Source of the DNA: Candidatus Campbellbacteria bacterium
GTDB lineage: Bacteria; Patescibacteriota; Minisyncoccia; Phycocordibacterales; EsbW-18
Assembly: GCA_024653945.1 (NCBI GenBank)
Contig: JANLIT010000003.1
Coordinates: 162,936 to 226,935 of the forward strand
DNA length: 64,000 nucleotides
Reading direction: 5' to 3'
Part shown: positions 1 through 64,000 of the stretch, in pieces
How positions within the stretch are numbered: the stretch's first letter is position 1
Layout of the letters: each line of letters opens with the position of its first letter
Notes under the pieces: generated by a model
Told to the model about the DNA's origin: nothing
Database searches by the model: none
The model's input: the letters and a program-made list of their open reading frames with translations, nothing else
Position numbers and translations under genes: made by a program

Positions 1-70
1 CCAAAAGTCACTACGTTCCATCATTGCCTCAATACCTTCTATTTTTTGTTTGATTTCGTTTTCGTCCATA
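1..70 (-). CDS. partial CDS (N-terminal 23 codons only; gene continues beyond window start)
   Basis: Minus-strand ATG at 70..68 followed by open frame MDENEIKQKIEGIEAMMERSDFW running off the window; too short to assign product. Confidence 0.25.
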
Positions 71-79
71 TTTTTACTG

Positions 80-152
80 AGCCGCCTCCCAGATTTGAAC
101 TGGGGACCTACGGTTTACGATACCGTTGCTCTACCAGCTGAGCTAAGGCGGC
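80..152 (-). tRNA. tRNA-Thr (anticodon CGU)
   Basis: Reverse complement folds as cloverleaf: acceptor GCCGCCT/AGGCGGC, D-arm GCTC..GAGC, anticodon stem ACGGT/ACCGT with loop AT-CGT-AA, T-arm CCCAG TTCAAAT CTGGG; no encoded CCA. Confidence 0.85.
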
Positions 153-210
153 AAGATGCTTCTTCCAACTACCAACCTCTCACTCCCAACTTCTAACTTC
201 CACTACTTTG

Positions 211-484
211 AGCCGATGGCCGGGATTGAACCGGCGACCCCGTCCTTCGTATACACCCTCATTTAAAAACACACACGTATTGAGGGACTAGACTGTATCT
301 TGTACGTGCATAATAGCGACGCATCCCTTGTCAGTCGTTCGAGCCTCCACCTCATGTGGATGCTACGGTCTTGGCCTTGTGTGTAGGTTATTAACCGTTA
401 TTCGGGATACAAAACGCGCATTTCTACGCGAACGGGCAGAATTTCTCCACCATGGACGTGCTCTACCATCTGAGCTACATCGGC
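211..484 (-). tRNA. tRNA-Thr (anticodon GGU inferred) interrupted by a group I intron in the anticodon loop; exons 484..449 and 247..211
   Basis: 5' half (484..449) GCCGATG TA GCTC AGATGGTA GAGC A CGTCC AT-GGT and 3' half (247..211) AA GGACG GGGTC GCCGG TTCAATC CCGGC CATCGGC T pair perfectly (acceptor 7/7, anticodon stem 5/5, T-arm 5/5); halves separated by 201 nt. Confidence 0.75.
248..448 (-). ncRNA. group I intron (201 nt) inserted between tRNA positions 36/37
   Basis: 5' exon ends in U, intron ends in G (..GUAUACG) before exon AA; internal elements resembling group I P7 (GACUG / CAGUC, cf. conserved R-like UCGAACGACUGACA and S-like AAGAUACAGUCUAGUCC) and a P9 hairpin CCCUCA..UGAGGG just before omega-G. 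Confidence 0.65.
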
Positions 485-501
485 TTTATCCTGTTAAGAG
501 A

Positions 502-1107
502 TTACCTTATTTTCTTCATTTTTTCAATCTCACCGACCAGAATATCTCTGAGTTTTTTGTTGTTAAAATAAATGGTCAAAACCCCGTATTGTGTTTTCTT
601 CCGATACGTTCCCACACCAAGTGTCGGAGTAATAATAATTTTCTGAAATTGTTTTTCTTCTATGTTGAGATGTTTTTTCCAAAACTCTTTTGCATCCACG
701 GCTGACATGTCGCGAAAAACTTGAAGTCCGAAATGTAATTTTTTCTCATCTATTTCGTAGCACTTTTTTAGAAATAACAGAAACATTTTAATAAGATGTG
801 GGTCAGTATTACCAAGACGTACAGAATGTGTATTGCTTTTTGTGCCCTCGCCCCAATACAAACCAATTCCTAATCCAAATAAGAACCAATCTTTGTGTGA
901 CACAAGATTCTTACACATAAACGGATTTCCGTTTGGATTATATTTTATGTAGAGCGCGTCTGACCTATTACGACGCGGTAGTTTGTATGTATCCATCCAG
1001 TAACAAATCGTATGTGTTGAAACACCAATAATTTTTGAAATCTCTTGAAGAGACCTCTTGTCTTGAAAATAGAGGCGTTGTATATCTTTTTTTGCAAGAA
1101 AAACCAT
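502..1107 (-). CDS. LAGLIDADG-type homing endonuclease-like protein with N-terminal HTH
   Basis: 201 aa; motif FGLGIGLYWGEGTK matches the LAGLIDADG pattern (G-L-x-x-G-E-G-T); N-terminal HTH-like segment SLQEISKIIGVSTHTICYW; lies immediately upstream of the intron-containing tRNA. Confidence 0.45.
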   Translation of the reverse strand: MVFLAKKDIQRLYFQDKRSLQEISKIIGVSTHTICYWMDTYKLPRRNRSDALYIKYNPNGNPFMCKNLVSHKDWFLFGLGIGLYWGEGTKSNTHSVRLGNTDPHLIKMFLLFLKKCYEIDEKKLHFGLQVFRDMSAVDAKEFWKKHLNIEEKQFQKIIITPTLGVGTYRKKTQYGVLTIYFNNKKLRDILVGEIEKMKKIR

Positions 1108-1189
1108 CTCTTCAGTAAATCATTTTAGAGATAAAATTTTTCTAAAGAGGTAATACTAAAAAACGCTATTTGGAGTAAGTCTGCAAAAA

Positions 1190-1834
1190 TTAATGTACAG
1201 GAGTTGTTGGTGCCACCGGCTCCATTTGTACACCCTTTTCAAGTTCACGATAGAGATACGTCAACACAAGGAGAGAAAGTGGTGCTGTCACAAGAAGTCC
1301 CAGACCAAATGTAACAAGGGCACCGAACACATTAATCAGAATAACGAGAAGGAAAAAACCAAACAAATTCCATTTGTATCCTTTCGTTAAACGCCAACTC
1401 TCTTTGAGTGATGCAATGGGTTGCATGTTTTTATCAAGAATAAGGAATGGAACAAACATAAGTCCAACTTGTACTATAATTCCGGGAATAATAAGCAGCA
1501 CAAGACCGACAATAACACAGAGACCGGAAAGAATGACAGCAAGTATGTAGTGCCACAATGTCATCCCTCTTTCTTTAAACAACATGTCAAAAGAAATGAT
1601 TCCACCCGCGTACGCTGTCATCGCGATACGAATAAAACCAATGTAGAGCCACCACGACAATACCGCCCCCGCAAGACCGATAATAAAATCTCCGGGACCG
1701 CTGTCTTTGCCTACTTGATTCATAATAAACGATATCGCCCCAATAAGTGCCGTTGAACCAACAAACACCCACACATGATTAGAGAATATTCTCCACGCTG
1801 ACCCGAATGCCTCCTTAATTGATAGTTTTTTCAT
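1190..1834 (-). CDS. integral membrane protein (hypothetical, ~6 TM helices)
   Basis: 214 aa ORF with multiple long hydrophobic segments; no recognisable catalytic motif. Confidence 0.6.
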   Translation of the reverse strand: MKKLSIKEAFGSAWRIFSNHVWVFVGSTALIGAISFIMNQVGKDSGPGDFIIGLAGAVLSWWLYIGFIRIAMTAYAGGIISFDMLFKERGMTLWHYILAVILSGLCVIVGLVLLIIPGIIVQVGLMFVPFLILDKNMQPIASLKESWRLTKGYKWNLFGFFLLVILINVFGALVTFGLGLLVTAPLSLLVLTYLYRELEKGVQMEPVAPTTPVH

Positions 1835-2018
1835 GCGATTTCACAAAATCGTGTCGCGCAACTGTCCGCTAAGGCGCGACTATTGTTGTTATTAATTAAA
1901 GCTTAGTAATGGTATTCTCTAGTATATCGTTGCGAGGTGTACAATTCAATGAATTGCGAGTAGTGGTTGTTTATTGTAAAGTAGTACCACTGTCGGTGTA
2001 ATCGGGCCGTTGGCCCTC

Positions 2019-2153
2019 TTGCATCGACAGCATTCGGGGAACATAGATGCTCACGCTCCTCATTTCCTCAAAGTCGAGAGAAAACAAAAACAAGCTCTTC
2101 TTTTCTCTCTTTTTTCGGAAATACGCGCTCGCATCTGCGTACAACCCTCATTT
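2019..2153. repeat. ~135-bp tRNA leader repeat, copy 1 (directly abuts tRNA-Met)
   Basis: Near-identical to 2491..2625 (..ttcggggaacatRgatgctcacgctcctcatttcctcaaagtcgagagaaaacaaaaacaagc..ggaaatacgcg.tcgcatctgcgtacaaccctcatttg), each ending exactly at a tRNA 5' end; likely promoter/leader module. Confidence 0.8.
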
Positions 2154-2228
2154 GTCGGTGTAGCTCAGGTAGTTAGAGCGAGGGACTCATAAGCCCTAGG
2201 TCGCAGGTGCAAGTCCTGCCACCGACAC
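2154..2228 (+). tRNA. tRNA-Met/Ile2 (anticodon CAU), elongator type
   Basis: GTCGGTG TA GCTC AGGTAGTTA GAGC .. anticodon loop CTCATAA .. T-arm GCAGG TGCAAGT CCTGC, acceptor CACCGAC; G1-C72 paired (not initiator). Confidence 0.8.
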
Positions 2229-2400
2229 AGGAATGAAAATAGTCGAGCCTTGTGTTCGGCTATTTTCGTTCCTTGTGTGTTTGTTTACAGTAAGGACTTG
2301 CAGATCGGAGCCAGTACTCAACTATTTGAGTGCTGGCGAGATGGGGCCGAGAACACTTAGGATTTTGGCGCAAATGCGCAAAAATCCTTAGAGATTCGTG

Positions 2401-2425
2401 GCCAAGTCCTGCCACCGACACAATT
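2401..2425 (+). repeat. duplicated tRNA 3'-end fragment (copy of 2206..2228, ..aagtcctgccaccgaca)
   Basis: 23/25 identity to the 3' end of the tRNA-Met at 2154..2228, no matching 5' half; resembles an att-site scar. Confidence 0.6.
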
Positions 2426-2490
2426 CGTTGATTTTGGGAGTATTTTTGGTATAGTATGACGACCTGGGGTTGTAAGTTGTAAGCAGTAGC

Positions 2491-2625
2491 TTGCGACTCC
2501 GGCGTTCGGGGAACATGGATGCTCACGCTCCTCATTTCCTCAAAGTCGAGAGAAAACAAAAACAAGCTTTTCTTTTCTCTCTTTCTTCGGAAATACGCGT
2601 TCGCATCTGCGTACAACCCTCATTT
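2491..2625. repeat. ~135-bp tRNA leader repeat, copy 2 (directly abuts tRNA-Asp)
   Basis: See copy 1. Confidence 0.8.
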
Positions 2626-2699
2626 GGAGTCGTAGCTCAACTGGTTAGAGCGCCTCCCTGTCACGGAGGAGGTTGCGGGTTCGAGTCCCGTCGATTCCG
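2626..2699 (+). tRNA. tRNA-Asp (anticodon GUC)
   Basis: GGAGTCG TA GCTC AACTGGTTA GAGC G CCTCC CTGTCAC GGAGG AGGTT GCGGG TTCGAGT CCCGT CGATTCC G. Confidence 0.85.
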
Positions 2700-2708
2700 C
2701 CTCAAACA

Positions 2709-2739
2709 AAACCGACTAGCATATGCTAGTCGGTTTTGT
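2709..2739 (+). terminator. rho-independent terminator after tRNA-Asp
   Basis: Hairpin aaccgactagcat/atgctagtcggtt followed by TTTTG. Confidence 0.7.
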
Positions 2740-2751
2740 CTTGTGTAGATA

Positions 2752-2779
2752 TCGAATCGGCGGGACTCGAACCGAGGAC
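2752..2779 (-). repeat. inverted degenerate copy of tRNA-Asp 3' end (T-arm + acceptor 3' strand)
   Basis: Reverse complement ggttcgagtcccgccgattcga matches tRNA-Asp 3' region ggttcgagtcccgtcgattccg; no intact cloverleaf (T-stem does not pair). Confidence 0.5.
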
Positions 2780-3014
2780 CGACGAAGCCCGCCGCAGGCG
2801 GCGGTCCGAGTGGGGGTCGATGGAGTGAGATTTTTGTGAGTTGTAGACAAAACAAAAATCCACGAGAGTGACCGAGTCCCTCTGAAAACTCTTTGTGACC
2901 GAGTCCCCTCCCTTGTAACCAACCCACACCTTCACGATATATATGAACGTGCGTTATACTGGTGACACCCACTTTTTATAAAGAAGCATTTTATAAATTA
3001 TTAATTATATAGAT

Positions 3015-3791
3015 ATGTATTCACAGCCAACATATTCGCGAGGTATGACAACGGGTGTTGTTGTCCTTGGTATGCTCTTGCTTGCAGGAGTTATTACCGT
3101 AGCCATTATTCGCGACAAAATTGTTGCTCAAGACTGGCAACAAGTAAGTATCACGGGAACAGGAAAAGTCCCCTACACACCCGACGAAGGTACAGTAACC
3201 CTCGGTGTGCATGTTGATAATGCAGTAACTGCACAAGCTGCACTCACACGATTGTCAGACACCATTGCAAAAGTTATTCCCGCGATCGTTGCACTTGGTA
3301 TTCCTGCAGAAGATATTTCAACACAAGCATACAATTTGTTTCCTCAATATTATTATCCTGAAGGAAAACCTGCCGTGATTAGTGGGTACAGCGCTGACCA
3401 ACAACTTTCCATCAAACTCACACTCCAAAATGGCGCCTCTGACACACGTATTGGAAAAGTTATTGAAACAGCAAGCGCACAAGGTGTAAACCAAGTTGTT
3501 GGTGTGGCGTTTACCGCATCAAATATTGAAGACCTCCAACAACAAGCGCTCCTTATTGCCATTGCAGACGCGAAAGGACGCGCGCAAGAAACCGCAGAGG
3601 CAGCGGGTGTTCGACTTAAAGAAGTTATTTCATGGTGGGAAAATCCAATTAGTGTTCCTGGCCTTGTTCCTCAGTATGGTGGAGAAATGGGTATGGGATA
3701 CGGTGGTGGAGATATGAAATCTTCCCCAATGGTTTCTTCTGGAACACAGGAAGTTATCGTGCAAGTAAACCTCAACTACTCGATAAAATAA
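3015..3791 (+). CDS. SIMPL/DUF541 family periplasmic protein (YggE-like)
   Basis: 258 aa; N-terminal TM anchor, then sequence typical of the SIMPL family (..QAYNLFPQYYYPEGKPAVISGYSADQQLSIKL..). Confidence 0.65.
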   Translation: MYSQPTYSRGMTTGVVVLGMLLLAGVITVAIIRDKIVAQDWQQVSITGTGKVPYTPDEGTVTLGVHVDNAVTAQAALTRLSDTIAKVIPAIVALGIPAEDISTQAYNLFPQYYYPEGKPAVISGYSADQQLSIKLTLQNGASDTRIGKVIETASAQGVNQVVGVAFTASNIEDLQQQALLIAIADAKGRAQETAEAAGVRLKEVISWWENPISVPGLVPQYGGEMGMGYGGGDMKSSPMVSSGTQEVIVQVNLNYSIK

Positions 3792-3837
3792 GGCTAGAAC
3801 TTGCCTTGTGCGTATCAATGCTCTATACTTCCCCACA

Positions 3838-3908
3838 GCGGGGTAGAGCAGTAGTAGCTCGTCAGGCTCATAACCTGAAGGTCGTAGGTGCAATTCCTAC
3901 CCCCGCAA
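3838..3908 (+). tRNA. tRNA-Met/Ile2 (anticodon CAU), elongator type
   Basis: GCGGGGT..GAGC AGTAGTA GCTC G TCAGG CTCATAA CCTGA AGGTC GTAGG TGCAATT CCTAC CCCCGC A; perfect anticodon stem, no GGG/CCC initiator signature. Confidence 0.75.
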
Positions 3909-3920
3909 CAAGAATAAAAA

Positions 3921-3946
3921 AACACCCCATAAGGGTGTTTTTTTAT
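3921..3946 (+). terminator. rho-independent terminator
   Basis: Hairpin acacccc ataa ggggtgt followed by TTTTTTT. Confidence 0.7.
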
Positions 3947-3950
3947 TCCT

Positions 3951-3990
3951 CCATCTGTGGTTTTTCAATAGTGAGTGTTTCAACACCCGC
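3951..3990. repeat. ~40-bp duplicate of the rmuC 3' end (matches 4664..4703)
   Basis: ccatctgtggtttttcaatagtgagtgtttcaacaccc vs ccatctgtggtttttcaatagagagtgtttcaacaccg; brackets the inserted ORF 4053..4595. Confidence 0.8.
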
Positions 3991-4052
3991 AATAAGTAAA
4001 TAAAGAAGAGGTGTGCCCATTAGACACACCTCTAGAGTTTCAAGAAGAGCGA

Positions 4053-4595
4053 TTACTGTATGTGCCACAAAATCTTGATTCCGATAAGGAACACCCCGCC
4101 TCCATCGCCTTGTCGAAGAAGTTCAGGAATAGTTCCTAGTCCAACCTCGCCGATAAGACACCTGAACGAAGTGAACGGCCGACAGCCATTTTGATTGAAT
4201 GAGGCCCACGAGTCGTGTGCTGAACCCACACGCTCTCCATTTACACACGGAGTTCCGTGTAACCTACACTCACGAAAGCTTTCTCCGTAAGCCACAACGT
4301 ATGAGCCAAAGGAACGAAGTTCTTTCCACTCACCCCGAGATTCTGCGATGTGCAGTTCCATCCCCACCAACCGTACAGTTGGAAATTCTTTACCAAAGTG
4401 CTCTTTTCTTTCAGCAACAGCCCTCCTAGCCGTTGTCTCCTCCTCAAACAACATAAATCCGTTTGAAGTGATGTTCTCTGAAAGAAATTCAACGCCGTCA
4501 GATACAGACGGTCCAAAGAACACCGCAAGTCCGTTTGGCGTTCGCGGATTCCTTTTCTTAGACATTACGATGGCAAAACCACTCTTATTTTGCAA
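4053..4595 (-). CDS. hypothetical protein on an inserted, higher-GC (~50%) segment
   Basis: 180 aa ORF with no recognisable motif; local GC above flanks; flanked by duplicated rmuC 3'-end sequence and adjacent to a tRNA. Confidence 0.5.
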   Translation of the reverse strand: MQNKSGFAIVMSKKRNPRTPNGLAVFFGPSVSDGVEFLSENITSNGFMLFEEETTARRAVAERKEHFGKEFPTVRLVGMELHIAESRGEWKELRSFGSYVVAYGESFRECRLHGTPCVNGERVGSAHDSWASFNQNGCRPFTSFRCLIGEVGLGTIPELLRQGDGGGVFLIGIKILWHIQ

Positions 4596-4654
4596 GGCAG
4601 TCCTCCTCTCAATTCATTATCTGGGGAAATAGTACACCAACGGGGTGAAACCGC

Positions 4655-5719
4655 CTACTCTTCCATCTGTGGTTTTTCAATAGAGAGTGTTTCAACACCG
4701 CCTGTTTCTCCAGCAATACGGACGACGTCTTTATCAATTTTTGCTAACTCTTTGTGTGCAGTGTTAAAATGATTGACTGTTGTTCCGAGTGCAGTTCCTA
4801 ACTTCATCATAAACACATTGTAGTTTGTAATATGACGACCTAATTCACCAACTCGCTTCTGAATTTCTTTTGCTTGATCTTCAATTTGTAAACTACGAAG
4901 TCCTTGCAACACTGTCTGCAAATATGCGAGGAATGATGTTGGTGAGACGATAATTACTTTCTTACCAAACGCATAGTCAATCAAATCGCGCGTGGATGTC
5001 TTCACTGCACCCACTTGATTGATGAGTAAATCGTAGTACACACCCTCAGACGGAATAAACATGAACGCAAACTCCATCGTATTTTCTGCAGGACGAACAT
5101 ACTTACTTGTTTCATCAATACGATTTTTAAGATCTTGTTTAAATGTTTTTTCATACTGCTCACGCTCGGCAGGATCACGGGCTTCAAGAATACGGTTGTA
5201 GTTTTCCAACGAAAATTTTGCATCAATTGGAACAATTTTATCTTTGACAAACACCACGGCATCAACAATTTCACCATTCGCAAATGCATACTGCATTTGA
5301 AACGTTCGTGGAGGAAGCACATTTTGCAAGACGCTCTCAAGATAATACTCACCCAAAATACCTCGTTGTTTTGGATTCTTAAGAATATCTTGGAGGTTTT
5401 GTAGTTGGTCGGCAAACGATACCACTTGTTTGTTTGTCTCATCAAGCTTCGTCAAACCCTCCGTCACCTCTTTGACGATACGCGTTGACTCAGACAGCTG
5501 AGAGCGCATAGAATCATGCATCGTTTTTGCACTCTCACCGAGCTTGGCGTCCACCGTTCGAGACATCTCATTGAGCTGCTGAAGGATGAGTGAGAGCCCT
5601 TTATCTTCCCCTACAGCCTCTTTTTTACGCATAGAGAGCAACACCTGCACACCTATAGCAGTAAGCACGAGGATAGACAATATAATCAATAAGATATCAG
5701 TCATATAGATAGTATACAC
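4655..5719 (-). CDS. rmuC: DNA recombination protein RmuC
   Basis: 354 aa; N-terminal TM, coiled-coil, and RmuC-type nuclease-like C-terminal region (..QRGILGEYYLESVL.., ..IVDAVVFVKDKIVPIDAKFSLENY..). Confidence 0.8.
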   Translation of the reverse strand: MYTIYMTDILLIILSILVLTAIGVQVLLSMRKKEAVGEDKGLSLILQQLNEMSRTVDAKLGESAKTMHDSMRSQLSESTRIVKEVTEGLTKLDETNKQVVSFADQLQNLQDILKNPKQRGILGEYYLESVLQNVLPPRTFQMQYAFANGEIVDAVVFVKDKIVPIDAKFSLENYNRILEARDPAEREQYEKTFKQDLKNRIDETSKYVRPAENTMEFAFMFIPSEGVYYDLLINQVGAVKTSTRDLIDYAFGKKVIIVSPTSFLAYLQTVLQGLRSLQIEDQAKEIQKRVGELGRHITNYNVFMMKLGTALGTTVNHFNTAHKELAKIDKDVVRIAGETGGVETLSIEKPQMEE

Positions 5720-5722
5720 GTT

Positions 5723-8386
5723 TTATACAAAGGCTTGCGCTGGGCGAATGGCTCCCTCACGCCTTCTTTTGAACACAAGAAGTTTAACGATTTCAATAAT
5801 GGCAAGGTTTAGAGCAGCCGAAACTACGAACAAACCCCAGCCAAATGCTCCCGGTGAAACGACTGAGAGAAGATTCTGGAGAACTGGCACGGTAAGGGTC
5901 AACACAAACAAGAGTGTGTTTGTAACGACTGCCCAAAAAAGATACGGGTTGTTGAAAAGTTTGATGCGCCACACTGGCTCCGACAAACTTTTAAGAGACA
6001 GTGCGAACACGATTGCACCAAGAGAAAGGACACCGAACATGAGTGTTCGAATGTATTCAATAGAGAAATCAAACGACGATAGAGCTATAAAAATACCAAA
6101 TGCCAGCGCCCCAGACACAACACCACTTATAAGAATCATCTTCTTCACGTTTGATGAGAGGAGTGTTTTTACTCCCTCACTTTTTGGATTACGTCGTAAC
6201 ACATCACTCTCAACGGGTTCAAACGCAAACGCAAACGACAACACACCTTCCTCAATAATATTGAGCCACAAAATTTGTACTGGCAAAATAGGCAACTGCA
6301 TGCCCGCAATAATTGCACCGATAATAATCATAATTTCTCCGAAGCTCGTAGAAAGAAGGTGTGTCACCATTTTCTTAAGGTTGTCCATGATGCGCCTTCC
6401 CTCTTCAATAGCGGACACAATGATGGAGAAACTATCATGAATGAGAACAAGATCAGATGCCTCTTTAGCAACCTCTGTGCCACTTCCAAGCGCAACCCCG
6501 ATGTCCGCTGCTTTGAGTGCTGGCGCGTCGTTAATACCATCTCCGGTCATAGCCACCACCTCACCTGCATCCTTCAACACCTTTGCCATGCGCATTTTTT
6601 GTAATGGAAGCACGCGAGCAAAGACACTGTGTGTTTGTAGTGCTTGTAATAATTCACTATCTGACATAGGCTCAATCTCTACTCCTGTCAGTACTGCATG
6701 TGCGCCATTAATTCCAACGGCTGCCGCGATTGTTGCTGCTGTTTTTTGATTATCTCCCGTAATCATACATACACGTGCACCCGCACTCTGTACGCGCAGT
6801 ACTGACCCACGTGCATCAAAACGAAGTGGATCTTCGAATGAAATAAGCCCGCCAAATACAAGGGTGTTGAGGACAGTCTCTCGTGTAAGATGTTGTACAT
6901 CAAACGTGTGTGGGACATCTTTCCACGCAACCGCAATAACACGATACCCCTTCTCACTTTCTCGTTCAAAGAAAGCATGCGTTTCATCTCTCTCTTCCTT
7001 TGATAGTTTCTGTTTTCCGTCAGTACCTTGCCATGTTGACGCATGTAGTAAAATTTCTGGAGCTCCCGCAACATACATACGTCTTTTTTTGGTCTCAGTA
7101 TCAACACGAACATAGGCAGCAAATCGTTCCTTTGAATTAAAAGGTACAGCCCCAACGGTTACGTGCGTATCAAACACAGCGCGTGGAACACCGAGAGCCA
7201 GCGCGCTTTCGGTCATAATTTTTTCCATTGGACGTCCATTCACATGTACATCGGTTTCTGTGGATGATTCAAACACAACATCCGATGCGAGCATGCCGAG
7301 ACGGAGAACGTGCTGTGCAGTACTTCCGAGTGAAAGCGCACCTTCATCTGCCGTGTATACATTTCTAAACGTCATTTCTGCCCGCGTGAGTGTTCCTGTT
7401 TTATCAGTCAAAATAAATGTCGTACTCCCCAGTGTTTCAGCAGTTATCATCGTACGCACAAGACCACCTTTTTCAAGTAGTCGTTCCATACCAACGGCAA
7501 GTGACACCGCGACCGCAGCGGGTAATCCTTCTGGAATCGCTGATACTGCAACAGCAACAGCGAGCAAGAGCATCGCACTGATAGATTCACCACGAAGTAT
7601 ACCGAGCACAAACACAACTGCCGTTACACCAGCAACCACAATGGAAATGAACCGAGCGAGTTTTGCAATATTTTTTTGAATAGGTGTCTGGTCGTCGCGC
7701 GTGGTGAGTAGTTGTTCTGCAATATTTCCCATCGCAGTTGCTGTGCCTATTGTCGTAACAAGTCCACGGGCATTCCCCGAAACCATAGATGTTCCCATCC
7801 ACACCATATTTTTTTGCTCTGTCAGTGGTGCATTGTAAAAAACAACTTCTGTTGTCTTTTCAACAGGCATAGGTTCACCTGTCAGTGGTGCTTCATTACA
7901 AAAAACATCCCGCGCATCAAATAGTCGCGTATCAGCGGGAATCACCTCACCGGCTCGAATAACCACGATATCTCCTGGAACAATCTGCCGTGAAGGTATT
8001 CGAACAATACGCCCATCACGAACCACCAACGAAAAACGTTCCTGTGAAGATGTGAGGCGCTCAAACGCTCTGTCTGTTCTTCCCTCTTGGAATACTCCAA
8101 TGGCAATGTTAATGACAATGGCAAGTGCAATAACAATTGCATCTGTGTATGAGCCCAAAAAAAGAGTCGCCACAAATGCCAGCCCCAGTATAAGAACAAA
8201 GGGGCTTTTGAGGTAGCGCCACACTTTTCGAATAAACGACAGCCGAACACCTTTCTCAAAGTGATTTGGTCCAAAGAGTTTTTGACGACGATGTACTTCG
8301 TCAATAGACAATCCTTTGGTGGTATCTGCGCCGAGCCATTCGGCAACATCTGCTATTGGGTGTGCGTGCCATGCTCGTGCCTCCAT
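5723..8386 (-). CDS. cation-transporting P-type ATPase (type II, Ca2+/Mg2+-like)
   Basis: 887 aa; DKTGTLT phosphorylation motif, TGDN, GDGINDAPAL hinge, N-terminal cation ATPase domain, 10 TM. Confidence 0.9.
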   Translation of the reverse strand: MEARAWHAHPIADVAEWLGADTTKGLSIDEVHRRQKLFGPNHFEKGVRLSFIRKVWRYLKSPFVLILGLAFVATLFLGSYTDAIVIALAIVINIAIGVFQEGRTDRAFERLTSSQERFSLVVRDGRIVRIPSRQIVPGDIVVIRAGEVIPADTRLFDARDVFCNEAPLTGEPMPVEKTTEVVFYNAPLTEQKNMVWMGTSMVSGNARGLVTTIGTATAMGNIAEQLLTTRDDQTPIQKNIAKLARFISIVVAGVTAVVFVLGILRGESISAMLLLAVAVAVSAIPEGLPAAVAVSLAVGMERLLEKGGLVRTMITAETLGSTTFILTDKTGTLTRAEMTFRNVYTADEGALSLGSTAQHVLRLGMLASDVVFESSTETDVHVNGRPMEKIMTESALALGVPRAVFDTHVTVGAVPFNSKERFAAYVRVDTETKKRRMYVAGAPEILLHASTWQGTDGKQKLSKEERDETHAFFERESEKGYRVIAVAWKDVPHTFDVQHLTRETVLNTLVFGGLISFEDPLRFDARGSVLRVQSAGARVCMITGDNQKTAATIAAAVGINGAHAVLTGVEIEPMSDSELLQALQTHSVFARVLPLQKMRMAKVLKDAGEVVAMTGDGINDAPALKAADIGVALGSGTEVAKEASDLVLIHDSFSIIVSAIEEGRRIMDNLKKMVTHLLSTSFGEIMIIIGAIIAGMQLPILPVQILWLNIIEEGVLSFAFAFEPVESDVLRRNPKSEGVKTLLSSNVKKMILISGVVSGALAFGIFIALSSFDFSIEYIRTLMFGVLSLGAIVFALSLKSLSEPVWRIKLFNNPYLFWAVVTNTLLFVLTLTVPVLQNLLSVVSPGAFGWGLFVVSAALNLAIIEIVKLLVFKRRREGAIRPAQAFV

Positions 8387-8433
8387 ATATGAGGTATGAT
8401 ACCATACTGACTATAACCACTAAGAAAAAATGT

Positions 8434-8886
8434 ATGTCGCTACACACAACTATAAAAGAAGGTATCAAGGACGCCATGCGCGCAAAAGACGCTGTTCGGC
8501 TCTCTGTATTGCGCGGGCTTCTTGCTGCATTTGTTAACGAGCTGGTCGTTATGAAGGAAAAACCAGATGGGGAGCTTTCTGATGACGTCGCTCTTACGGT
8601 GATTTCTCGAGAAGCAAAGAAGCATAAAGAGTCTATTTCTCAATTTGACGCCGCTGGACGAACAGATTTGTCCGAGGGCGAAAAGGCAGAGCTGGCTATT
8701 ATTGAAACATTTCTCCCTGCACAAATGAGCCGTGAAGAAATTGTGGCTGTTGTACAGAAGAAAAAAGAAGAACTTAATGCTGATGCATCACAAAAAGGTG
8801 TGTTCATTGGCGCTGTAATGAAAGAGCTCAAAGGAAAAGCTGACGGCAAAATTGTGCAAGAAGTGGTGAATGAAATACTGAAGTAG
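8434..8886 (+). CDS. GatB/YqeY domain protein
   Basis: 150 aa from ATG 8434 (upstream GTG at 8356 less likely); typical YqeY sequence ..EGIKDAMRAKDAVRLSVLRGLLAA.. Confidence 0.8.
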   Translation: MSLHTTIKEGIKDAMRAKDAVRLSVLRGLLAAFVNELVVMKEKPDGELSDDVALTVISREAKKHKESISQFDAAGRTDLSEGEKAELAIIETFLPAQMSREEIVAVVQKKKEELNADASQKGVFIGAVMKELKGKADGKIVQEVVNEILK

Positions 8887-8917
8887 ATACTAGAGATTGG
8901 AAACTAGATACTAGAAA

Positions 8918-8945
8918 ACCGCGCGAAGTATCGCGCGGTTTTTGT
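8918..8945 (+). terminator. rho-independent terminator (convergent intergenic region), flanked by ~33-bp inverted repeats 8882..8915 / 8957..8990
   Basis: Hairpin accgcgcga agta tcgcgcggt + TTTTTG; flanks gtagatactagagattggaaactagatactaga / reverse complement of tccagtatccaatatctagtctccagtatctac. Confidence 0.7.
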
Positions 8946-9173
8946 ATTTTTTAAATTTCCAGTATCCAATATCTAGTCTCCAGTATCTACCCACCTAGCA
9001 CTCCTCTCCTGTATTTGTAATACATGTACTGAATGGGATATCCGTTTCTGCATAGCGTGGAAATAATTGCATAAAATAATTCACCACGAAAAGAACCACA
9101 AAACTAAACAAGAGAACCATAACAAAACCAAACATGAAGTGAAAAAAACTGTGATTAAAGAGATTCTTCATAC

Positions 9174-11207
9174 TTAGAGGTTCTTCAATTTAAGAACAGA
9201 AATGACTGGAAATTGTTTTGCCTGTTTTTCAATGTAGTCCGCTACTTCTTGAGAAAAGACTATATCTGGATTTGTACCAAGACTTTCCTTCATAATCAAT
9301 CGTGCGCCAACAATATCACCGGCATATAGCGTCACGAGCGCATCCATAACGGGTGTGAGTGGATTTCCCGGAGAAAGCGGTCGTGCCATTTCCACTTCCT
9401 GCCGCGCTTCTTCAAGACGATTTTTTCCATACACCGTCTCAACCATAAGCAGGTAGGCATAACTCATGTGTGCGCGGTAATCAGTGGGCATAATTTCAAG
9501 ATATGTCTTATATACGACACCATACGCATCCAGTTGTTTAAGAACCACACCAAGAACCTCGCCTTGTTTTTCTAGAGCAGTTTTCGGAATAAAATCGAAT
9601 GACCCACTAATAAGCGAGGCAGACGCAAGGCGCATTGCTTCAAAATTAGACCTTCGCGAAAGTGCTTTTTCAATATGCTCAATTTGCGTGGCGGTATCTT
9701 TTGCGTCAAATATCTGGAAGAGCGCCTTTTGACGCCCATACTCTTTTCCTACAAGAACCCAGAAACCAAAAATACCCGCGAGCATAAGTGCCACACCAAT
9801 ACTTTTACTTAAAAGAGCGTACTTTTCGGGAACATTTTTTGACGGTTGTGGTAATGCAACCGTTTCTTTTTCAAGCCAGAGGCCATACCCGAGAAGAATT
9901 CCCAGAATGGTGTATGTGCTGACGGTATCAAACGCCGTCTGAAGCTGGAGAAAATGTGCAAATGGAAGAATGGCTAGTAGACATGCTTCCCCATATCCAA
10001 TCAAACCCACACGATGCGCACAAAATATCGTTCTCAAGAAGAACCCCACAAGAAGAAGTATGCTAAGTGCGCCAAGAATACCAACTGTCACAAGTGTATC
10101 AACAACAACGTTGTGTGCGCGGTCAAACCACACCTCTCCGAGGTTCTCTTTACTATAGAGCCGGCTATCAAAATATTGTTCGTGTGCAAAACGGAAGTTT
10201 TCAGGACCCCACCCAAGAAGAGGCCGCTCCGCAAATGCACGGAATCCTTCCTCCCACACAATAATACGTGCAGCGGAAGATTGTTCAACATATTTCTCTT
10301 GCACAATACTCCCCGGAACAAAAAGAAGACCGATGGCACTAAAGACTCCAACAAAAATAAGAGCGCTCCATACCCACGATGCACGTGCTTTATACGACAC
10401 AGTGACAAAACGATGGATCAGCATAAGACCCACACAGCACAACACAACGAGAAACATGGTGACACTTGATGCACGAGCGGCGCCAAGTATATTTACAGGA
10501 TCTGACAGCAAACCGGAAACACCCTGCAATCCTCTCCATATGCGTTCCCCAAAAAGAAGCGGGGAAAGCATCTGTACTACCACAAGCGTTCCAAAAACAT
10601 AACGTGCTCGTGACCTTTTTTCAGACCTCGTCCACTCAATTGCCGTAACCAAAAGAGCAATAAGTAAATACGCGCCAGCAAATGTTGTGTTTGTAAATGT
10701 GAGTCCTTGTATTTCAAAATTGATTGTAAATAAACGTCCAATCACACCCAAACCATTTGCACTAAAATACGTAAGGAGAGCAAAGAGTCCGCTTGAAACA
10801 GCAATTGTTCGACGAACCATACTCCAATCACGAACAGTTAACATTTCACTCGCACAAAACGCAAAAAGAGCAACAAATGAGAGAAAGAACAAACCTGAGG
10901 AACGAAGGATGTCAGACCATAAAGAGGCTTCTGGAAAAACTCCAAAAAATACTGAGAGATAAAAAAACACTACAGTTACAAAAAGTGCTCCAAGAAGCCA
11001 ACGTTTTTGTAAGAGAATGGTGTGTTTTTTCAAAACCAGCAGATATGCAGAAAGAAAGAAAATCACAGAAAACACAAAATCAACGAAGAAAAATTTTGCA
11101 TTTGTCCCACCATACACAAGGTGGCGAGAGACAACAAAAGGAAAAACAAGTATACATAGCGTGGTTATAATTCCCATGAGGCTCATTTTTTGTTGAACAT
11201 TTTTCAC
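9174..11207 (-). CDS. O-antigen ligase/polymerase (Wzy_C) family membrane protein with C-terminal TPR-like region
   Basis: 677 aa polytopic membrane protein; Wzy_C-like loop region (..GWGPENFRFAHEQYF..), C-terminal soluble helical repeats. Confidence 0.55.
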   Translation of the reverse strand: MKNVQQKMSLMGIITTLCILVFPFVVSRHLVYGGTNAKFFFVDFVFSVIFFLSAYLLVLKKHTILLQKRWLLGALFVTVVFFYLSVFFGVFPEASLWSDILRSSGLFFLSFVALFAFCASEMLTVRDWSMVRRTIAVSSGLFALLTYFSANGLGVIGRLFTINFEIQGLTFTNTTFAGAYLLIALLVTAIEWTRSEKRSRARYVFGTLVVVQMLSPLLFGERIWRGLQGVSGLLSDPVNILGAARASSVTMFLVVLCCVGLMLIHRFVTVSYKARASWVWSALIFVGVFSAIGLLFVPGSIVQEKYVEQSSAARIIVWEEGFRAFAERPLLGWGPENFRFAHEQYFDSRLYSKENLGEVWFDRAHNVVVDTLVTVGILGALSILLLVGFFLRTIFCAHRVGLIGYGEACLLAILPFAHFLQLQTAFDTVSTYTILGILLGYGLWLEKETVALPQPSKNVPEKYALLSKSIGVALMLAGIFGFWVLVGKEYGRQKALFQIFDAKDTATQIEHIEKALSRRSNFEAMRLASASLISGSFDFIPKTALEKQGEVLGVVLKQLDAYGVVYKTYLEIMPTDYRAHMSYAYLLMVETVYGKNRLEEARQEVEMARPLSPGNPLTPVMDALVTLYAGDIVGARLIMKESLGTNPDIVFSQEVADYIEKQAKQFPVISVLKLKNL

Positions 11208-11320
11208 AGGAATATGTTATCACACCAGCACAAAAACCGCCCCTAGACCGAGCGGTTTTTGTTTACATGCAGTAAGTGTGTGGCTTTTCAAACTTTTTTA
11301 ACTCACTCAATACAAAAACC

Positions 11321-11343
11321 GCCCCGAGGGGCGGTTTTTGCTA
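11321..11343 (-). terminator. rho-independent terminator for 11376..13394 (palindromic, usable on either strand)
   Basis: aaaaaccgccccgaggggcggtttttg. Confidence 0.7.
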
Positions 11344-11375
11344 TCTACTCTAACTACACGCTAGCAAAAGCTAGA

Positions 11376-13394
11376 TTAGTTGAGAGATACTGGAGTTGTC
11401 TTGAAGTCGTCAAGGTCAAACGTATATGTGTTTGCCTTAGCATCTCCAGTGTCAACGTCCCAACCAATTGCCTTAAGAAGCACTTGGAAGATACCTGCGT
11501 CTCCAACGTCATCGTTGGTTCGAGCAACAGTGAGTGTAAATTCAGTGTACTCACTGTCTGCTAGCTCAACATCGCCGGTTGCGTCAGTACCACCACCTGT
11601 TGTAGAGAAGGTAACGAGGTCTGAAGCATCATCAACAGTTGCTGTGCCACCCAATGTAATGTTGTAGAGGGTTGCGCCAGTTGCATCTGTTTGTGATCCA
11701 AGGATAGTTGTGCCAATCGTTGGTGCTGCAGTTGCTGAAACAAAAACTGTTCCATCAAATGCTTCAACGCGGTACTTCAATGTGAATGTACCAACATCGT
11801 TGTTTGCACCTGTGCTTTCACTAATATCTTCGTCTGCTGAAACAAAGGTAACAATGATACCGATATCGCGAACTTCTGACGCTGTTCCTGCAACCGTACC
11901 TGTCTTGTCACCGTTTATCAAGTCCTCACCTGACTCATCTTCAGCGTCAAAGCTAGCAAGTTCAGTTTGTGTCTCACCAAATGTGGCAAGAACGGTGTCA
12001 CCTGCTGCTAGGTCACCAGTGTCGGTGATACCAAAGAAGTCTGCTTGAACGAGGAATTCGTAGTCCTGACCTGCATCAAGTGTGAGGTCAAGATTGTCGA
12101 AGAGATAGGTTTCAGCTGTACCTACAGCCACACAGTCTGCGTCTTCACCAGTAGCTGCGTTACAGTCATCAGCCATAGATGCTGTTCCGACTTCTTCTCC
12201 GTCCATCAAGAGTGTAAGACCGGAGATCATTTCGTCAACGTTGTCTTGGGCTCCTCCCACTGCAATGTTAACAGGAATCGCATCAAGTACGACGTCTGAA
12301 TCTCCTTCTATCTCTACGTTGAATGAGAGAATGTCCTCATTGTCTGTTGAGTCAGTAGCGTGCACGTTAATAATGTGCGCGTCATTGACAGTGTTTTCAT
12401 CCGCACCATCAGAAATCTTAAATTCTGTGCTTGCTGCTGCAGCGAACAACTCAAATGAGAAAGTCGTTACAGCCATACCTGGGTCTTCAGAAATAAGAGA
12501 ACCATCCGCATCCTCAAAGCGAATTTGGCGGAAATCAACGTTCCACTCATCGCCGTCGTCGGCTGTGTCAAGGTTACTTACTCCTGAAAGAGCTACTGTG
12601 AGCTCTCCTGTTTCATCTGCGAGGATGATTGCACCATCGTCAAGTGAAACGGTCTTTGTCCAGTCGTTGTCGTCGTTAAACGCATCTGCGTCAACACGTC
12701 CAACTTCTTCACCGTCAAGCCAGATTGAGACCTCGTTTGCGTAATCCTCAAAGTCACCTGTAGCTCCCGTACCTTCATTGAAGACGAGGCGAACTGCTGT
12801 AAATGCGAGGTCTGACCCTTCGTCAACCTCCATTTCAAGTCCAGCAACTTCTACGTCCTCTTCATCTTCTCCAACTTCTTCGTTGGAAAGACTTGACATG
12901 AGGTTATAGTCAGCGACTGAACCTGCGCCACCTTCAAGCACGTTGCTTGATGTGTCATCGTCATCATCATCATCGTCACCTGCTGGAGGTAGTGGTGCGC
13001 CACAAACTGATGCGTATTTTGCTCGAGAAATCGCACCGAAGTATCCAGCTGCTGGCATAACACCATTAGCTGTTTGCCATGAAGCAACCGCTGCCTTTGT
13101 AATAGGACCAAAGAATCCTGTTGGAGCAACTGCGAACATGCCCTTTTCTGCAAGATAGCTTTGGAGAGCTGAGACGTCAGCACCCGAAACGCCATCTGTA
13201 AGATCGCGTGTGAACGCGTAACATCCGATGCTACTTGACGCACCACCCTGTAATTGAGCGATTTGTGCAAGAAGCGCTGTAATCTGCGCCTGGAGTTCGT
13301 CTGCTGTTGCTGCTTGTGCCTTAGGAGCAAATCCTCCGGCAACCAATGCAACTACAGCGAGAAGTCCCACCAAGCTGAGTTTTTTAAATAACAT
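11376..13394 (-). CDS. secreted acidic Thr/Asp/Gly-rich surface protein with N-terminal peptidoglycan-binding (PG_binding_1-like) domain
   Basis: 672 aa; signal/TM anchor, ..GADVSALQSYLAEKG..GFFGPITKAAVASWQ.. PG-binding-like segment, poly-Asp linker (DDDDDDDD), long low-complexity acidic domain. Confidence 0.55.
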   Translation of the reverse strand: MLFKKLSLVGLLAVVALVAGGFAPKAQAATADELQAQITALLAQIAQLQGGASSSIGCYAFTRDLTDGVSGADVSALQSYLAEKGMFAVAPTGFFGPITKAAVASWQTANGVMPAAGYFGAISRAKYASVCGAPLPPAGDDDDDDDDTSSNVLEGGAGSVADYNLMSSLSNEEVGEDEEDVEVAGLEMEVDEGSDLAFTAVRLVFNEGTGATGDFEDYANEVSIWLDGEEVGRVDADAFNDDNDWTKTVSLDDGAIILADETGELTVALSGVSNLDTADDGDEWNVDFRQIRFEDADGSLISEDPGMAVTTFSFELFAAAASTEFKISDGADENTVNDAHIINVHATDSTDNEDILSFNVEIEGDSDVVLDAIPVNIAVGGAQDNVDEMISGLTLLMDGEEVGTASMADDCNAATGEDADCVAVGTAETYLFDNLDLTLDAGQDYEFLVQADFFGITDTGDLAAGDTVLATFGETQTELASFDAEDESGEDLINGDKTGTVAGTASEVRDIGIIVTFVSADEDISESTGANNDVGTFTLKYRVEAFDGTVFVSATAAPTIGTTILGSQTDATGATLYNITLGGTATVDDASDLVTFSTTGGGTDATGDVELADSEYTEFTLTVARTNDDVGDAGIFQVLLKAIGWDVDTGDAKANTYTFDLDDFKTTPVSLN

Positions 13395-13891
13395 ATCTAA
13401 TTCATTTTCTCTCGTTAGAGAGTAATTGATAATCTACTAATAAATGCTTATAACGTTTAACTAACTCCTTCACTCACAACGCCCCACATGGGTGCTGTGC
13501 TTAAAGGGTAGCTCACAAGAAGTAGGGGCCGGCTCACGGCTAGTGTCTTACAAAGCGCGTCATTCATTCTGAAAAAGCGTACTGAAATTGTGTGATTTCT
13601 GGGTTATGAAATTGTTAAGGAACAATCGTTCTGAAATAACATCCGCCACTGCAATACACCATTATATGTTCACAAGCGTACACTACCAAAGTACTTTGTG
13701 GATAACGCAAAATTCTTTGTTGTAGTTGTACCCTTATATTCCCAATTAACGGCTCGTCCACTATACCACGAAACACCTTTCTTTACCAAGTGTTTTGGCA
13801 CACCCGTGGTCTGATGTGAGTATACACGAAAAATGGCCTGAAGTTACATGTTTGGGGGTGTGTTTAGAGGCCTAGAACAGGCTTCTGTAAT

Positions 13892-14671
13892 TTAGGCCTC
13901 GTGGACAAAATACGTTGTCCACCGGCGTTCTCCACGTTTCTCAAGAAGTCCTTGAGATACAAGATCAATGAGATCGCGCTGGATAGTTTTTTCACTGCAG
14001 TTAGGAATGTGCTTAGAAATGTCCTTTATCATTACATTTCCTTTTTCTCGCACAACAGAGAGAATCTTGTCCCTTCTTTCATTAACACCTGACTCACCTT
14101 TTATTGAATGCTGTTTCTTTTTAAAGACATTTTTTACATGCTTTTCTTGATATCCTTGATTAACAACATGTCCTTTATACATAGCTGGCAGAGGTTTGAT
14201 TGTAAGTCCACCAGAAAAAAGTGATTCCAGTGAGGAGCTGTGGATATCTGATATCTTTGCATATGTATCAAAAGCAACAATAAGAGACCGGAGCTCTCGT
14301 ATAAGGATATCCCCATTCATGGGTGAGATGACACCGGAGGAAGAACCAACCTCTATTAAAGACACTGCCTCTTTGGTGGCGCCCATGACGTCAAGGGAAG
14401 ATACGTTCGTCTTTTTGTCGTTGAGATTTGAGTATGAAGAGATAAAAGACATTATATCAAGAGCTTTTAACCTGAGGCGATTTCTGAGCGGGTCCTGAGT
14501 GTCCATGAGACCTGTTACAAGATATATGGCTGTTACTATCTTTTGTGAGTAGGAAGAGATTTCGTCATGAATTCCATTTTTAGGTACAACAGGAAATACT
14601 TCCGTTGAAATGTCCTTTTTGTTGTCCTTTTGATGAAACATATGTCTTTTATTCAATGACGTAAGAGACAT
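13892..14671 (-). CDS. hypothetical protein with C-terminal DeoR/winged-helix HTH
   Basis: 259 aa; C-terminal ..RRDKILSVVREKGNVMIKDISKHIPNCSEKTIQRDLIDLVSQGLLEK.. is a typical wHTH. Confidence 0.5.
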   Translation of the reverse strand: MSLTSLNKRHMFHQKDNKKDISTEVFPVVPKNGIHDEISSYSQKIVTAIYLVTGLMDTQDPLRNRLRLKALDIMSFISSYSNLNDKKTNVSSLDVMGATKEAVSLIEVGSSSGVISPMNGDILIRELRSLIVAFDTYAKISDIHSSSLESLFSGGLTIKPLPAMYKGHVVNQGYQEKHVKNVFKKKQHSIKGESGVNERRDKILSVVREKGNVMIKDISKHIPNCSEKTIQRDLIDLVSQGLLEKRGERRWTTYFVHEA

Positions 14672-14770
14672 TCAGAATAATACTCCACCTTGTTTAAAAG
14701 ACAAGAAGGTCAGGGACAAAACATGTAGCATGAAACATGTAACAAAACCTGACAAGATACGGGGCATACG

Positions 14771-14896
14771 GAGCGAGCCCCGCCCTATACACAAACCCCT
14801 CGCCTGCCTGCCGGCAGGCAGGGAGCCCGTGAGGGCGAGAGCGAGTGCGTCCGCCTTAGGCGGGCGACACGTGTTTGTGGGAGGGCGGGGCGAGCG
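14771..14896. other. GC-rich, highly structured ~125-nt element upstream of ftsK (candidate small structured RNA)
   Basis: Local GC ~70% against ~43% genome; long-range pairing ccccgccct..acaaac / gtttgtgg..agggcgggg enclosing hairpins ctgcctg-ccgg-caggcag and gtccgcc-tta-ggcgggc. Confidence 0.3.
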
Positions 14897-14971
14897 TAAA
14901 GTTATCCACAGGCACTTTTTGCACCCGATCAACACCAGCAACACCGCCGTGGCGTGGTACAATTCGCTTAT

Positions 14972-17170
14972 ATGTCAAAGAAAAAAAGAGCAGAAAAGAA
15001 GGGGCCCTTCTTCAAACTTGGTCTTCAGGAGGAGACGAGGTATGCGGTACTGTCTGTCATTTTTTGTGTTTTCGGTGTATTCCTTTTACTCTCCGCATTT
15101 ACGAAGGCAGGTATCGTTGGGGAAAAAGTATTTTCACTTTTTTCAGGCCTCCTTGGTGTTGGCTACTATCTCCTCCCCACCCTCTCCTTTATTCTTGCAA
15201 TTGGCTATTTCAAAACAGAAAAAGCAAATATTGCATTGACCAACATCATTGGCTCGCTCTTCTTTGTTGCATCGGGCCTCGGCGTTATTGAACTACTTTT
15301 TCCACAAAGTGCCGGATATCTTGGTATATGGATTGCACACCCACTCGTGTACTTGTTTGCGACATCGGGAGCAATAGTGGTCCTTGTTGCCCTCTTCTTC
15401 ATTTCAATTTTAGTGCTTTCAAACACACACCCACTCTCTGTCATTAATGCGTGGAAGAGACGCCGAGATGAAAAGTTGGCAGCGATCGCGCTCGCACAGA
15501 CCGATGTGAATGCGTCTGTAGCTGCAGTTGAAGAAAAACAATCTCACGAGAAACTGGAGGTAGCATCCCAAGGAGATACATCAAATACATCTGGTGAGAA
15601 AAAGGAGGGAGGCCTCTTCTCATTTACAAAAAAGAAAGCGGATGGCGAGCCCGAGTTCTCACCCATATTTGCCACAATGGCAGGAGCGTATATCCCTCCC
15701 CCACTTTCTATCTTCTCTAAAGATTCTGGAAAGCCCGGTGTTGGTGACATCAAGGCAAATGCAAACATCATCAAACGCACGTTACAAAACTTTGGCATCG
15801 ATGTTGCGATGGATGAAATTTCTATTGGACCATCGGTTACTCGATACGCAATGAAACCTGCGGAAGGTGTGCGTCTATCAAAAATTCTTGGACTTCAAAA
15901 AAATCTTGAACTTGCACTTGCGGCGCACCCCGTTCGCATTGAAGCGCCGATTCCCGGAAAGGCACTCGTTGGTATTGAGGTGCCTAATTCTGCAAAGACG
16001 ACCGTTGGTCTTGGAAATCTTCTCTCAACTGAAGAGTACACATCATCTGAACATCGACTCTTTATGACACTTGGTCGTGATGTGGATGGTAAGGCAATCT
16101 TTGCAAACCTCGCCAAAATGCCACACATACTTATCGCAGGTACCACAGGTTCGGGAAAATCAGTCACCATTCACGCGCTCATCAATTCCCTCCTGTTCCG
16201 CAACGGGCCAAATGTCATGCGTTTTGTGATGATTGACCCAAAACGTGTGGAATTAACGATGTACAACGGCATTCCGCACCTCCTCACCCCTGTTATTACT
16301 GACCCGAAAAAAGCTATTCTTGGACTCAAATGGCTTGTGAAAGAAATGGAGCGCCGCTACAACGTTTTGGAAGAGTCAAGGGTGCGCGACATCGCCTCGT
16401 ATCACAGCACCATTCTCTCTCCTGCCCTTGAAAGATTTAAAGGTGCCAATGAAGAACTTTCTATTGATATGCCCGAGACGATGCCGTATATCATTGTGGT
16501 TATGGATGAACTCGCCGACATTATGAGCACCTATCCACGTGAGCTTGAGGCCGGTATTGTTCGTCTTGCTCAAATGTCACGCGCTGTGGGTATTCACCTT
16601 ATCGTTTCAACACAGCGACCATCGGTAAATGTCATCACAGGACTCATCAAGGCAAATATCCCTGCACGTATTGCCATGCAAGTATCTTCACAGATTGATT
16701 CGCGAACCATCCTTGATACGTCGGGCGCCGAAAAACTTCTCGGTGCTGGAGACATGCTCTTTATGTCTGGAGATATGGGTAAACCAAAACGTATTCAGTC
16801 CGCATTCATTTCAGAGGATGAGGTAAAGGCCGTGACTGAATTTTTGAGAAAACATGACAACGGAGATACGGACACAGAGCTCTCGCTTGACCTCAACGCT
16901 CCGACTACATCGGGAAGTGGCGAGTTTGGTGATGAGGATGAAATAGATGATGACCTCTTTGAGGATGCGCGCGAAACGGTTGTGCAGGCAGGAAAAGCAT
17001 CAACATCATACTTGCAACGAAAATTGCGCATTGGATATTCTCGTGCGGCTCGTTTAATGGATGTGTTGGAAGAACGCGGAGTTATTGGGCCAGCAGACGG
17101 TTCTAAGCCACGCGGTGTACTTGTTGGGAAACTAGGTAGCGAAACAGATTCTAATGAGAGTAATGAATAG
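14972..17170 (+). CDS. ftsK: DNA translocase FtsK/SpoIIIE
   Basis: N-terminal 4-5 TM, linker, FtsK motor with Walker A GTTGSGKS, C-terminal gamma (wHTH) domain; ATG 14972 preferred over upstream GTG 14954. Confidence 0.9.
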   Translation: MSKKKRAEKKGPFFKLGLQEETRYAVLSVIFCVFGVFLLLSAFTKAGIVGEKVFSLFSGLLGVGYYLLPTLSFILAIGYFKTEKANIALTNIIGSLFFVASGLGVIELLFPQSAGYLGIWIAHPLVYLFATSGAIVVLVALFFISILVLSNTHPLSVINAWKRRRDEKLAAIALAQTDVNASVAAVEEKQSHEKLEVASQGDTSNTSGEKKEGGLFSFTKKKADGEPEFSPIFATMAGAYIPPPLSIFSKDSGKPGVGDIKANANIIKRTLQNFGIDVAMDEISIGPSVTRYAMKPAEGVRLSKILGLQKNLELALAAHPVRIEAPIPGKALVGIEVPNSAKTTVGLGNLLSTEEYTSSEHRLFMTLGRDVDGKAIFANLAKMPHILIAGTTGSGKSVTIHALINSLLFRNGPNVMRFVMIDPKRVELTMYNGIPHLLTPVITDPKKAILGLKWLVKEMERRYNVLEESRVRDIASYHSTILSPALERFKGANEELSIDMPETMPYIIVVMDELADIMSTYPRELEAGIVRLAQMSRAVGIHLIVSTQRPSVNVITGLIKANIPARIAMQVSSQIDSRTILDTSGAEKLLGAGDMLFMSGDMGKPKRIQSAFISEDEVKAVTEFLRKHDNGDTDTELSLDLNAPTTSGSGEFGDEDEIDDDLFEDARETVVQAGKASTSYLQRKLRIGYSRAARLMDVLEERGVIGPADGSKPRGVLVGKLGSETDSNESNE

Positions 17171-17173
17171 ATC

Positions 17174-17641
17174 ATGCTCTTGAGACGAACACGAACATAT
17201 GGTTTTGTCTTACTGGTGGTCGCTCTTTTGGTGTCGTATGCGTACTATGAATCGCGTGCGTACATTCATGGACCACAATTAATTATTACGGCGCCTATTG
17301 ACGGATTTTCTGTGAAAACGGAAATGCTTACCATTGAAGGAACTGCTACCAACATCACCGCCATAACCCTCAACGACAGACCTATTTTTGTTGACGAGAC
17401 AGGACATTTTAAGGAAGACGTTTTGCTCATGTCGGGATATAATGTGCTCACACTTGCTGTTACCGACCGGTATGAAAGAAAGAAAGTGCAGTATGTACGT
17501 GGTATATACACACCATCTCCCGAAAGCATGTTGGAGGTGGGGTCTAGTACACGTTCTTTGGAAGACGGTGGTACGAGAAGTGAGGAAGATAGTGTTGGAA
17601 CAAGTAGCACAACAACACTGGAAGCAAATACGACACTTTAG
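17174..17641 (+). CDS. hypothetical membrane-anchored protein
   Basis: 155 aa, single N-terminal TM, 4 bp downstream of ftsK. Confidence 0.45.
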   Translation: MLLRRTRTYGFVLLVVALLVSYAYYESRAYIHGPQLIITAPIDGFSVKTEMLTIEGTATNITAITLNDRPIFVDETGHFKEDVLLMSGYNVLTLAVTDRYERKKVQYVRGIYTPSPESMLEVGSSTRSLEDGGTRSEEDSVGTSSTTTLEANTTL

Positions 17642-17689
17642 AAAAATTTTATTACCAGCGAGTATACTAATGGCTCATTACACATATAT

Positions 17690-18721
17690 ATGGCATTCAA
17701 CAAAAAACCAAAAGCCCCAAAAGAACTGAAGAAAACCGTTGGACAAATTGAAGACGCACTTAAGCAAATCAAAACAAAATTTGGTGAGGATGCCATTATG
17801 ATGTTGGGTGCTCGACCACACGTTGATGTTGCGGCAATACCAACTGGATCGCTTTCCCTTGATGCGGCGCTCGGTATTGGTGGTATTCCACGCGGACGCA
17901 TTGTGGAAATTTATGGACCAGAGTCATCTGGAAAAACGACACTCGCACTCCATATCGTTGCTGAGGCACAAAAATTGGGCGGTGTGTGCGCCTATGTTGA
18001 TGCTGAACACGCCATGGACCCAGAATATTCAAAACGCCTCGGCGTTAAAATTGATGAACTTCTTATTTCTCAACCGGACTTCGGTGAGCAGGCACTTGAA
18101 ATCGTAGAGTCCCTCGTGCGCACAGGAAAAATTGATGTGATTGTTGTTGACTCTGTTGCGGCACTTACTCCAAAAGATGAAATTGAGGGCGAGATGGGGG
18201 CACAGCACGTTGGTAAGCAGGCACGCCTTATGAGTCAGGCACTGCGCAAACTCACAGGCATTGTTGCAAAGAGCAAGACGGTGGTTATCTTCATCAACCA
18301 AATCCGTATGAAAATTGGTGTCATGTTTGGTAATCCAGAAACTACCCCGGGAGGAAACGCGCTCAAATTCTATGCCTCAGTTCGTCTTGATGTTCGACGT
18401 ATTGCCCAAATTAAAAAAGGTGAGGATGTTGTTGGTGGTCGTGTGCGAGTGAAAGTGGTAAAAAATAAAGTTGCTGCACCATTTAGACAGGCGGAGTTTG
18501 ACCTTGTCTTTCCAAACGGTATTTCTCGCGAAGGTGAACTCATTGCACTTGGAGAAAAATACAAACTCATTGAAAAAAGTGGTGCATCGTATAAGTACGG
18601 CACCGTTGCTCTCGGACGCGGGTATGATGCAACACGACAGTTTCTTATTGAAAACAAGGATATCGCTAAAAAACTCACTAAAGAGATTATGGAGAAATTG
18701 AACGGTGTAGAGGAGGTTTAA
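17690..18721 (+). CDS. recA: recombinase RecA
   Basis: 343 aa; Walker [10 protein letters not shown], canonical RecA sequence throughout. Confidence 0.95.
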
Positions 18722-18796
18722 ACTTGCCATTCTATCATTTTTTTGGTACGGTAGGGACGCCCACCCACGCTGAGGTGGGCGTTAACGTGAGATTTT

Positions 18797-19357
18797 ATGC
18801 TTACATACAACGAAATCCGCAACGGAAAGGTCATTCTTCTCAACAACGAGCCCTATATAGTGCTCGATTCGCACGTGTTTCGTAAACAACAACGAAAACC
18901 GGTTAATGCTACTAAACTGCGAAATCTCATCACGGGAAAAGTGACCGAGTACTCATTCCATGTATCAGAAAAAGCTGAGGAAGCTGAAATTGAAAGTCGA
19001 CCACTTATTTTTATTTACAACAGTAAGGGACAGTGGTGGTTTCACGCCGTCGGAAAACCAGCAGAGCGCATAACACTTGATGAAAACATACTTGGTGACC
19101 AGGGAAAATTTTTGAAAGAAAAAATGGAGATTGTTGGTTTATTTTTTGATGATAAGCCAATTGGTGTCAAACTTCCTATCAAAGTGCAATACAAGGTTGT
19201 TGAGGCACCTCCAAATATTCGAGGCAACACATCCCAAGGTGGCAACAAACTCGTCAAACTTGAAACGGGCGCAATGATTAACGTTCCCCTCTTTGTTGAA
19301 ATGGGAGATGTTATTGAAATCAACACGGAAACTGGCGAATACGTTTCTCGAGTGTAG
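18797..19357 (+). CDS. efp: elongation factor P
   Basis: 186 aa; typical EF-P N-terminal KOW-like and two OB domains. Confidence 0.9.
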   Translation: MLTYNEIRNGKVILLNNEPYIVLDSHVFRKQQRKPVNATKLRNLITGKVTEYSFHVSEKAEEAEIESRPLIFIYNSKGQWWFHAVGKPAERITLDENILGDQGKFLKEKMEIVGLFFDDKPIGVKLPIKVQYKVVEAPPNIRGNTSQGGNKLVKLETGAMINVPLFVEMGDVIEINTETGEYVSRV

Positions 19358-19385
19358 GGTATTAAAATATCAAATATCAAATATC

Positions 19386-19416
19386 AAAAAACTCGTCCAA
19401 TTGGACGAGTTTTTGT
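19386..19416 (+). terminator. rho-independent terminator after efp
   Basis: aaaaaactcgtccaattggacgagtttttg. Confidence 0.75.
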
Positions 19417-19616
19417 TTGAAGTTAAAGCGTGTTTAAAAATTCCAAACGCGAGATGACTGCGTCTCATAGGTATAGATAAGTACAATTAACGCGCGGTTA
19501 AAAATTCCAGATACGAGGCACGGGAAAACGAGGAGCACAGGCGTACTTGAAGTACGACGAAGCGACGAGCTGGGGCCCGTAACAAAGTAGATGGAAAATT
19601 TTAAGCGCACGTTCGT

Positions 19617-19820
19617 CTAGCCAGCGATATAAGGGAGTAGTCCCATAAAACGTGCCCGCTTAATCGCAACAGCAAGTTCGCGCTGGTGTGTACCACACAC
19701 ACCCGTATATCGTCGTGTCTTCATACGTGAGTATGGGTTGATGAAACGACGCAACACCTTGATATCTTTGTAATCAATGTGTTTGATGTTTTGTTCTTTA
19801 AAAAAGCAACTTTTTTTCAT
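19617..19820 (-). CDS. rpsR: 30S ribosomal protein S18
   Basis: 67 aa; ..VLRRFINPYSRMKTRRYTGVCGTHQRELAVAIKRARFMGLLPY.. Confidence 0.9.
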   Translation of the reverse strand: MKKSCFFKEQNIKHIDYKDIKVLRRFINPYSRMKTRRYTGVCGTHQRELAVAIKRARFMGLLPYIAG

Positions 19821-19838
19821 ACGAATTTCTCTTATATC

Positions 19839-20309
19839 TTAAAATGGGATATCTTCTGGATTAATGCCTTCGTCTTGTGCGTCTGGATACTGAATGGTAT
19901 CTATCGCTGGGGCGTTTTGCTGTTGTGCATTTCCTTTATCTTGAGGACCTGCAAATGATTTTCCTTCTGTTGAAGAGCCACCCGAACGAGGACCAAACTG
20001 GACGCGATCTGCAATGACTTCTGTTCGATACTTCTTTGAACCATCCTGCGCATCCCAACTTCGTGTTACCATTCGCCCCTCAACAAACGCTGAAGAACCT
20101 TTGCGGAGATATTGAGAAACAGTTTCTGCCTGCTTACCAAACACTACGATATTGTGAAAATCTGTTGACTCTTGCTTGTTACCCTCTTTGTCCTTCCACA
20201 CACGATTTGTTGCAATACTAAATGTAGACACAGAAGAACCTGATGGGAGCGATTTGAGCTCCGGATCGCGTGTGAGGTTGCCATACAAAAGTGCTTTGTT
20301 GATATACAT
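19839..20309 (-). CDS. ssb: single-stranded DNA-binding protein
   Basis: 156 aa; OB-fold N-terminus, Gly/Gln-rich tail ending in acidic DIPF. Confidence 0.9.
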   Translation of the reverse strand: MYINKALLYGNLTRDPELKSLPSGSSVSTFSIATNRVWKDKEGNKQESTDFHNIVVFGKQAETVSQYLRKGSSAFVEGRMVTRSWDAQDGSKKYRTEVIADRVQFGPRSGGSSTEGKSFAGPQDKGNAQQQNAPAIDTIQYPDAQDEGINPEDIPF

Positions 20310-20310
20310 G

Positions 20311-20436
20311 GTTTTTAAATTCGAAATCCGAATATCGAAATCCGAAACAAATCCGGAGTTTCTAGTTTTAAAGTTTTAAACATTTGAATTTTGGTTATTT
20401 GAATTTGTTTCGAGTTTGGTGCTTCGACATTCGTGC
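20311..20436. promoter_or_regulatory. intergenic element with 4 tandem CGAAATN heptads (copy 1; paralog at 48900..49024)
   Basis: taaattcgaaatccgaatatcgaaatccgaaaca..agttttaaacatt..ttcgtgctta, homologous to the ileS-recO intergenic region. Confidence 0.45.
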
Positions 20437-20991
20437 TTACACAACCAACTTCTCTATTTCAACATCCATTTGTTCGGTCGTCATTGGAACAACAGCCTCA
20501 GCGGTTTCTACTTTCTTTTCTTCATGAAGAATCTCCTTTTCTTCAGGGGCTTTGTGGTCTGTGTGACCCGCGTGAACTGGATGACGAACAACTGGAGCAT
20601 CGGCGTATGTTTTAACAAGAAGGTGGCGCAAAATGTGTTCATTGCGACGAGTCTCTTCCTTTATCATATGTGCTTGGTCTGGAAGTGCTTCAAAAACAAC
20701 CCATCCAAAATATGCAGTCGTACAGGTGTGTCGTGTGCGGGCAATATCGCGCACAAGAGGATATGCAAGTGTCATAAGTTGTGGCCATTCCTCACTGATA
20801 ATCTTGGCACCGTTCTTTTCAAGCATTGCCCGAAGAACGTCTACCTCCTTTGCAAGGCCGGCTTCACCAACCTGAGGCACAATATGAAAGCCCAGCTCGT
20901 AGAAACGGCTGTCTGCATCTGTGTCTATTTCAGTTTGTATTTCTTTCTCTTCTACCATAGGCGTCCTAGCGTAGCATATGTTTTTGCCCAT
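20437..20991 (-). CDS. rpsF: 30S ribosomal protein S6 (with extensions; start possibly at internal Met 20958)
   Basis: ..RFYELGFHIVPQ.. core S6 sequence; conserved rpsF-ssb-rpsR gene order. Confidence 0.75.
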   Translation of the reverse strand: MGKNICYARTPMVEEKEIQTEIDTDADSRFYELGFHIVPQVGEAGLAKEVDVLRAMLEKNGAKIISEEWPQLMTLAYPLVRDIARTRHTCTTAYFGWVVFEALPDQAHMIKEETRRNEHILRHLLVKTYADAPVVRHPVHAGHTDHKAPEEKEILHEEKKVETAEAVVPMTTEQMDVEIEKLVV

Positions 20992-21069
20992 CGCAAGAGG
21001 GATTTTTGATATCCTTTATCAAAATTTCATATTTCTACTGGGTAGTATGGGATTCTTTACGTGCCCGCA

Positions 21070-21897
21070 TTACAGCACCTCTCCATCAATATGGAATGCC
21101 CGAAGGGCATTTTTAGTGAGCATACGAGAACACTCCTCAACCGAAATTCCACGAAGAAGAGCTATTTTTTCAACAACGTAGCACACATAAGGCGGTTCAT
21201 TACGTTTTCCTCGAAATGGTGCTGGGGCTGCAAATGGAGCATCTGTTTCAGCCATAATCATGTTATCCGGCACAAAGCGAATAACCTCATCATAGTCACT
21301 CGCAAATGTAATCGGACCATCAAAAGAAAGCGAGAACCCGAGGTCAAGAAAACGTCGCGCAATAGCAACAGAGCCCGCAAAAAAGTGCACATCTCCTTGT
21401 GTCGTGCTTCGTGCTTCATGCTTCGTGCTTTCGAGCAGTGCGAGAATATCTTCATACGCATCCATGGAACCTTTTGATGGTCGTGCATGAATCATCAGCG
21501 GAAGCGCGTGCTCACGCGCAAGTTCAATGTGTTGGATAAAAAGTTGTTTTTGTTTTTCTTTGATAGTTGCTATTTGTCCTTCTGGATTATTTTCGGTAAT
21601 CCGAAAATAATCCAGCCCGCACTCCCCTATCGCAACAACTTTTGGATGCCCGACAAGTTCTGGAAGTCCAGCAAAATCAGCATGCACACCTCCGTGCGCA
21701 GGATGGATGCCAACAGTTGCAAAAATATGCTCGTGTTCTCTGGCTAGCGCAATGGAATCTTTAGATGTCTGTATATCTGTCCCAACGGCTATCGTACCAA
21801 TTCCTGCAACCCTCATGCGCTCTATAATGTCGTCCCTGTCTACGTCAAAATCAGCAAAGGTGAGGTGCGAGTGAATATCAAAAAGAGAATACTGCAT
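21070..21897 (-). CDS. tatD: TatD family metal-dependent deoxyribonuclease
   Basis: Starts MQYSLFDIHSHL (ATG 21897); ..AIGECGLDYFR.. and conserved His/Glu/Asp positions of TatD. Confidence 0.85.
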   Translation of the reverse strand: MQYSLFDIHSHLTFADFDVDRDDIIERMRVAGIGTIAVGTDIQTSKDSIALAREHEHIFATVGIHPAHGGVHADFAGLPELVGHPKVVAIGECGLDYFRITENNPEGQIATIKEKQKQLFIQHIELAREHALPLMIHARPSKGSMDAYEDILALLESTKHEARSTTQGDVHFFAGSVAIARRFLDLGFSLSFDGPITFASDYDEVIRFVPDNMIMAETDAPFAAPAPFRGKRNEPPYVCYVVEKIALLRGISVEECSRMLTKNALRAFHIDGEVL

Positions 21898-21904
21898 GGA
21901 GAGC

Positions 21905-22963
21905 TTACACTTTGTCCACAAGAGCTCGTCGTCTTGAATCCTGTATCAATTCCATGAGAACTGCCGCCAAAGGAACAGAGAGAAGTGCTCCGAGAAATCC
22001 TCCGAGTTGCGCCCCTACCACAAGTGCAAGAATAACCACAATTGCTGGAACACCAACAACCTTGTTTACCACAAGCGGATAAATGAGATGATTTTCAAAT
22101 TGTTGGATGATGACAAAAAGTCCAACAATAAGTAGTGCAAAAGATAAACCTGCTTGTGTATACCCAACCAGCACCGCTGGAATACTTGAGAGAATAGGAC
22201 CAAACAGAGGGATAACTTCAAACAATCCAGATAGCACGGCAAAGAGAAACGCGTGTTTAACACCAAGAATAGTAAGTCCAAGATACACCAGCACGCCCAC
22301 CAACAGCATAAGAAGGAGTTGGCCCTGCATCCACTGCCCTATTTTTCGCTGTGAACGTTTCCACAGCTCTAACACATACGCAATATGTGTGTGGGGAGTA
22401 ATAATCCGCAAAAAGTCGGAGATACCATTTTCTCGAACGGTGAGATAGAACGACAACACAATCATAAGAACAAATGAAAAAACGCCACCAAAAACAGTAC
22501 TCAGTACACGAAACGCGCCTCCAGGAATAGTGACGAATGAACGCACCGAGGAAAGCAAGTCTCCCGCAGAAAGAGTATTTGAGATGTTTTGAATAACCAT
22601 TGAGGATTCTGGAACCCCGAGCCCCTCAAGAATGGGACGTGTATCAAGGGAGCCAATGTAATCAGGAATTTGAGAAAGGAAATTTGCTGAGTCGCTCAGA
22701 AGTGATGGCAACAGAAAGTAGATAAGTCCGGAAAGCGTTATGGCAATGATGAGATAAATAATGACCACCGCAAGTGTTCGTGGAAAATGATACTTCATAA
22801 ACCACTTCGCGGCTGGTTCAATCGCTGATGCAATTACAACCGCAGTAAGCACCACCAAAACAATATCTTTTAAAAGATAGAGCACATACACCCCCACAAG
22901 AATAAGGAGAACTTTTAACACAGAAAGAGTGTCTATCGAAAATCGAACATTTTGTGTTTCCAT
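21905..22963 (-). CDS. AI-2E family transporter (PerM/UPF0118)
   Basis: 352 aa, ~8 TM, family-typical hydrophobic profile and sequence. Confidence 0.75.
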   Translation of the reverse strand: METQNVRFSIDTLSVLKVLLILVGVYVLYLLKDIVLVVLTAVVIASAIEPAAKWFMKYHFPRTLAVVIIYLIIAITLSGLIYFLLPSLLSDSANFLSQIPDYIGSLDTRPILEGLGVPESSMVIQNISNTLSAGDLLSSVRSFVTIPGGAFRVLSTVFGGVFSFVLMIVLSFYLTVRENGISDFLRIITPHTHIAYVLELWKRSQRKIGQWMQGQLLLMLLVGVLVYLGLTILGVKHAFLFAVLSGLFEVIPLFGPILSSIPAVLVGYTQAGLSFALLIVGLFVIIQQFENHLIYPLVVNKVVGVPAIVVILALVVGAQLGGFLGALLSVPLAAVLMELIQDSRRRALVDKV

Positions 22964-23049
22964 ATTTAAAAAGTATACCCCGCACTACGCTTTTTTCCAA
23001 AGCGTAGTGCGGGGTATACCACAGGAAACCCTAACGAAAAGGGTGCCTC

Positions 23050-25008
23050 TTATTCAACAACACGACTCCATGTCCCCTCAAAACCTGGGTCTGAATTCAA
23101 ATTAGTGTTCACCTCGGGCGCCGTGTCTCCAACAGTGCCTCCGACAGCGCCATCTGTTGCTGACAACGTTGCATCCTCTATAAGAATTGGAACCGTGCCT
23201 ATTTGAGTTGCTGATGGAGTTAACCCGACCTGGAACGCAACGGTCTTTGCTGGAGTACTAAAACCAGTTCCCGCACGAATTTTTCCAGGACTCCACACCA
23301 CTTCTTTTGTAGAACTTTCAAATGTAATATCTTCTGAACTTGGGCTTGTGACATTCTCCCACGACACATATGCAGGAAGCACCGCTCGCACCTCTGTCTT
23401 TGTGAGATCGTTGACCGAGTTTGCTATTGACCAGATAATTGTGTACGTCGTTTTTTGTTCAACAGCGGGTGGCACTGGACCGGAGTTTTCTAGTGGACCA
23501 ATGGTGCGCACTGCTATGCTTTCCAAACGCACATCGGAGGCAACATGAATAATCTTCGTGGTGTCTGATCTCACTTCCTCTGGAGTCTCGCCTTCTGAAA
23601 CTGCTGTTGCAGTAAATGCAAGGGCGAGGGTAATTTCTGGATCAATTCGTCCCGAACCAGATGCGTCAGTAGAAAGAATATCAAAAGAGAAAGACACCTT
23701 TCCTTGTGAGCCCGAGTCAATGGTTTTTAAGGAATGGGTATCAATTTTATTCCACGTAATAGTATTCTTCGACGAGTTATAAAAACCGTCCGCAGATGTA
23801 ACTCTTTTCTCGTTGACCGCCTCTCCTTCAAGGGTAACCACTATCACTCCGTCAGTAAGTTGTGTTGAAAGATTGTTATTCCATGTAATGTCTACTTTTG
23901 CAGTCCGGCCTGGGTACATGGTGACTGAATCATCCGAACTTCCATTAATAACCATACTGGTATCAATAAATGAGCGTGCAACCTGTATTGTGTGATCTAT
24001 TTGTGCAAATACTGCACCTAATTTTGTCGTGTCACCCGCAGTTGCAATACCCGAACTAAACCTAAAAATACGATCTTCTTCATCTTGACCAGAGAGTGTG
24101 CCCCGTATCTTAATGGTTCGTTTCCCTTTTGGCTCAATATCGCCAAGCGACCATGTGGTGTCACTGAATGTTGCATCTGGACTGGCACTTACAAATGAAA
24201 ATCCGAAGGGATAATTTGCAGCAACGACAACATCCTCAAGGATAATCGAGGTGTTTGAGGTCACATCTAACGTCAGTTCAATATCTTGTCCAGAATTGAT
24301 AGATTTTGGTGCGCTGACTTTGAGCGTCAACGGGCTTGCGCCGATACGCACAGAAAAACTACTTTCTTTAGAGAAGATGGCACTTGAACCTGCAACGCGA
24401 TATTCAAGACTCACAATAATCTTTTGCTCGCTTCCCTCTTCGCTAAATAAAATAGCCTTGGTAGTTGTTGAAACATGTCCACCTGACGGAATGGTCCCCA
24501 GAGATGCACGATATCGATACAGTTCTGTCGTCACGTCGTCTGGTACGCGTGTTCCTGGTGGATATTCGATTAATAAATCTGCCAGCTGTAGTGCTGTTGC
24601 ATTTGTATTACGAACCTCTATGGCGAGTGGGAGTATTTCTCCCGCCGCAGCGACAACTGGTCCTGTTACAATAATTTCTATTTTGTTGGCAGATACAAGG
24701 TTTCTATCTCCACTAAAGAAGAAGAAGGCTGCAAGGAGAGATGCGAGAAAAAAAATGATTGCCCCGACAAAAAACCATTTTACTGGTGTGTGGTGGCGAG
24801 AAATTTTTGACATAATAATTGAGGGTTGGTGTGTCTGTTCATGGAAAAAATCACTCGGTACCTCGCCAAATCTTTCCTCATGAAACCCGGCACGGTGTAG
24901 TTCTGACAACGATTCATGTCCTGGGGTGTTGAGTTTTTTTGACAAGGACTCTATCGGACTATCATTGTCTGTAATGGGTTCTTTCATGCTTTCAGTATAA
25001 CGTAACAA
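23050..25008 (-). CDS. large membrane-anchored surface protein (hypothetical)
   Basis: 652 aa; cytoplasmic N-terminal ~75 aa, one TM, large beta-rich extracellular region. Confidence 0.45.
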   Translation of the reverse strand: MLRYTESMKEPITDNDSPIESLSKKLNTPGHESLSELHRAGFHEERFGEVPSDFFHEQTHQPSIIMSKISRHHTPVKWFFVGAIIFFLASLLAAFFFFSGDRNLVSANKIEIIVTGPVVAAAGEILPLAIEVRNTNATALQLADLLIEYPPGTRVPDDVTTELYRYRASLGTIPSGGHVSTTTKAILFSEEGSEQKIIVSLEYRVAGSSAIFSKESSFSVRIGASPLTLKVSAPKSINSGQDIELTLDVTSNTSIILEDVVVAANYPFGFSFVSASPDATFSDTTWSLGDIEPKGKRTIKIRGTLSGQDEEDRIFRFSSGIATAGDTTKLGAVFAQIDHTIQVARSFIDTSMVINGSSDDSVTMYPGRTAKVDITWNNNLSTQLTDGVIVVTLEGEAVNEKRVTSADGFYNSSKNTITWNKIDTHSLKTIDSGSQGKVSFSFDILSTDASGSGRIDPEITLALAFTATAVSEGETPEEVRSDTTKIIHVASDVRLESIAVRTIGPLENSGPVPPAVEQKTTYTIIWSIANSVNDLTKTEVRAVLPAYVSWENVTSPSSEDITFESSTKEVVWSPGKIRAGTGFSTPAKTVAFQVGLTPSATQIGTVPILIEDATLSATDGAVGGTVGDTAPEVNTNLNSDPGFEGTWSRVVE

Positions 25009-25099
25009 CTAATCACTGACCACGTATATTTAGGAAAACTCTTCTTTTTATTCCTTACATACCAGCCACTACATACTACTTTCTACTTACTACCCTACT

Positions 25100-26017
25100 T
25101 TATATGTAATCAAACTCTCGAAACACCGTCCGAAAGAGATCGATAACACGTTTTACTTCTCGATGTGTGAGGATGAAGTCAGATCCTTGGTGTGCAATTC
25201 GATTACGGATTTTGTGTGCCTCCCACGCTTCATCAAGTGTTGTGAAGTCACTTTTTTCTATTGCTTTGAGCCGGTCCCCGAGCGTTTGTCCATCATATCC
25301 CATACTGATGAGTAGCTCTTCAAGAAGAACATCTGCTTCAATAATAGCAATACGCCAATCTCCAGGATTTTCCGACGCAGTAAGTTTTTCTACCTGCTCC
25401 CAACGTTCATTGTGTGAAGTAATGTCTTCCCCTACGAGTTTCTTTTCAAGCGCCCGCATATCTTCTTTGTGTTTTTTTATAATGTGCTGCCACTTCCTCC
25501 ACGAATACAGCGCTAGAAGTAAACCTAGAAGCGTAACACTGCCTGAAACCCACAAAAATATAGAACGAACACTCCCCATCCATCCTGAAACTTGTTTTTC
25601 TAGACTACGGGCGTACACCCACCCATCAGGATTTGATTCAAAATCAACATTAAAAAGAACATCACTTCCATACAGCACTGGCTTTGAAATAAGCACTCCA
25701 ACAGCACCTTTTTCGTGAATACCGAGAATGCGGTCGAGTATTGAGGACGCCCACACATCAACTCCCTCTTTTGTGTTTACACGTACACCTTCAGGGGTGT
25801 ACTCATCTACTTTTGACGAAAAAGTAAAAAGTACACTGCGCACCCAGGTATCGGGCTTAAATTGGCCACCACCCGCAAACCGATTTTGTAAAACACCTAA
25901 AAAGAACATGACACAAAACAATGCAACAAGAATGCCAACAATGGTGTTTGTAGCATTTGGCGCCGGTGGTGGCGCGCTTGGTTTTTTTCCTCCTTTGTCT
26001 TTTGGTTTGTCGGCCAT
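25100..26017 (-). CDS. membrane protein with C-terminal HEPN-like (DUF4145/Abi-type) domain
   Basis: 305 aa; two TM helices flanking an extracytoplasmic segment; C-terminal ..TLDEAWEAHKIRNRIAHQGSDF.. contains an R-x4-H HEPN-type motif. Confidence 0.45.
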   Translation of the reverse strand: MADKPKDKGGKKPSAPPPAPNATNTIVGILVALFCVMFFLGVLQNRFAGGGQFKPDTWVRSVLFTFSSKVDEYTPEGVRVNTKEGVDVWASSILDRILGIHEKGAVGVLISKPVLYGSDVLFNVDFESNPDGWVYARSLEKQVSGWMGSVRSIFLWVSGSVTLLGLLLALYSWRKWQHIIKKHKEDMRALEKKLVGEDITSHNERWEQVEKLTASENPGDWRIAIIEADVLLEELLISMGYDGQTLGDRLKAIEKSDFTTLDEAWEAHKIRNRIAHQGSDFILTHREVKRVIDLFRTVFREFDYI

Positions 26018-26077
26018 ATGTGGTAAATAGTATGTGGTAGCTGGTATGTAGGATGTGATATGTAGTATGTAGAGATG

Positions 26078-27505
26078 CTATTTCTCGCCTAAAAACTTTT
26101 TACCAACCGAAAATAAACGTGATTCACCCATATGCGGAGCAATAATCTGAAGTCCGAGCGGAAGTTCAACACCGTCTTCCAGAACTTTTCCTGATGGCAC
26201 TGACATCGCGGGCATACCTGTGTGATTTGATGAAACAGTGAAGATATCCTCAAGATACATCGCAACTGGATCATTCACCTTGCTTCCGATTTTGAACGCC
26301 GGACCAGCTGTTGTTGGTGTCACAATGACATCACACTTCGTGAATGCGTTCACAAAGTCTTGTGTAATACCGCGTCGCACAGCATTCGCCTTGTTATAGT
26401 ATGCATCGTAATAGCCAGAGGACAACACATAGGTGCCAATCATAATGCGTCTTCGTGGTTCAGGACCAAATCCTGCACCGCGTGTTTTGAAGTAATCCGC
26501 AATCAAATCATCACCATCGGTGTGCAAACCATATTTTACACCGTCAAAACGCGCGAGGTTTGAAGATGCCTCAGCGGGCAAAATAACGTAATACGTCGGC
26601 ACAGAATATTTTACAAGTGGAAGCTCAATATCAACAAGTTCGTATCCGAGGTCTTTCAGTTTTTTAAGTGCGGCATCGAAATTCGCTCGTACATCATCGC
26701 GAAGTTTGTTCTCATCTAAGAATGTGCGCGGTACACCTATTTTTTTCACTTCCGTTGGAACACTTGGATAATCAGAGGCATCAACTGTTGTTGCATCCAT
26801 GGTGTCTTTACCAGAAATTGTTTCAAACACAGCTTCAACGTCGCCAACCGTTTTTCCAAATGGACCAATCACATCAAGTGATGAACCGAGAGCAATCAAA
26901 CCGTGACGCGATACACTTCCATACGTCGGTTTTAGACCAACAAGACCACACAATGCCGCTGGCTGTCGAATAGAACCTCCTGTATCAGAACCAAGAGACA
27001 CAAGTGCACCACCCATCACCACAGCAGCTGCAGAACCTCCTGATGAGCCTCCGGGAACGCGTGATGTATCAAGTGGATTTTTTGTCGGACCATATGCAGA
27101 CTGCTCGGTTGAACTTCCCATCGCAAATTCATCCATGTTTGCTCGTCCAACAATTACGGCTCCTGCAGTTTTTAATTTTGCAACAGCGGTTGCATCATAC
27201 GACGCAATATATCCTTCTAAAATCTTTGAACCGGCAGTTGCTGTTTTTCCTACCATACACATGTTGTCTTTCAAAACAATTGGAATTCCTGTGAGTGCCG
27301 TTGCTTTCCCTTCCACAATCAGTGCATCTGCTTTTTTTGCCTGCTCTCGTGCATCAGTAAATACTTCAAGAAATGCGTGAATTTCTCCATCTTTTGCTTT
27401 GATGTTGGCGAGACACGCGTCCAGAAGTTCCACCGCAGTGAATTCTTTTGCATTCAATTTCTTTCGTACCTCCACAATTGATAATTTCGTCACATCTATC
27501 GTCAT
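26078..27505 (-). CDS. gatA: Glu-tRNA(Gln)/Asp-tRNA(Asn) amidotransferase subunit A
   Basis: 475 aa amidase-signature protein, ..GGSSGGSAAAV.. Confidence 0.9.
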   Translation of the reverse strand: MTIDVTKLSIVEVRKKLNAKEFTAVELLDACLANIKAKDGEIHAFLEVFTDAREQAKKADALIVEGKATALTGIPIVLKDNMCMVGKTATAGSKILEGYIASYDATAVAKLKTAGAVIVGRANMDEFAMGSSTEQSAYGPTKNPLDTSRVPGGSSGGSAAAVVMGGALVSLGSDTGGSIRQPAALCGLVGLKPTYGSVSRHGLIALGSSLDVIGPFGKTVGDVEAVFETISGKDTMDATTVDASDYPSVPTEVKKIGVPRTFLDENKLRDDVRANFDAALKKLKDLGYELVDIELPLVKYSVPTYYVILPAEASSNLARFDGVKYGLHTDGDDLIADYFKTRGAGFGPEPRRRIMIGTYVLSSGYYDAYYNKANAVRRGITQDFVNAFTKCDVIVTPTTAGPAFKIGSKVNDPVAMYLEDIFTVSSNHTGMPAMSVPSGKVLEDGVELPLGLQIIAPHMGESRLFSVGKKFLGEK

Positions 27506-27789
27506 AGAATATTTTTTACCTTCACAAAGTTGCCTTCGCGAGTAGGCGCATTATTCAAAAGTGCTTCAGTGTATACCCCACTTTCGTGCGGATGTGCGTC
27601 TTCACGAAGCACATTATGTGGCACACCGACCGATGTGTGGTCATCCAAGTTCACCTTGGCGCCCTTGAGCTCGTCCACAAACGCAATAATGGCGTCCATG
27701 TCTTTTGCCAAGGATTCTTTTTCACCTTCAGGAAGCTCTATACGGGCAAGTTGTGCAAGTTTTTCAATATCTGCTTTAGAAATACTCAT
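27502..27789 (-). CDS. gatC: Glu-tRNA(Gln) amidotransferase subunit C
   Basis: Starts MSISKADIEKLAQLARIEL (ATG 27789); overlaps gatA start by 4 bp. Confidence 0.8.
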   Translation of the reverse strand: MSISKADIEKLAQLARIELPEGEKESLAKDMDAIIAFVDELKGAKVNLDDHTSVGVPHNVLREDAHPHESGVYTEALLNNAPTREGNFVKVKNIL

Positions 27790-27849
27790 GTCTGTATTGT
27801 ACCAAATATGTGAAAACCCCGCCCTGCGCGAACGCAAAGGCGGGGTGAA

Positions 27850-28660
27850 CTTGAGAACTACACGGTCATCTTAGGCGACCTTGCGAACGACCAGGACTTA
27901 GTTGTTGAGTTGCTACTACCTGCGGAGACCGGCGGGCTCGCGGTAATTCCACCTGTCATTGAGCCAGCGCCAGGACACGCTCGGCTGTTTGACACCGCAG
28001 TCCATGTATGGGACATGGAGCTCGTCTTCGTCGTCGCGGACGACCGAGGCCCAGCCATAGACCACCTTTCCGCGCCAATCGGCGGGGATGCAGTTGGGAT
28101 TCGCCTCATACCACTTCAGGTCACCGAACGACAGCGATCGCCCGAGAAGATCCACCGCCCTGAGACCGGCGTACACCTCGTGACCAGTCGGCCTGTTGCT
28201 GGTCGGCTGCCGCAGGTCGAGCCAGATACCGGTCTCGCCGGGATCGCGAAGCGTTGGCGCCTCGAGCCCCGGCGTGAGGTGCTTGCGCACCCAGTTGGGG
28301 TACTCGAGCACCGACCTCTTCACCACCTCGACGATGCGGATTGTCTTCCCCTGCCTGATTGCCTCGAGGGCAATCGGAATGACGGCATCAGGACCCTGGA
28401 GACCTCTCTCCTGAAAAACCTTGGCCGTAATTCCTACAGCACGTGCCTGTCGTGCAACCTCTCGTCCTTGTCCGTCTGTTGCGAGCGCACCCTGCTGTCT
28501 TGGCATAGGAAGCTCCTTTCGTGTGTGGTCACCACAAGCATCAGCCCGAATGGCCGTGCGCCGTGGTATCCGGTTGGTCCTACCTTAAGAGCATTCGATA
28601 GAACAATACGCCCCTTGGAGTTTCTGTCAATATTTGGGAATATTTTTTTAATTGGGATTT
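27850..28660. other. GC-rich (~60%) segment, probable horizontally acquired insertion between gatCA and ligA
   Basis: Compositional shift against ~43% background; long ORFs on both strands as expected for high-GC DNA. Confidence 0.55.
27916..28506 (-). CDS. hypothetical protein encoded in GC-rich island (strand assignment uncertain; overlapping + ORF 27910..28662)
   Basis: 196 aa ORF, more globular-looking than the overlapping + strand ORF; no recognised motif. Confidence 0.35.
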   Translation of the reverse strand: MPRQQGALATDGQGREVARQARAVGITAKVFQERGLQGPDAVIPIALEAIRQGKTIRIVEVVKRSVLEYPNWVRKHLTPGLEAPTLRDPGETGIWLDLRQPTSNRPTGHEVYAGLRAVDLLGRSLSFGDLKWYEANPNCIPADWRGKVVYGWASVVRDDEDELHVPYMDCGVKQPSVSWRWLNDRWNYREPAGLRR

Positions 28661-28696
28661 GAAGATTATTTGTACCATGACATACTATAGTTAGAT

Positions 28697-28897
28697 TTGT
28701 TTGGAAAGGAGATGTATATGTGTCGACACAAGACACGCAAACCAGCTACCAAAGGAAGGCGCAAACTGACACCCCTCAAGCCTGTGAGGATCAAATTCGA
28801 AGACTGGCCGGAATACGAGAAAAAGGCACTTGAAGAAATCGACCGTTCGGAGAGACGTCCTCAGGGCCCGAGAGGCAACCCCATCATCAACGTCTGA
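28697..28897 (+). CDS. small basic hypothetical protein
   Basis: 66 aa Lys/Arg-rich ORF ending just before a terminator. Confidence 0.3.
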   Translation: MFGKEMYMCRHKTRKPATKGRRKLTPLKPVRIKFEDWPEYEKKALEEIDRSERRPQGPRGNPIINV

Positions 28898-28906
28898 CTT
28901 CTTTTT

Positions 28907-28929
28907 TCCTCCCCTTGTGGGAGGATTTT

Positions 28930-28932
<3 letters not shown>
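28907..28932 (+). terminator. rho-independent terminator
   Basis: cctcccc ttgt gggagg + TTTTTT. Confidence 0.65.
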
Positions 28933-30996
<2,064 letters not shown>

Positions 30997-31009
30997 TTAC
31001 GGAAGAGTT

Positions 31010-32281
31010 TTAATACGTCGCGTGAAGTGCGCGTTCAAGACGACGATTACTATTTGGTACACACGTGTTATATCCACGAGAATTGATTTCCGTGCTGGAA
31101 TTATCTACCGCAATAGCTCTTTTCGTTACCTCAACAAGAGCACAAGTGCCATCATCAAACGATATATCAAAAAATGTTATTGATTCATCAAGAGGCTCCT
31201 CGCCGAGAATAATCTTCCAATTCCCATCTCCGCCCGCTGGCACCCAACCTGTTGTTCCATCTTCTCTAATAGTTGTCTCATTAATGATTGTGCCTGCACA
31301 CGTCAGTGGAATGCCATCGTCTTCTATAGAAGCAACTGGAGGCACAAACATATTGTTTGAGGTCCCTGAAAACAGTGCCGTAATCTCGTCTGAAGAAAGT
31401 TCCCGATTGTACACACGCACATCATCAAGTTCTCCGTTAAAGTATGCATCTCCTTCAACAAAAGGCAGCCCAAGGGTAAGTTGTGGTGCGGGTAAGCTTA
31501 CAAAATTTGCTGGTGTGGTTCCAAGTGATTCATTGTTTACATATACCGCAAGACTTGTTCCGTCATACGTCACAACAACATGATTCCACCCAAGTCCAAG
31601 GGGCTTCGTCGCTATTGGTGTTTCTTCCCACCCACTCACCTGCAATATCCCGTCGGTATCAATAAGCCACTGGTGACCTTTGCCAGTATCACCAAGAAGA
31701 AGCACCCACTCATTTTGACCTTTGACCATAGGTAATCCGTTCACTTTTACCCGCGCACTAATAGTGTGTTCATTATCAGTTCCAAGAGAGAGTTTGTTAT
31801 TAGTATTAAAAAAATCATCCACACCATCAAATGGGAGTGCGAGGCCAATTTGCCCATCCGTTCTTGTTATTTTGTCGTTAAGAGTACCATCATTCCCTTG
31901 TCCGCTACTATCAAATGCCTTGTCAAGATTTGAATCCACCACTTCCTCAAACCGCCAATAGCCGACGAGTCCACTGGCAAGCGAGTCACCATAAAATCCG
32001 AATGCTGGCGCACCACTACCGTCGTGCACATAATCCCAGTAGAGGGCACATTCAAGAGCTGAATCTGCGGCATAAAAAGCACCCTCTGATTCACGAACGC
32101 CTGAAGTTAAAATAAACTCTTTGTACGTAATATTAAAAATAGCAAGCCCAATGGAAAGCAGGAGCGACGAAATAAGCATTGCGTAGAAAAGAGTGAACCC
32201 GCGTGAATAGTAGGAAGTAGTAGGTAGTACGAAGTATGGGAACTTCTTTTTTTGTATTGTGTTGTTGTTTGTATTTTTCAT
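31010..32281 (-). CDS. pseudopilin-like protein with LamG/concanavalin-like domain
   Basis: 423 aa; N-terminal ..RGFTLFYAMLISSLLLSIGLAIF.. prepilin-like hydrophobic segment (no Glu5); LamG-like ..FDGVDDFF..GWNHVVVTYDGTSLAVYVNNESL.. Confidence 0.55.
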   Translation of the reverse strand: MKNTNNNTIQKKKFPYFVLPTTSYYSRGFTLFYAMLISSLLLSIGLAIFNITYKEFILTSGVRESEGAFYAADSALECALYWDYVHDGSGAPAFGFYGDSLASGLVGYWRFEEVVDSNLDKAFDSSGQGNDGTLNDKITRTDGQIGLALPFDGVDDFFNTNNKLSLGTDNEHTISARVKVNGLPMVKGQNEWVLLLGDTGKGHQWLIDTDGILQVSGWEETPIATKPLGLGWNHVVVTYDGTSLAVYVNNESLGTTPANFVSLPAPQLTLGLPFVEGDAYFNGELDDVRVYNRELSSDEITALFSGTSNNMFVPPVASIEDDGIPLTCAGTIINETTIREDGTTGWVPAGGDGNWKIILGEEPLDESITFFDISFDDGTCALVEVTKRAIAVDNSSTEINSRGYNTCVPNSNRRLERALHATY

Positions 32282-32342
32282 TTTTCTTTTTTGCCTTCTA
32301 CTTACTACATCCTACTTACTACTTACTTCTTACTTCTCCCCC

Positions 32343-32855
32343 CTACTGCCAATTAAATAACTCCTCGTGCAGTACAAAAGACCTATTCACCAACACATCA
32401 TTCCACGACACGGTAATGGTTGCTGAAATTTCCCTATCGCGGTCTTCTCCATATGACAGCGAAACTGTTCGTGTAAATTTGGTATCTACCCAACCATTCT
32501 CATATCCATACTTACCCGTGGCGTCGTCAAACTGTAGAGCGGGACAGACGGTCTCATTTACACCTTCACATTTCGTAATTGTATTTTGAGGAATATCTAC
32601 TGTGCACGAACTAGGACTAAAACAACCCTCAGGAAAAACAGAAAGCCAATCACCTGTACCGGTAATTGCACCACTGTCGCGTTTAAATCGTAAAAATTCA
32701 ACCCCCTCTTGTGCAAGATAATTCGCCACTATCTGGTCACGCGCAATACGTGCCGCTCGGAGACCTTGTGCCGCAAGAGACAGCGGAGCAACCACAGAGA
32801 CAATGAGCACCGCGATGGCAACAATAGTTTCAACGAAGGTGAACCCAGTATTCAT
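32343..32855 (-). CDS. type IV pilin-like protein (prepilin N-terminal G|FTFVE)
   Basis: MNTGFTFVETIVAIAVLIVSVV.. from ATG 32855; ORF-track extension to 32963 covers the conserved upstream repeat. Confidence 0.75.
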   Translation of the reverse strand: MNTGFTFVETIVAIAVLIVSVVAPLSLAAQGLRAARIARDQIVANYLAQEGVEFLRFKRDSGAITGTGDWLSVFPEGCFSPSSCTVDIPQNTITKCEGVNETVCPALQFDDATGKYGYENGWVDTKFTRTVSLSYGEDRDREISATITVSWNDVLVNRSFVLHEELFNWQ

Positions 32856-32965
32856 GTAGCATGTAGCATGTAGCATGTAGCAATTTGATTCTTGTATTTT
32901 GTTATTTGTTTTGTGCTTCATGGTACATGTTGTGTGTTTCATGGTACATGTTTCGTGTTTCATTC
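32856..32965. repeat. conserved pilin 5' region repeat, copy A, with (CATGTAG)n heptamer tandem repeats
   Basis: Near-identical ~90-110 bp blocks precede all three tandem pilin genes (32856..32965, 33509..33598, 34193..34287). Confidence 0.8.
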
Positions 32966-32971
32966 AAATTC

Positions 32972-33508
32972 CTATCTCTCCAAAAATCTCTGTGTTATGA
33001 GTGTCTGTAAATTGAAGGCTACCTCTGTTCTGGGTGTTTTTCCTGCAGTTCCACGCATAATAATAAGCACTCGTGGCTGTCCACCATCATTCTCAAGATA
33101 AAATTTGAGCGTAGTAACATTAACGTCTGGAGAAGTCACGGGAAGAAAACCCCCACCTTCTCGGTCGCGCATAATTTGTCCTCTACCCTCTACTGTTGTT
33201 GCTAATTTATACGTCACTGGTACGACGGGCGCGCTGTCGGTATCGTTGAAAGAAAATATTTCAGAGCCACTCGCACAGTCTGCAAGCGCATCACCTGGTG
33301 TTGCTGAACATGAATAACCTCCTCCCACACGAATGGCGCGCGTCATGGCATCAAGTGAAAAATTGAGATTGTTCATGACCGTTTTTGTTGCCTGCGCCTT
33401 TCTGTTTGCATCAAGCATGCTTATTACTGCAGTTGCAGCAACAATCATCACAATAGAAAAGATAAAAAGCGCAACAATCATTTCTACGAGCGTGAAACCA
33501 GCATTCAT
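32972..33508 (-). CDS. type IV pilin-like protein (G|FTLVE)
   Basis: MNAGFTLVEMIVALFIFSIV.. from ATG 33508. Confidence 0.75.
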   Translation of the reverse strand: MNAGFTLVEMIVALFIFSIVMIVAATAVISMLDANRKAQATKTVMNNLNFSLDAMTRAIRVGGGYSCSATPGDALADCASGSEIFSFNDTDSAPVVPVTYKLATTVEGRGQIMRDREGGGFLPVTSPDVNVTTLKFYLENDGGQPRVLIIMRGTAGKTPRTEVAFNLQTLITQRFLER

Positions 33509-33598
33509 GTGGCGTGTAGCATGTAGCATGTAGCAATTTGATTCTTGTTTTTTGTTATTTGTTTTGTGTTTCATGTTACATGTTGTGTGTTTCATTTA
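33509..33598. repeat. conserved pilin 5' region repeat, copy B
   Basis: See copy A. Confidence 0.8.
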
Positions 33599-34192
33599 AA
33601 TCCCCACCTCTTCTACCCCCGCTGGTGCTTCTTCCAATCGAGAAACTGAAATTTGTCCTGTTGATTCCACAACAACAAGCCGACTTCCTCCGCGTGGAGT
33701 AACTAATTCAATACCGACAGCACCAAGCGCTCTTGTTACACCACCTGAGACTGTGTTTATAATTGCATCTGGATTAGGGCGTTCAAATATAATATTCGCA
33801 TTTTCTAGCTCGCTGTCGCATGTTTTCGCGGTTGAAAAATCACATAAACGCGCCACGGTGAAACCACGTCCTAGCGTAAATGTTTCAAGGGTTTCTTCTG
33901 GGCTACTACTATATGCGTAATTACCGTCAAGATCGAGAAAGAGTTTGTATGTTGTGGCATCCGTGCCTGCTTCAAAATACACACCATATGCATTATCAAA
34001 ATTAGTACCCTGTCCCAGCACATGAATACCGTAATTTTGCGCCTGTCTAATAGAGAGCGCCACATCATATGCCACATCTGCAAGAAGCACCTCGTTATCA
34101 AACTGACTATTGCGCACAAGAACCACGGTGGAAATGAGGGCAAAAATACTCACCGTTACAATGAGTTCCATGAGGGTGAACCCGGCATTCAT
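33596..34192 (-). CDS. type IV pilin-like protein (G|FTLME)
   Basis: MNAGFTLMELIVTVSIFALI.. from ATG 34192. Confidence 0.75.
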   Translation of the reverse strand: MNAGFTLMELIVTVSIFALISTVVLVRNSQFDNEVLLADVAYDVALSIRQAQNYGIHVLGQGTNFDNAYGVYFEAGTDATTYKLFLDLDGNYAYSSSPEETLETFTLGRGFTVARLCDFSTAKTCDSELENANIIFERPNPDAIINTVSGGVTRALGAVGIELVTPRGGSRLVVVESTGQISVSRLEEAPAGVEEVGI

Positions 34193-34287
34193 GTAGCGCG
34201 TAGCATGTAGCATGTAGCAATTTGGTTCTTGTATTTTGTTATTTGTTTTGTGTTTCATGTTACATGTTTTGTGGTACATGTTTCGTG
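34193..34287. repeat. conserved pilin 5' region repeat, copy C
   Basis: See copy A. Confidence 0.8.
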
Positions 34288-35103
34288 CTACCCCATTAAA
34301 TACGCCACAAGATTTATGTTGAAGAAAAAGACAATTGCAAAACCAAGAATAAGAAAGGGGGCAAACGGAACTTCACTCTTCATTGTAAAGCGTCCGTGCA
34401 CTTCAGACAATGCACAAGCATGTGCATATTGAGCATAATCAACACACACAAGAACAATGCTCACCACGGCGCCAATCCAAAATGCAAAAAAGAGCGCCGA
34501 GAGTCCGCCTGTAATTCCGAGGACCCACCCAATACCGAGTGCAAGTTTTGCATCACCAAATCCCATCCATCGCCCGCCAGATACCAACCACAAAAACGCA
34601 AAGGGCAGAGCAATGAGTGGGCCGGCAAGTAAAATATTCAGAGACGGCGAAGCAAAACTTTCTCCGGTATGCGCGGGAAGAAAAAGCGCAATAAACGAAA
34701 AAGCGATAAATGCATATACAAACGCATCTGGAATTATTTTGTGTCGCATATCGTATACAAGTATCACAACAAGCAATGCCCAGATGACGAGTGAGAAAAC
34801 GAAAGTTGTTAGATTTTCAATACCGAAACGGTAATAATTTAAAACAAACAAAATAGCTGTGAGGAGTTCAACGAGAGGATATTGCCATGAAATTGATGAG
34901 CCACACGTACGACACTTCCCTTTTTGTATGAGAAAGCTCCCGATAGGAAGTAATTCAAACCAACGCAGTTGTGCTCCACACTGTGCACATCCTGAACGAC
35001 CAGCAATAGTTCGTCCTGTGTTATAGCGAAGAATGACGACATTGAGAAAACTCCCCACAATTGCACCGAGACAAAAGATGAAGAAGAACGAGAGAAATGT
35101 CAT
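34288..35103 (-). CDS. pilD: prepilin peptidase (A24 family, PilD)
   Basis: Starts MTFLSFFFIF (ATG 35103); N-terminal CxxC..CxxC domain plus polytopic A24 peptidase region. Confidence 0.85.
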   Translation of the reverse strand: MTFLSFFFIFCLGAIVGSFLNVVILRYNTGRTIAGRSGCAQCGAQLRWFELLPIGSFLIQKGKCRTCGSSISWQYPLVELLTAILFVLNYYRFGIENLTTFVFSLVIWALLVVILVYDMRHKIIPDAFVYAFIAFSFIALFLPAHTGESFASPSLNILLAGPLIALPFAFLWLVSGGRWMGFGDAKLALGIGWVLGITGGLSALFFAFWIGAVVSIVLVCVDYAQYAHACALSEVHGRFTMKSEVPFAPFLILGFAIVFFFNINLVAYLMG

Positions 35104-35124
35104 GCCCTTAAGTATAGCATTTAA

Positions 35125-35161
35125 GGGGTTTAACCCCTCAGCCCCTGAGGGGTTAAACCCC
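35125..35161. promoter_or_regulatory. 17-bp perfect inverted repeat (ggggtttaacccctcag ccc ctgaggggttaaacccc) in a cluster of hairpins upstream of pilD
   Basis: Region 35104..35190 holds four consecutive palindromes (ccttaa..ttaagg, aggggtt/aacccct, the 17-bp IR, ggagttcaactcc). Confidence 0.5.
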
Positions 35162-35197
35162 TGACACCGGAGGAGTTCAACTCCTATAAATTCCACA

Positions 35198-35230
35198 TAA
35201 CAAAAACCCGCCAGAAGCGGGTTTTTGTTT
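35198..35230 (-). terminator. terminator downstream of pilA (palindromic, T-runs on both strands)
   Basis: caaaaacccgccagaagcgggtttttgtttg. Confidence 0.7.
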
Positions 35231-35251
35231 GCAATAGAGTTTCTAGAGAAC

Positions 35252-35782
35252 TTAAGGTGTTACGTCGTAACAGAGATCTGTTGCACCTGTTGCAGTAGCA
35301 TCAGAGGCACAGCCCGCAGCAATACTAACTCCGTCAAAAGCTGCAACTGCGACACAAGCGTCTGCACGAGCTTCGTTAGCTATACTCAATTCAAGATCGG
35401 AGTCACTAGACAAAACTTGGTGACCAGTTTGCTCCAAAACAGTACCTATGTGGTAACTCGTACAAGAAGCGTCGAGACCAGTGTACTGATATACACCTCC
35501 TAGTGGGTCAGCCGGCATTGCTGACAAATAATCACCGAATGCTACACCAGTAGGACAACCATTGTTTGCCGTTGCAAGGAGTGCGTCTGGATACTGACCA
35601 CAAGAATCAAAGTACAATTCAAGGGCTAACTGAACGTTCTTGACGTCAGAAACACGCTTTGCGTCTCGACTTTTTTCACGTGCGCTGTTAAGAGATGCCA
35701 AAACAACTGATGAGAGGATGCCGATGATTGCAATCACGACAAGCAACTCGATAAGGGTAAAACCTCGTGTGAATTTCTTCAT
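35252..35782 (-). CDS. pilA: major type IV pilin (PilA-like)
   Basis: MKKFTRG|FTLIELLVVIAIIGILSSVVLASL.. canonical class III signal and N-methyl-Phe/Glu5 helix. Confidence 0.9.
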   Translation of the reverse strand: MKKFTRGFTLIELLVVIAIIGILSSVVLASLNSAREKSRDAKRVSDVKNVQLALELYFDSCGQYPDALLATANNGCPTGVAFGDYLSAMPADPLGGVYQYTGLDASCTSYHIGTVLEQTGHQVLSSDSDLELSIANEARADACVAVAAFDGVSIAAGCASDATATGATDLCYDVTP

Positions 35783-35935
35783 AATTTTTTTGCGAACTAA
35801 TAAATCGCTTACGTTAATAAAGCCCTTTTATTATAGGCGCTATTAGGAAAAGCGGAAAGAGCCCTGTGTATAACTCTTCACTTGCCTTTATTTTCAAGGG
35901 CACGCGTCCATTTCTCCTGAAATAGCGCTCGCATT

Positions 35936-36049
35936 CCCGATTTGTCCCTGTCAACAGGGCTACAAATCGCAATCTTTTAGGGCTCGGCCTCTTCGGCCTC
36001 CCGATTTGTCCCTGTCAACAGGGCTACAAATCGCAATCCTTTAGGGCTC
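35936..36049. promoter_or_regulatory. two tandem ~50-bp direct repeats (35936..35985 and 36000..36049) in the pilA upstream region, each carrying hairpin ccctgtcaacaggg
   Basis: cccgatttgtccctgtcaacagggctacaaatcgcaatcYtttagggctc repeated with a 14-bp spacer; a + strand-oriented terminator-like hairpin (36076..36110, ccgaacttttgctctgcaaaagttcgg+TTTTTG) follows. Confidence 0.5.
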
Positions 36050-36167
36050 CGAGAGTTTCTCGTACGCCAGGACTCACTCCGTACCCCGAACTTTTGCTCT
36101 GCAAAAGTTCGGTTTTTGTTATTTACTATTGGTTATTTGCTATTGGTTATTTGCTATTTCCCCACCC

Positions 36168-37373
36168 CTATATTCCCGCAGAAATGTTGTAAATTGGGAC
36201 AAGAACGGCTGCTAAGAGTGTACCGACACCAAGACCGAGGAGCACAATCATGGCTGGTTCAATAAGGTCAACGAGTGTATCAACGGCATTTTTCACTTCT
36301 CGTTCATAGAAGTGCGCCAACGTTTTAAGAATTCCTGCCAATTCTCCTGTTTCTTCACCGATACGAATCATCTGCGTCATGATATTGGGGATAAGATCAT
36401 TTCCGGCGAGCGAATCTGCGACACTTGAACCTCCACGCACACTCTCAACCGCCTTTTTAAGCAAATCTTCATAGAGCATATTGCCCACAACCACGGAACT
36501 GATTTCAAGTCCCCGAACCATCGGAATACCGGACGAGAGCATGGTGTTCATGTTGTCTGCAATACGAGAAAGGTAGAGTTTGCGGTACAAAGAACCAAGA
36601 TACGGCAAGGAAATTTTTAATCGTGAAAAAGACATCTGTCCCGCACCTGTCGTCAGGTACTTCCAAAGCCACACACCACCAATTGCCAGCAGTATGACAA
36701 AGAAAATGCCGTAATTCACCAAAAATGAACTTATTGCAATAACCACCTTGGTATATGCAGGTATCTCTTGCCCACTATCCTCAAGAATTGAACCAAGTTT
36801 TGGAATAACGGTTGTAAACATCAACACCATCACGATAATAAAAACAGAAATAACAAATGCTGGATAAATGAGCGCATTTCGCGCCTTTGATGTTACTTCA
36901 TATGTACGGTCTAGATAATCGGCAAGATATAAAAATGTTTGGTCCAATTTTCCCGATTCTTCTCCAGCACGAACCATGTTGATATAAAAGAGTGAAAAGA
37001 TTTTTGGGTGTTTTTCCAACGCTTTTGAAATCGCACTTCCTCCCTGCAAATCATTTGAAATTTCAAGAAGCGCGTACTGCAACGCTGGTTTTTCTGTTTC
37101 TTCAGCAAGCAAACGAAATACGCGGAGCGCTGACACCTGCGCTTCAAAGAGTGTCGCAATCTGACGAGAAAGAATAACGAGGTCTTTGTTGGAAACACTA
37201 CTACCAAACGTAAATGTTTTTCCAAGACCTCTGTCGGCATTGACCGCCTTGATTGATGAAATAACCAAACCGCGCTCTTGCAAAGAACGAATCGCGATAC
37301 CATCATTAATCGCGTCTATTGTTCCGCTCTTTTCATTCCCCTCTGTATCAAGTGCTGTGTAAGAAAAAATCAT
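36168..37373 (-). CDS. pilC: type IV pilus assembly platform protein PilC (GspF family)
   Basis: 401 aa, two GspF repeats, 3 TM. Confidence 0.9.
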   Translation of the reverse strand: MIFSYTALDTEGNEKSGTIDAINDGIAIRSLQERGLVISSIKAVNADRGLGKTFTFGSSVSNKDLVILSRQIATLFEAQVSALRVFRLLAEETEKPALQYALLEISNDLQGGSAISKALEKHPKIFSLFYINMVRAGEESGKLDQTFLYLADYLDRTYEVTSKARNALIYPAFVISVFIIVMVLMFTTVIPKLGSILEDSGQEIPAYTKVVIAISSFLVNYGIFFVILLAIGGVWLWKYLTTGAGQMSFSRLKISLPYLGSLYRKLYLSRIADNMNTMLSSGIPMVRGLEISSVVVGNMLYEDLLKKAVESVRGGSSVADSLAGNDLIPNIMTQMIRIGEETGELAGILKTLAHFYEREVKNAVDTLVDLIEPAMIVLLGLGVGTLLAAVLVPIYNISAGI

Positions 37374-37451
37374 ACTAGATATTATCCGCCAATTTTAAGA
37401 AGTGCGAGTAGTACAACAAGTCCGATACCAATATACAGAATAACTTTCATA

Positions 37452-38525
37452 TTAAATAAGCCGTTCCAGCACCGCGGGATTGAGGGAGTGAATGCGAGCT
37501 GTCTCAACAGTAATATCTCCACGGCGAACGAGCTCTGCGAGAGAACGATTCATATCTATCATGCCGTATTCAGAACCTGTTTCAATAACGGTGTCTATTT
37601 CGTGCGTGCGGGCCTCGCGAATCAGGTTTGCCGTTGCTTTCGTGTTAATGAGCAATTCGTATGCAGGAACAAGACCACCAGACACGCGCTGAACCAAACG
37701 CTGAGAAAAGATTCCAATCAATGAACCTGCAAGTTGAAGACGCACTTGGTCTTGTTGTTCAGGAGCAAATGAGTCAATAATACGGTCAATTGTTTGTGAT
37801 GCACTGTTGGTGTGTAGTGTTGAGAGCACGAGGTGTCCTGTTTCGGCGGCCGTTACGGCGGTTGCGATGGTTTCTTGTCCACGCATTTCTCCTACCATGG
37901 CAACATCAACATCCTGACGAAACATTTGACGAAGTGCGATATGAAAATCTTCAGTATCAATGTGAATCTCACGCTGATTAATCATTGATTTCTTCGGTTC
38001 AAAAATATATTCAATAGGGTCTTCAATCGTTACAATGTGGTCAGCTCGCTCAGAGTTAATCACATCAATCATTGCGGCAAGTGTTGTTGATTTTCCGTGG
38101 CCAACAGGACCCACCACAAGGAAAAATCCTTGTTCACGTCGTGCAAAGTCCGCCAAAATAGATGGCAGTGCAAGTTCTTCGATGGTGCGAATCTTTTTAG
38201 GAATAAAACGCAACACAATATCAATTGTTCCTCGAGAGTATGAGCAGTTTCCACGAAAACGCGCTTCCCCATCTTTAAAACTGTATGAAAAATCTATTTC
38301 TTTGTTGCGTAGAAAAATATCGCGGTTCTCTGGTGTGACAAGTACACCCATAAGACCTTCCGTGTCTTCGGGTGTAAGAACATCTTTCTTCACCAATGGA
38401 ATGAGTGTGCCAGAAACGCGAATGGTTGGATTGTACCCGGGGGAAAGGTGCAAATCAGAGGCACCTTCTTTAACGGTGATGTCGAGTAAATCAAAGAGTT
38501 CTTGTGCGTAGTCGTGTGATGACAT
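37452..38525 (-). CDS. pilT: twitching motility ATPase PilT
   Basis: 357 aa; Walker A GPVGHGKSTT, Asp/His boxes, PilT-typical sequence. Confidence 0.9.
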   Translation of the reverse strand: MSSHDYAQELFDLLDITVKEGASDLHLSPGYNPTIRVSGTLIPLVKKDVLTPEDTEGLMGVLVTPENRDIFLRNKEIDFSYSFKDGEARFRGNCSYSRGTIDIVLRFIPKKIRTIEELALPSILADFARREQGFFLVVGPVGHGKSTTLAAMIDVINSERADHIVTIEDPIEYIFEPKKSMINQREIHIDTEDFHIALRQMFRQDVDVAMVGEMRGQETIATAVTAAETGHLVLSTLHTNSASQTIDRIIDSFAPEQQDQVRLQLAGSLIGIFSQRLVQRVSGGLVPAYELLINTKATANLIREARTHEIDTVIETGSEYGMIDMNRSLAELVRRGDITVETARIHSLNPAVLERLI

Positions 38526-38537
38526 ATGTGCGTATTA

Positions 38538-40334
38538 TTATACCACGGGTGTGTCCTGTTCTTTTACATTCTCAACAGAGAATGTTTCATCTGCTGTATC
38601 GTAGAGTCCTCCAAGGGTATTTACCTCTTCGAAAGGAACTTCTTTGCGCATGCTCTTCATAAGTGCATCTTCGCGCATAGTAATCATACCGTGCGCACGT
38701 GCGGCTGTGAATAGTTTTGGTTCAACAGGATCGGTGAGAATAATGTGTTCAAGCTCTTTGGTCATTTCAGCAACCTCAAATACTGCCACGCGTCCACGAG
38801 TTCCATTTGGACAATCGTCTGTTGGCTCTAAACCATACAAATCAGTTGATGTGGGTATTTCGGAACGATACTCCTTTGGTAAATCAGCAAATTGTCTGTC
38901 AAACATCGCCTGCAAACCACCTTCCATGGGCATTTTCTTTCCTGTGTCTGGGCACAATTTACGCACAAGACGTTGTGCCATAGTTAAAATAAGTGTTGGA
39001 CCGATCAAAAACGGGTCAACACCCATATCAATAAGACGTGGAATAGCTCCGATGGCATTGTTTGTGTGAATCGTAGAAAAAACGAGGTGGCCAGTGAGTG
39101 CGGCTTGAATGGCAAGCTGTGCAGTTTCCTTATCTCGAATTTCTCCCACCATGATGATATCTGGGTCCTGGCGGAGTGTTGTGCGAAGTCCTGACGCAAA
39201 CGTGTATCCGATTTCCGGACGTACTTGGGACTGGTTCATGCCCGCGATGCTGTACTCAACTGGATCTTCCAGCGAGAGCACGTTTTGTGTTTCCCTGTCC
39301 ACTTCTTGCAACATTGAATACAGTGTCGTTGTTTTTCCTGAACCCGTTGGACCAGAAATAAGAATGAGACCGTACGGGCGCGTGATTGCGTTACGAATTA
39401 TTTTAAGATTTCGTTCAGAAAAACCGATTTGTGAAAGTGGCAACACGCCTTTTTCTGAGTCAAGAATACGCAACACCACTTTTTCTCCGTAGTATGCGGG
39501 AAATGTTGAGACACGAAAATCTATTTTCCGACCACTGATTCGTGCCGAAAATCGGTTATCTTGCGGTTTGCGCCTCTCATCAAGCTTCATGTTACAAAGA
39601 ATCTTGATACGAGCGACGATAGCACTGTGCACACTCAAAGGTAAAACAAGGTTTGTTGAGAGCGCGCCATCAACACGAAAACGAACTCTGACATTTTCTG
39701 CCGTGGGTTCAATGTGGATGTCTGATGCGTCTCCTTCAATGGCATGTTTCAAAATGGTTGCTACAATTTTTGTTACCGGCGCATCTTCTACCAACGCCGT
39801 TTCTGAACCATCTTTGCCTTTTTTTCCTGCCTCTTGTAGTTTGCGGGACAATTCTTCTTCTTCATCAGAAAGCTCCGTTTCCAAATCAGTGAGTGCCTTT
39901 GTCACCTCTCCCGTCAAGCCTTCGTAGTTCTTGAGAATACCTTCAAAGTCGGATTGCGATATGAGAAAAAGCTTGAACGGCATATCTATCTTTGATGCAA
40001 TAAACTGCAATGCGTCGCGTGCTTCCGTATTGTCAGGGTCAACAATACCAACTTCTAGTGCCCCATCTGTAACGGAAAGTGGTGCAATTTGATAGTGCTG
40101 TGCGGACTCTTCTGGAATGTACTTTAAAATCTCAAATGAAATGGGTGCGGTAATTGCTTTTGTAGGAAGGCCAAAATGCACCCCTTTTGCCAAGAGAACT
40201 TCTTCAGGCAAAACGCCATGGGCACGAACAACGTCCTCTATACTTTTGCCTGTTGTTTGCGCCTCTTTCTCAAACGCACTCACAGACAACTCATCAATAA
40301 CACCTTTTTGTGCAAGTTCGTTTAAAAAAGACAT
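38538..40334 (-). CDS. pilB: type IV pilus assembly ATPase PilB (GspE family)
   Basis: 598 aa; N-terminal T2SSE_N domain, Walker A GPTGSGKTTT, tetracysteine region. Confidence 0.9.
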   Translation of the reverse strand: MSFLNELAQKGVIDELSVSAFEKEAQTTGKSIEDVVRAHGVLPEEVLLAKGVHFGLPTKAITAPISFEILKYIPEESAQHYQIAPLSVTDGALEVGIVDPDNTEARDALQFIASKIDMPFKLFLISQSDFEGILKNYEGLTGEVTKALTDLETELSDEEEELSRKLQEAGKKGKDGSETALVEDAPVTKIVATILKHAIEGDASDIHIEPTAENVRVRFRVDGALSTNLVLPLSVHSAIVARIKILCNMKLDERRKPQDNRFSARISGRKIDFRVSTFPAYYGEKVVLRILDSEKGVLPLSQIGFSERNLKIIRNAITRPYGLILISGPTGSGKTTTLYSMLQEVDRETQNVLSLEDPVEYSIAGMNQSQVRPEIGYTFASGLRTTLRQDPDIIMVGEIRDKETAQLAIQAALTGHLVFSTIHTNNAIGAIPRLIDMGVDPFLIGPTLILTMAQRLVRKLCPDTGKKMPMEGGLQAMFDRQFADLPKEYRSEIPTSTDLYGLEPTDDCPNGTRGRVAVFEVAEMTKELEHIILTDPVEPKLFTAARAHGMITMREDALMKSMRKEVPFEEVNTLGGLYDTADETFSVENVKEQDTPVV

Positions 40335-40359
40335 GTGGTATACCGCGTGTGCGGAAACA

Positions 40360-40743
40360 TTACAGACCCGTGCTCTCTACACTGGACGTTCCCTGTTGAG
40401 TAGGTTGAGTGGTAGTGCGCTCTACCCCATCCGAGCCAATAGGAGCAAATGGATTTGGTCTTTGTCGTGGCTCCAGTGTGAGGCTAACTGAAAAATCCGT
40501 GAGGGAAAGGAATAATTGGTCAGAGAAGAAGGCTCCGTCAAGGTCGATGGTCTTGAGTTGAGAAAGTAATAACAACAGTTCGTTGTCAGCACTTGGAACG
40601 GTTGATGTATTGCTAGATGTCAGAGTCGCCTCTGGTGCTTTTTTGAAAAACATAGAGTACAACACAAAAAGTATGAGAATACCGAGGACCACACCAATGA
40701 TTTTTTTATATTTTTGAAACATATCAGTAATTAGCGAAGCCAA
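40360..40743 (-). CDS. small membrane protein in pilus operon (hypothetical, possibly PilP-like)
   Basis: 127 aa, one TM, Thr/Ser-rich. Confidence 0.4.
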   Translation of the reverse strand: MASLITDMFQKYKKIIGVVLGILILFVLYSMFFKKAPEATLTSSNTSTVPSADNELLLLLSQLKTIDLDGAFFSDQLFLSLTDFSVSLTLEPRQRPNPFAPIGSDGVERTTTQPTQQGTSSVESTGL

Positions 40744-41279
40744 TACGTTTTTGCACGAATTGCATATGTCGTCATTCCAGTGATAGGATTTTCTTCCCCG
40801 AGCGTAACGGAGTCCACATCAATCAAACGGAGGCTGTTTTCAAGGTCTCCAAGAAATGACTTAAATCGATCGTATGATGTCGTTATGTTAAAAGAGACCA
40901 GAATGGTGCCGTACGGTTTTTCTTGTGGTCCTATAGTGGTTTTTTTTGAACTTGTGTCCGCAGCACCATCAACAACAATGTTGAGAACAGTCAAATCGTG
41001 CCGGCGGGCAATGCCGTTGATATCAATAATAAGACGGACGGTATCAATAGTATTAGGAAGAAGTGTGTCAAGACGATGTAGGTCGTTTTGTGAAAACGAA
41101 TTGAATTTCTCTTTGAGAGAATCGCGGAGTACAGCCAAATCGCTTGCCTTTTGAAGAGCATCGTCAAAACGAGCTATTTCCAAGCGCACGTCTTTGGTTT
41201 TTTCATACCTGCCATTTGTAAAACCAAAAAAGATGGCCAGAGAAAGAATTATGAAAATGATACTTGAAATAAAACGCAT
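40731..41279 (-). CDS. type IV pilus assembly protein PilO-like
   Basis: 182 aa, N-terminal TM, coiled coil, operon position between PilN-like and pilB. Confidence 0.55.
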   Translation of the reverse strand: MRFISSIIFIILSLAIFFGFTNGRYEKTKDVRLEIARFDDALQKASDLAVLRDSLKEKFNSFSQNDLHRLDTLLPNTIDTVRLIIDINGIARRHDLTVLNIVVDGAADTSSKKTTIGPQEKPYGTILVSFNITTSYDRFKSFLGDLENSLRLIDVDSVTLGEENPITGMTTYAIRAKTYWLR

Positions 41280-41285
41280 ATATAT

Positions 41286-41981
41286 TTATCCACCAATAAC
41301 TGTTGTGGCATCTTGTGATATTGTTGTTCCGCTTGCGGGTGTATCACTATCCACCGCCGTACTCACTGTGTCTGGCACCACCTCAACGCTCACCGCCCCA
41401 ATCCCACGCTCTTTCCGCTCAGTAAAGGAAACAACTGATGGATTCACAATCGCCGTTACTGAAAAATTAACATTTCCTCGCTCATTCAACTGAAACGAGG
41501 AGAAAACTGCTTCACTCAAAGCGCTACTTTTTCCAAATTCATCCGATTGCAGAGCAACTGATGTAAATGATTGACCCTCACCTTTAAGTGTAACCTGTAT
41601 ACCCTCGTCGCCTTGAGAATATACCAAGTTGGTAAAGCGAACTGTTTTAAGAGTTAGGTCTTGCAACAATTCAAAAATACCCGTTACCGATACGTGGCCT
41701 TTCAAAAGTTGCTGTGACGTCGCCAACTTACGGTCCAAACGCGCCATGTCACGAATAAGCTCTGGTGCAAATGCCTCTCGTTGTTGTTGGAGATCTTCTT
41801 TTTTGCTCGCAAGGGAGCTGGTAAGATACTTTTCATAGAGCAACACCCCACCAACAGATGCAAGAGAAATCACCAACAATACAATACTAATGGTAAGAAA
41901 GATGCCCACCATCGAAACGTGGTTACTTTTTTGTTCCACCACCTTCTTTGGAATAAATGATGTTTGAAATTGCTCAGCCAT
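41286..41981 (-). CDS. type IV pilus assembly protein PilN-like
   Basis: Starts MAEQFQTSFIPKK (ATG 41981); single TM then coiled-coil periplasmic domain. Confidence 0.5.
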   Translation of the reverse strand: MAEQFQTSFIPKKVVEQKSNHVSMVGIFLTISIVLLVISLASVGGVLLYEKYLTSSLASKKEDLQQQREAFAPELIRDMARLDRKLATSQQLLKGHVSVTGIFELLQDLTLKTVRFTNLVYSQGDEGIQVTLKGEGQSFTSVALQSDEFGKSSALSEAVFSSFQLNERGNVNFSVTAIVNPSVVSFTERKERGIGAVSVEVVPDTVSTAVDSDTPASGTTISQDATTVIGG

Positions 41982-42200
41982 AAATAGTGGATGTTGGAGG
42001 TTAGAGGTGAGAGGTTGGTGGTTGGTTTGGAAGATTTTGAAAATACAGACACACCACAAGCATAGTATAAACCACAGAACCGCTTCAAACGACAACCACT
42101 GTGTATAAAGTGTGTTCCACACTTTGCTAGCTCCTCGGCTCGGAAATGAAAATATATGTATTTTCACTTCTCTCGCTCTTCGTCGCTAGTAAACCCTTAT

Positions 42201-43328
42201 TTAGCCCTGCTCTTCAAGTCGCCGTAGAGCCACACCAACTGCCACATCGAATTCGGGACCAACTTGTCGCAACACATCTGCAAGAAATGCAGGGGCTTCA
42301 ACTTTTCTGAATGGATTAGACACAGTAATATCCGCTTGAAATGTTTCGTGCGCCCGCTCGTTCATTCCAGGAATGACCACACCACCACCCGTGAGAATTA
42401 CTCGTCCAATATTACGTGCGTGTTTACGTTGATACGACAACATAATGTGTTGGGCTTCAGCAAAAATAGAATCTACAACAAGAGACACGATCTGACCAAC
42501 GTCGGGGTTGGGCCCGTCTTTAAGAACTCCATAGGTGCGCTTCATTTCATCAGCCTGTCGTTCAGGAATACCCAAACCTTTTGTAAGAGCGAGAGTTATT
42601 TCTTGAGAGCCACGACTAATCACATGGGACTCGCGTAAGACTTTCCTGTCCACAATGTAGATTTTTGTTGTTCCAGCACCGAGACCGACAATCATTGTTG
42701 GAGCAAGTTCTTCTTCAAGAGCTGCTCGAATAGTGCTGAACACTTCAATCTCAAAAAAGCTTGCGTTCAAATTCGCTTTTTGTACAACCGTGTTGTACTT
42801 GGAAATAGTTTCTTTGTGAATTGCGACGGTCAGTATCTCAACCTTTTTTTGCTTCGTTTCATCCACTTTCTGCTCTGTTCTATCTTGGGATTCAACTTTT
42901 GGAACAATGCGCCAGTCCACCATCACCTCGTTGATGCTCACGGGAACATATTTTCGTAATTCAATAGGAACCATTTCTCTAAGTTTTGCTTCGCCAACAT
43001 CGGGCATTTCAATAATATTAATAAGACTTGCAGAGAGTGGGATAGCAACACCACACATGTTTGTGCTTACTTTTGCCTCCTTCATCAGATCTGCAACGGC
43101 CTCACCAAGTTTCTCAGCCGAGAGACTGGTCGCTTTTCCTGTTTCAATACCCGCATACGAACCGAGGGCAAGCTCGCCATATGTTTCAAGGACCGCACGT
43201 CCGTGCTTTCTCCCAAGTTGAACTACCTTGATGGTTGAAGAGCTCACATCAAGTCCCAGCACGCTTCCCCCTTTTGGCTTAAAGAGGTCGCCAGTAATGT
43301 TTTTAAGTGTGTCTGAAAAAGAGGACAT
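42201..43328 (-). CDS. pilM: type IV pilus assembly protein PilM (actin-like ATPase)
   Basis: 375 aa; ..SVLGLDVSSSTIKVVQL.. actin-fold N-terminus. Confidence 0.85.
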   Translation of the reverse strand: MSSFSDTLKNITGDLFKPKGGSVLGLDVSSSTIKVVQLGRKHGRAVLETYGELALGSYAGIETGKATSLSAEKLGEAVADLMKEAKVSTNMCGVAIPLSASLINIIEMPDVGEAKLREMVPIELRKYVPVSINEVMVDWRIVPKVESQDRTEQKVDETKQKKVEILTVAIHKETISKYNTVVQKANLNASFFEIEVFSTIRAALEEELAPTMIVGLGAGTTKIYIVDRKVLRESHVISRGSQEITLALTKGLGIPERQADEMKRTYGVLKDGPNPDVGQIVSLVVDSIFAEAQHIMLSYQRKHARNIGRVILTGGGVVIPGMNERAHETFQADITVSNPFRKVEAPAFLADVLRQVGPEFDVAVGVALRRLEEQG

Positions 43329-43369
43329 TTTATCCGTTCATTATGACTGTAGTATAGCATTCCTCACAT

Positions 43370-44050
43370 ATGAAAAACACACTCGTATCAGTATTGGAAA
43401 AATTCCTGCGTCTATGTGCCAATGTGCTCTTCTCTCATGACCCATTTTCCAAAATACTCACTCACGCAACACTTGAGACATTTACTGCGTATGCCCGTCC
43501 ATATACAGAAAAATACCCGCTACCTCTTCCCCATGTGTATGTGTTGTACTTTTACCGAGATCCATTTGTACAAAATGCCATTCACGCAGCAAAGTACCGA
43601 AATCGAAAAGATCTGTGCATTCTTTTTGGGGAGCTTCTTTGGCACACGTTTGGAGAAGAGCTCTCTCACCAAAGTATCATGCTTGGAACACCGTGGGTTG
43701 TTGTGCCAATACCACTATCCAAACAACATCGACGAGTCCGTGGCTACAACCAAACAGAAAAAATTGCGGAGGGATTTTTAAAATATACTGATGCTTCTGC
43801 GTTTACACTTTTAAATGAAGCATTGTGTATGGCGTCGGCGCACAAAAAACAAACACACGCCATCAGAAAAAGTGAGCGAATACACAATATTGTTGACTCC
43901 TTTACTCTACCTGACAGCAATCTTGTGCGAGGAAAAAATATTCTTCTTATTGATGATGTGCTAACTACAGGCGCGACATTACAAGAAGCCTCCCGCACGC
44001 TTCGTGCGGGAGGCGCCCGTCATATTTACTGTCTTGTGATTGCTCACTAG
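43370..44050 (+). CDS. comF: ComF family protein (competence; phosphoribosyltransferase-like)
   Basis: 226 aa; C-terminal PRTase motif ..NILLIDDVLTTGATL.. Confidence 0.8.
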   Translation: MKNTLVSVLEKFLRLCANVLFSHDPFSKILTHATLETFTAYARPYTEKYPLPLPHVYVLYFYRDPFVQNAIHAAKYRNRKDLCILFGELLWHTFGEELSHQSIMLGTPWVVVPIPLSKQHRRVRGYNQTEKIAEGFLKYTDASAFTLLNEALCMASAHKKQTHAIRKSERIHNIVDSFTLPDSNLVRGKNILLIDDVLTTGATLQEASRTLRAGGARHIYCLVIAH

Positions 44051-44469
44051 CGCCAGAGTGTCAGAATCACACCCGATGTAATGAGAGCAAGGAGCAAGTA
44101 CCCAACATTAATGAAGTAGTATTCCCAAGATTTTTTCTCCCAGAGCACCATACCAAGCATACTTGGCACAACAAATCCAATCCACATCCAGAGGGCCGTT
44201 GAAATACCGTCTCCAATACCGTACGCGCCCATGTAGAAAAGTGTTCGGGCCAACACGCCAACCATCACCACGAGGCTCACGAAGTACAGCACCATTGATT
44301 TTGTCATTTTTTTCTTGTCGCCTGACATTTGTTGGTGCGATTCTTCAGAAACATTATTTAACGTGCGCCAACGACGACCAAAAATAAAATCGCTATACCA
44401 CAACCACCCCAAAAGAAACGACGCAACACTTGCTGCAAAAATCGCCGTAAAATTTATGTAGATGTACAT
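44047..44469 (-). CDS. DUF1761 family membrane protein
   Basis: 140 aa, 4 TM, ..FLLGWLWYSDFIFGRRW.. typical of DUF1761. Confidence 0.55.
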   Translation of the reverse strand: MYIYINFTAIFAASVASFLLGWLWYSDFIFGRRWRTLNNVSEESHQQMSGDKKKMTKSMVLYFVSLVVMVGVLARTLFYMGAYGIGDGISTALWMWIGFVVPSMLGMVLWEKKSWEYYFINVGYLLLALITSGVILTLWR

Positions 44470-44509
44470 ACAAAATAATGGCTAATTACTAATATCCAAT
44501 ATCAATTGA

Positions 44510-44956
44510 CTATTTAGGTTCTAAATCTAAACACACAGAATTAATACAATACCGCTTTGTTGCTGGCGTACCATCATTGCGAAGAATTGCCTGCCCCGAG
44601 CCTGATTCAGTAGAATCACCTACTGGGCTAGCCGAGGGGTCGTCAAAAACATGTCCGAGGTGTCCTCCGCACTTTGCACACACAACCTCTGTTCGATGCA
44701 TCGGGTCATCCTCATCTTTTTGTAACTTGGTTGCACCTGGGAGCGCTTGGTCAAATGATGGCCACCCTGTTTTTGAGTCAAATTTTGTTTCCGAAGAAAA
44801 GAGCTCGGCCCCACACGACACACAGCGATACACACCTTTTTCATTTGTATGAACATACGCACCTGAAAAAGGTGCCTCTGTTCCTTTTTCCCACAGAACA
44901 TGCCGTTGTTCTGGGGTCAATGCACCTCGCCAACCTTGTGTGCGTTGTTCTGACAT
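44510..44956 (-). CDS. msrB: peptide-methionine (R)-S-oxide reductase MsrB
   Basis: 148 aa; CxxC..CxxC zinc site, ..GHLGHVFDD.. and catalytic RYCINS motif. Confidence 0.9.
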   Translation of the reverse strand: MSEQRTQGWRGALTPEQRHVLWEKGTEAPFSGAYVHTNEKGVYRCVSCGAELFSSETKFDSKTGWPSFDQALPGATKLQKDEDDPMHRTEVVCAKCGGHLGHVFDDPSASPVGDSTESGSGQAILRNDGTPATKRYCINSVCLDLEPK

Positions 44957-44968
44957 ATGTACGTATTG

Positions 44969-45475
44969 TTATTCTTGTGGAGGAACTGGGGAGAAAACAA
45001 TATCCATGGGAATGGTGAAGGCGGCATCATCAACCTTCCATGGCTGACAATCAAACGTATAGTCCTTACCAAGCTCGCCTGTTTGTGGAGTATTCTTTTG
45101 TGCCTCTTTCTTAAGCTCACTCAAATCCGTGCGAATACCAATAGGCGCAAGGCTTGTCCATGCATAGAAAAACTCTCCGTCACTTAGGGCCTGCGCGGCA
45201 AGGGTTATAGAACCCGACGAACTTATAGTTTCACTTTTGAATTTTTTTCCAGAAATAAAGATGTTTCCTTGTGCGTTTAAGTCACTTGTCTTCTGCTCCC
45301 ATGTACATTTCCATTTTCCTCCACGATCAAAGAGGTCAAACATTGTTCCAGAAAACGGACCCGCCTGTCCTCTCGCAAAAAACTTCACACCACCAATAAT
45401 GATGACGAGAACAATAATACCAATAATGATTTTTGTTTTTTTTGATAGCGATGACATATTTAATACAATTAACAA
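44969..45475 (-). CDS. hypothetical membrane-anchored secreted protein (paralog of 45605..46123)
   Basis: 168 aa, N-terminal TM. Confidence 0.45.
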   Translation of the reverse strand: MLIVLNMSSLSKKTKIIIGIIVLVIIIGGVKFFARGQAGPFSGTMFDLFDRGGKWKCTWEQKTSDLNAQGNIFISGKKFKSETISSSGSITLAAQALSDGEFFYAWTSLAPIGIRTDLSELKKEAQKNTPQTGELGKDYTFDCQPWKVDDAAFTIPMDIVFSPVPPQE

Positions 45476-45604
45476 ATAATATATTTTCTTATCAACTCTA
45501 TTCTAGCAAACACGCGCTTGTAATGTAAGAACAAACAAACACTCCACAATGGAGTGTTTGTTTCATATAAACGAACCGCGTATTTAACGCAAACCGCCGT
45601 GTGC

Positions 45605-46123
45605 TTAAAACTCACCACCCATTACAGATAAGTCCGTAAACGTGACGCTGGATGGAGGAGTAAAGACACCATCATTCCCCGACCATCTATCACAATCCAT
45701 TTGAAGATTTGCTCCAAAATCAACTTGTGAGTTGGGGTTTATGCCGGCCGATGGATCTGCGGCATCTTTCGCTACAGGTATCTTTATACCTTGATTTGTT
45801 CCGTCATTTGACCACATGTACTGAAAATTTTCATCAATGAGTATGTTTGTTTTTGTTTCCTGACCGCCAACGGTGGATGTGTTCTCCATGTACATTTTCT
45901 TTCCATCGTAGTACACAGTACTTGTTTGGTCGAATCCATCTCCCGCCATAGTGTACTGACACTTTGCCGGCTTTCCTCGAGACATCAATTCACTTAAGGA
46001 CGACACAGAATCTGAAGTATCACCAAGAGGTCCCCCACCAATGGGTGATTTTCCTCGAGAAAGCATAAAACCTCCAATAAGAACTACAACAACTACGATT
46101 CCGATAATAACTTTTTTATTCAT
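45605..46123 (-). CDS. hypothetical membrane-anchored secreted protein (paralog of 44969..45475)
   Basis: 172 aa, N-terminal TM. Confidence 0.45.
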   Translation of the reverse strand: MNKKVIIGIVVVVVLIGGFMLSRGKSPIGGGPLGDTSDSVSSLSELMSRGKPAKCQYTMAGDGFDQTSTVYYDGKKMYMENTSTVGGQETKTNILIDENFQYMWSNDGTNQGIKIPVAKDAADPSAGINPNSQVDFGANLQMDCDRWSGNDGVFTPPSSVTFTDLSVMGGEF

Positions 46124-46262
46124 ACAGTTTTATGATTAGTAATTACTTTTTAATGCCCTTTTTAATATAGAAAGCATAGCGACTAATAATGGCGTAAGTA
46201 TACACCTTTATTAGAAACAATTGAAAAGTGGCTTCTTTTCAGGCATTATGTGCGGTATGGAG

Positions 46263-46350
46263 AGGTGGCAGAGCGGATTGAAGGTGTATAGACACCTTTA
46301 ATCTGAACCCGATGAAATCGGGTGAAGTGGACGAACTTGTTCGAACGCTC
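46263..46350 (+). pseudogene. tRNA-like sequence / probable tRNA pseudogene (5' 18 nt identical to adjacent tRNA-Ser)
   Basis: GGAGAGGTGGCAGAGCGG.. then diverges; no acceptor-stem complement at 3' end; retains TTCGAAC T-loop-like motif. Confidence 0.4.
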
Positions 46351-46372
46351 TACCATATTTCCCGAAACACCT

Positions 46373-46460
46373 GGAGAGGTGGCAGAGCGGTCGAATGCAG
46401 CATCCTGCTAAGATGCTGACCGGGAAACTGGTCCGAGGGTTCGAATCCCTCCCTCTCCGC
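46373..46460 (+). tRNA. tRNA-Ser (anticodon GCU)
   Basis: GGAGAGG..anticodon arm GCATC CTGCTAA GATGC, long variable arm, T-arm GAGGG TTCGAAT CCCTC, acceptor CCTCTCC G. Confidence 0.85.
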
Positions 46461-46468
46461 AGAATCAG

Positions 46469-47290
46469 ATGAAGCTTAGCGTTTTTAAAAAAGCCATTTG
46501 GAAATACTACCAAACGCATGGCCGTATATTGCCGTGGAGAAAAACACACGACCCCTACAAAATACTTGTGTCAGAAATAATGCTCCAACAAACACAAGTG
46601 GACCATGTGATACCGAAATATAGTTTGTTCGTTAAAAAGTTTAATAGTTTCAAGGTTTTAGCGAATGCAAAAACATCTGATGTTATTAAGGCCTGGCAAG
46701 GTTTGGGATACAACCGCCGGGCACTCAATCTGCAACGTGCAGCTCGAGAAATTGTACAAAAACACAACAGTAAACTTCCATCCTCCTACAGTGAGCTAGT
46801 TTCCCTTCCTGGAATTGGTCCATACACCGCAGGTGCTCTTTTGGCATTTGCATACAACAAACCTGTTGTATGTATTGAAACAAACATTAGAAGTGTGTTT
46901 CTCACACACTTCGCTGATTTACGCAGATTGAAACGCAAATCAACGCGGATGATTCACGATAAGGAATTGCTTCCACTGATTGAAAAAACTCTTGACCACA
47001 AAAACCCACGAGAATGGTACTGGGCGCTCATGGATTATGGTTCACACCTCAAAAAAACACTTCCCAACCCAAGTCGCAAGAGCACACACCACACAAAACA
47101 AAAACCTTTCAACAATTCAAACCGACAACTTCGTGGAAACATACTTAAACTAGTGTCTCAAAAAAATGTTTCCGAAAAAACACTTTTCACACGCATACAA
47201 AGAAAACCAATTGAAATACGAAGGGTACTCAAAACGCTTAAGAAAGAAGGGTTCATAAAAAGACAAGGAAAAAATATTTCTCTTGTATAA
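46469..47290 (+). CDS. HhH-GPD family DNA glycosylase (MutY/EndoIII-like N-terminal domain, no Fe-S cysteine cluster, C-terminal wHTH-like tail)
   Basis: 273 aa; ..ILVSEIMLQQTQV.., HhH ..LVSLPGIGPYTAGALLAFAY.. Confidence 0.7.
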   Translation: MKLSVFKKAIWKYYQTHGRILPWRKTHDPYKILVSEIMLQQTQVDHVIPKYSLFVKKFNSFKVLANAKTSDVIKAWQGLGYNRRALNLQRAAREIVQKHNSKLPSSYSELVSLPGIGPYTAGALLAFAYNKPVVCIETNIRSVFLTHFADLRRLKRKSTRMIHDKELLPLIEKTLDHKNPREWYWALMDYGSHLKKTLPNPSRKSTHHTKQKPFNNSNRQLRGNILKLVSQKNVSEKTLFTRIQRKPIEIRRVLKTLKKEGFIKRQGKNISLV

Positions 47291-47297
47291 GAAAAGT

Positions 47298-47335
47298 CCG
47301 TGTTCCGGGAGTTTGAACCCCAGAACACGGACTTG
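47298..47335. terminator. bidirectional terminator hairpin between convergent genes
   Basis: aagtccgtgttc-cgggagtttgaaccccag-gaacacggactt. Confidence 0.6.
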
Positions 47336-47340
47336 AGCAG

Positions 47341-48150
47341 TTAGAACCTTGTGAACAGTCCGGTGGCGATTTCGCCAGTGCGATCGTCCCAGTCGGGAAG
47401 GTTGATGCCTCGGGAGTAATTCACTCCCACGCCAACCGATAACGAGCCGACCTCACGTGCGATTTCGGTGGACGCTCTCCAGACGAGCCCTTCTCCGGCG
47501 CCAAACGCACCGGTGTCGTGCAGAACTTCGAGACTCGATGTCGAGGACCACTTTCCGAAGGTCTTTCCGACCTCCGCACCGAGGTGAGTGTTCCACCCGG
47601 CCAGAGGTTCGATGCCCTGAAGCGGCCAGTAGTAGTCAATCTTGAGATATCCCTTGATCGACCACCCCCGTTCCTTGTAACTCGATGTGAAGAGGTCAAC
47701 ATAGACCCAGCCCACATCCGAAGGTGAGAGGTGCGACACCAAGAGGTAGGCAACTCCGAAATCAATGAAATCGTTCGGCGCACAGCCGACCGTGATGTCG
47801 ACTTCGTCGCCATACGAGTTCAACCAGCGCCCCCTGGCACGAGACCACCAAAGGTCTCCGTAGCACCCACTTCTGAAGAGAAGTGTCATGTTGCCTTGTA
47901 GCACTGGCTTGTCATGGAACACTCCTCCGGTCGAGCCGAGGTACTTGCTCCACAGCTCGATGCCACCACTGAAGGTGACGGCCGATTCCTGCTCGATTTC
48001 CTGGCTGTGCGCCGCGCACGAACCGAAGATCACGGCGAGAAGGATGGTGACGACCGCCAGAATGAAACCCACCAAGAACGAACGCGAACGAGCCTTCCGA
48101 CTGTCGTTCAATTGCGAACCGAGTCGTTGCTCTTCCTGTTTGTTTCGCAT
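47341..48150 (-). CDS. GC-rich (~58%) ORF encoding an OMP-like beta-barrel protein (N-terminal TM/signal, C-terminal ..TRF)
   Basis: 269 aa; alternating beta-strand pattern rich in Gly/Tyr/Trp, C-terminal aromatic residue as in outer-membrane beta-barrels; strong GC shift against flanks. Confidence 0.5.
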   Translation of the reverse strand: MRNKQEEQRLGSQLNDSRKARSRSFLVGFILAVVTILLAVIFGSCAAHSQEIEQESAVTFSGGIELWSKYLGSTGGVFHDKPVLQGNMTLLFRSGCYGDLWWSRARGRWLNSYGDEVDITVGCAPNDFIDFGVAYLLVSHLSPSDVGWVYVDLFTSSYKERGWSIKGYLKIDYYWPLQGIEPLAGWNTHLGAEVGKTFGKWSSTSSLEVLHDTGAFGAGEGLVWRASTEIAREVGSLSVGVGVNYSRGINLPDWDDRTGEIATGLFTRF

Positions 48151-48307
48151 CCCTGCCTCCTTTAAAAATCGTCGACTGAAATGTCGAAGATCAATTTCCA
48201 GTATCTATTATAGCAAGAATAACGTATTTGTCAACCCAGTGTGTTGTCATCAAGGTTAAACCTCGATACCCCCACCGGGTCAATGCTTTACCGGAAAACA
48301 CGGGACC

Positions 48308-48898
48308 CTACAGATGACTTGCTTCAAGCGCTCGATTGATTTCAACAAGTGCTTTTCGGTGTGTGGGTGCAAAAGATGAAATGTGTTCAAGAGAGAAATG
48401 ATACGGTCGAGATAGGTGTTCTGTATAAGCAGAGTCACCTTGTACATAACCCAGCTCATGCAAAATACGCAACACAAGAAGAACTTCAAACGAAGCGAGG
48501 TTGTCTTGTGTGACATCGGGACCAGCGAGGGCTGAAAGTCCATTCCACACTAAATCAAACACAACACTTCCCTGCTCTTCATCAACAACCAATCGTCGAA
48601 CTAGTTGTAAAATGCGTACTGCAAGCATTCTTTTTTGTCTATCTTCGTGTGAGAAAAAAACTGACGAGAGCGGGGTTACATTGGTAATACGCCACCCATC
48701 ACGCGAACGCACGAGTGACACATCAGAAACAGAAGAAAATTGTAAACCATACCGATGGCGTGAACGAACTTCGCGGGATGATTGACACCGTGCAAGTACC
48801 ACTCCCATATCAGATGTAAACAATCGGTACGTGCGACTCGCCTCACCAACATTGTATGCGCCGAGAACGATTGCTTTTGTGTGGTGCTTGGAATACAT
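48308..48898 (-). CDS. recO: DNA repair protein RecO (short form)
   Basis: 196 aa; N-terminal OB-fold ..KAIVLGAYNVGEASRTYRLFTSDMGVV.. and helical C-terminal domain. Confidence 0.7.
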   Translation of the reverse strand: MYSKHHTKAIVLGAYNVGEASRTYRLFTSDMGVVLARCQSSREVRSRHRYGLQFSSVSDVSLVRSRDGWRITNVTPLSSVFFSHEDRQKRMLAVRILQLVRRLVVDEEQGSVVFDLVWNGLSALAGPDVTQDNLASFEVLLVLRILHELGYVQGDSAYTEHLSRPYHFSLEHISSFAPTHRKALVEINRALEASHL

Positions 48899-48899
48899 A

Positions 48900-49024
48900 A
48901 AACTAAATTCGAAATACGAATACCGAAATACGAAACAACACTGGGTATCCTCTATTGAAAGTTTTAAACATTAGAACATTCTTATTTTGTGCTTGTTTCG
49001 GATTTCGTGCTTAACTATTCGTGC
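48900..49024. promoter_or_regulatory. intergenic element with 4 tandem CGAAATN heptads (copy 2; paralog of 20311..20436)
   Basis: taaattcgaaatacgaataccgaaatacgaaaca..agttttaaacatt..ttcgtgctta. Confidence 0.45.
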
Positions 49025-52000
49025 TTAATGTATACTGAAAATATACAACTCTGCACCTATGTCCCCAACGGATGCCGTGAGATCTTTGAGATTGGTGGAT
49101 TTTATGAGTGCTTCTTTGTGTTCTTCAATAAGTTTTTTGCCTTCTTCATTTGTCACAACAGAAAGTGTTGGTGTGTCAGACGCGGTCAAACCTGATGTCT
49201 TTCTAAAGTCCTGAATAGCACGCATCAAATCACGCACATCACCTTCTTTTTTCAACTCGGGCGTTACCGCCGTATCAAGTTCAACATCCCAGCCCGTATC
49301 TTCTTTAAACAATACCTCTTTTACGTTTACTTCGTCGGAAATCAAAGCAACCAGTTCTGGAAATTTCTGCAGTGTGAGATTTCCTCCACGAAGCGAAAGT
49401 GATGCGAGTGGCTGACGAACCTTAATTCCCGCAGACATGCGAGCTTCAAGTGCCCGTGAAGCAACATCCCGTATCTTTTGCATGCCCGTAATAATCTTTT
49501 CTGGTTTGTTTTTTACTGTTTTGGTATACGAAGGCCACTCCTCTAGGTGCACACTTTCCAATTCACCCCCCGCTGAGCTGTACATTTCCTCAGCAAAAAA
49601 TGGAGTGAACGGCGCCATTGCTGTGGCAAGTGTTTTGAGCACGTGTCTCGTTGTTCCCAACGCATGTGCTTTATCCTCTGCATCATCTGATTTAAATCTA
49701 TCTCGTGACCGACGAATATACCACGTAGAGAAATCTTGAATAAAATCTTTAATTGCCCGCGTGGGCTCAAATGTGTGGTAGGTGTTGAGACCTTCCGTTA
49801 CTTCCGTGAGTAGTTCATCGAGTCGGCTCAAAATCCACACATCAAGTACATGCTTTGATATTTGATATTTGATATTTGATATTGGTGTCTCTTCTTTATA
49901 CATCTCATAAAACTTCACCACGTTGCGCGCAATCATAAATACCTTCTTGGATACTTCGTCCACCGTCTTTTCATCAAAGTTTTTTGTATCACCCGGCTGA
50001 TTAACGGAGTACATCCAAAAACGAATAACATCCACGCCATGTTTTGCCATCGCCTCCCATGGATTAATGACGTTCCCAATTGATTTACTCATCTTCTTAC
50101 CTTGAGCATCCAAAATGTGCCCAAGACAAATGACGTTCTCAAACGCTCGTCCCTTCCCCATGAGCACACCGACGGCGTGCAGTGTATAAAACCATCCGCG
50201 TGTTTGATCAATTGCTTCAGAAATGTACTGCGCAGGATAGCCTTTTCCATCAACCCACTTCTCGTTTTCAAACGGGTAGTGATCTTGTGCAAATGGCATT
50301 GAGCCAGAATCAAACCACACATCCATTACTTCTGGTGTGCGTTTCATCTCAAATTCGCACTTTGGACATACAACGGGCACTTCATCAATGTATGGTTTGT
50401 GTAAATCAATATCGTACGAAGCGTTGTGTGGAAGCGGCACAAAAGCAACGGGTACTGCACAAGCGAGTTCCGGATCGGGCGACGTCAGTAAATGCTCGGC
50501 CCGTTTGTCGTCGGCGCCTTCCAAAATCGCCGAAATGGTAGGAAACGCAACGCCGTGCGTTACCACGATGACGTGTGTGTGTTCATGTTGAGAATCAATG
50601 TCATACAAAAACTCTGAAAAACGACGACGTACATCCAAATAACTCTCCCCGTTTGGAAGTTTATCACCATACTTCAGTCCGTTGGTTTTTCTATACAAAT
50701 AAACGTCGTGGTGTGGTTTTGTATTGAAATCACCATACTTAAGCTCTTGTATCCGTTCGTCAACAACAACCGCATCTGCCACAAGGCCGAGTTCTTGTGC
50801 AATGATGTCGGCGGTCTCCCGTGTACGCACGAAAGGCGACGTGTAGATTTTTGTTACACCCTCTTTCTTTATTTTTCTGCTCACGTGCATGACCTGCTCC
50901 TTTCCTTTTTCGGTCAAATGGTCTGGAGCATTCGGGTCTGCACTCGCGATATCCAAAATATTATTGTTGGCCTCTCCGTGCCGAACAAAGGTAAACGTAT
51001 TTCCGCGTGATTTCGTTATTTTTTTGAGGTGCTCAATAGACCCAACCACCTCTGTGTGGTGGCAGTGTTCGCAGTTCCAGACAGGAAGTGGTGTGCCCCA
51101 GTAGCGGTCGCGAGAAAATGCCCAATCCTTCACTTCGCGTAGCCATTCTCCAAAACGTCCTTCTTTAATGTGTTCTGGTACCCAGTTAATTTTTTTGTTC
51201 TCCTTCACCAAATCATCCCTCAATTCCGACATGCGGATGTACCACGAATCACGGGCGTAATAAATCAGCGCCGTGTGGCAACGCCAGCAATGTGGGTATG
51301 GATGTTCAAATTTCTCTCTCTTAAAAAGAAGACTACTGGGCTTGCGCGCTAAAAGGTCTTTAATGACCTCAACGGCCGTGGACTCATCACGTACAAACAA
51401 ACCTTCGTATAATCCCGTACCCTTCACAAGGTGCCCTGTCTCATCAACGAGATGCCACTTTGGCAAACTAACTTTGTTACCCAATTCAAAGTCCTCCTGT
51501 CCGTACATAACCGCTGTGTGCACAATGCCCGTACCGTCTGTCGTCGTCACAAAATCTGCTGGATACACCTTATATGCATTTCCTATTTTTTCTTTTTCTG
51601 GACCAGAAATAAGGTTTTCAAGAAATGGGAAGAGTGGTTCGTAGGAGAGACCAACCAAATCTTTGCCCTTTAGTGGAGTACTCAGACCATCTTCAATATA
51701 TGGCATCCTTGTATCCTTACCCCCATATTTGAAATCACTTCCAATAGGATCAAATAGTGGGTGTTTATTATCTTCTACCGCCTTGTCAAAAATTTCTTTA
51801 GAAAGAATTAAAAACTCTCCCCGTAGAAAGATTTTTACATAATCAATGTCCTCTCCAACAGCAAGTCCGACGTTTCCTAAGAGCGTCCACGGTGTTGTTG
51901 TCCATGCGAGAAGATACGTATTTTCTTCTCCGACAACTTTAAACTTCACATACACCGAAATATCCTTCACATCTTCATACCCCTGCGCAAGTTCATGACT

Positions 52001-52582
52001 TGAAAGTGCTGTACCACAACGCGGACACCAGGGGAGGACTTTGTAATCTTTATACAAAAGATTCTGTTTGTGTACATGTGCAACAATACTCCACAATGAT
52101 TCCATGTAACTTGGATAGTACGTAACGTATGCGTCATCTAAATCAACCCAGTACCCCATACGCTGTGTAAACAAACTCCACTCGTCAATATATTTCCAGA
52201 CACTTTCTTTACACTTTTCATTAAACTGTGCGATGCCGTATTCCTCAATTTGTTTCTTTAGTGTAAAACCGAGTTGTTTTTCAACTTCAATTTCAACAGG
52301 AAGGCCGTGGGTGTCCCAACCCGCTTTTCGACGCACGTGAAAGCCGCGCATCGTTTTGTACCGAGGAATAACGTCTTTAAATGCCCGCGAAATAAGATGG
52401 TGAATTCCAGGACGGCCATTTGCCGTTGGTGGGCCTTCATAAAACACGAACTCTCCCTCTGGAGATTCTTTTGCAAGCGTTTTTTGGAAAATACCCTTTT
52501 CCTGCCAGTGTTGTAGTATTTCCTCCTCCTTTTTCGCCACATCACTTTTTTCGTACTCTTCATGTGCCATAGCAACCATCAT
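49025..52582 (-). CDS. ileS: isoleucyl-tRNA synthetase with an inserted histidine phosphatase (PGAM-like) domain
   Basis: 1185 aa; HIGH-like PPTANGRPGIHH, WTTTPWTL, KMSKS (GKKMSKSIGNV); ~180-aa insertion between the Zn-knuckle (..PLPVWNCEHCHH..) and ..DVWFDSGS.. carrying RHGE (FVRHGEANNN), SPFVRTRETA and VIVVTHG histidine-phosphatase motifs. Confidence 0.85.
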   Translation of the reverse strand: MMVAMAHEEYEKSDVAKKEEEILQHWQEKGIFQKTLAKESPEGEFVFYEGPPTANGRPGIHHLISRAFKDVIPRYKTMRGFHVRRKAGWDTHGLPVEIEVEKQLGFTLKKQIEEYGIAQFNEKCKESVWKYIDEWSLFTQRMGYWVDLDDAYVTYYPSYMESLWSIVAHVHKQNLLYKDYKVLPWCPRCGTALSSHELAQGYEDVKDISVYVKFKVVGEENTYLLAWTTTPWTLLGNVGLAVGEDIDYVKIFLRGEFLILSKEIFDKAVEDNKHPLFDPIGSDFKYGGKDTRMPYIEDGLSTPLKGKDLVGLSYEPLFPFLENLISGPEKEKIGNAYKVYPADFVTTTDGTGIVHTAVMYGQEDFELGNKVSLPKWHLVDETGHLVKGTGLYEGLFVRDESTAVEVIKDLLARKPSSLLFKREKFEHPYPHCWRCHTALIYYARDSWYIRMSELRDDLVKENKKINWVPEHIKEGRFGEWLREVKDWAFSRDRYWGTPLPVWNCEHCHHTEVVGSIEHLKKITKSRGNTFTFVRHGEANNNILDIASADPNAPDHLTEKGKEQVMHVSRKIKKEGVTKIYTSPFVRTRETADIIAQELGLVADAVVVDERIQELKYGDFNTKPHHDVYLYRKTNGLKYGDKLPNGESYLDVRRRFSEFLYDIDSQHEHTHVIVVTHGVAFPTISAILEGADDKRAEHLLTSPDPELACAVPVAFVPLPHNASYDIDLHKPYIDEVPVVCPKCEFEMKRTPEVMDVWFDSGSMPFAQDHYPFENEKWVDGKGYPAQYISEAIDQTRGWFYTLHAVGVLMGKGRAFENVICLGHILDAQGKKMSKSIGNVINPWEAMAKHGVDVIRFWMYSVNQPGDTKNFDEKTVDEVSKKVFMIARNVVKFYEMYKEETPISNIKYQISKHVLDVWILSRLDELLTEVTEGLNTYHTFEPTRAIKDFIQDFSTWYIRRSRDRFKSDDAEDKAHALGTTRHVLKTLATAMAPFTPFFAEEMYSSAGGELESVHLEEWPSYTKTVKNKPEKIITGMQKIRDVASRALEARMSAGIKVRQPLASLSLRGGNLTLQKFPELVALISDEVNVKEVLFKEDTGWDVELDTAVTPELKKEGDVRDLMRAIQDFRKTSGLTASDTPTLSVVTNEEGKKLIEEHKEALIKSTNLKDLTASVGDIGAELYIFSIH

Positions 52583-52628
52583 AGCAAAGAGAGCGTCTTT
52601 TTAAAACGTATGAGGAGAACCAAAAAAT

Positions 52629-53528
52629 CTAATCCTTCTTTGGAAAATGTTTTGTGTGTACCCCTTTTTTGATTGTTTCAAGAATGCGGTCAACACCCTC
52701 TACAGAAGTTGAGAGCTCTTTAATTACTCCGCGTAATACAGTCTCTTGGTCTGGGGTAATGTTTTCACGAGATGCAATGTCTCCTATTTTTGGCAATACA
52801 TCTGTCAGCGGTAATCTAACGTATTCAGTAAGAAGAGATGCGGTGTTGGCGTGTGAAGTGAGTATTTCTTTTTCTTTTCTGCGAACACGAAGGCCTGTGT
52901 ATACGATGATAAACATGATAAATGTGAGAAGTGCTGGAGTAGCAGTGCCAAATAAGACATGCGTGTAAAACATCCGTGCGTCTATGTATACACCAAGTCC
53001 CGCCACAACCTTTCCATTTTCATCTTTGATTGGTGCAATACCCGCTACCCACGTTCCCCACCGGTCTTCTTTTGGACCCTCAGTAAAAGGCAGACCTGTT
53101 TGAAATAGTTTCTCAAATTGTATTGTTGCCTCTGGATATTTGTCCCCCGGTGGTGAGTAGTCCGGCGAGGCGGGGTCCTCAGAATCTAAATAGATGAAAA
53201 CATTTTCATTTTTATTACCAAAAATATAGACGAACCTCACATCCTCATTAACACTCCGTATTTTTTGTAAACGTGCCTTTAAATTTATATATACTGGACT
53301 GGCAAGGTCACTGGCGTCCCCTTTCAGAGAAAGAATGTCCGAAACGTCAATACTTGCCGCTATCGTCTCTGCACGACTGTACAAAGATATGAATTCTGAA
53401 TACCAATACAACCGGAGCGCGAGAAGGGTTCCAAGAACTCCGACACAAAGAATGGCGACGAGAACGCCACGGTGAATCGCGTGAAGCGAGCTAATCCGTT
53501 TTTTGTTTTGTAATGTATTCATATACAA
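52629..53528 (-). CDS. two-TM membrane protein with extracytoplasmic sensor-like domain (no output domain)
   Basis: 299 aa; TM near N-terminus and at ~200, extracytoplasmic domain between. Confidence 0.4.
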   Translation of the reverse strand: MYMNTLQNKKRISSLHAIHRGVLVAILCVGVLGTLLALRLYWYSEFISLYSRAETIAASIDVSDILSLKGDASDLASPVYINLKARLQKIRSVNEDVRFVYIFGNKNENVFIYLDSEDPASPDYSPPGDKYPEATIQFEKLFQTGLPFTEGPKEDRWGTWVAGIAPIKDENGKVVAGLGVYIDARMFYTHVLFGTATPALLTFIMFIIVYTGLRVRRKEKEILTSHANTASLLTEYVRLPLTDVLPKIGDIASRENITPDQETVLRGVIKELSTSVEGVDRILETIKKGVHTKHFPKKD

Positions 53529-53531
53529 CTA

Positions 53532-54629
53532 TTATGAACCACTTTTTGTTGGTTCTTTATAATTTTCATGGTCGTGTTCGTACACACGGCGAAGTAATAT
53601 CATTTCAAACACGAGAAGTCCGACGACACCAAGAATGAGGAGAATAATCACCATTAAGAGCATCTCTGGAATACCGATACCCCCCACTGTTACCTCAAAC
53701 GCCTGCGTCGGTGGTGTTTCTACACCTTCCACAACCGCTCCAAGCCAAAATTGATACGGAATACCCCGCAGTGATCCACCCAGACCCGAAAGCACCGTTG
53801 CCTGCAAAAGAGGCACGAGATTCTTCGTTGAACCATACCGATATGAAAAGTTGCCCGCCTCATCACTTGCTATAGTGTACTGTTTTGGGTCACCACTTGA
53901 AAGTTTAAGCCAGATATTAACTTTCGCATTTGGATATGTTACTCCTTGTACAAAGAAATCTGCCAGATTTTTCGGACGGTTTGTATATCCCGTAATCACC
54001 GGTGGACGAAGTGAGCTAAGTACTAATGAAGATTGGTCCAGTGGGAGCTCTGTCTTTCCATCGGTGCCACGAACAATGGGAGATGAAATACCTGAAATTT
54101 CATATCGCGCATCAGCGAGCGTTTCCAAAATATTTGTTCCAAATCCGTCATTGGCAAGTGTCAGTCCTGAAGAAAAAGCGATGACCGGCGAACCCGTTCC
54201 TAACACCTCAAAGTACACAGTCAATACTTTTCCACGCCCAGAAAAACCAGGATTTAACACCAATCCTTCAAATGAAATTTCCGACCTCTCCGCAGAAATA
54301 CTTGGCTGTTGTATCCAGAGCGTTACAATTGAATCGTTCTTTTTTACTGATGTGGGTTTTACCACTCCTTCCGGAAACTCTAGTGTCCCTGAAATCGCAT
54401 TTATTGTTTTGCCGTCAGTATCAACAATAACGTCAACGGGGATAATTGACCCAACTGCGTACGTTCCACTGCTTGGGTTAAGAAACAACGACGAAGCACG
54501 CGCCATAGAAACTGGTGTGAGAACACTAAACAGAAGAAATAATATTGGGAGAATACTAATTATTCTCGAATCTTTTTGTCCGAGAGAGCCTTGCATAGCG
54601 ATGATGTTTGCGTCGGATGAAGACCACAA
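53532..54629 (-). CDS. secreted beta-rich protein with C-terminal TM anchor (paralog of 54556..55446; candidate cohesin-like)
   Basis: 365 aa; signal peptide, ..DTDGKTINAISGTLEFP.. module, C-terminal hydrophobic anchor. Confidence 0.4.
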   Translation of the reverse strand: MWSSSDANIIAMQGSLGQKDSRIISILPILFLLFSVLTPVSMARASSLFLNPSSGTYAVGSIIPVDVIVDTDGKTINAISGTLEFPEGVVKPTSVKKNDSIVTLWIQQPSISAERSEISFEGLVLNPGFSGRGKVLTVYFEVLGTGSPVIAFSSGLTLANDGFGTNILETLADARYEISGISSPIVRGTDGKTELPLDQSSLVLSSLRPPVITGYTNRPKNLADFFVQGVTYPNAKVNIWLKLSSGDPKQYTIASDEAGNFSYRYGSTKNLVPLLQATVLSGLGGSLRGIPYQFWLGAVVEGVETPPTQAFEVTVGGIGIPEMLLMVIILLILGVVGLLVFEMILLRRVYEHDHENYKEPTKSGS

Positions 54630-55446
54630 TCAATAATAACACTAGTGCTAGAAATACCAGAGTATACAGTGAGCGTTCAAGGGGAGAACGCAGATCCCCG
54701 TCATACCGCACAATAGTGCTATTTCCTGCGTTGTCATACGCCCGCACAAAAATATACTTCGTTTTTGTATCGGAAAGAACAAATGGGCTCTGTGCGAGAG
54801 TCCACAATAACTCGCTCGGTGTATCGTTCTCTGTTTCTTGTACTTCGTAGTAGCTCATACCACTCTGTTCATCGTGTGTTGCAAAAATAACAACCCGTTT
54901 TCCTTCAAACGACGCGTCGTCTTCAACAAGCACGATTGAAAAAGACTCTGGCGGTGTAGTGTCAGGTACAGTCACAGTGATTGGTTCGTTTCCGATACGC
55001 GTAACAATATCAATAGTGTTTTCTTGCACGCGTGCTTTTTGAGCCGTCCCTTCCCCGTCGTGAAGAAATACCGTGAATGTAGGAACACGTAGAGACGCAA
55101 CACCCTCACGAACTCCCGTTACCTCTATTTGGGCGATGATTCCCTTCCCTATAAAACCACCTGGAATAATCCCAGAAAAATGAACAATCCCCTCTTTGAT
55201 TGATGGTGTCTCCGTCCAAAAACTAATAACAGAGTTCGCATCTTGCACACTGTTAATAGTGAGAAATTCTTGAGGTAGTGCGACATCACCCTCAATAGTG
55301 TTTATCTGCTCTCCTTCTGTATCAAGAGAAACGGAGATTAATTGTGTGCCTCCTACAAAAACCGAACCAGTTGACTCAATAGTAACAACTGTTGCCGAAG
55401 CAAGAAGTGGACTGAGAAGAAAAATAAGTGTAAGAAGTGATTTCAT
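54556..55446 (-). CDS. secreted beta-rich protein with C-terminal TM anchor (paralog of 53532..54629)
   Basis: 296 aa; signal peptide, ..DTEGEQINTIEGDVALP.. module, C-terminal anchor; overlaps the neighbouring ORF by ~70 bp (alternative starts possible). Confidence 0.4.
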   Translation of the reverse strand: MKSLLTLIFLLSPLLASATVVTIESTGSVFVGGTQLISVSLDTEGEQINTIEGDVALPQEFLTINSVQDANSVISFWTETPSIKEGIVHFSGIIPGGFIGKGIIAQIEVTGVREGVASLRVPTFTVFLHDGEGTAQKARVQENTIDIVTRIGNEPITVTVPDTTPPESFSIVLVEDDASFEGKRVVIFATHDEQSGMSYYEVQETENDTPSELLWTLAQSPFVLSDTKTKYIFVRAYDNAGNSTIVRYDGDLRSPLERSLYTLVFLALVLLLIVVFIRRKHHRYARLSRTKRFENN

Positions 55447-55455
55447 ATTATAGGA

Positions 55456-56736
55456 TTATCCTGTCCAGAAGAATGTGAGAATACTAAAGTCCGCAAGTGT
55501 AATTTCTCCGTCACTATTTAAATCAAACCGTGCTGGCACATTTTCTCTGTCATGCCAGTACGCAAGTATTGAAAAATCGGTCAGATTGACACGACCATTG
55601 TTATTAAAATCACCTCGGAGTACACGTGGTCCGTACTCATCAACAAATTTTAGCGCAACACCAAATGGACTTCGCATATCCCCTACCGCCGCGAGTGAGC
55701 GTAATGTTGTTTGCACTTGTGTAAGAAATTCCTTTGAGAAAAAGAATTCATAGAATCCTGTGTTTGAAGCAGTTGCGGTGCGTGTCTCTGCCCCTGCACC
55801 ACCTCGAGTAATGGTCACCACAACCACTGAGTTTGGAAGTGTTGAACCAACAACGCGCACCGTGGACGTATCGTCAGTTTTTTCAAATGAAATAGTGGGA
55901 GGAAGAAAAATTCCCTGTAATGACACGAGTAACCGCCGTGTATAAAAAACAACTGGAAATGAAAGCACTCCTGATTTTACCCCCTCATTATCAACTCCGT
56001 AGAGTGTCATGTTGTATGAGCCAAACGGTATATCGCTCAATGTGATGAGAAATGTTCCGTTGTTAGCAACAGGTATCTCTCCAACTCGTACGCCATCACG
56101 GAGAACAAACACTGTTCCGTCTGGATGTGCAAACCCACCAATAGAAAGGGTTCCTGATGTTGCAGTTTGCACGGTGCCACTTGTCCCACCATCATCATCG
56201 TCACCAGGCTCAGGCGGACTCCCTGGTATTGCAAGACTTGCTGGCGACGACGTGCCGATTGCATTTCCAAATGCGTCGTTCACCACCGTTACAAAGTAGT
56301 ACGTGGTGCCAAGTGTAAGTCCTGTTGAAGTTGCCACAAGGTCTGTTCCAACAGGTGTGTATGAGTACGGCCCAGAAGAGTTTGTGCCAATACCGTGCGT
56401 ATAACTCCCCACACTCCACCCGAGGTATGCCTGCGCAGGAGTCCATGTCACCACAGCTGTGGAAGTTCCCACCAATGACGCCGTTAAAACCGGAGTTGTA
56501 ACGAAAGGAAAATATAAAAATCCAGAGCGAACCTCGTAGAGAGCAGATGTACTTGTTGCAATTGCGGGTTGCGACACACTTCCCCACAATCCAAAGCTCG
56601 TTGATGTACCATACCCGCTTGAGAACATCACCGGATCAAGAACACGATAGCTTGGTGATGTGTACTCATCTGCACGCACAAAAACTGCTGTAAATATCGT
56701 TCCACACAAAAGAAAAATGAAGAAAAACCTTTTCAC
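55456..56736 (-). CDS. secreted protein with C-terminal type I dockerin domain
   Basis: 426 aa; signal peptide; C-terminus GDFNNNGRVNLTDFSIL..DLNSDGEITLADFSIL = two dockerin Ca-binding repeats. Confidence 0.6.
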   Translation of the reverse strand: MKRFFFIFLLCGTIFTAVFVRADEYTSPSYRVLDPVMFSSGYGTSTSFGLWGSVSQPAIATSTSALYEVRSGFLYFPFVTTPVLTASLVGTSTAVVTWTPAQAYLGWSVGSYTHGIGTNSSGPYSYTPVGTDLVATSTGLTLGTTYYFVTVVNDAFGNAIGTSSPASLAIPGSPPEPGDDDDGGTSGTVQTATSGTLSIGGFAHPDGTVFVLRDGVRVGEIPVANNGTFLITLSDIPFGSYNMTLYGVDNEGVKSGVLSFPVVFYTRRLLVSLQGIFLPPTISFEKTDDTSTVRVVGSTLPNSVVVVTITRGGAGAETRTATASNTGFYEFFFSKEFLTQVQTTLRSLAAVGDMRSPFGVALKFVDEYGPRVLRGDFNNNGRVNLTDFSILAYWHDRENVPARFDLNSDGEITLADFSILTFFWTG

Positions 56737-56922
56737 AAAATAGCGCGGTTATTGTATTATCTCTAGGGTCACAGAGAATGGCTTCTTGTGCAGATTGGTA
56801 AATAAGCACTTTGTCCCCTTTTTTGCGTCTCTAAACGATTATGTGAGTACAAAAACCCCACATACCGATGTATTCAGTATATCACCCTACAAAATATCTG
56901 TGAGTGCTTATCCACGTCGTTT

Positions 56923-57438
56923 TTACTGGGATTCTTCGTTTGACCCGAGTGAGGCAACTTCAACAATAATATTTTCTGCAGGGTCATAGAGATACGCTTT
57001 TCGAGCAACCGCATAAAAAAGAACAATATTCCCCTCTTTTGCGTTTTTAAAAAAAGCCTGATCTTCAAGATTTGATGTATCACTCACCGTAGCAAGGACA
57101 GGCGTCTCTCCACTTGGCACATCAATGAGTTTCTGAACCCGTGCAACAACCTCTTTTGTTTTTTCTTCACTAAACGTCTGAGGATTTTGACGAAGCGAAT
57201 TCCATTCCTTATAAAAGTGTCCCGCTACACCAAATACACCGAGCAAAAGAATACAAAAGACAAGAAAAGTTATGCGAGAACGACCCTGAAGACGTCGTGG
57301 TTCATCCATCAATGAAGCCGAGCCTGAAATATCATATGTAGGTATTTGAGGTTCCTCAATAATTGTTGTTTCCGCACGAGTCGGAGCACGCATATCCATA
57401 TCATTATTTCTTTTTTTGGAGATTATTTTTCCTGCCAT
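56923..57438 (-). CDS. hypothetical membrane-anchored protein (tandem paralog of 57444..57863)
   Basis: 171 aa, shared ..QNPQ..ATVSD..KAYLYDP.. sequence. Confidence 0.45.
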   Translation of the reverse strand: MAGKIISKKRNNDMDMRAPTRAETTIIEEPQIPTYDISGSASLMDEPRRLQGRSRITFLVFCILLLGVFGVAGHFYKEWNSLRQNPQTFSEEKTKEVVARVQKLIDVPSGETPVLATVSDTSNLEDQAFFKNAKEGNIVLFYAVARKAYLYDPAENIIVEVASLGSNEESQ

Positions 57439-57443
57439 ACAGC

Positions 57444-57863
57444 TTATTCTGTTTCTCCAGATGCCGCTCCTGACGTGTTGTCTGAAACATCTACTGACTC
57501 TTCGAGTCCTGCATCGGTATTTACACTAATGGGCGCCACTTCAAGGATTCGATTAACAATCGGGTCATATAAATAGGCCTTCTGTGCCTTTGCATATATC
57601 AACACCTTGTCTCCTATTTTTGCTTTTGCAAAAAAAGGTTGGTCTTTAAGTTTTTCTGGGTCGCTTACTGTTGCAATAGTAGGAACTTCATCTTTTGGAA
57701 GAATGATGAGTTTTCCAACAACCTTAACGAGTTCCTCAGCCTCTTCTTCTGCCACAGCCTGAGGATTCTGTTTTAATGTTGCTACTTCTCGGTAAAAATA
57801 AAACGCTACACCAAGAGCACCGACAAATACAAAAACAAAAATTATTACAAAGGATTTTTTCAT
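57444..57863 (-). CDS. hypothetical membrane-anchored protein (tandem paralog)
   Basis: 139 aa. Confidence 0.45.
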   Translation of the reverse strand: MKKSFVIIFVFVFVGALGVAFYFYREVATLKQNPQAVAEEEAEELVKVVGKLIILPKDEVPTIATVSDPEKLKDQPFFAKAKIGDKVLIYAKAQKAYLYDPIVNRILEVAPISVNTDAGLEESVDVSDNTSGAASGETE

Positions 57864-57928
57864 ACAGGTATATCTATAATCCTATTATATAACGCATAGC
57901 GAGATGAACAAGAGTCCTTACATGCTTT

Positions 57929-58921
57929 TTAGTCTTGGCCATACTGTCTTTCTATCTCTTTATAAACAAATGTGGAGATGTCTTTAATTGCAGAAATAAG
58001 TTCTTGTGGATTTTCTCCACGAGTCATAATGCAGAGCATGTAAGGGTGATCTGGGAAGTAGACAACGCCACAATCATGGAATTGTTGGATATCATTAGTA
58101 ATTTTTCGCTCCCCAAATTTATGGGCAACGGTGATCTCCTCTGGAACTCCTGCACGAATTCCGCCTGTAAACGTGGTTTCGGTGAGTAATTTTAGGGCGT
58201 ACTCAGAGTGCGTCCGAGACAAAAAAGATGCATTAAAAAGAATGCGAAAAAAAATACTATAACGTCTCACTGAAAGTACTGCTTTTGGATCTGTAATAAG
58301 ACTGACATCAATACCAACCAATCGAAAGAGATCTTCCTGATATTTGCTTGGTAGACGATTATAGAGAAGGAGGAGGGCTTGGTTATCAGAATATCTAACC
58401 ATATTCTCAATGAGATCTTTCGCTGAGTACGTTTTTCCAATTTCAAGAGGGACAAGCGGAGCAAATTCTTGAGTAAATCCTAAGTCCATAGGTGTCTCAT
58501 ACAGAATCCTTTCTTCAAGTACATCTGGTTCATCTTCAGACCACTTAAGATATGCAATCATGACAGGAACCTTAAGAAGACTTGCTGGAGCATAGAGCTC
58601 CTGTTGATTTACACCAATCACAGGGCCGTTGTTTAAATCGCGGAAGTATACAGCGATATCGGAGATATTTGTTGATTCCTTTAATTCTTCAACAAAATCT
58701 TCCAGCTCTGGAGTAAAGTCCTCTTTACGAGAAGTGATTGTGGACACAGCAATCTCACACTCAAGAAGTGGGTTTGTAAGTTTTCCTCCCAAACGAAGTT
58801 CTGAGGAGAAATCGCTTAATTCTCTATTTGGAATAGTTTTTGAAATGTTACCCACAAAAAAACCAAGCACAAATAGAAGTACTCCACCAAGGTACATGAG
58901 GCTAATATTTGTTTTTTTCAC
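57929..58921 (-). CDS. serine hydrolase of the beta-lactamase/penicillin-binding fold (class A-like)
   Basis: 330 aa; N-terminal TM; S-x-x-K (ASLLK), SDN (RYSDNQA) and KTG-like (HKFGER) motifs. Confidence 0.55.
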   Translation of the reverse strand: MKKTNISLMYLGGVLLFVLGFFVGNISKTIPNRELSDFSSELRLGGKLTNPLLECEIAVSTITSRKEDFTPELEDFVEELKESTNISDIAVYFRDLNNGPVIGVNQQELYAPASLLKVPVMIAYLKWSEDEPDVLEERILYETPMDLGFTQEFAPLVPLEIGKTYSAKDLIENMVRYSDNQALLLLYNRLPSKYQEDLFRLVGIDVSLITDPKAVLSVRRYSIFFRILFNASFLSRTHSEYALKLLTETTFTGGIRAGVPEEITVAHKFGERKITNDIQQFHDCGVVYFPDHPYMLCIMTRGENPQELISAIKDISTFVYKEIERQYGQD

Positions 58922-58989
58922 ACAATAAGTATACGTGGTTTCCGCTCAAACAAAAACACCCCTTTCATGTGGGTGTTTTTGTTTATTTT

Positions 58990-61900
58990 CTAGATTTCAG
59001 ACTCAGGTTCGGGAGTAGGCTCTGGTTCAGGTTCTGTGACAGGTTCCTCATCGGGAGTGGGTCCTGGAGTTAGTTCGGGTTCAGGTGTTGGTTCCGGCTC
59101 GGGTTCGGACTCGGGAAGAACTTCAGGATCTGGGTCAGGAATTACCTCAGGGTCTGGCACAACTTCGGGTTCAGGGATTATTTCAGGGTCTGGCTCGGGA
59201 AGAACTTCTGGTTCAGGTTCTGAGACAGGTTCTGAGACAGGTTCTTCCTCTGGTGCTGGTTCGGGTAGAACAATCTCGCCCAATCCTTCAGATTCAATCG
59301 TTCGCGCCCCTTTCACCGCAAGAGCTATCCAGTTGAACATTATGTCTTCCTCGGCTGGTTTGTTGAGGATAATAGTGAATCCTGTTGTAGACGCAGTATC
59401 AATAAGGAATCGTACGTCATTTCCAAAGAACGCTTGAATAACGGCCGCGCTCGCACCGTCTCCAGCTGAAATTCCATCAGATGTTGACATACTTGCGTTC
59501 ACCACCGGTTTCTCAAGATACTCTCTCTCGAATGGAATGTACACCTCGGAATCACCTTCCTGTATTATAGCGAATCCGGCAGTATCCGTTGTAAAGTACG
59601 GAGTTCCAAAGAAGATGACATCCGATTCAAAAAGTACCTGATCATTGAGTGCCGACACTGTATCGACAGTCAAACCTTCTGTAATGACATGTGGTGTGTA
59701 GATTTCAAACGCCGCAACAAGTCGGTCGGTAAATATCTCAGAATCAAGCTCTATGTCTCCACCTATACGTGCATCCTTAAGATATTCAAGGATTTGATGT
59801 GCCCCATCTTCTTCATCTTCATCATTAAGAATCTGCCCGGGTGTTGTTGTCGCGACTGTTTCAACAAGTGTAAACCCTTCGTTGCAAAGCCCATCGGCAT
59901 TTGTGCTCGTTGCTGTGCCAGTTTCATCAACACATGATGCAACAACCGCCGGTTCACCGACCACAAGACCTTCCTCCATCTCACTCATAAGAACAGACAG
60001 TGACATACCTGAGTAGTCAACGAGGTTGACGAAGACAAGTACCTGTCCACACTGTTTGCTTCCCTCTTCTGCATCAGGACAATCAACACGCATCTCAGGT
60101 GTAAAGTCCTCCATCACAACTCCAAGTACCCTGCCAGCCTTTGTTGCACGCATACCATATCCAGCACGTGATGATGTCGTAATACGATCCCCTGCTTTAA
60201 TTGAGCCGTTTTCAAGCGAAACGTTCACTGGCACACGACCGACAAGTGCAACAGGAAATGTATTTTCTGTCTGGGGACCGAGGATAATTCCAGGGTATGT
60301 TGCAACAACACCAATAACATCTCGTTGATATGTCTCCGTTGATGCCTTGACTCCGTTCGGAATTGCAGTATCAAGCCCAACGATTGTACCTGCTGTAAGT
60401 GCTTCTTGTGATGGATAGTACTCAGCAAGGTCAGCACCTCCGAGAAATCCTCCTTCTGGGGTTGTTCCAAGAAGTCCGTCCACCAAAAGCTCCATCGCAA
60501 TTGAGTTCAAGTTGTTGTTGATGAGGTCAATGGTTTGTTCAAGACTTTGATCCACTTTTTCAAGCCACAAGTGCTGTAGTGAGCCAATAGCAAGTGTTCC
60601 GTTAACTGCACCAATCGCCGTAACATCATCCGCGTCTCCCGCTGACCATGCAACCCCCGCATCAGTCGTCTTTCCTGCGTTTCCATGATATACATCTGTC
60701 ACATATGTATTTCCATACCCTTGGAACACGGTAACACCACCAACGTCCGAGCCATTACTTGTTCCCACATACATTTGTCGCATTTTTCCAATAAACGCGT
60801 TCTCAAAGACGGAAATTGACGTAACAGAGTCTGTGCCACCATAGAGTTGTTCTGGAATAACTTCAAAGTCTGATGTTGCATCAGGCGTTGTCGTCCATGC
60901 TGGAGAGACAGTAAGTGTTGTTGCGGTATTCGAGATGACCCGACGAGTTTGGTCAACACCAGTGTTTCCCGTAATCTCAACCAAACTCCCTGCAAACTGA
61001 TTAGGAGTCCACCCAGCACCTGTCTTTCCAATAGTTGTTCCAGAGAAGATATCTCCGTCTGTTTGGCGAGTTGAACTTCGTGATAATGCCTGCCTACCAG
61101 CAGCGTATTTACGTTTTACCTGTGCTTGTATGAGCGAACTGTCGGTTGTGGCGGCGGCGGCTGCAAAGTACACATCATCAATTTCTCCTGCCCAGAAGTC
61201 TGCTCCGGCCGCACCACCACCGTCGGCGCCAATAAAAAGAGGCTGTGAGGCGTCAAGAGTAAGTGTCGCTGCAAGTGTCGCATCACAGGCTACTGCAAGA
61301 CGGCCATCAATATACAGACAGATGGAGATGTCTGTGTTGACCGCCACAAGGTGGTGCCATTGGCCATCCGCGTAATCAAGCGTTGATATGACAGAGTCGT
61401 CGTATCCCGCCGTTGCCGCTGTGTCTTGAATACCATACACAATCTGTCCAGATGTATTCATTTCAACTCGATATCCAATACCCTCCGTACCGTTTAATGC
61501 GGTGTATCGCCTATCAACAAGCACATCGTTCGTGGTAACGGGATTTGTCGCGGAGTGCTTGAACCACAATTCAATCGTGGATGAGAGCAAACCGACGTTA
61601 AAGTCCGCGTCCGTGTCGCAGGTACCGTCATTGTTTGCATCAGAACACAGGTAATCACTCGTTCCATTGAATGAAAGACCTGTTCCGTACACACCGTCAA
61701 CACTATATGTTGGTGGGTCTTCCGCCTCAAGGATACTGTTTCGTATCGTGGAGTCTGTAAGGTCACCTGTTGTTTCATCAAAACCAAAGTATCCACGCGG
61801 TGTTCCTGACATATACCCTGTTTCACGGCTCGTTGAATAGAATTTTGACCATCCTATGTTTGTTGCACTCACCACTGCAATGTCATGAATTTGAGTCAAC

Positions 61901-63303
61901 CCTTGGCTGTGTCCAACAAACAAAACCTCTCCTTTTCCTGTTGTCTCAAGAATATCAGCATACGATTCACGCTCAAGAACCCAGAATGCATCGGGGTTTG
62001 TTGAAAATGTTGGAGCTGTCTTAAAGGCATGCGGTGTGTTTGCCGCCTGTTCATCCCAAATATCATTTGGTGCGTTGTCAATTGCGGTCGCGACTTCAAT
62101 ATCATCATAACGCTCAATTTCAGCAAGTGTCTCGTTAGTGAGATACAAACGTCCTCTCTTTGTGACCCATACTTGGTTTGTGTCGTCAGTAGCGGCACCG
62201 TCAGCGTAGCGAATAACTCTTCCTGCTGAAAGGTTAATGAGTGCCACCGATTGATCTGTTGCAGCGGCAATGAAGGTATTACCGTTCACCGCCAAGTTCA
62301 CACCACCTGTTGAACCTGATATGACAGCCCCGTGGACATCGTTAACAATGTTGTCTGTAATTGATAGATCAGTAATGGCATTTGTTGCATACGTAATAGC
62401 AGTGTTTCTCTTGGCTATGTCTTGATCGCCTTGTGTTCGGTCAACAGAGTCATAGTTAAAGAGTCGGTCTTGGAAGAAATCAAAAGCATACAGACCAGTA
62501 CCGCCCGTACCGTTTGTACCAACATACACAACACCATTGAGTGCAAAGACACCAGACGGGTTGTTGTTTGTGTCGGTTCCAAGGGCAAACGTACCACCCG
62601 TTTGTGTAAATCGCATCCACATGATATTTGTCATTGCATCAAAGATGTAGACATCAGTTGGCGTGGAAACGATAACCGCCTTTTTCGGGAATGAGGACGT
62701 TCCACAACGATCATCTGTTGTGGGAACACAAGGATCCCCAATTGCATCGTCCTTCGCTTCTATGTACCAGCTTTTTCCTATTGCCAAAAGATCGTTGGTC
62801 CATTTACCGGCATCGCTGTCCCTCGTTGTGTCGTATACGAATATCGAGTTAATCGTAGGAATTGATGTACTTGCGGTAAATCCTTTTTTGATGATTTCAC
62901 CGTACACCTCAATATCTGCGCGTGTTGTTTGGCTTCCCACATCCACAGCACCATTTTCCGCAACTGAGAAGAGGTCAGAACCCGCATCATCTTCAATAAG
63001 GAGCGGATACCCCGTCACTTGCGACTGGTCAACGAGAATATGAAGTCCATTACCTGTATTCGCGTTTGCATCCACAGCATCCATGGTGATTTGAAGAGCA
63101 TCCCCTGAAAACGTACCTCCCGTTGCTGAGTTTGCGGTAAGCTGCAACAAATCATGCGTCATTGCTGAACCTGCGGTTTCGGTAATCACAACAGGTGTCG
63201 CTGCCGCTGTCTCAATTGTTGCACCCGTATCGTATGCAGTCTGTAAACTACCCCCCCTCCAGCTGATGATGTTGCTGCGGCTATCCATGCTCCAGCACTC
63301 CAC
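58990..63303 (-). CDS. giant secreted surface protein with LamG domain and C-terminal Pro/Glu-rich (PEPE/PxPE) repeats
   Basis: 1437 aa; LamG-like ..[33 protein letters not shown]..; C-terminal [21 protein letters not shown].. repeats. Confidence 0.6.
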
Positions 63304-64000
63304 ATAAGCACTTGTCCTGGTGTTGCATTTCCTGCACTGGCAATAGTTGATGACGCGGTAATGTAATAGTCAGCCGATGTTGTTGAGAAGGCTCCATCTG
63401 CGGCACCAATAATGTTGAGTGTGGATGTTGCGACCGAAACCCACTTGCTTCCATTCCAAGAAATAAGGTTGCCAGAGGTGATGCCTGATGGATTTGCGAT
63501 TGTTGACGATGCGTTGATATATGTAGCAACTCGGGTGTCAGTGTAGAAAAGATTGGTGGCGCCGAGAGTAATATCGTCAGCAAGAATTTTGAATGTTGAT
63601 GTTGCAGCAGAAATCCACGCGCTTCCGTTCCACGAAATAACATTGCCTGTTATTGCATTACCCGCATGAGCAATGGTGCTTGATGCCCCAATGTAATAGT
63701 CGGCTGATGTTGTTGAGAATGTTCCGTCACCAACAGCTGTGATGTTGAGTGTTGAGGTGGCAACAGAGACCCATTTCGTTCCATTCCACTGGATGAGATT
63801 GCCTGAGGTTATACCACTTGGATTGGCAATGGTACTTGATGCATTGATATATGTGGCAACACGAGTATCCGTGTAGAAAAGGTTGGTGGCACCCAGCGTG
63901 ATGTCGTCAGCAAGAATCTTAAATGTGGAGGTTGCGGCCGATATCCACGCACTTCCATTCCAAGAAATGACGTTTCCTGTTACCGCATTCCCCACATGTG
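63186..64000 (-). CDS. 3' part of an upstream ORF (partial) with ~122-aa tandem repeats; probably the N-terminal portion of the same giant gene, joined by a frameshift
   Basis: ORF overlaps 58990..63303 by 117 nt in another frame; nucleotide tandem repeat of ~366 bp (63300..64000); repeat ..[60 protein letters not shown].. Confidence 0.4.

Follow-up and report, generated by a model that had tools for sequence, protein, structure and literature searches.

What interrupts the threonine tRNA gene on the reverse strand at 484..211 of the window (the whole 64-kb stretch of DNA analysed here), and does the gene remain functional? The original prediction read the locus as tRNA-Thr(GGU) with a group I intron in its anticodon loop and two halves that lie 201 nt apart and pair perfectly. 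A scripted check bore this geometry out: with the insert at 448..248 removed, the joined halves form a full cloverleaf with standard pairs at 7/7 positions of the acceptor stem, 4/4 of the D stem, 5/5 of the anticodon stem, and 5/5 of the T stem. The discriminator base is U73, and the gene encodes no CCA after it, CAAAG coming next. ARAGORN in intron mode recovered the gene in two pieces around an intron of 201 nt, and the product spliced in silico was called tRNA-Thr(GGU); in the window, the split gene was missed by ARAGORN in default mode and by the Rfam tRNA model. The tRNA body shares the threonine features G1-C72, C2-G71, and U73 with the neighbouring tRNA-Thr(CGU), whose presence next door had been predicted as well. 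On the evidence given below, 484..211 is very probably a functional tRNA-Thr(GGU) gene with a 201-nt ORF-less group I intron at U36|A37, one member of a large, divergent, mainly Patescibacteria/CPR family that uses this single site. The features of the locus are listed in Table 1.

TABLE 1 Coordinates of the split tRNA-Thr(GGU) gene, its intron, and the adjacent genes in the window
Feature	Position	Strand	Description
Intact neighbour tRNA-Thr(CGU)	79..152	-	
tRNA-Thr(GGU) exon 2	211..247	-	37 nt, starts AAGGACG; A37 A38, anticodon-stem 3' strand, variable loop, T arm, acceptor 3' strand, U73
Group I intron	248..448	-	201 nt, no ORF; family model R1 156 bits over 240..456
Intron 3' end	248..250	-	A250 C249 (P9.0 3' strand), omegaG 248
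P9 hairpin	256..286	-	CCCUCA/UGAGGG (286..281 / 261..256)
P9.0 5' strand (J7/9)	287..288	-	GU; G288-C249 and U287-A250
J8/7 + P7 3' strand	291..302	-	J8/7 CAAGAUA (302..296), P7 CAGUC (295..291)
P8 hairpin	303..323	-	UGCGU/ACGUA (323..319 / 307..303)
J7/3 + P3 3' strand	325..331	-	J7/3 ACAA (331..328), P3 GGG (327..325)
J6/7 + P7 5' strand	332..341	-	J6/7 CGAAC (341..337), P7 GACUG (336..332)
P6 hairpin	342..364	-	Strands 364..356 / 350..342; 8/9 pairs in window copy
P4-P5 domain	365..398	-	P4 ACGGUU/GACCGU (398..393 / 370..365); P5 CCU/AGG (387..385 / 377..375)
P3 5' strand	404..406	-	CCC, pairs with 327..325, pseudoknot with P7
P2 hairpin	415..430	-	CGCGUA/UGCGCG, GAAA tetraloop 424..421
P1 hairpin	435..451	-	Exon G34 G35 U36 + intron nt 1-4 (451..445) with guide UUCUGCC (441..435); 7/7 pairs
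tRNA-Thr(GGU) exon 1	449..484	-	36 nt, tRNA positions 1-36, ends CCAUGGU; acceptor 5' strand, D arm, anticodon-stem 5' strand, A32 U33 G34 G35 U36
Upstream ORF	502..1107	-	201-aa HTH protein, 17 nt upstream of tRNA

The exons alone leave the junction ambiguous, and only the rule of a -1 U and an omega G, combined with alleles that naturally lack the intron, places it at U36|A37. The U predicted to end the 5' exon and the G predicted to end the intron were found as U449, the last base of exon 1 (U36), which forms the 5' splice site wobble with G437 inside P1, and as G248. A single rule, ...UGGU|intron...G|AA, fits each of the 112 split genes parsable by ARAGORN, and every spliced product was called tRNA-Thr(GGU). 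Twenty syntenic tRNA-Thr(GGU) alleles that naturally lack the intron agree, their loops (AUGGUAA or UUGGUAA) being identical to those spliced in silico. The arrangement corresponds to Williams class Thr.5Ug, in which the host is a tRNA-Thr, the insert follows position 5 of the anticodon loop, the -1 base is U, and the omega base is G. In a related copy that sits in a phage gene, removal at the predicted U|...G| sites joins two ORFs in frame.

A scan with the core motif returned at least 120 homologous copies, every one of them in tRNA-Thr(GGU) and almost all from Patescibacteria/CPR, a lower bound that counts independent species-level genomes with the same split arrangement. This recurrence and the 156-bit score of the window copy under the family model lie well outside what chance would produce. 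Complete CPR genomes are among the carriers (e.g., CP011209.1, CP174359.1, and OY970216.1), and contigs labelled Niastella populi and 'Gammaproteobacteria' are putative hosts elsewhere. The window itself was placed in Patescibacteria from synteny and from its best protein homologs (59% identity, CPR-labelled), an exact look-up of three window proteins having returned no record. When tRNA-Thr(GGU) genes were sampled without regard to the intron, about 73% had the site occupied. The expectation that a threonine host would be uncommon is thus wrong in this lineage, and the class Thr.5Ug had in any case been catalogued. Nor did the intron prove to be among the smallest, since 201 nt is typical of a family whose lengths range from 158 to 266 nt.

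The alignment of 100 sequences (99 distinct) supported a full group I structure. Paired cells made up 95.5% of 4,941 versus 77.9% after shuffling, a control that leaves phylogenetic relatedness in the comparison, and none of 500 shuffles reached the observed value; when partners were slid along the same alignment, pairing dropped to 33 to 46%. Double compensatory changes were seen in 33 of 50 pairs (11 helices), and the helices follow the canonical order P1-P2-P3-P4-P5-P6-P7-P3'-P8-P7'-P9 with a P3/P7 pseudoknot. Mutual information alone found P1, P2, P5, P6, P8, P9, P9.0, and the anticodon stem, and RNAalifold found P1, P2, P4, P5, P7, P8, and P9. Covariation between the two anticodon-stem strands, which lie on opposite sides of the intron, points to selection on the spliced product.

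The G-C, G-C, and U.G pairs of P1 were constant in 98 to 99 of the 99 distinct sequences, the U.G at the 5' splice site in 98, and the P1 extension covaried. All pairs of P2 (8/8), P8 (4/4, strongly), and P9 (6/6) covaried, as did P5 and P6. The family consensus of P3 is only 3 bp long and 100% paired, one of its pairs switching from CG to UA (CG:95/UA:4) and the rest showing G.U changes; P9.0 (columns 245-246 with 298-299) was 98% paired, with GC:62/AU:30 and CG:53/UA:39. P4 and P7 are invariant, so that covariation is uninformative for both, and the invariance of P7 is partly forced by the search pattern. The terminal G was constant in 100/100 sequences. The contact between an L2 tetraloop and a P8 receptor that is typical of IC3 introns is present at the family level: a receptor-like CUAA(G/A)...UA(U/C)G in P8 occurred in 15 of the 39 copies with a GAAA L2 and in 0 of the 61 others (Fisher p about 1e-7).

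In the window copy, the P7 strands, the S-like stretch CAAGAUA-CAGUC, and the P9 hairpin ahead of the terminal G were all located as predicted, and AAGAUA-CAGUC of J8/7-P7' agrees with the RF00028 consensus AAGAUAUAGUC. L1 is AAA (444..442), an L1 element common in many family copies being absent; J4/5 and J5/4 are A-rich, the 5' strand of P3 can lengthen to AUCCC (408..404), and the GAAA L2 is accompanied by a partial P8 receptor (UAUGC). A338-U290, the bulged C337, and G336-C291 match the layout of a guanosine-binding site, and G336-C291 would probably be the guanosine-binding pair. The core elements (S element, A-rich J4/5, P7 bulge) fit group I sequences, yet they are invariant, so that comparison cannot probe their function.

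We also considered whether the insert descends from a group I ancestor but has lost splicing here, the gene being a tRNA pseudogene. Under the family covariance model, the 156 bits of the window copy, a member of the training set, are low for the family (about 160 to 193 for most copies). Mismatches are present at the foot of P2 (U.U), next to P5 (A.C), and once within P6 (A.G), and core-deleted copies do exist, such as L165, which has lost the core. Such decay is nevertheless improbable, because the copy retains 55/55 invariant alignment columns and every helix, the exon cloverleaf is perfect, and the 64-kb window holds no second tRNA-Thr(GGU).

The original prediction had proposed a search with the Rfam model RF00028 as a check and had taken the lack of a covariance-model hit as refutation. 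Against the window, RF00028 gave no match, whether with the gathering score or with E<=10 on stretches of 900 nt and 286 nt, and at gathering it matched none of 18 Thr-family loci. We rejected this silence as a refutation after a positive control at locus L069, where RF00028 scored the adjacent tRNA-Tyr intron at 47.0 bits (E 8e-11; gathering threshold, 50 bits) and the Thr copy at 14.9 bits. A sister copy can therefore score 14.9 bits while its architecture is fully supported, and the proposed ground for refutation is invalid here; a 50-bit match is the detection criterion of one model and not a mechanistic feature. According to Williams (bioRxiv 10.1101/2020.01.27.920355), the RF00028 seeds contain no bacterial sequences. 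Conversely, model R1, for which the training set consisted solely of Thr introns, detected the adjacent tRNA-Tyr introns with 28 to 35 bits (E 1e-7 to 1e-9). Because R1 detects Tyr introns and RF00028 recognises a Tyr intron, the Thr family is tied to bona fide group I introns, and with this link, the comparative evidence, and the intron-less alleles, the assignment of a group I intron to the anticodon loop of tRNA-Thr(GGU) holds.

As a functional group I intron, the insert would presumably be removed by its own RNA. On folding of the pre-tRNA, exon bases G34 G35 U36 and the guide 5'-GCC (437..435) would form P1 with the U36.G437 wobble; P4-P6 and P3-P8 with P7 would assemble about the P3/P7 pseudoknot, perhaps assisted by the L2 GNRA loop as it docks onto P8. 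In the first step, free guanosine held in P7 would attack after U36. G248, placed by the 2-bp P9.0 (288..287 with 250..249), would then fill the guanosine pocket, and in the second step the 3'-OH of U36 would attack after G248, so that the exons are ligated with the loop AUGGUAA and the intron is freed. These steps would probably proceed independently of protein cofactors.

The ribozyme might instead require such a cofactor in vivo, and the HTH protein encoded upstream on the same strand would be a candidate. The intron is a minimal one with a P3 of just 3 bp, and the position of the ORF is conserved in 44 of the 120 intron loci and in 4/4 independent contigs. However, the ORF is absent from 54 of the 103 intron loci with enough upstream sequence, the same ORF stands upstream of the 20 intron-less tRNA-Thr(GGU) genes, and fold and profile searches found no RNA-binding or maturase-like fold in it, all of which makes the dependence on a protein decidedly improbable.

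The same ORF, patchy yet fixed in position, could also be a free-standing endonuclease that cuts intron-less tRNA-Thr(GGU), the ORF-less intron shielding its own genome in a collaborative form of homing. Its 'GLYWGEG' motif recalls LAGLIDADG, and phage PHROGs labelled 'HNH endonuclease' match its N terminus with their DNA-binding modules (E 2.5e-7). A viral fold library returned phage endonucleases as the best, though weak, matches (E 3e-3 to 1e-2), and split tRNA-Tyr genes have paralogs of the ORF upstream. Against this, Pfam gave no hit, NCBIfam and PHROGs gave no significant nuclease match, and a PDB sequence-profile search gave nothing. Two AlphaFold models of the protein (pLDDT 88 to 89) were used in three Foldseek searches; against the PDB, the full-length and domain-only models reached best E values of 0.019 and 0.024, with no LAGLIDADG enzyme found, even though the models are confident and LAGLIDADG structures abundant in the PDB. 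Moreover, in a protein-seeded metagenome scan, the ORF lay beside an intron-less tRNA-Thr(GGU), a target expected to be cut, in 20 of 75 informative loci. The failed fold and profile tests and the 20 intron-less alleles led us to reject a homing-endonuclease role for the ORF, whether of the LAGLIDADG type or free-standing, and collaborative homing by it is largely contradicted and very improbable.

We give practically no credence to a tRNA-Arg(ACG) with an insert at 33/34, as labelled by the intron mode of ARAGORN [i(34,201)], or to an endonuclease-type (bulge-helix-bulge) intron, because the former would end in U and not G, the tRNA body has the threonine features found in tRNA-Thr(CGU), the syntenic intron-less alleles are all GGU, and ARAGORN labels across the family shift with the bases flanking the junction where a single GGU solution suits all copies, while for the latter the junction is at 36/37 and not the canonical 37/38, the junctions lie within P1 and the P9.0 tail, and the host is bacterial. 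The Arg call for the window and the Arg, His, Pro, and Leu labels elsewhere in the family were accordingly set aside as artefacts of junction sliding.

The intron of the window, read as a functional group I intron, adds to an already catalogued host and site class and overturns nothing known. Since default tRNA finders and Rfam miss the gene, many CPR genomes will seem to be devoid of tRNA-Thr(GGU), an apparent absence that skews completeness checks and decoding inferences; tRNAscan-SE is not built for such introns (PMC8450103). A family covariance model and alignment would fix the annotation of tRNA-Thr(GGU) in CPR. With over 100 natural variants of a ribozyme of roughly 160 to 260 nt, clean covariation, and both allele types at one site, the family is good material, suited to the study of minimal group I folding and of endonuclease-free intron mobility. 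A bolder reading, which we advance tentatively and think rather unlikely as a whole, is that the Thr family may be a distinct, undescribed minimal group I lineage (3-bp P3, 3-nt GGU/GCC exon recognition, invisible to RF00028). It would have spread endonuclease-free among patescibacterial tRNA-Thr(GGU) genes and also reached some Bacteroidota and a phage tail gene, reverse splicing at GGU being the simplest route. On that reading, many copies may switch between steps through pairing of the P1 loop (CGY) with the last three intron bases (RCG, including omegaG), and the use of guanosine could tie the processing of an essential tRNA to nucleotide supply in organisms without nucleotide synthesis.

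How the family relates to known introns can be seen from four comparisons. The RF00028 consensus has the same helix order, the S-like AAGAUA(U/C)AGUC, and P7 GACU(A/G), but the scores of the Thr family lie far under the 50-bit threshold. The classical IC3 introns compared (Azoarcus tRNA-Ile, 205 nt; Anabaena/cyanobacterial tRNA-Leu(UAA); tRNA-fMet; Agrobacterium tRNA-Arg) resemble the family in their anticodon-loop site, length of about 200 nt, lack of an ORF, P1-P9 plus P9.0 without P5abc, and GNRA L2 with an 11-nt-type receptor in P8, the Azoarcus and Anabaena introns making use of this L2-P8 receptor contact. The Thr family differs from them in core signature, in its shorter P3, and in its host tRNA, and it is centred on Patescibacteria, whereas classical IC3 introns are centred on cyanobacteria and proteobacteria. 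Compared by eye with the Williams seeds, the family lacks the IC3 signature (..GUAGAGACUA-GAC-GG.., AAGGGAUAGUCC, and a 'GCC AAG' P6), differing at J6/7, J7/3, J8/7, and P6.

In the literature on CPR tRNA-Thr introns, we found only a passing remark (PMC8172020) and the preprint of Williams, whose 2020 catalogue already contains the Thr.5Ug host and site class with the seed Rba53.Thr.5Ug (bioRxiv 10.1101/2020.01.27.920355). This seed shares with the window intron the tRNA-Thr(GGU) host, the site after U36, U at -1, omega G, and the GGU/GCC P1. Its core, however, is that of a classical IC3 intron, GUAGAGACCA..GAC..GGGCGG..AAGGGAUGGUCC plus a 'GCC AAG'-type P6, while the family of the window has CGAAC-GACUG-ACAA-GGG, AAGAUA-CAGUC, a 3-bp P3, and a simple P6. 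The closest core found was that of the CPR tRNA-Tyr(GUA) introns (L069 7216-7416, L017, L029, and L008), which match type Tyr.4Ug, seed Mba143.Tyr.4Ug (bioRxiv 10.1101/2020.01.27.920355). They differ from the Thr family in their site (35/36), 6-bp P3, two-tiered P6, and J6/7 GUAGA, but share with it J3/4 GAUA, P4 ACGGU/ACCGU, P7 GACU(A/G), and J8/7 AAGAUA, and they are likewise short (185 to 198 nt) and ORF-less and reside in the same genomes, often in the adjacent gene.

The insert, predicted from the window alone as a group I intron in the anticodon loop of tRNA-Thr(GGU), lies between two tRNA halves on the minus strand (484..449 and 247..211) that are exactly 201 nt apart. When the halves were joined, all four stems were fully paired by script count (acceptor, 7/7; D, 4/4; anticodon, 5/5; T, 5/5), and the intact tRNA-Thr(CGU) expected next door was found at 79..152 on the same strand. 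Neither ARAGORN in default mode nor the Rfam tRNA model reported the split gene in the window; ARAGORN in intron mode detected it with an intron of 201 nt. At its 3' end (200..247, minus strand), the gene does not encode CCA, discriminator U being followed by CAAAG; the CCA end must therefore come from posttranscriptional addition.

Since sliding the junction along the exons yields the anticodon ACG, GCG, GGG, or GGU, the exons alone leave its position undecided. Only an insertion at 36/37 puts a U immediately ahead of the 5' splice site and a G at the intron end. ARAGORN labeled 116 homologous split genes as Thr (59), Arg (36), His (14), Pro (4), Leu (2), or Phe (1), and a single rule, with exon 1 ending in UGGU, the intron ending in G, and exon 2 starting with AA, suited essentially all of them, the few exceptions being missplit or truncated copies with an unchanged junction. 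Spliced by this rule, 112 of 112 products were called tRNA-Thr(GGU), with the loop AUGGUAA (74) or UUGGUAA (38), the two loops also seen in 20 syntenic tRNA-Thr(GGU) genes that are naturally without an intron (18 and 2, respectively). ARAGORN's own reading, tRNA-Arg(ACG) with the insert at 33/34, is ruled out by the U/G rule, the homologues, and the intron-less alleles. These sequences identify the gene as tRNA-Thr(GGU) and place the intron between U36 and A37, which bears out the predicted host, the 5' exon ending in U, and the intron ending in G.

The Rfam group I model (RF00028) gave no match in the window at the gathering score, none at an E value of ≤10 over 900 nt, and none at an E value of ≤10 on the insert alone. 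Because the original prediction had held the lack of a covariance-model match to refute a group I intron, comparative evidence was sought. A core pattern with 22 specified bases, ACGACTNACAAGG..AAGATANAGTC, was scanned over one genome per species and returned at least 120 loci, about 2 chance matches being expected by our own calculation. Nearly all were in metagenome-assembled genomes (MAGs) of Patescibacteria/CPR, including Saccharibacteria, Paceibacterota, and Yanofsky-, Kaiser-, Wolfe-, and Peregrinibacteria, and all were tRNA-Thr(GGU) genes with the same split point and an insert of 158 to 266 nt. The homologues comprised 111 distinct introns, with ~68 to 80% identity to the window intron over the aligned parts.

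Mutual information on the intron alignment, which uses no energy model, placed nested helices where P1, P2, P5, P6, P8, and P9 are expected, recovered the anticodon stem of the tRNA, whose strands the intron separates, and revealed a 2-bp pairing of J7/9 with the two bases preceding the terminal G, that is, P9.0. RNAalifold independently gave P1, P2, P4, P5, P7, P8, and P9, with double changes in 29 of 43 pairs. Pairing was then counted on an alignment of 100 sequences (A1) for the whole group I fold, with the P3 pseudoknot, P6, and P9.0 taken in. Of 4,941 cells, 95.5% were paired, compared to 77.9 ± 0.4% after shuffling (0 of 500 shuffles reached the observed value) and 33 to 46% with slid partners; compensatory double changes occurred in 33 of 50 pairs, and the covariation score was 0.496 versus 0.159 (shuffled) and ~0.1 (slid). 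All but one of 99 sequences had U.G as the splice-site pair, and the last intron base was always G. P3 was 100% paired with a CG-to-UA switch, and P9.0 was 98% paired (GC:62/AU:30 and CG:53/UA:39). P4 and P7 were invariant and hence uninformative, the invariance of P7 being partly ascertainment by the search pattern. Across the family, an 11-nt-receptor-like motif in P8 occurred only with a GAAA L2 (15 versus 0; p ~1e-7); the same L2-P8 contact logic is that of the Azoarcus and Anabaena-type tRNA introns, with which the Thr family has it in common.

Two further covarying positions were observed. At the base of P5, columns 110 and 148 of an intron alignment (A389 and C373 in the window) carried G.U (58) or A.C (42), a non-Watson-Crick isosteric exchange suggesting that a wobble pair is structurally required next to J4/5. 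The P1 loop of most family members carried CGY, which can pair with the three final bases of the intron (RCG, omegaG among them; A1 columns 13 to 15 with 298 to 300; 84% paired and covarying, GC:54/AU:16 and CG:40/UA:21). Since this pairing and P9.0 are mutually exclusive, it may be a switch sequestering the 3' splice site; it is absent from the window copy, where L1 reads AAA (444..442).

Structural elements of the window intron (window coordinates) and split tRNA-Tyr genes at related loci in other genomes or metagenomes (L numbers)
Feature	Position	Strand	Remark
P1	451..445 / 441..435	-	U449.G437
P2	430..425 / 420..415	-	GAAA loop
P3	406..404 / 327..325	-	extendable to 5 bp
P4	398..393 / 370..365	-	
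P5	387..385 / 377..375	-	
P6	364..356 / 350..342	-	
P7	336..332 / 295..291	-	plus A338-U290 around bulged C337
P8	323..319 / 307..303	-	
P9.0	288..287 / 250..249	-	
P9	286..281 / 261..256	-	
omegaG	248	-	
Split tRNA-Tyr(GUA)	L069 7216-7416	-	weaker R1 match
Split tRNA-Tyr(GUA)	L017 7665-7867	-	weaker R1 match
Split tRNA-Tyr(GUA)	L029 4707-4947	+	weaker R1 match
Split tRNA-Tyr(GUA)	L008 2899-3112	+	weaker R1 match

The window copy kept 55 of 55 invariant alignment columns and every helix, and the predicted P7 (GACUG/CAGUC), S-like stretch, P9 hairpin, and terminal G were all located in the insert. Its folding, boundaries, and conservation are established by this comparison. A covariance model trained on the Thr introns only (R1) found a single copy in the window, at 156 bits, and one strong copy in each family locus, at 143 to 194 bits; the window copy owes its place at the low end of the family to U.U mismatches at the P2 base, A.C mismatches beside P5, one A.G in P6, and the short L1. 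No open reading frame (ORF) fits within the 201 nt. From its sequence, the copy is very probably, if not quite certainly, functional. Ordinary group I self-splicing is the most likely mechanism; that the RNA is catalytic, which pair binds G, and that no protein is needed would follow by analogy with the established mechanism of the group I family.

The family was linked to accepted group I introns by weaker R1 matches in several loci (28 to 35 bits; E values of 1e-7 to 1e-9), which proved to mark neighboring tRNA-Tyr(GUA) genes interrupted at 35/36 by introns of 185 to 198 nt. Their type is that of Mba143.Tyr.4Ug, a seed in the alignment of bacterial tRNA group I introns curated by Williams. 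At L069, RF00028 gave the Tyr intron 47.0 bits (E value, 8e-11; threshold, 50 bits), compared to 14.9 bits for the Thr intron at a distance of 90 nt. The Tyr copy falls just under the gathering score, so the split tRNA-Tyr genes are also missed by standard annotation; the model nevertheless works and the Tyr introns are recognizable as group I, and the Thr family is therefore a divergent relative, essentially undetectable by RF00028, none of whose seeds is bacterial according to Williams (bioRxiv 10.1101/2020.01.27.920355). The Thr introns differ in having a 3-bp P3, a simple P6, J7/3 ACAA, J6/7 CGAAC instead of GUAGA, and a G-C rather than an A-U closing pair in P7. The comparative fold, the homologues, and the Tyr link together uphold the group I assignment in the anticodon loop. 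A second weak R1 match at a metagenomic locus (L143 573-775, plus strand; 25.6 bits), upstream of the ORF described below, probably marks one more related intron, which may lie in tRNA-Tyr.

An ORF of 201 amino acids (502..1107, minus strand) ends 17 nt before the split tRNA. It matched no Pfam family except a weak helix-turn-helix (HTH) and is one of a family of "hypothetical proteins," mostly labeled CPR, that comprises at least 1,130 clusters; an N-terminal HTH is joined to an alpha/beta domain with invariant GxGxGLYWGEG, R97, N100, D102, Q129, and K156. Paralogs precede split tRNA-Tyr genes as well (L069 7443-7988; L029 4084-4695). The GLYWGEG motif and the similarity of the N terminus to DNA-binding modules of phage endonucleases raised the idea of a free-standing homing endonuclease, such as those that work with ORF-less introns in collaborative homing (PMC3984707). 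Two AlphaFold models were confident (pLDDT, 88 to 89), and neither Foldseek nor sequence profiles gave a significant match in the PDB; matches to a viral fold library were weak. The ORF held the same position in 44 of 120 intron loci and was missing from 54 of the 103 with enough upstream sequence. The decisive test was on 80 metagenomic loci chosen by the protein alone: a split tRNA-Thr lay directly downstream in 54 (one cut by the contig end), an intron-less tRNA-Thr(GGU) in 20, a decayed intron copy in 1, and tRNA-Thr(CGU) in 1, while 4 were too short to tell. The endonuclease idea was thus rejected; standing beside split and intron-less genes alike, the ORF is a syntenic neighbor of the tRNA gene, intron or not.

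The intron is optional, being present in ~73% of the informative protein-chosen loci. Its presence is scattered when mapped on a weakly resolved tree built from the linked ORF (13 changes by parsimony versus 17.5 ± 1.4 for shuffled states), which implies that it was repeatedly lost and/or gained. A clear relative (R1, 90 bits) was found on a single viral contig (IMGVR_UViG_3300015613_000310; L207 5926-6119, plus strand), with an exon ending in GGU and an intron ending in ACG as in the Thr family. Its host is not a tRNA but a protein-coding gene, probably the tape-measure gene; it lies near the 3' end of a 1,373-amino-acid ORF just upstream of a Sipho_tail/Dit (distal-tail-protein) gene, and excision of the predicted 194 nt joined two ORFs in frame into 1,516 amino acids without stops (chance of frame alone, 1 in 3). 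Since the guide sequence reads just three exon bases, reverse splicing into GGU sites would be a plausible way for the intron to insert. Typical family members also occurred in a Niastella populi isolate genome (NZ_LWBP01000002.1; L049 5226-5422, 184.5 bits), in a Pedobacter MAG (L007), both labeled Bacteroidota, and on six "Gammaproteobacteria" MAG contigs (L034, L039, L041, L052, L062, and L064); these copies reflect either lateral spread beyond CPR or mislabeled or contaminated records. The copy at L034 (5917-6090, plus strand) is the shortest with a full score (158 nt; 143.6 bits), with P9 essentially deleted and the core intact; provided that this copy is active, its size would be unusually small for a natural group I intron. 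A decayed copy (L165 2137-2299, plus strand; R1, 37 bits), an insert of 147 nt in the tRNA-Thr site that the family occupies, retains P1, P2, J8/7-P7', P9, and omegaG, has lost P3 to P6 and the P7 5' strand, and is presumably a dead intron in a tRNA pseudogene.

The classical bacterial tRNA group I introns, in tRNA-Leu(UAA), fMet, Arg, and Ile, are all of subgroup IC3. The window intron belongs to an abundant, underdescribed CPR family missed by standard tools, which is useful for annotation and as comparative ribozyme material, if unsurprising to a specialist. Group I introns in some tRNAs of circularized CPR genomes were noted by Lui et al. (2021; PMC8172020), and Williams (2020; bioRxiv 10.1101/2020.01.27.920355) noted that, for unnamed phyla, metagenomic assemblies contain 0.49 split tRNA genes per genome. 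We found no published description of this Thr family in the literature, and Williams' counts may include it. Among the 21 host/site classes of the same preprint is Thr.5Ug, which is identical to the window intron in tRNA and site and whose seed has a classical IC3 core.

Follow-up and report, generated by a model that had tools for sequence, protein, structure and literature searches.

A single-gene cassette flanked by two copies of the rmuC 3' end at a variable tRNA-Met locus in a Campbellbacteria genome

Introduction

The hallmarks of transposons and insertion sequences are a transposase, terminal inverted repeats and a target duplication of 2–15 bp. Another type of island, to which e14/phage 21 in the icd gene of E. 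coli belongs, integrates into the 3' end of its target gene, usually with a gene for a tyrosine or serine recombinase at one end of the island. In tDNA islands (Islander, PMC4383910) and dusA islands (PMC4482086), the displaced original end of the target marks the far boundary of the island. Flanking duplications are also produced by homologous recombination: a single crossover of a circle that carries a truncated lacZ fragment leaves duplications of 109–950 bp (PMC3240628).

The 64-kb window described here (the whole stretch of DNA that was analysed, in which all positions are counted) comes from a metagenome-assembled genome (MAG) of Candidatus Campbellbacteria, a CPR episymbiont with a genome of about 0.8 Mb. 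It contains a single-gene cassette, apparently inserted, at the 3' end of the recombination gene rmuC, which as far as we know has never been reported as an att locus.

Results

Organization of the locus

The locus lies between two core genes that encode a SIMPL/DUF541 protein and RmuC (Table 1). The Pfam match confirms the identity of the minus-strand reading frame that the first-pass annotation had called rmuC. Along its length, this gene is 84.8% identical in nucleotide sequence to its counterpart in L089 and 80.9% identical to that in L003 (L numbers denote loci of related genomes, P numbers denote proteins). The corresponding locus is bordered by a SIMPL ortholog in L001, L002, L004, L006, L008 and L089 as well. 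In the window, the SIMPL gene, a promoter, a tRNA-Met gene, a terminator (T) and a displaced copy of the rmuC end (copy B) form a single unbroken and compact arrangement, and the tRNA gene and hairpin are indeed next to the insert, where they had been placed initially. Terminator T ends tRNA-Met on one strand and comes after the displaced rmuC end on the other. Its folding energy is −20.5 kcal/mol on the plus strand and −23.8 kcal/mol on the minus strand (z −8.6 and −6.7, respectively), and no shuffled sequence equals either value. An Rfam scan of the region otherwise gave only Phe_leader and cow-rumen-3, which score far under their gathering thresholds and are chance matches.

Table 1. Features of the rmuC–tRNA-Met–SIMPL locus, in window coordinates.
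Feature	Position	Strand	Basis and remarks
SIMPL/DUF541 gene	3015..3791	+	Pfam PF04402, 9.2e-41; core gene bordering the hot spot on the left
tRNA-Met promoter, TTGCCT-17-TATACT	3801..3829	+	Promoter scan; 8–9 nt past the SIMPL stop codon
tRNA-Met(CAT)	3837..3909	+	ARAGORN; Rfam tRNA, 62.4 bits
Bidirectional hairpin terminator T	3912..3948	.	Perfect 16-nt arms
Repeat copy B, displaced non-coding rmuC end (GVETLTIEKPQMEE + TAA)	3943..3987	-	14 codons and stop still readable
Cassette intrinsic terminator T' (12-bp stem, then TCTTTATTT)	4007..4033	-	Scan
ORF180	4053..4595	-	List of open reading frames; 180 aa from a TTG start
Shine-Dalgarno sequence GAGGAGG	4602..4608	-	Sequence reading; 6 nt ahead of the TTG codon
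Putative −10-like box TACTAT	4629..4634	-	Compare upstream of the homolog: TACTAT in L001, TAGTAT in L002
Repeat copy A, functional rmuC end (GVETLSIEKPQMEE + TAG)	4655..4699	-	Peptide equals the RmuC C-terminus of L089
rmuC, intact	4655..5719	-	Pfam RmuC, 7.8e-57, residues 47–334; right core flank

The duplicated end of rmuC

The last 14 codons of rmuC and its stop codon, 45 nt in all, are present twice in direct orientation with 41 of 45 positions identical (the repeat search itself returned 3944–3987 and 4656–4699, 41/44 identical, at a spacing of 712). Across the 64-kb window, a 38-nt core pattern of the repeat has two exact matches against an expectation of 0.00 (100 shuffles), and there is no third copy. 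The duplication noticed at first sight as 40 bp with 38 identities is thus borne out as slightly longer and non-random. Its interpretation as a target duplication is not supported: 45 bp is much too long for a duplication of the transposase type and fits a recombination identity segment.

The reading frame of rmuC runs intact through copy A and the Pfam match is full-length, that is, the gene is regenerated at the insert. The TAA codon of copy B falls within an arm of the terminator T hairpin. The two copies differ by a conservative first-position change (Ser/Thr), two synonymous changes in Glu codons and TAG/TAA, so that three of the four differences are in third positions. Copy A has the Ser and TAG found in L089, and copy B has the Thr and TAA found in the L003 ortholog. 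To judge from these four sites only, the copies look like two alleles and not like a gene end with its decaying dead copy.

Anatomy and composition of the cassette

The 667 bp between the repeats make up a self-contained unit with a putative −10 box, a ribosome-binding site, one open reading frame (ORF180, the single 180-aa frame recognized from the start) and a terminator of its own. The TTG start codon is backed by the GAGGAGG motif and by conservation of residues 1–10 in two homologs (P0002 and P0003), which keep this N-terminus; the GenBank version of the protein (P0001) has 170 residues and starts from ATG. TACTAT is a putative promoter element of ORF180, upstream of which no −35 box is left because the end of rmuC occupies that spot. 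The cassette terminator T' folds with −22.5 kcal/mol (z −4.1). There is no terminator between rmuC and ORF180 (folding z 0.0), so the two genes can be co-transcribed. No inverted repeats were found at the ends of the insert, and searches of Pfam, PHROGs, NCBIfam and PADLOC revealed no recombinase, integrase, transposase or partner gene within it or beside it, where SIMPL and RmuC are encoded on either side.

The GC content of ORF180 is 47.7% compared to 44.4% for the window, which corresponds to a z of +0.94 among the 48 open reading frames of at least 150 aa; four of these 48, ORF180 included, are at least as GC-rich. Its synonymous codon usage has a z of −1.2, and GC, GC3 and codon likelihood are all within about 1.2 standard deviations of the window genes. 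The elevated GC (~50%) reported in the first-pass annotation is not borne out, and with this ordinary composition, compositional foreignness of ORF180 was rejected.

A variable gap with an inverted tRNA module

The content of the gap between SIMPL, tRNA-Met and rmuC changes between close relatives: it can be ORF180, an M23-peptidase-like gene (judged by eye from its translation), an unrelated 384 bp, mini-elements or nothing. This gap is a tRNA-linked variable hot spot in the Campbellbacteria lineage, and ORF180 is an accessory gene that belongs to it. ORF180 is absent from the locus in seven relatives (L004, L006, L008, L010, L011, L089 and L090), among them the closest complete genome (L089) and L006, whose RmuC nevertheless shares 95.7% identity with the RmuC of the ORF180-bearing L002. 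Two more distant genomes, L001 and L002, have a homolog with 53–59% identity in the same gap but at another position and in another orientation. In both, ORF180 and tRNA-Met are convergent neighbours, as in the window, and both copies come with a 350-bp upstream region and a terminator context that the window does not have. The adjoining SIMPL proteins of the same genomes are 56–59% identical; such equal divergence would fit vertical descent and transfer between relatives alike. The initial description of ORF180 as foreign holds only in part: the gene is absent from seven relatives, yet its composition is native and a homolog occupies the L001/L002 gap. A recent arrival from afar is not supported, as that homolog sits in the same gap and has diverged like SIMPL.

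The tRNA-Met gene is on the rmuC strand in L002/L007, L003, L004, L006, L008–L011 and L089, and apparently also in L090, where the tRNA is cut by the contig end. The order in ten related loci is rmuC → tRNA-Met → terminator ← SIMPL, and the tRNA-Met promoter of the window aligns with a promoter located after the rmuC stop codon in L089 and L003. The promoter–tRNA-Met–terminator module of the window (~150 bp) is inverted in place relative to these relatives. Since tRNA-Met is on the rmuC strand in all relatives, the window carries, in addition to the insert, a tRNA flip that had not been foreseen. The empty site anticipated earlier, with rmuC followed by the tRNA as oriented in the window, was not encountered: relatives that keep the neighbourhood have a same-strand tRNA-Met. 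The seven insert-free relatives carry the module the other way round; an exact empty site, with the end of rmuC joined to T, is one that we infer. In L089, a displaced tRNA 3' fragment and a terminator with an ACACC stem, which resembles T of the window, adjoin SIMPL.

The same genomes contain many elements of ~190 nt at tRNA 3' ends, flanked by 16–20-nt duplications that begin in the T-loop, with ends matched to each target tRNA. One tRNA nearby carries a 201-nt insertion in its anticodon loop. These mini-elements and the tRNA with the 201-nt insertion are more unusual material than the ORF180 cassette.

The ORF180 protein family

ORF180 has no matches in Pfam, PHROGs, PADLOC and NCBIfam, in agreement with the initial impression of a protein without a recognizable domain, and Pfam gave no meaningful match for any of the 15 family members. 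The family is restricted to CPR bacteria and comprises about 15 representatives (sequence clusters) in 1.84 billion. The gene is under purifying selection, with a dN/dS of 0.14 between the L001 and L002 homologs. An hhalign comparison of the N-terminal and C-terminal halves gives a probability of 93.7%, and the protein is predicted to be a pseudo-dimer that arose by internal duplication and consists of two homologous β-hairpin/helix modules.

The AlphaFold model computed from an alignment of eight sequences is confident (pLDDT 83.6) and was used here; with three sequences the model was unusable (pLDDT 38.8). The remote-homology search and structure prediction proposed earlier for ORF180 yielded no relative in the PDB by sequence or fold: the eight-sequence model has no structural counterpart in either the PDB or BFVD, and whole-family and N-half profiles found chance-level PDB sequences only (FGF1 with an E-value of 0.27, and neuraminidase). 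One Glu is near-invariant in the family, whereas no Cys, His or Asp is invariant throughout it; an AHDSW motif is limited to one subfamily. It is a guess that ORF180 might bind ligands or nucleic acids instead of acting as an enzyme or toxin.

Several apparent similarities were rejected. The RNase H1 hybrid-binding domain aligns with an hhalign probability of 19% over 18 columns, and the comparison sequences were approximate. A 'GYV..x10..IYG' pattern in ORF180 bears a superficial likeness to GIY-YIG that has no Pfam support. P0012 (2307 aa) is a near-perfect tandem-repeat PdaC protein whose repeats inflate its score.

The neighbours of family members differ per genome (rmuC, SIMPL, PolX/PIN, PPDK/L16 or orphan genes). 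Flanking repeats comparable to those of the window were not found around other members: the repeats at L084 are similar terminators, and those at L088 are paralog fragments.

Origin of the arrangement

If one repeat and the 667-bp insert are removed in silico, rmuC, the terminator, tRNA-Met and SIMPL close up into a compact locus, and this tidy empty site makes an insertion that duplicated the rmuC end the simplest reading. The anatomy thus agrees with the earlier proposal of an insertion at the rmuC 3' end, with copy A keeping the gene and copy B on the terminator. To the fuller sequence of events, in which the module flip was followed by insertion of the cassette, likely through a single crossover, we give about an even chance. 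The promoter–tRNA-Met–terminator module would first have flipped between the two convergent core genes, which would place the tRNA terminator directly next to the end of rmuC. Recombination would then have brought the self-contained cassette into the final 45 bp of rmuC, most likely by a Campbell-type single crossover with DNA of a close relative that was either circular or anchored. If the donor DNA carried its own copy of the 45 bp, the homology would be duplicated on either side of the insert, rmuC would be restored by copy A, and the old end would be shifted, as copy B, beside the terminator. The direct repeats would also permit precise loss of the cassette, which would leave ...ATTGCTGGAGAAACAGGC joined straight to copy B and the terminator. 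A length of 45 bp is near the lower limit for a RecA-dependent crossover, and this counts against the crossover. No donor with the order rmuC → ORF180 is known, rmuC gives no signal of a mosaic donor-derived segment at the available divergence, and exact-protein look-ups found no circular form or empty-site variant of the strain.

ORF180 could instead be ancestral in the gap, as in L001 and L002 (rmuC → tRNA-Met → ... ← ORF180 ← SIMPL), with the whole [tRNA-Met + ORF180] block inverted and copy B a product of secondary repair or duplication. A single event would then account for both the flipped tRNA and the flipped gene, and the divergence of ORF180, equal to that of SIMPL in the same genomes, the −10 box common to the window, L001 and L002, and the native composition would all fit vertical inheritance. 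We nevertheless consider such a history unlikely. Copy B is inside the would-be block, between two terminators and in direct orientation, a placement that neither recombination between inverted repeats nor inversion by staggered breaks explains; a simple inversion of either kind was rejected as the sole mechanism on these grounds. Moreover, the closest relatives, L089 (a complete genome) and L090, are without the gene, so that vertical descent needs several independent losses, and the upstream region and terminator context of the L001/L002 copies are missing from the window. Somewhat less probable still is a miniature integrative element for which the 45-bp repeat is the att identity segment and the tyrosine or serine recombinase is encoded elsewhere. 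A regenerated target with the displaced fragment at the end of the insert is the hallmark of such islands (PMC4383910, PMC4482086), and the many ~190-nt insertions at tRNA 3' ends suggest that site-specific insertion is active in the lineage. Against this stand the lack of a recombinase in or beside the insert, the lack of integrase or transposase similarity in ORF180, the lack of an obvious inverted core-site pair around a spacer within the 45-bp segment, the other family members without comparable flanking repeats, and the fact that the cassette and the tRNA mini-elements share no sequence. A transposon or insertion sequence was rejected, as there is no transposase similarity, no inverted repeats at the ends and a duplication of 45 bp.

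The first-pass annotation also raised the possibility of a toxin or defence module, i.e. of ORF180 as selfish cargo acting as a single-gene toxin or against phages. Its patchy occurrence among close relatives would suit this role, one distant family member (L084) lies near a tmRNA gene, in a GC-rich island of 4.3 kb made up of small orphan genes, and another adjoins a PIN-domain gene. The role is very unlikely, however, as PADLOC, PHROG and NCBIfam are negative for ORF180 and Pfam for all 15 family members, there is no conserved antitoxin or immunity partner, neighbours differ in every genome examined, the family has none of the invariant residues noted above as missing (Cys, His, Asp), and the fold matches no known toxin in the PDB or BFVD. 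We give the least credence of all to an assembly artefact, in which the contig would join population variants and both the duplicate and the flipped tRNA would be misassembled. The source is a MAG, no second contig is known that encodes an identical RmuC or SIMPL protein, and the contig of the relative L003 breaks exactly within tRNA-Met. Yet the repeat copies have 4 mismatches in 45 positions and do not reach the length of usual assembly k-mers, every junction is clean and functional (the rmuC frame is unbroken, a ribosome-binding site is present and the terminators are sensibly placed), and the contig spans 228 kb.

Discussion

With its insertion at the rmuC end as the favoured reading, the locus is a clean, base-resolved case of single-gene exchange at convergent gene ends in a 0.8-Mb episymbiont genome, and it includes the in-place flip of a tRNA gene. 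For specialists in structural genomics and CPR bacteria, ORF180 offers a tiny, internally duplicated orphan family whose confident model is unmatched by solved or viral structures. A far bolder proposal, and a long shot, is that the family is a passenger or an agent of integrase-free mobility of single-gene cassettes in CPR bacteria, with ORF180 as a new recombination or targeting factor. If this were true, cassettes would insert within a gene's final few dozen bases, ahead of a terminator, and rebuild that end, and there could be a mechanistic link to the ~190-nt structured mini-elements at tRNA 3' ends.

Compared to known systems, the cassette resembles free-standing homing-endonuclease genes in that one small gene, equipped with expression signals of its own, is distributed patchily between conserved genes of close relatives. 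Unlike them, ORF180 has no LAGLIDADG, GIY-YIG, HNH or PD-(D/E)xK signature (Pfam, PHROG, PDB), and homing does not yield 45-bp direct repeats. The likeness to islands at gene 3' ends is closer: the insert is bracketed by direct repeats of the target gene 3' end, and rmuC stays intact with a near-identical replacement end supplied by the insert. Unlike such islands, the insert is 667 bp long, carries one gene and has no integrase or other recombinase; no sign was found that the same rmuC site is used for insertion in other genomes.

The locus also shares with Campbell-type, homology-anchored insertions a short homologous stretch that is directly duplicated on both sides, in copies that differ as alleles do. 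Unlike the lacZ cases (PMC3240628), the homology is only 45 bp long and the event is inferred from one genome. Non-homologous DNA anchored by short homology is likewise the pattern of homology-facilitated illegitimate recombination. As in integration hot spots at core genes, often beside tRNA genes, the flanks (SIMPL, tRNA-Met and rmuC) are constant while the content varies; the differences are a very small scale (0.1–1 kb) and the inversion of the tRNA module itself in the window. The ORF180 unit is an accessory cassette, its site is a tRNA-linked hot spot, and the recombination that it represents is of a familiar, already understood kind.

Structure of the rmuC–ORF180 locus

The product of ORF180, a 180-aa open reading frame (GenBank NUW02_02705), is encoded on a 228-kb contig of a Candidatus Campbellbacteria (CPR/Patescibacteria) MAG, between the true 3' end of rmuC (copy A) and a displaced duplicate of it (copy B). 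The two copies are identical at 41 of 44 positions in a repeat search (spacing 712) and at 41 of 45 when read in frame, and their 38-nt core gives two exact matches versus 0.00 expected. The rmuC duplication described in the first-pass annotation is thus real; the 64-kb window contains no third copy. Both copies read as 14 codons and a stop, GVETLSIEKPQMEE-TAG in copy A and GVETLTIEKPQMEE-TAA in copy B, where the TAA falls within an arm of the tRNA-Met terminator T. They differ by one Ser/Thr replacement, two synonymous Glu codons and the stop. Copy A is similar to the closest complete genome (CP064977.1, locus L089) and copy B to relative locus L003; from four sites, this is a weak hint that the copies may have been alleles from different cells before the event.

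Features of the window and related loci
Feature	Position	Strand	Evidence or remark
SIMPL/DUF541 gene	3015–3791	+	Pfam 9.2e-41
Sigma-70-like promoter	3801–3829		promoter scan
tRNA-Met(CAT)	3837–3909	+	
Hairpin terminator T	3912–3948		perfect 16-bp arms
Repeat copy B	3943–3987		
Second intrinsic terminator T'	4007–4033	-	
ORF180	4053–4595	-	180 aa
Ribosome-binding site of ORF180	4602–4608		GAGGAGG
Box upstream of ORF180	4629–4634		TACTAT
Repeat copy A	4655–4699		true 3' end of rmuC
rmuC	4655–5719	-	Pfam RmuC 7.8e-57
Mini-element	2229–2422		after tRNA-Met 2154–2228
Degenerate mini-element	2745–2885		after tRNA-Asp 2626–2701
Mini-element, L089	6821–6975	-	
Mini-elements, L004	6207–6425, 7474–7620		
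Mini-element, L006	5174–5367		
Mini-element, L007	5182–5446		
Mini-element, L010	1133–1314		
Mini-elements, L017, L019, L073			
163-nt direct repeat	2018–2180, 2490–2652		90% identical
51-nt repeat	35935–36049		two copies, 98% identical, 64 nt apart
138-nt repeat	32805–34279		three copies, 84–85% identical, ~670 nt apart
Interrupted tRNA	210–484	-	201-nt anticodon-loop insertion
201-aa ORF	502–1107	-	

ORF180 and its family

ORF180 is a real gene, and its orphan family is tiny. In 5.8 billion proteins, word-indexed searching brought up just two relatives, P0002 (53% identity) and P0003 (62%); 1.84 billion cluster representatives, searched exhaustively with an HMM, yielded 15 proteins at E ≤ 1e-3, all 165–193 aa long except P0003 (101 aa, a truncated gene call) and one discarded outlier. 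Residues 1–10, upstream of the annotated ATG, are conserved, which supports a TTG start, and dN/dS between the homologs in relative loci L001 and L002 is 0.14. The gene carries no mark of compositional foreignness: its GC content is 47.7%, the window's 44.4% (z +0.94 within a set of 48 long ORFs), and its GC3 (z +0.8) and synonymous-codon likelihood (z -1.2) against the same ORFs are likewise unremarkable. The higher-GC, foreign ORF of the first-pass annotation is not what these values describe.

As had been noted, ORF180 has no recognisable domain: no family member matches Pfam, and the query finds nothing in PHROGs, PADLOC or NCBIfam. Nothing positive supports the toxin or defence module proposed earlier. 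The remote-homology search and structure prediction suggested alongside that proposal linked it to no known structure: family profiles had no match among PDB sequences and the AlphaFold model, though good (8-sequence alignment, pLDDT 83.6, pTM 0.80), had no credible Foldseek match in PDB or BFVD. The N-terminal third is homologous to the C-terminal part (hhalign 93.7%, E 1.9e-7), and in each module a helix comes after G-[FY]-x-[IV]-V ... [FY]-G-P ... N-G-x-x-x-F; ORF180 is thus a pseudo-dimer of two modules. A likeness to GIY-YIG was tested and rejected, as was one to the hybrid-binding domain of RNase H1 (19% probability).

There is no terminator between rmuC and ORF180, so the two have probably been co-transcribed since the insertion. 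L001 and L002 do not share this link, no conserved partner gene was found across the members' contexts, and no repeats comparable to copies A and B flank the other members.

The locus in relatives

Eighty loci were fetched with RmuC as probe and annotated. In every close relative retaining the neighbourhood (L003, L004, L006, L007, which is the same as L002, and L008–L011), rmuC is followed by tRNA-Met on the same strand, and SIMPL converges on them where the contig continues. In CP064977.1 (rmuC 84.8% nucleotide identity, SIMPL 77% amino acid identity), rmuC precedes promoter–tRNA-Met, T, a ~150-nt mini-element that closes with a duplicated tRNA 3' end, an ACACC-stem terminator and the convergent SIMPL. 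By these orders, the ancestral compact locus was rmuC -> [P-tRNA-Met-T] <- SIMPL. The module in the window aligns base for base with that of the relatives, with its flanks swapped: the promoter starts 8–9 nt past the SIMPL stop, and T is fused to the rmuC end of copy B. The promoter–tRNA-Met–terminator module has thus been flipped in place.

The locus lacks ORF180 in L004, L006, L008, L010, L011, L089 and L090. None of these shows exactly the empty site predicted for the window, with the rmuC end fused to T: their tRNA-Met module has the opposite orientation. In L004, a 324-aa gene, M23-peptidase-like by eye from its translation, lies between rmuC and the tRNA. L006, which lacks ORF180, and L002, which has a homolog, share 95.7% identical RmuC and differ by a replacement (~1.07 kb in one, 0.38 kb in the other) distal to two shared mini-elements. 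In L001 and L002, the homolog lies between SIMPL and a tRNA-Met array, where it runs the same way as SIMPL and converges on the tRNA. Compared with these loci, ORF180 (53–59% identity) and SIMPL (56–59%) of the window are equally divergent; RmuC is 79% identical. Just downstream of the homolog's terminator, both loci carry a conserved palindrome, CCTGCCTGCCGGCAGGCAGG (L001 1630–1665, L002 2150–2175), which interrupts the outermost tRNA-Met 3'-end duplicate and is common to both although their ORF copies are only 59% identical.

Distant members occupy unrelated contexts: a 4.3-kb island in L084 (3200–7500; 45–57% GC in a CPR genome of 29–40% GC), a site adjoining PolX and a PIN gene in L085, and an archaeal-type neighbourhood in L086. 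The L084 island is near a tmRNA gene and consists of small orphan genes with their own promoters and similar GACCGC...GCGGTC terminators.

Elements associated with neighbouring tRNAs

Non-coding elements of ~130–200 nt form a family located directly behind tRNA genes. Their order is an own terminator, an inverted copy of the local tRNA T-loop/3' end, two hairpins (conserved core GAG-N-GGGG-YCG / CACTTAGG), a GTGACCGA motif and a terminal 16–20-nt direct duplicate of the local tRNA 3' end that begins in the T-loop. Compared with the orthologous tRNA-Met of CP064977.1, the window copy is cleanly inserted and measures 193 nt. Its core shares ~90% identity with a copy that this genome carries at another tRNA-Met, and its ends match the local tRNA. 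Such a 3'-end duplicate accompanies 8 of the 43 tRNAs encoded in the retrieved loci, the consensus fold displays compensatory changes in 16 of 34 pairs, and Rfam contains no match. These could be miniature integrative elements or structured RNAs with target-matched ends; we know of no described equivalent.

The degenerate copy behind tRNA-Asp repeats 20 nt of the tRNA 3' end in inverted orientation (2754–2773, 95% complementary to 2678–2697), continues with a core, GAGTGGGGGTCG...GTGACCGAGTCCC, and folds like the other copies. The 163-nt repeat covers the sequence ahead of tRNA-Met and tRNA-Asp together with the first bases of each gene, contains a GAGAGAAAACAAAA...TTTTCTTTTCTCTC hairpin and is possibly a promoter or leader common to both; the upstream layout in CP064977.1 is similar. 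Two further repeats lie elsewhere in the window (51 and 138 nt).

The interrupted tRNA, missed by the default scan and found by ARAGORN with intron search, can be read as Thr(GGT) or as Arg(ACG), according to how the insertion is positioned. Its CP064977.1 ortholog, tRNA-Thr(GGT) (L089 4163–4238), is uninterrupted, and the region has no Rfam group I intron match at E ≤ 1. The nearby 201-aa ORF has an N-terminal HTH matching phage 'HNH endonuclease' PHROGs (2.5e-7) and, by eye, a LAGLIDADG-like stretch 'GLGIGLYWGEGTK'. It is compositionally the most deviant gene nearby (34.7% GC), and the corresponding CP064977.1 gap between tRNA-Thr and a DUF975-like membrane gene is only ~110 bp. As a foreign or homing-type gene, it is a stronger candidate than ORF180.

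Proposed origin of the insertion

SIMPL, promoter, tRNA, T and copy B form one continuous, sensible arrangement, and deleting 712 bp (one repeat and the insert) puts the rmuC end back on T. Together, these make a flip followed by an insertion the most economical reading: the tRNA module would have flipped, and the cassette would then have inserted, duplicating the 45-bp rmuC end. The earlier view of a small insertion bracketed by this duplicate fits the same reading. Inversion of a block of tRNA-Met and ORF180 from an L002-like ancestor would account for the two orientations in a single event, yet a directly oriented copy B within the block does not follow from it, and it is improbable.

At 45 bp, the duplication is longer than a transposase would leave. 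Because no recombinase gene lies inside or adjoining the insert, we favour, at roughly even chances, homology-anchored recombination with DNA of a close relative. The same absence speaks against an integrase acting in trans, which we rate below the block inversion, even though integrase-borne islands that rebuild their target gene formally yield such a duplication (PMC4383910, PMC4482086). An assembly artefact is unlikely. The window thus holds a genuine, neatly resolved small insertion in a tRNA-linked hot spot, whose cargo belongs to a very rare orphan family. The neighbouring tRNA-associated elements are more unusual than this event, which belongs to an already known kind. It shares a duplicated gene end with target-rebuilding islands, but unlike them has no recombinase in or beside it. 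With its duplicated short homology, it resembles the lacZ case, in which experiments showed that one crossover within a short stretch of shared sequence yields such a duplication (PMC3240628).

Follow-up and report, generated by a model that had tools for sequence, protein, structure and literature searches.

A GC-rich gene between gatC and ligA of Candidatus Campbellbacteria as a probable solitary copy of a DGR target

In established diversity-generating retroelement (DGR) biology a template repeat (TR) is transcribed, copied with errors at adenines and used to replace the variable region (VR) of a target gene, and elements with several or distant targets exist. DGR proteins of the C-type-lectin (CLec) fold include Mtd of the Bordetella phage BPP-1, TvpA of Treponema denticola and the archaeal AvpA, and the VR of CLec targets ends in a GFR-like motif. 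DGRs of the ultra-small CPR bacteria were reportedly first described by Paul et al. in 2017. A CPR-restricted DGR clade ('clade 2') has targets that typically lack transmembrane segments and known domains, and intragenic recombination has been suggested to build chimeric DGR targets (Roux et al. 2021, PMC8144416). In phage BPP-1, two target-recognition elements at the VR 3' end have been described, an IMH rich in GC and a hairpin downstream (Guo et al. 2011, as cited in PMC8144416).

Here we analysed an island between gatC and ligA within a 64-kb stretch of DNA (the window) from a 228-kb Candidatus Campbellbacteria contig. Like the targets of CPR clade 2, the protein encoded there is small, lacks a transmembrane segment or known domain and has its VR at the extreme C-terminus; its homologues have a TR, bAvd and reverse transcriptase (RT) directly downstream and show adenine-specific VR/TR mismatches, and its N- and C-terminal parts are modular. 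Unlike those targets, the window copy is accompanied by no TR, Avd or RT in the 64 kb and by no post-VR hairpin, and it occupies a ligA-gatC slot in which relatives have the N-module fused to unrelated C-modules. A VR formed by the last ~40 residues with a conserved hydrophobic-R end (AGLR) recalls the CLec-fold targets, but the window family has no Pfam CLec, PDB sequence or significant Foldseek match, a pLDDT >90 notwithstanding. The combination of a constant N-module and leader with exchangeable C-modules at a fixed locus resembles polymorphic toxins and the Bdellovibrio MAT fibre tips (PMC10769870). In contrast to such polymorphic proteins, the window protein is only ~200 aa long and has no secretion signal as judged by eye; searches of it revealed no domain of the toxin, immunity or fibre type, and its locus has neither an immunity gene downstream nor an orphan array of cassettes. 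We interpret the island as a minus-strand CPR DGR-target gene composed of two modules, most likely a solo copy with a fixed variable face (probability about 0.75).

Composition and coding strand of the island

An earlier note on this DNA had described an abrupt GC-rich shift between two housekeeping genes. The shift is pronounced: 300-bp segments across 27850-28599 have a GC content of 0.57-0.65 compared with a window mean of 0.444 (sd 0.033), and the peak 600-bp value (0.622 at 27901) lies about 5.4 sd above that mean. This is the strongest GC outlier within the 64 kb, where the sole other region with GC >0.52 is 47200-48350. However, the GC-rich part covers ~750 bp (27850-28600) and not all of the 27850-28932 originally delimited, since 28604-28930 is host-like (GC 0.443). 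The remaining description of the locus was accurate, with gatC and gatA on one side, ligA on the other and long ORFs on both strands.

Codon-position GC and homologues both assign the coding function to the minus strand (Table 1). The minus-strand ORF has GC1/2/3 of 0.67/0.48/0.73 and an SD sequence (AAAGGAG) 6 nt ahead of its ATG, whereas the plus-strand 250-aa ORF is less coding-like (0.66/0.48/0.63). Long antisense ORFs are expected opposite genes with high GC3. The 196-aa product (P0001) corresponds exactly to NCBI record MCR4274953.1, 'hypothetical protein NUW02_02810' of a Candidatus Campbellbacteria MAG. As the note's phrase 'no recognisable domains' implied, Pfam, NCBIfam, PHROGs and PADLOC searches with the 196-aa, 250-aa and 66-aa ORFs returned no match (best PHROG E=0.2), and Rfam scores were at chance level. 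No signal peptide or N-terminal hydrophobic segment was obvious when the sequence was judged by eye.

In AT-rich genomes, islands of high GC frequently turn out to be RNA genes. A structured non-coding RNA, or a real gene in the long plus-strand frame, is nevertheless extremely improbable here: no Rfam family reached its gathering score in the region, where all matches had E>=0.3, and only tRNAs were found elsewhere in the window; homologues with conserved motifs exist in the minus frame only, and it is the minus-frame protein that yields a high-confidence AF2 model.

The signals surrounding the gene suggest that the island is one minus-strand transcription unit consisting of promoter, ~97-nt leader, 196-aa ORF and terminator. 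The putative promoter matches 10 of 12 consensus positions and is the sole match in 27700-29000. Together with the first codons, the leader is 87.9% identical over 107 nt to that of L008, the closest syntenic relative; its predicted hairpin fold (-33.8 kcal/mol, z = -1.85) is unremarkable. The terminator-like hairpin adjoins gatC on its upstream side, inside a block 88.9% identical to L008, and was missed by a consensus terminator scan because its loop exceeds 8 nt.

Table 1. Features of the island and its flanks (positions in the window).
Feature	Position	Strand	Basis or remark
gatA	26078-27505		amidase Pfam domain of syntenic counterparts
gatC			on gatA side of island; PF02686, E 7e-13
Intrinsic-terminator-like hairpin, CCCCGCC...GGCGGGG then TTTT	27819..27848	-	read from sequence
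3' UTR, lineage-specific	27862..27915	-	L008 homology restarts at 27861
Protein-coding gene, 196 aa	27916..28506	-	ORF, SD, codon-position GC, homologues
C-terminal alpha/beta domain, residues 63-196 and stop (GC 0.647)	27916..28320	-	profile search, AF2
VR-equivalent, residues 155-196	27919..28044	-	in-register alignment with 6 VR/TR pairs
GC-rich VR 3' end GAGCCCGCCGGTCTCCGCA, codons EPAGLR	27921..27939	-	sequence comparison
N-terminal helical module, residues 1-62	28321..28506	-	BLASTP, DNA alignment, AF2
5' leader, ~97 nt, conserved (GC 0.55)	28507..28603	-	L008 alignment
Putative sigma-70-like promoter, TTGACA, 16 nt, TATTGT	28603..28630	-	consensus match only
Antisense 'shadow' ORF, 250 aa, non-gene	27910..28662	+	no family match; homology all in minus frame
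Basic 66-aa ORF	28697..28897	+	ORF; host-like GC 0.443
Terminator-like hairpin then TTTTTT	28907..28925	+	downstream of 66-aa ORF, abuts ligA stop
NAD-dependent ligA	28930-30936		ligase Pfam domains of syntenic counterparts

Homologous target genes and their DGR cassettes

Eleven homologues of the 196-aa protein were recovered (E 6e-51 to 3e-9), several with 96% query coverage. Among the closest (P0002, P0003, P0008 and others; E 6e-51 to 1e-36) identities range from 42 to 61% with coverage up to 96%; for DGR-linked members they amount to 42-50% over 96% of the window protein and up to 61% over 76%. A profile search extended the family to at least 613 clusters (613 representatives at E<=1e-3, 151 at E<=1e-10). 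Its matches fall mostly at profile positions ~45-175, the ~130-aa C-terminal domain being the part that defines the wider family. Named members all belong to CPR lineages (Zambryskibacteria, Moranbacteria and Campbellbacteria). With profile A3, neither the 185,579 GTDB species genomes nor IMG/VR yielded any relative, and a 52-nt degenerate VR pattern had 0 occurrences in the GTDB genomes (a collection without the source MAG) and 0 in IMG/VR. The single exact 19-mer match in viral contigs (L003) was due to chance: it lies in a GC-rich phage tape-measure gene without a VR/TR repeat.

At six independent loci of relatives the VR, formed by the final ~125 nt of the target gene, is recopied downstream as a TR, with differences nearly all at TR adenines, and the TR is followed by bAvd and/or an RT wherever the contig reaches far enough. 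The target gene is followed in turn by the TR, by bAvd in opposite orientation and by the RT, and this cassette stands directly downstream at 6 of the 8 family loci with long-enough contigs, the TR ~450-520 nt past the VR. At L001 the VR (2025-2148) and TR (2545-2668) are 90% identical, all mismatches in their shared core fall at TR adenines, and an RVT_1 RT (E 5e-23) comes after the TR. VR/TR identity is 87% at L005/L006 (then bAvd and RVT_1), 83-84% at L011-L013 (then an RT 56% identical to that of L001) and 84% at L020 (then an Avd-like fragment where the contig stops). Comparison of each VR with the TR of the same locus showed changes at 12-17 of ~30 adenine positions, as against 1-2 of ~95 other positions. 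Over 2,905 nt, L011 and L012 differ at only two positions, both of them TR adenines inside the VR. In the Moranbacteria locus L021, TR adenines account for 11 of 13 VR/TR mismatches, and bAvd and RT lie downstream. At L023 the target gene is likewise followed by bAvd and RT; its VR/TR mismatches were evenly divided between TR adenines (13) and other bases (13), over a stretch that runs past the repeat end, and do not demonstrate an adenine bias. The six loci with adenine-biased VR/TR pairs are classic DGRs.

The window protein is thus homologous to proteins with a demonstrable VR/TR 3' end, which on sequence grounds places it in a family of CPR DGR variable (target) proteins. What appeared as a GC island without domain matches is a member of a large family that itself has no Pfam or PDB match, and whose biology is legible only from the genomic context of relatives. 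In these, the TR would be transcribed and copied by the RT with errors at adenines, and the resulting cDNA would replace the VR, with about 10-17 codons randomised on a presumably ligand-binding face and the scaffold left unchanged.

The window copy has retained a recognizable VR. The L001 TR aligns to 27921-28043 at 73%, and compared with the TRs of L001, L005, L011 and L020 the window VR is mismatched at 47-52% of TR adenines and 20-39% of other positions. Because non-adenine mismatch also reaches at least 20%, an A-biased history is indicated by enrichment and not by a clean pattern. At its GC-rich 3' end, 19 of 19 nt are identical to those with which both VR and TR terminate in L001; this segment occupies the position of IMH-type elements in studied DGRs and would be a candidate for that role. 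Its perfect conservation fits a target that is still addressable. Such a gene, with an intact VR scaffold, an unaltered end and a VR departing from related TRs preferentially at adenines, could be an active remote target, with a DGR at another place in its genome diversifying it in trans.

We consider active diversification in trans possible but unlikely, since several features of the locus point the other way. No TR, Avd or RT was found within the 64 kb, and gatC lies directly downstream, in the place where most family loci carry their cassette. A second copy of 27919-28044 is absent from the window at >=60% identity, and tblastn with the L001 family RT gave a best E of 3.4 there. The strong hairpin that stands 10-20 nt past the VR in DGR-linked relatives is absent from the 54-nt 3' UTR of the window gene; the fold of ~85 nt from the VR end is -13.3 kcal/mol, compared with -21 to -39.5 kcal/mol in L001, L020, L005, L011 and L021. 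The adenine fraction of the window VR (0.20) exceeds that of active VRs (0.10-0.15); as it also lies below that of TRs (0.23-0.26), this intermediate value is ambiguous. A solo copy with a variable face that is now frozen is most likely, and by analogy the protein may be a small cytoplasmic binder with one frozen specificity.

The ligA-gatC slot in related genomes

If the island had been inserted recently, relatives might have gatC directly next to ligA. This was not the case: a ligA-X-gatC slot gene is present in two independent related lineages, L008/L009 (GCA_964600545.1) and L014-L019 (contigs of several sequencing runs), and no empty site was found in close relatives. Residues 1-62 of the window protein are shared with the slot proteins P0011 (85% identity) and P0012 (51%) in BLASTP comparisons. 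The leader (~97 nt), first ~50 codons and 3' flank are 82-89% identical to L008, like the housekeeping flanks, with window 28358-28603 matching L008:5374-5619 at 82.5%. Relative to L014, window 28327-28404 is 85.9% identical, the flanking genes only 67-69%. The lineage-specific part is formed by the C-terminal ~135 codons: window 27862-28357 (~500 bp) has no DNA counterpart in L008, the C-terminal domain gave no alignment with L008 or L014 at the DNA or protein level, and the three related genomes carry three unrelated C-terminal modules. A remote kinship of the P0012 C-terminus with the family was not supported, as hhalign of P0011 and P0012 with the family profile matched the N-terminus only. 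P0011 has no relative in IMG/VR. Residues 1-62 would accordingly be read as a small helical module inherited with the locus and common to the Campbellbacteria-like genomes in this slot, and residues 63-196 as a compact alpha/beta domain whose last ~42 residues correspond to the DGR variable region of relatives.

The recent horizontal insertion proposed in the earlier note is therefore only partly supported: the foreign composition, the rarity of the gene and the ~500 bp without a counterpart in the closest syntenic relative agree with it, but the slot is occupied in two independent related lineages. In composition the gene does look like an acquired islet (GC 0.626 and GC3 0.73 compared with 0.33-0.42 in neighbouring genes). 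However, family members are GC-rich in every host examined, with the same offset as the window gene; target genes lie 7-18 GC points above their CPR hosts, whereas RT and Avd are host-like. The unrelated C-terminal halves of the slot genes in the two related genomes are equally GC-rich. As GC-richness is a family trait wherever the gene sits, composition alone cannot date a transfer; high GC characterises both the gene family and the slot cargo and by itself does not show recent arrival.

In a more specific form of this idea, the C-terminal ~135 codons and 54 nt of 3' UTR (27862 to about 28357) derive from the DGR target of another CPR organism and recently entered an already resident slot gene by recombination. 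It would account for the unaligned stretch between sides 82-89% identical to L008, for the three unrelated C-terminal modules and for a GC of 0.647 in a 0.44 host, and a Y1 (IS200-like) transposase does adjoin the slot gene of L008. This transposase (Y1_Tnp) is found in L008 only, and no remnant of it was seen in the window, where 27700-29000 is also free of mobility genes, flanking direct repeats and tRNAs. Moreover, the vertically shared part is GC-rich as well. The N-terminus of the window protein also resembles DGR-linked members (QGRExARxAR; 96% coverage), so the window gene may be the ancestral full-length form, the swap having taken place in the other two lineages. No recent donor is visible, since the closest homologue sampled has only 61% identity. 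On balance we regard a recent acquisition as doubtful, though it retains some plausibility.

The same comparisons bear on an assembly chimera, in which a foreign GC-rich fragment was mis-joined into the Campbellbacteria contig. The abrupt compositional shift is its sole support, and it is very improbable: it would take two mis-joins within 500 bp, both in frame, the ORF is intact and furnished with SD, promoter and terminator, homologues align over 96% of it, and the leader, first ~50 codons and outer flanks are found again, in unchanged order and with both outer junctions, in independent assemblies from other samples.

In our preferred reading, a two-module solo copy, the locus is a clean example of a DGR target gene apart from its cassette, in a slot with C-module swapping among relatives. 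Separation from the cassette and module swapping support the view that intragenic recombination builds and dismantles DGR targets (Roux et al. 2021).

Predicted fold and a neighbouring ORF

The accepted AF2 model was built from a 52-sequence alignment and replaced an earlier one from 10 sequences, for which a pLDDT of 54 made the fold search meaningless. N-terminal helices are predicted at residues 11-23, 28-33, 39-51 and 56-63 with pLDDT 41-76. Residues 71-196 are modelled at pLDDT 90-98, with the secondary-structure order beta-beta-alpha-alpha followed by five strands. Foldseek searches with this model against PDB and BFVD gave no match at E<=0.001. The best PDB structural match, below significance, was the C-terminal domain of Bd2740, a C-type-lectin variant according to its authors, whose trimerisation mode is shared among CLec proteins only by Mtd. 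The window family had no match to the Pfam FGE-sulfatase or CLec domains, and ChlH, the only match in PDB sequence-profile searches, was spurious.

That a confident model has no significant neighbour among PDB or BFVD structures raises the speculative and rather unlikely idea of a non-CLec, non-Ig DGR scaffold domain, and/or of a cassette-exchange site between ligA and gatC. If so, the ~130-aa domain could represent a third type of fold that accommodates massive sequence variation, one apparently CPR-confined, and a fold truly outside the C-type-lectin family would constitute a new scaffold for programmable hypervariation. The slot would then combine a constant leader and N-terminal adaptor with interchangeable, uniformly GC-rich C-modules, adding a recombinational diversification layer atop, or instead of, retroelement mutagenesis.

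On the ligA side of the island, the small basic ORF and the terminator that had been noted there were both located (Table 1). The ORF has no homologue among 5.8e9 proteins, and tblastn and blastn found no similarity to the Y1 transposase of L008, of which it might have been a leftover. It is apparently uncalled in the MAG's own annotation. Any protein encoded by it would more likely be 59 than 66 aa long, starting from the ATG at 28718 after the SD sequence GGAAAGGAG.

The gene within the GC-rich island

The compositional anomaly that the earlier note had reported between gatC and ligA was borne out in windows of both 300 and 600 bp. In the former, GC climbs from 0.47 at 27550 to 0.59–0.65 across 27850–28450 and is back at 0.46 by 28450–28749; in the latter the peak is 0.622, at 27901, where the whole window averages 0.444 (sd 0.033), and 0.52 is exceeded elsewhere only at 47200–48350. 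The claimed interval holds for a GC-rich part of ~750 bp but not for 28604–28930, which contains the 66-aa ORF and has a host-like GC of 0.443. The remaining inventory, comprising two long ORFs, the 66-aa ORF, a terminator-like hairpin and the neighbours gatC/gatA and ligA, was found as described.

The minus-strand ORF, encoding 196 aa, is a real gene. AAAGGAG lies 6 nt ahead of its ATG, and its codon-position GC (0.67/0.48/0.73) follows the pattern expected of a GC-rich coding frame. When a collection of 5.8 billion proteins was searched, the product matched exactly 'hypothetical protein NUW02_02810' (MCR4274953.1) from a 228-kb contig of a Candidatus Campbellbacteria MAG, and 10–11 further homologues were found at E 6e-51 to 3e-9. 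Shine–Dalgarno (SD) sequence, codon-position GC and homologues together settle the coding strand, which had been left to be decided, as minus. The plus-strand 250-aa ORF had no matches and was rejected as the antisense shadow of a high-GC3 gene.

Diversity-generating retroelements at the homologous loci

As the earlier note had observed, the protein has no recognisable domains: searches of Pfam, NCBIfam and PADLOC gave no match and PHROG only one at E=0.2. Rfam likewise returned nothing at the island. What identifies the family is the genomic setting of the homologues. At the relative's locus L001 (member P0003), the gene's final 124 nt (2025–2148) are repeated 520 nt downstream (2545–2668) with 90% identity, all mismatches in the shared core fall at adenines of the downstream copy, and a reverse transcriptase (RT) gene follows the repeat (RVT_1, E 5e-23). 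The cassette reads target gene, template repeat (TR) ~450–520 nt past the variable region (VR), accessory gene bAvd on the opposite strand, then RT. The same order was found in L005/L006, L011, L012, L013 and L020, the contig of the last ending within the Avd-like gene. Each VR differs from its own TR at 12–17 of ~30 adenine positions and at only 1–2 of ~95 others. These relatives' loci are textbook diversity-generating retroelements (DGRs). Two of them, L011 and L012, come from different samples (JGI Ga0307948_1029963 and Ga0307972_1000531) and differ, over 2905 nt, at only 2 bases, both in the target-gene VR at TR-adenine positions. This is direct evidence that DGR diversification continues in a close relative.

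At E<=1e-3, a profile built on the close family matched 613 cluster representatives among 1.84 billion; 151 of them also passed E<=1e-10. Most of the 613 match over a ~130-aa C-terminal domain only, and a few carry several copies; the distant members P0027, P0033, P0065 and P0090, of 481–804 aa, have 3–4. None of the 80 family members scanned contained a Pfam domain, and a PDB sequence search yielded no solved structure of any family relative. In two distant members on long contigs (L021 and L023), bAvd and RT also adjoin the target gene. The VR/TR pair of the Moranbacteria locus L021 is A-biased, with TR adenines accounting for 11 of its 13 mismatches; for L023, A-bias is not demonstrated, since 13 mismatches fall at TR adenines and 13 elsewhere and the compared stretch runs past the repeat end. 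All source-named members are from CPR (Zambryskibacteria, Moranbacteria, Campbellbacteria), and close relatives were found neither in 185,579 GTDB species genomes nor in IMG/VR viral contigs. This absence fits the CPR-restricted, cell-encoded DGR clade described by Roux et al. 2021 (PMC8144416).

The variable region of the window copy

The feature is a CPR DGR variable protein, here without the retroelement. Alignment with DGR-linked members extends over 96% of the window protein, which retains all invariant scaffold residues of the VR region (V155, V165, P166, P175, V177, W179, L182 and A192–R195). At the DNA level, the TR of L001 is 73% identical to window 27921–28043, and GAGCCCGCCGGTCTCCGCA (27939–27921), 19 nt at the end of the VR, matches both the VR and TR ends of L001 exactly. 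Mismatches of the window VR to the L001, L005, L011 and L020 TRs occur at 47–52% of adenine positions and 20–39% of others, the pattern shown by other VRs against non-cognate TRs. This bias indicates that the VR would have undergone A-directed diversification in the past from a TR outside the sampled set.

Neither a TR-like repeat nor an RT was detected in the 64-kb window, and gatC starts at the usual cassette position downstream of the gene. The 54-nt 3' UTR is without the strong hairpin present 10–20 nt past the VR in L001, L020, L005 and L021. The adenine fraction of the window VR is 0.20, as against 0.10–0.15 in active VRs and 0.23–0.26 in TRs. The window gene is probably a solo, frozen copy; less probably, a DGR elsewhere in the genome, beyond these 64 kb, may act on it remotely. 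Another solo member, P0010, occupies 3393–3995 of the 9.4-kb contig L004, which carries neither TR nor RT; its neighbours are rpoD and a CYTH gene. The P0010 VR resembles a TR: its adenine fraction is 0.23 and its AAC codons are intact, as if it had hardly or never been mutagenised.

AlphaFold2, run on a 52-sequence alignment, gave a mean pLDDT of 84, with 90–98 for residues 71–196. Four short N-terminal helices are predicted with modest confidence, followed by a C-terminal domain ordered beta, beta, alpha, alpha and five strands, the last being the conserved GLRR. Inspection by eye revealed no clear signal peptide or hydrophobic segment at the N-terminus. Other DGR targets that have been characterised suggest, by analogy, that a ligand would most likely bind to the face of residues ~155–196. 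New here are three things: a variable-domain fold that may be non-canonical, the exchange of modules within a fixed housekeeping slot and the GC offset of target genes.

The ligA–gatC slot and its composition

In two related lineages the gene order of the window is kept: pilin-like genes, ligA, a slot gene, gatC, gatA and onward (Table). The slot holds P0011 (214 aa) in L008/L009 (GCA_964600545.1 and an ENA assembly) and P0012 (233 aa), directly after ligA, in L014–L019 (contigs from several sequencing runs). In neither lineage does gatC stand directly next to ligA, the arrangement that the earlier note had proposed looking for. Over residues 1–62, the window protein shares 85% identity with P0011 and 51% with P0012. 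No two of the three proteins are related in their C-terminal parts, and neither P0011 nor P0012 carries a relative of the DGR-target domain there. Window and L014 share 86% identity over 78 nt of the N-terminal module, against just 67–69% for the L014 housekeeping flanks. As all three lineages carry a slot gene with a common N-terminal module, the slot is old and occupied, and it is the C-terminal module that varies.

Features of the window and their counterparts in the syntenic relative L008
Feature	Window position	Strand	L008 position	Remark
196-aa gene	27916–28506	-		
Sigma-70-like promoter, TTGACA-16-TATTGT	28630–28603	-		~97 nt upstream of gene; consensus match
GC-rich 5' leader, ~97 nt	28507–28603	-		88% conserved with L008; long hairpin predicted just 5' of SD (-33.8 kcal/mol, z -1.85), statistically unremarkable
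GC-rich hairpin, then TTTT	27848–27819	-		~70 nt downstream of gene
Leader and first ~50 codons	28603–28358		5374–5619	82.5% DNA identity
~500 bp	28357–27862			no L008 counterpart; not alignable
3' flank and gatC	27861–27576		6137–6422	88.9% DNA identity
gatA				80% DNA identity to L008 gatA
Three tandem pilin-like genes	32805–34279			common 138-nt 5'-end repeat, 84–85% identity, encoding an odd N-terminal extension (MKHTTCxMKHKTNNK...) ahead of an N-methyl-type hydrophobic segment
51-nt direct repeats	35935–35985, 35999–36049			98% identical, 64 nt start to start; both with internal inverted repeat (GATTTGT...ACAAATC)
Duplicated 163-nt block	2018–2180, 2490–2652			90% identity; overlaps starts of tRNA-Met (2154) and tRNA-Asp (2626); same 34-nt palindrome-like element in both

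At its N-terminus (QGRExARxAR) the window protein is similar to family members linked to a DGR, and from this likeness the window gene may be the ancestral full-length form, not a recombinant. Whichever form is ancestral, an assembly chimera is not credible. Of a recent horizontal insertion, the foreign-looking DNA and the lineage-specific C-terminal part stand, but the slot gene itself is common to relatives.

The 66-aa ORF has a good SD, GGAAAGGAG, 6 nt before its ATG at 28718, and a terminator-like hairpin after it. It had no homologue whatever in the protein search and is apparently uncalled in the MAG's own annotation. In L008 a transposase stands in its place (4558–5226, minus strand, between ligA and the slot gene; IS200-like Y1_Tnp, PF01797, E 6e-8), of which no remnant was found in the window; in L014 nothing does. 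The ORF may be a lineage-specific small gene, or spurious.

At every locus examined, target-gene GC exceeds that of its own contig (0.51–0.65 versus 0.41–0.61), lying 7–18 points above the host contigs at the family loci L001, L004, L005/6, L010–12, L021 and L023. RT and Avd are host-like at 0.40–0.42 (hosts 0.42–0.46). The three unrelated C-terminal modules in the slot (window, L008 and L014) each have a GC of 0.63–0.65, and for the vertically shared leader and N-terminal module the value is 0.54–0.58 in window and L008 alike. High GC thus persists in these genes and cannot serve to date a transfer as recent.

The second GC-rich island, at ~47200–48350 (600-bp GC up to 0.578), contains a 269-aa minus-strand ORF (47341–48150) with an N-terminal hydrophobic segment, flanked by a 273-aa gene (46469–47290) and recO (48308–48898). 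Its sole Pfam match, Gcw_chp, is sub-threshold (E 2e-3), and it may be another compositionally foreign gene.
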